A stretch of 1,773 nucleotides of DNA from Naegleria gruberi (GCA_000004985.1 GG739328.1), one strand, 5' to 3'. Counted from the first letter of the stretch, positions 1 to 1,773 are shown. The notes: generated by a model not told the origin, from the letters alone. Numbers and translations are program-made.

Positions 1-22
1 TAGGATAATTTACAGTATTAGT

Positions 23-319
23 CTACATCTTTTTCGATTTGGTAATCCTCTTAGTAGTGGTGGTTGATTGTTTAGCTCTCTTTTCAATTGAATTTTTCGA
101 AGATCTTTTCACTGAAATTTGTTTACCATTTAAATTTGCATGATGATAATCAATATTATTACGATGTCTGGTTCCACTTATAATATTTGAAGTATCAATA
201 TCAAATAATGGTAATCTTTTAGTTAAATCAATTGGTTTAGATCTTGACCAGACTGTTTTTGTTGGAATTCTATCTTCGGAAGATGAAGAAGTATTTGAAG
301 AAGTATTTCTAGCTGGCAT
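23..319 (-). CDS. Complete small ORF, 98 aa. Hypothetical Ser/Thr/Asn-rich, Lys/Arg-rich protein: MPARNTSSNTSSSSEDRIPTKTVWSRSKPIDLTKRLPLFDIDTSNIISGTRHRNNIDYHHANLNGKQISVKRSSKNSIEKRAKQSTTTTKRITKSKKM. Function unknown.
   Basis: ATG at 319-317 in the context caaaATGcc, with A at -3 and an A-rich leader on the minus strand. TAG stop at 25-23. I walked the ORF codon by codon and it matches the supplied 98-aa translation. 297 nt without a stop is improbable by chance in DNA this AT-rich. An in-frame TAA 5 codons upstream of the ATG closes the frame, so this ATG is the likely start. No recognisable domain; the composition is low-complexity and basic, as in many small yeast nuclear or regulatory proteins. 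Confidence 0.55.
   Translation of the reverse strand: MPARNTSSNTSSSSEDRIPTKTVWSRSKPIDLTKRLPLFDIDTSNIISGTRHRNNIDYHHANLNGKQISVKRSSKNSIEKRAKQSTTTTKRITKSKKM
285..308 (-). repeat. Perfect 12-bp tandem duplication, gaagaagtattt x2 on the plus strand, in-frame within the 23-319 CDS. Encodes NTSS-NTSS (residues 5-12).
   Basis: 285-296 and 297-308 are identical 12-mers. The flanking 273-284 is a degenerate third copy (tcttcggaagat). The unit length is a multiple of 3, so copy-number change would keep the frame. Confidence 0.9.
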
Positions 320-341
320 TTTGATTAGTGTTTGTTATTTA

Positions 342-359
342 GTTATTTTGTTTTGTTGT
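342..359. repeat. Left arm of an 18-bp inverted repeat (17/18 match with 513-530), plus strand gttattttgttttgttgt. It lies 22 nt upstream of the minus-strand ATG.
   Basis: The reverse complement of 513-530 is gttattttcttttgttgt. This differs from 342-359 only at position 9 (c vs g). Confidence 0.8.
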
Positions 360-512
360 GGAAATATCATCATCCGATCAGTTATCTATTTATTTCCAAG
401 ATGATTTCCACTAATTTTGTGATTCCGATTTTTAGTGGATTTTCCACTCATCACAAGAATTTGAATTTTTCTATTACTAACATTTTGATGAAAGGAAATT
501 TAATGAAAATCA

Positions 513-530
513 ACAACAAAAGAAAATAAC
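513..530. repeat. Right arm of the same inverted repeat, plus strand acaacaaaagaaaataac. It lies 14 nt upstream of the plus-strand ATG at 545.
   Basis: See 342-359. On their coding strands both arms read acaacaaaa(c/g)aaaataac, followed by an A-rich spacer and then ATG. Confidence 0.8.
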
Positions 531-544
531 AAAACAATAAGAAG

Positions 545-658
545 ATGGTCTCAACAAGAAGAAATATGTATAATTCCTCCAATAATACTTCACAATTTAA
601 TTCCGAAATTTCTCTGGATAATATTGTTGGTGGAACAAGAAGAAGAAATGTTTTGTAG
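545..658 (+). CDS. Short ORF, 37 aa: MVSTRRNMYNSSNNTSQFNSEISLDNIVGGTRRRNVL, ending in a double stop TAG TAG. Probably a truncated or diverged paralog of the N-terminal half of the 23-319 product, so it could be a pseudogene fragment.
   Basis: ATG at 545 in the context aagaagATGg, with A at -3 and an A-rich leader containing the mirrored 18-mer. Residues 26-37 (NIVGGTRRRNVL) align to residues 45-56 of the minus ORF (NIISGTRHRNNI) with 8/12 identity. The two DNA stretches (620-655 vs 152-187 reverse-complemented) are about two-thirds identical. Both N-termini follow the same pattern: Met, basic residues, then N/S/T-rich. The ORF is too short to be convincing alone and was not on the supplied track. 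Confidence 0.3.
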   Translation: MVSTRRNMYNSSNNTSQFNSEISLDNIVGGTRRRNVL

Positions 659-884
659 TAGAACATTTTGCTCAAATATCAATCTTCTCAATCTTTGAAA
701 AGCAATATTGGACCTTTTCCATTTTGAATCATCGTTCCAAGTAACTAGTTGTTCTGCCATTTTTACAAAATCAATATGAACGTATCAAGCAAATAATCAA
801 CAGAGGAGAAACCTAATAACTTTTAATGAAAGAAAGTTTTGCATCAATTTACTGCCGTTACTAGTGTGGGGAGGAACATATTAT

Positions 885-1249
885 TTAAATTTCAATTGGT
901 AAATTAGACGGGAAGCCTGCCAGGAATATGGCGACTATCCCGCTACAGTCTTTGACTGTATGAACAGTGAAGGCAACGAATCTATTGATTGTTGGTTCAG
1001 TAAGTTTGTTATTTAGAAAAGCTTGCTACGTGACCATCTATATATCACCTTTGAATTTTATCTAGTTAGAAAGAGATACTTGTGGTTGATCAATAAAAGA
1101 TCAATTTTTGGATTTGAGACTTCAAATATTTGCTTCACCACATACCTAGCAAGTGTTAATTTCCATGACAAATGTCATATCTTTAGAACAACACTTGTCT
1201 AACCCCAATACTGCACTGAAGGTCCTTCGACAAATTGACTTACTTTCAT
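885..1249 (-). CDS. Candidate two-exon micro-gene on the minus strand. Exon 1 is 1249-1244 (ATG AAA). The intron is 1243-1026 (218 nt). Exon 2 is 1025-885 (46 codons plus TAA). The predicted 48-aa hydrophobic product is MKQAFLNNKLTEPTINRFVAFTVHTVKDCSGIVAIFLAGFPSNLPIEI.
   Basis: Minus strand reads gat gat aat ATG AAA then GTAAGTcaattt, a consensus fungal 5' splice site directly after the second codon, as in many yeast intron genes. TTCTAAC (reverse complement of plus 1063-1069) is one mismatch from TACTAAC and lies about 38 nt upstream of cacgTAG ending at 1026. Joining 1244 to 1025 is in phase 0 and opens a 46-codon stop-free frame, ending at TAA 887-885, across the G+C-rich island. Phe codons are TTC 4 to TTT 1. 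An in-frame TGA at 1300-1298 upstream makes 1249 the first ATG. Weaknesses: two closer AGs between branch and acceptor would be skipped; the product is tiny; the plus strand is also open here. Confidence 0.25.
1086..1104. repeat. Palindromic element TTGATC-aataaaa-GATCAA. It contains TGATCA and an AATAAA hexamer.
   Basis: 1086-1091 ttgatc and 1099-1104 gatcaa are reverse complements with a 7-nt A-rich spacer. It lies inside the proposed intron of the 885-1249 minus gene. It may be a protein-binding site, a weak hairpin, or chance. Confidence 0.5.
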
Positions 1250-1434
1250 ATTATCATCTTTATTCACCAAGAAAGCCAGACTGGTAACCTTATTCTTTCA
1301 AATATATTCTTGAATCTGTTATTGAATTTTTTCCCAATTTTTTAACCATAACTTTTCTTCATAACAATTTACACTTTCAGAACCAATATAACATCATTGA
1401 GGATGCAAGATTGATAAAACCATTGACTGTACTT

Positions 1435-1454
1435 CTACAGGATCTTTTCTGTAG
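1435..1454. repeat. Inverted repeat CTACAG-gatctttt-CTGTAG (6-bp arms, 8-nt spacer). It overlaps the stop codon of the 1599-1435 minus ORF.
   Basis: 1435-1440 ctacag and 1449-1454 ctgtag are exact reverse complements. A small hairpin could form at the ORF's 3' end. Confidence 0.6.
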
Positions 1455-1599
1455 GAATACATAAACTCGACTTTTTTGAGTCAATCTGACCTTTGAGGTT
1501 AACCAAGATGAAGACTCTGTAGTCACATATCTTGAGCATGATATCGAACTGGAAACATGCTTCGCTGTAGGTTTCCTCGTTCATAGATGATTGCTGCAT
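1435..1599 (-). CDS. Candidate small ORF, 54 aa: MQQSSMNEETYSEACFQFDIMLKICDYRVFILVNLKGQIDSKKSSLCIPTEKIL. Function unknown.
   Basis: ATG at 1599-1597 and TAG at 1437-1435, each codon checked by hand. It lies in the second G+C-richer island. Two-codon boxes strongly prefer the C-ending codon (AAC 2 vs AAT 0, TAC 2 vs TAT 0, TTC 3 vs TTT 0, ATC 3 vs ATT 2, GAC 2 vs GAT 1). AGA, TTG, GGT, GTT and AAG are also used, as in translationally selected yeast genes. A TAA two codons upstream closes the frame. The in-register antisense plus frame (1480-1587, no ATG) uses poorer codons. It is below the length cutoff of the supplied track. Confidence 0.33.
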   Translation of the reverse strand: MQQSSMNEETYSEACFQFDIMLKICDYRVFILVNLKGQIDSKKSSLCIPTEKIL

Positions 1600-1750
1600 T
1601 CCTTACCAGCCATGGTTTGTGAATGGGGGATTTGTGAACATGCAGATTGGTACCTTAAACTTTTTATCAATAATAGAAAATTATTACCCGAGCTGTATGT
1701 AGTTGTGTACTTAAGAAAATAGAATTATTAGTTTATTTCAGTGTGATGAA

Positions 1751-1773
1751 GAATGAATATGAATGAATGTGAA
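1751..1773. repeat. Short tandem repeat gaatgaatrt x2.3 (gaatgaatat gaatgaatgt gaa), truncated by the window end.
   Basis: Two adjacent 10-mers at 1751-1760 and 1761-1770 differ at one base. The partial third copy runs to the window edge, so the full array length is unknown. Confidence 0.6.

Follow-up and report, generated by a model that had tools for sequence, protein, structure and literature searches.

We analysed a 1,773-bp stretch of Naegleria gruberi DNA (AT-rich; GC content 26-39% across its length), referred to below as the window. Two small open reading frames lie head to head near its left end. One, on the minus strand, encodes 98 amino acids (23-319), and the other, on the plus strand, encodes 37 amino acids (545-658) and is ended by two stop codons, TAG TAG, at 656-661. 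Their ATGs are separated by an A/T-rich spacer of 225 bp (26-29% GC). This arrangement agrees with the original prediction for the locus. The features discussed here are the following.

23-319, minus strand: minus gene, intact, with an ATG start and a 98-aa product (ORF listing).
137-199, minus strand: CHZ motif of the 98-aa protein, IDTSNIISGTRHRNNIDYHHA (aa 41-61; Pfam match).
320-544, no strand assigned: putative divergent promoter and 5' leaders between the two ATGs, with a core conserved in all six sequences of alignment A4.
342-359, minus strand: A/C-rich 5' leader element of the minus gene, mirroring 513-530 at 17/18 positions.
385-394, minus strand: invariant TCTATTTATT, candidate TATA-like element of the minus gene, about 66-75 nt 5' of its ATG (A4).
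405-444, no strand assigned: conserved core TTTCCAC ... TGATTC ... GTGGATTTTC, candidate shared regulatory site (A4).
470-480, plus strand: TATTA-type element of the plus gene, about 70 nt 5' of its ATG (A4).
513-530, plus strand: A/C-rich 5' leader element of the plus gene, mirroring 342-359 at 17/18 positions.
545-658, plus strand: truncated paralogue, with codons 1-35 of a gene that has 72 in relatives, then VL and two stops (ORF listing; match to protein P0007).
605-649, plus strand: N-terminal half of a CHZ motif, EISLDNIVGGTRRRN, without the I-(D/N)-Y end (Pfam, below cut-off).
649/650, plus strand: breakpoint, beyond which the window is no longer homologous to the intact orthologous loci L004 and L005 (blastn).

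We found that the block common to the two ORFs belongs to a known motif. The block, GTRxRN, had been proposed as a motif of an uncharacterised family of small proteins. It is instead the core of the CHZ motif (Pfam PF09649, "histone chaperone domain CHZ"), whose founding member is yeast Chz1 (YER030W; PDB 2JSS and 6AE8), a chaperone of H2A.Z-H2B. The Pfam profile is 34 positions long and has a curated gathering cut-off of 23.3 bits. The 98-aa protein scored 25.6 bits (E 8.3e-6), above the cut-off, with residues 41-61 aligned to profile positions 9-31. The 37-aa ORF scored 18.2 bits (E 0.0017), below the cut-off, and covered profile positions 8-22 only; a version of it "repaired" for a frame shift did no better (18.5 bits). 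CHZ was the single Pfam family matched by both ORFs. An N. gruberi homologue of the 98-aa protein, P0004, scored 27.7 bits, and P0007, the intact relative of the plus ORF described below, scored just 11.3 bits. The motif in both genes is two residues shorter than the profile and has the GTRxRN form. Its conserved end (I/V, D/N, then Tyr) reads NIDY in the 98-aa protein and MINY in P0007. This end is absent from the 37-aa ORF, which reads NVL followed by the two stops.

A search of the PDB with a profile of the 98-aa family also led to Chz1. Three of the four matches were chains of the yeast protein, the best being 2jss_B. The E-values were weak (0.5-3) because the CHZ motif is short. In the 2jss_B alignment, LAEIDTSNIITSGRRTRGKVIDY of the window is paired with yeast LFDIDTSNIISGTRHRNNIDY, with IDTSNII...R.R..IDY as the common pattern.

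The minus gene belongs to a Naegleria family. The closest named relatives of the 98-aa protein are two N. gruberi proteins, XP_002674900.1 (NAEGRDRAFT_69990) and XP_002668573.1, which are 88-90% identical to it and are its direct family; three metagenomic proteins are 68-90% identical. The family had been expected in fungal proteomes, and these matches place it in Heterolobosea. (Naegleria is a heterolobosean amoeba, not a fungus.) Both N. gruberi relatives also carry PF09649, and the databases annotate them as "predicted protein" and no more. The C-terminus of P0004 differs from that of the 98-aa protein, which ends in a lysine/arginine-rich tail (...TTTTKRITKSKKM). The 98-aa protein is strongly basic (pI 11.1; 21 K+R versus 7 D+E), and a complete CHZ motif is its sole recognisable feature. 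An AF2 model made from an alignment of only six close sequences had a mean pLDDT of 57.9, a pTM of 0.14 and no helix that exceeded 4 residues, and on this model the protein is probably disordered.

We found that the plus ORF is the 5' part of a longer gene. Searched exhaustively with HMMER, 1.84 billion representatives contained one real relative of the 37-aa peptide, P0007 (E 5e-5), a 72-aa metagenomic protein with the sequence MVSTRTTIYNSSSSTNHQSEISIDNIIGGTRKRNMINYKTLNSNGNDNFTSTLKTSSKSHNTLEMRNRQFKF. The top HMMER match, a 689-aa repeat protein (P0006), was judged spurious; its best stretch is a frame-shifted-looking basic tail (KRTRRS...). A homology search started from P0007 returned P0007 alone. 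Residues 1-36 of P0007 matched window 545-655 with 62% identity (tblastn, E 3.7e-13). The start of the plus gene, ATGGTCTCAACAAGAA, is invariant in four related loci (L002-L005); over the ATG and first 11 codons, L002 is nearly identical to the window and L003-L005 are conserved, although the leaders diverge. P0007 runs past the position of the double stop to 72 aa, and the 72-codon gene of the relatives has the full CHZ core (IDNIIGGTRKRNMINY), Tyr included. Two readings of the plus ORF had been offered, a decaying copy and a short isoform sharing the N-terminal module. The missing second half of the motif, with its conserved Tyr, speaks against the short isoform, and the longer orthologue, to which homology stops at codon 35, supports decay.

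The 3' limit of this homology was the same in both comparisons with intact loci. By blastn, window 63-649 aligned to L004 6-589 and window 405-649 aligned to L005, and both alignments ended at 649 (codon 35). The only intact orthologue comes from a fairly distant lineage, with about 72% DNA identity. Past 649, local and left-anchored global alignment found no significant colinear or local similarity to the orthologous loci, and the C-terminal half of P0007 had no significant match in the whole window (tblastn; best E 0.21). A frame-shifted 3' remnant at 650-790, suggested by MAFFT, was rejected: local alignment and global scores (z = 0.3-2.0) were no better than those of shuffles or other segments of the window. 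Two minus-strand ORFs that overlap this region (590-760, 56 aa; 451-675, 74 aa) had no Pfam match and no counterpart in L004 or L005, and we estimate that their lengths are within chance; we regard them as chance or antisense ORFs. Further along, a GC-richer stretch at 830-1010 gave folding z-scores of -1.4 and -2.2 and no Rfam match.

Slow divergence does not account for the lost 3' half. A locus close to the window (L001; 91.6% identical over 24-493) and the distant L004 and L005 still share the 3' end of the plus gene, SKTSKSQSHNTLEMRNKQFK (score 54-69, compared with a shuffle maximum of 36). The end of homology at 649, together with the lack of a 3' match downstream, thus indicates that the 3' half was probably deleted or replaced at the locus in the window, or decayed rapidly there. 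Judged by its sequence, the plus ORF has the hallmarks of a truncated pseudogene, namely loss of coding sequence relative to an intact orthologue and a premature stop. The 37-aa copy is most likely a non-functional truncated paralogue, produced by deletion or rearrangement at about position 650, and its product, without half of the motif, would have lost its function.

We compared the two ORFs with each other and found that their peptides match beyond chance. The 12-aa blocks, NIISGTRHRNNI and NIVGGTRRRNVL, are identical at 7/12 positions on recounting (8/12 had been reported). BLASTP of the 98-aa protein against the 37-aa peptide gave 8/15 identical residues over DIDTSNIISGTRHRN and EISLDNIVGGTRRRN (E 2e-4). 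When the 37-aa peptide was shuffled 5000 times, 0.04% of the shuffles reached its ungapped BLOSUM62 score of 45; with gapped scoring, 0.12% of shuffles were as good (p about 0.001). The 37-aa ORF matches the 98-aa protein better than any other open frame of the window, by a wide margin. With the same Pfam family found in both ORFs and the head-to-head order kept in L004 (below), the proposal that the ORFs are paralogues holds.

Not every similarity put forward for the pair withstood shuffled controls. The DNA beneath the block (152-187, reverse-complemented, versus 620-655) is identical at 23/36 positions, so that the reported match is real, but the best 36-nt window between dinucleotide-shuffled ORFs reached 23 in 11% of trials (p about 0.11), and the match by itself is within chance. 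The N-termini (Met, basic, N/S/T-rich), also listed as a shared trait, were not significant alone (p = 0.12-0.20), and neither were the tails of the two proteins (p = 0.08). Comparison with the intact relative of the plus ORF gave stronger matches. The 98-aa protein matched P0007 over 50 aa (BLASTP E 1e-7; z = 8 against shuffles). At the DNA level, window 113-187 of the minus gene matched L004 635-560 (blastn, 72.7% over 77 nt, E 4.5e-4), and a second cross-paralogue match joined window 620-648 to L004 130-102 (86%).

The spacer between the two ATGs contains a conserved core. We aligned the spacers of the window and the five related loci L001-L005 (alignment A4; six spacers). No conserved long ORF was present in 320-544. 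The columns at 405-410, 420-425 (TGATTC) and 435-444 (GTGGATTTTC) were invariant in A4, and the block was nearly invariant in a separate alignment, A1; the final C of TTTCCAC (C411; element 405-411) is T in L002. The core has inverted arms, TCCAC and GTGGA. On its minus-gene side lies the invariant candidate box at 385-394, and on its plus-gene side the element at 470-480, which is TATTAATATTT in L002-L005 and is altered to TATTACTAACA in the window, a form common to the window and L001. The altered box occurs in exactly the two loci with a broken plus gene. From its sequence, the spacer would fit a bidirectional promoter, with a central inverted-repeat site and two TATA-like boxes, each about 70 nt from an ATG.

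The leaders of the two genes resemble each other in mirror orientation. The mirrored 18-mer of the original prediction (342-359 and 513-530) is present with 17/18 identities, and dinucleotide shuffling of the two leaders gave a match this good in 0-0.1% of cases (p at most 0.001). A repeat search extended the mirror to 31 nt at 84% identity (332-362 and 510-540). The leader mirror was beyond chance in the window and in L002, and not in L003 or L004. Across the whole spacer, mirror symmetry was weak (p = 0.01 in the window and 0.05-0.12 elsewhere; the L004 spacer was not significant).

The head-to-head order is found outside the window. In L004, the gene for P0007 and a homologue of the 98-aa gene (MPARNSTTSSSDKIPTKTEWTRSKPID...) stand head to head, with a spacer of 237 bp between them. 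This order, together with the invariant start of the plus gene at the ends of contigs L002 and L003, indicates that the divergent pair is older than the separation of these lineages. In L004 and L005 the plus gene is intact and without an intron. L001 lacks the leader, the ATG and the CHZ half of the plus gene, and its remaining 3' end begins about 40 nt after the TATA-like element; L005 lacks about 80 nt, in which the minus gene would have its ATG and leader. The related loci come from metagenome contigs that are short and of low coverage, and these lesions could be assembly artefacts. Taken at face value, the lesions would point to a family of several copies, with decay open to either partner. 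We also scanned JGI metagenomes for more members. A pattern from the family alignment gave 298 matches, of which 0 were confirmed, and a DNA pattern of the promoter plus the start gave 0 matches.

Together, these results make it likely that the locus is a head-to-head pair of CHZ paralogues served by one divergent promoter, in which the minus gene is intact and the plus ORF is a truncated remnant. We weighed other accounts of the plus ORF against this one. It might be functional, as a half-CHZ micropeptide or a short isoform that the shared promoter drives and selection maintains. Conservation of the ATG and first 11 codons in L002-L005, despite diverged leaders, would agree with this, as would the intact promoter core and the still readable half-motif EISLDNIVGGTRRRN. 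However, a recent truncation would equally leave the 5' part conserved. Further, the ORF stops at profile position 22 of 34, short of the conserved Tyr, and its end coincides with the homology breakpoint, not with a conserved stop; no protein of such length or form was found among the 1.84 billion representatives; and the window shares its altered upstream TATA-like element with L001, where the plus gene is also broken. We therefore consider a functional 37-aa product unlikely. It is highly improbable that the rest of the plus gene is present but masked, whether by an intron that follows codon 35 or by an error made in sequencing or assembling the window. Introns do occur in Naegleria genes, GT dinucleotides are present at 650, 655 and 658, and a weak match to YKTLNSNGNDN (E 0.2-0.6) lies at 951-983, just before a GTAAGT at 1000. 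Against this, L004 and L005 carry orthologues without an intron, no GT site near 650 resembles GTAAGT or GTATGT, inspection by hand found no donor/acceptor pair that joins codon 35 in frame to 951-983, and the C-terminal half of P0007 has no significant match anywhere in the window. A single base error cannot give two consecutive stops plus a complete loss of similarity. An intron or a single error is thus unlikely, given intron-free orthologues, non-consensus GT sites and wholly lost similarity.

The remaining alternative concerns the pair itself. Two CHZ genes could have become neighbours by some route other than local inverted duplication, or the resemblance could be a chance or convergent match between basic, low-complexity peptides. 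Several results described above are in keeping with this: significant similarity between the ORFs is limited to the CHZ core of roughly 19 aa, the tails, the N-termini and the 36-nt DNA match are not significant alone, symmetry across the spacer is weak (p = 0.01-0.12), and L003 and L004 lack the leader mirror. Nevertheless, each ORF independently matches the same single Pfam family, and both have the two-residue shortening and the GTRxRN form, which set them apart from the profile and from yeast Chz1. The match of the 98-aa protein to P0007 (E 1e-7 over 50 aa) and the 77-nt cross-paralogue DNA match (E 4.5e-4) also argue against chance, head-to-head adjacency is kept across lineages, and local duplication is the simplest explanation of adjacent paralogues. 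We consider juxtaposition or chance quite improbable.

For this last reason, we prefer local inverted duplication as the origin of the pair. The old duplication that had been proposed is plausible, and only partly borne out. The arms are significantly similar in the CHZ core (as protein), in the 77-nt cross-locus DNA match and in the proximal leaders of the window and L002, but not in the N-termini, the tails or the 36-nt DNA, and only weakly across the spacer as a whole. Based on these results we suggest that an old, tandem-inverted pair of CHZ paralogues would have come to share one divergent promoter. The minus gene would have stayed intact, encoding a strongly basic, probably disordered CHZ protein. 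Its sister would have been cut at about 650 by deletion or rearrangement, leaving the plus ORF as a 5' remnant. The 98-aa product would bind or escort histone dimers through its CHZ motif, and the 37-aa product, with half of the motif gone, would most likely be inert.

The proposed activity of the 98-aa protein follows from what is known of the motif in other proteins. The CHZ motif lies on the surface formed by H2B alphaC and H2A alpha2, and human HIRIP3 without the motif loses H2A-H2B binding (PMC10854748); in yeast Chz1 the middle region, motif included, binds Z-B dimers (PMC6544321). Because the motif is required for binding of H2A(.Z)-H2B in both proteins, we infer by analogy that the 98-aa protein may bind H2A-H2B or H2A.Z-H2B dimers in a salt-sensitive manner, or escort them. 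The protein resembles S. cerevisiae Chz1 in its CHZ core (yeast IDTSNIITSGRRTRGKVIDY; window IDTSNIISGTRHRNNIDY), in its small size and in its predicted lack of structure, Chz1 being unstructured when unbound (PMC6544321). It differs from Chz1 in composition. The yeast protein owes its affinity and its preference for H2A.Z to both acidic and basic residues in a middle region of 61 aa plus an acidic DEF/Y motif, and in fungal Chz1 proteins the acidic flanks and this C-terminal motif (acidic residues, then Phe/Tyr) confer preference for H2A.Z (PMC6544321). In contrast, the window protein has a pI of 11.1, 7 D+E, a lysine/arginine-rich tail and neither acidic flanks nor DEF/Y. Its putative chaperone role thus rests on the motif of roughly 21 aa, and an H2A.Z specificity of the fungal Chz1 type is not expected. 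We file it as a CHZ-motif protein only, not as a Chz1 orthologue.

Non-fungal CHZ proteins are more similar in this respect. They bind both kinds of dimer, H2A-H2B and H2A.Z-H2B (PMC6544321). HIRIP3 and the plant proteins AtChz1 and OsChz1 have a CHZ motif that is indispensable for binding, without the fungal elements for H2A.Z specificity (PMC10854748, PMC6544321), and by this analogy they are most likely the functional counterparts of the Naegleria proteins. They differ from them in length, at hundreds of residues, and in having Glu-rich and poly-Ser stretches, compared with 72-98 aa and a basic composition in Naegleria; the minimal region of HIRIP3 with full affinity is 124 aa (PMC10854748). 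The arrangement of the genes can be compared with that of histone genes as well. Like divergent histone gene pairs, the locus has two small chromatin-related genes across about 230 bp, with a conserved centre and flanking TATA-like boxes. Histone gene pairs (H2A-H2B, H3-H4) are divergent and share a bidirectional promoter. Unlike them, the partners in the window are paralogues of each other, not two subunits of a dimer, one of them is broken, and their co-regulation is only putative.

With regard to the biology of Naegleria, these results assign a function-bearing motif, CHZ, which binds histone H2A/H2A.Z-H2B, to "predicted proteins", and they identify the 37-aa ORF as a gene fragment and not the founder of a new family of small proteins. 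The invariant promoter core (TTTCCAC and GTGGATTTTC) could serve studies of transcription in Heterolobosea. More tentatively, and with low confidence, we propose that the locus may belong to a lineage-specific, multi-copy cassette of the Naegleria type: two tiny, strongly basic, nearly bare CHZ proteins (72-98 aa), head to head on one promoter with a central inverted repeat, and subject to reciprocal decay. (It is the plus gene that is damaged in the window and L001; in L005 it is the minus gene.) CHZ peptides as small and basic as these could work unlike the acidic chaperones of the Chz1 type, for example as escorts or import adaptors of H2A-H2B, and they might be the smallest CHZ unit able to act by itself. 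Should the proteins of 72-98 aa bind histone dimers alone, they would be, to our knowledge, the smallest natural CHZ-motif proteins, and a handy minimal model of how the motif acts without acidic flanks.

We found that the closest relative of the window is a metagenome contig, L001, with 91.6% identity across window positions 24-493, and that its plus gene carries a different lesion. What L001 retains of the plus gene is its 3' end (…SKTSKSQSHNTLEMRNKQFK; positions 1-100, reverse complement), joined approximately 40 nt past the TATA-like box, and this copy is without the leader, the ATG and the CHZ half. The lesion in L001 differs from that in the window and is independent of it.

Decay in a second related contig, L005, is reciprocal to that in the window: the minus partner is damaged and the plus partner is whole. 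The minus-gene homologue at L005 1-130 is without its ATG and leader, with a gap of approximately 80 nt relative to the related contigs L003 and L004. The plus gene of L005 (P0007, a 72-aa orthologue with a complete CHZ core) is intact. The gap in the minus gene could also be an assembly artefact.

Within the family of the 98-aa minus-gene protein, the N. gruberi homologue XP_002674900.1 (P0004) diverges from all other members past ...SIEKRTK (aa 80-116) and has a hydrophobic tail at its C-terminus (…LLLFITEVALLCLRQ). This departure, together with the tail, suggests that the reference annotation contains a frameshift or an incorrect gene model. The minus gene in the window also contains an exact 12-nt tandem duplication (TGAAGAAGTATT twice, window 284-307), which codes for a repeated N-T-S-S in the Ser-rich N-terminus of the protein. 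The length of this repeat differs among homologues.

Two open reading frames lie antisense to the plus ORF:
590-760, minus strand, ORF of 56 aa
451-675, minus strand, ORF of 74 aa
Neither had a Pfam match or a counterpart on L004 or L005, and both are probably chance frames.

Downstream of the plus ORF, no reading frame in the approximately 700 bp at window 700-1420 exceeded 59 aa, and Rfam gave no match there. GC content climbs to 0.38 at 800-1000, and RNA folding of 830-1010 was unremarkable (z = -1.4 and -2.2). Two segments, 977-1036 (minus strand, with WSRSK) and 1068-1166 (plus strand, with ETSNI), weakly resembled the 98-aa protein by tblastn; neither resemblance was significant (E 0.12 for each).

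Window 1423-1651 (plus strand), approximately 770 nt downstream of the truncated plus ORF, encodes a full-length U3 small nucleolar RNA. The match to Rfam RF00012 scored 76.1 bits (cut-off 34; E 2.3e-16) and spanned model positions 1-219 of 219. On L004, the intact plus gene is followed approximately 150 nt downstream by a partial 5S rRNA match (852-912, minus strand; RF00001, 29.9 bits, E 0.0025); the alignment is incomplete as it is interrupted by the contig end. The U3 gene and the 5S rRNA match together suggest that the CHZ gene-pair cassettes are situated near small-RNA genes.

The spacer between the two genes contains an invariant promoter core. When the window was aligned with L001-L005, the elements conserved in all six (window 385-480) were TCTATTTATT, TTTCCAC, TGATTC, GTGGATTTTC and a TATTA-type box. 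Within this core, the sequences TCCAC and GTGGA are arranged as inverted arms. A further element, GTGGAAAT at 358-365, was common to the window and L001 only. The core may be a transcription-factor site within a bidirectional, heterolobosean promoter.
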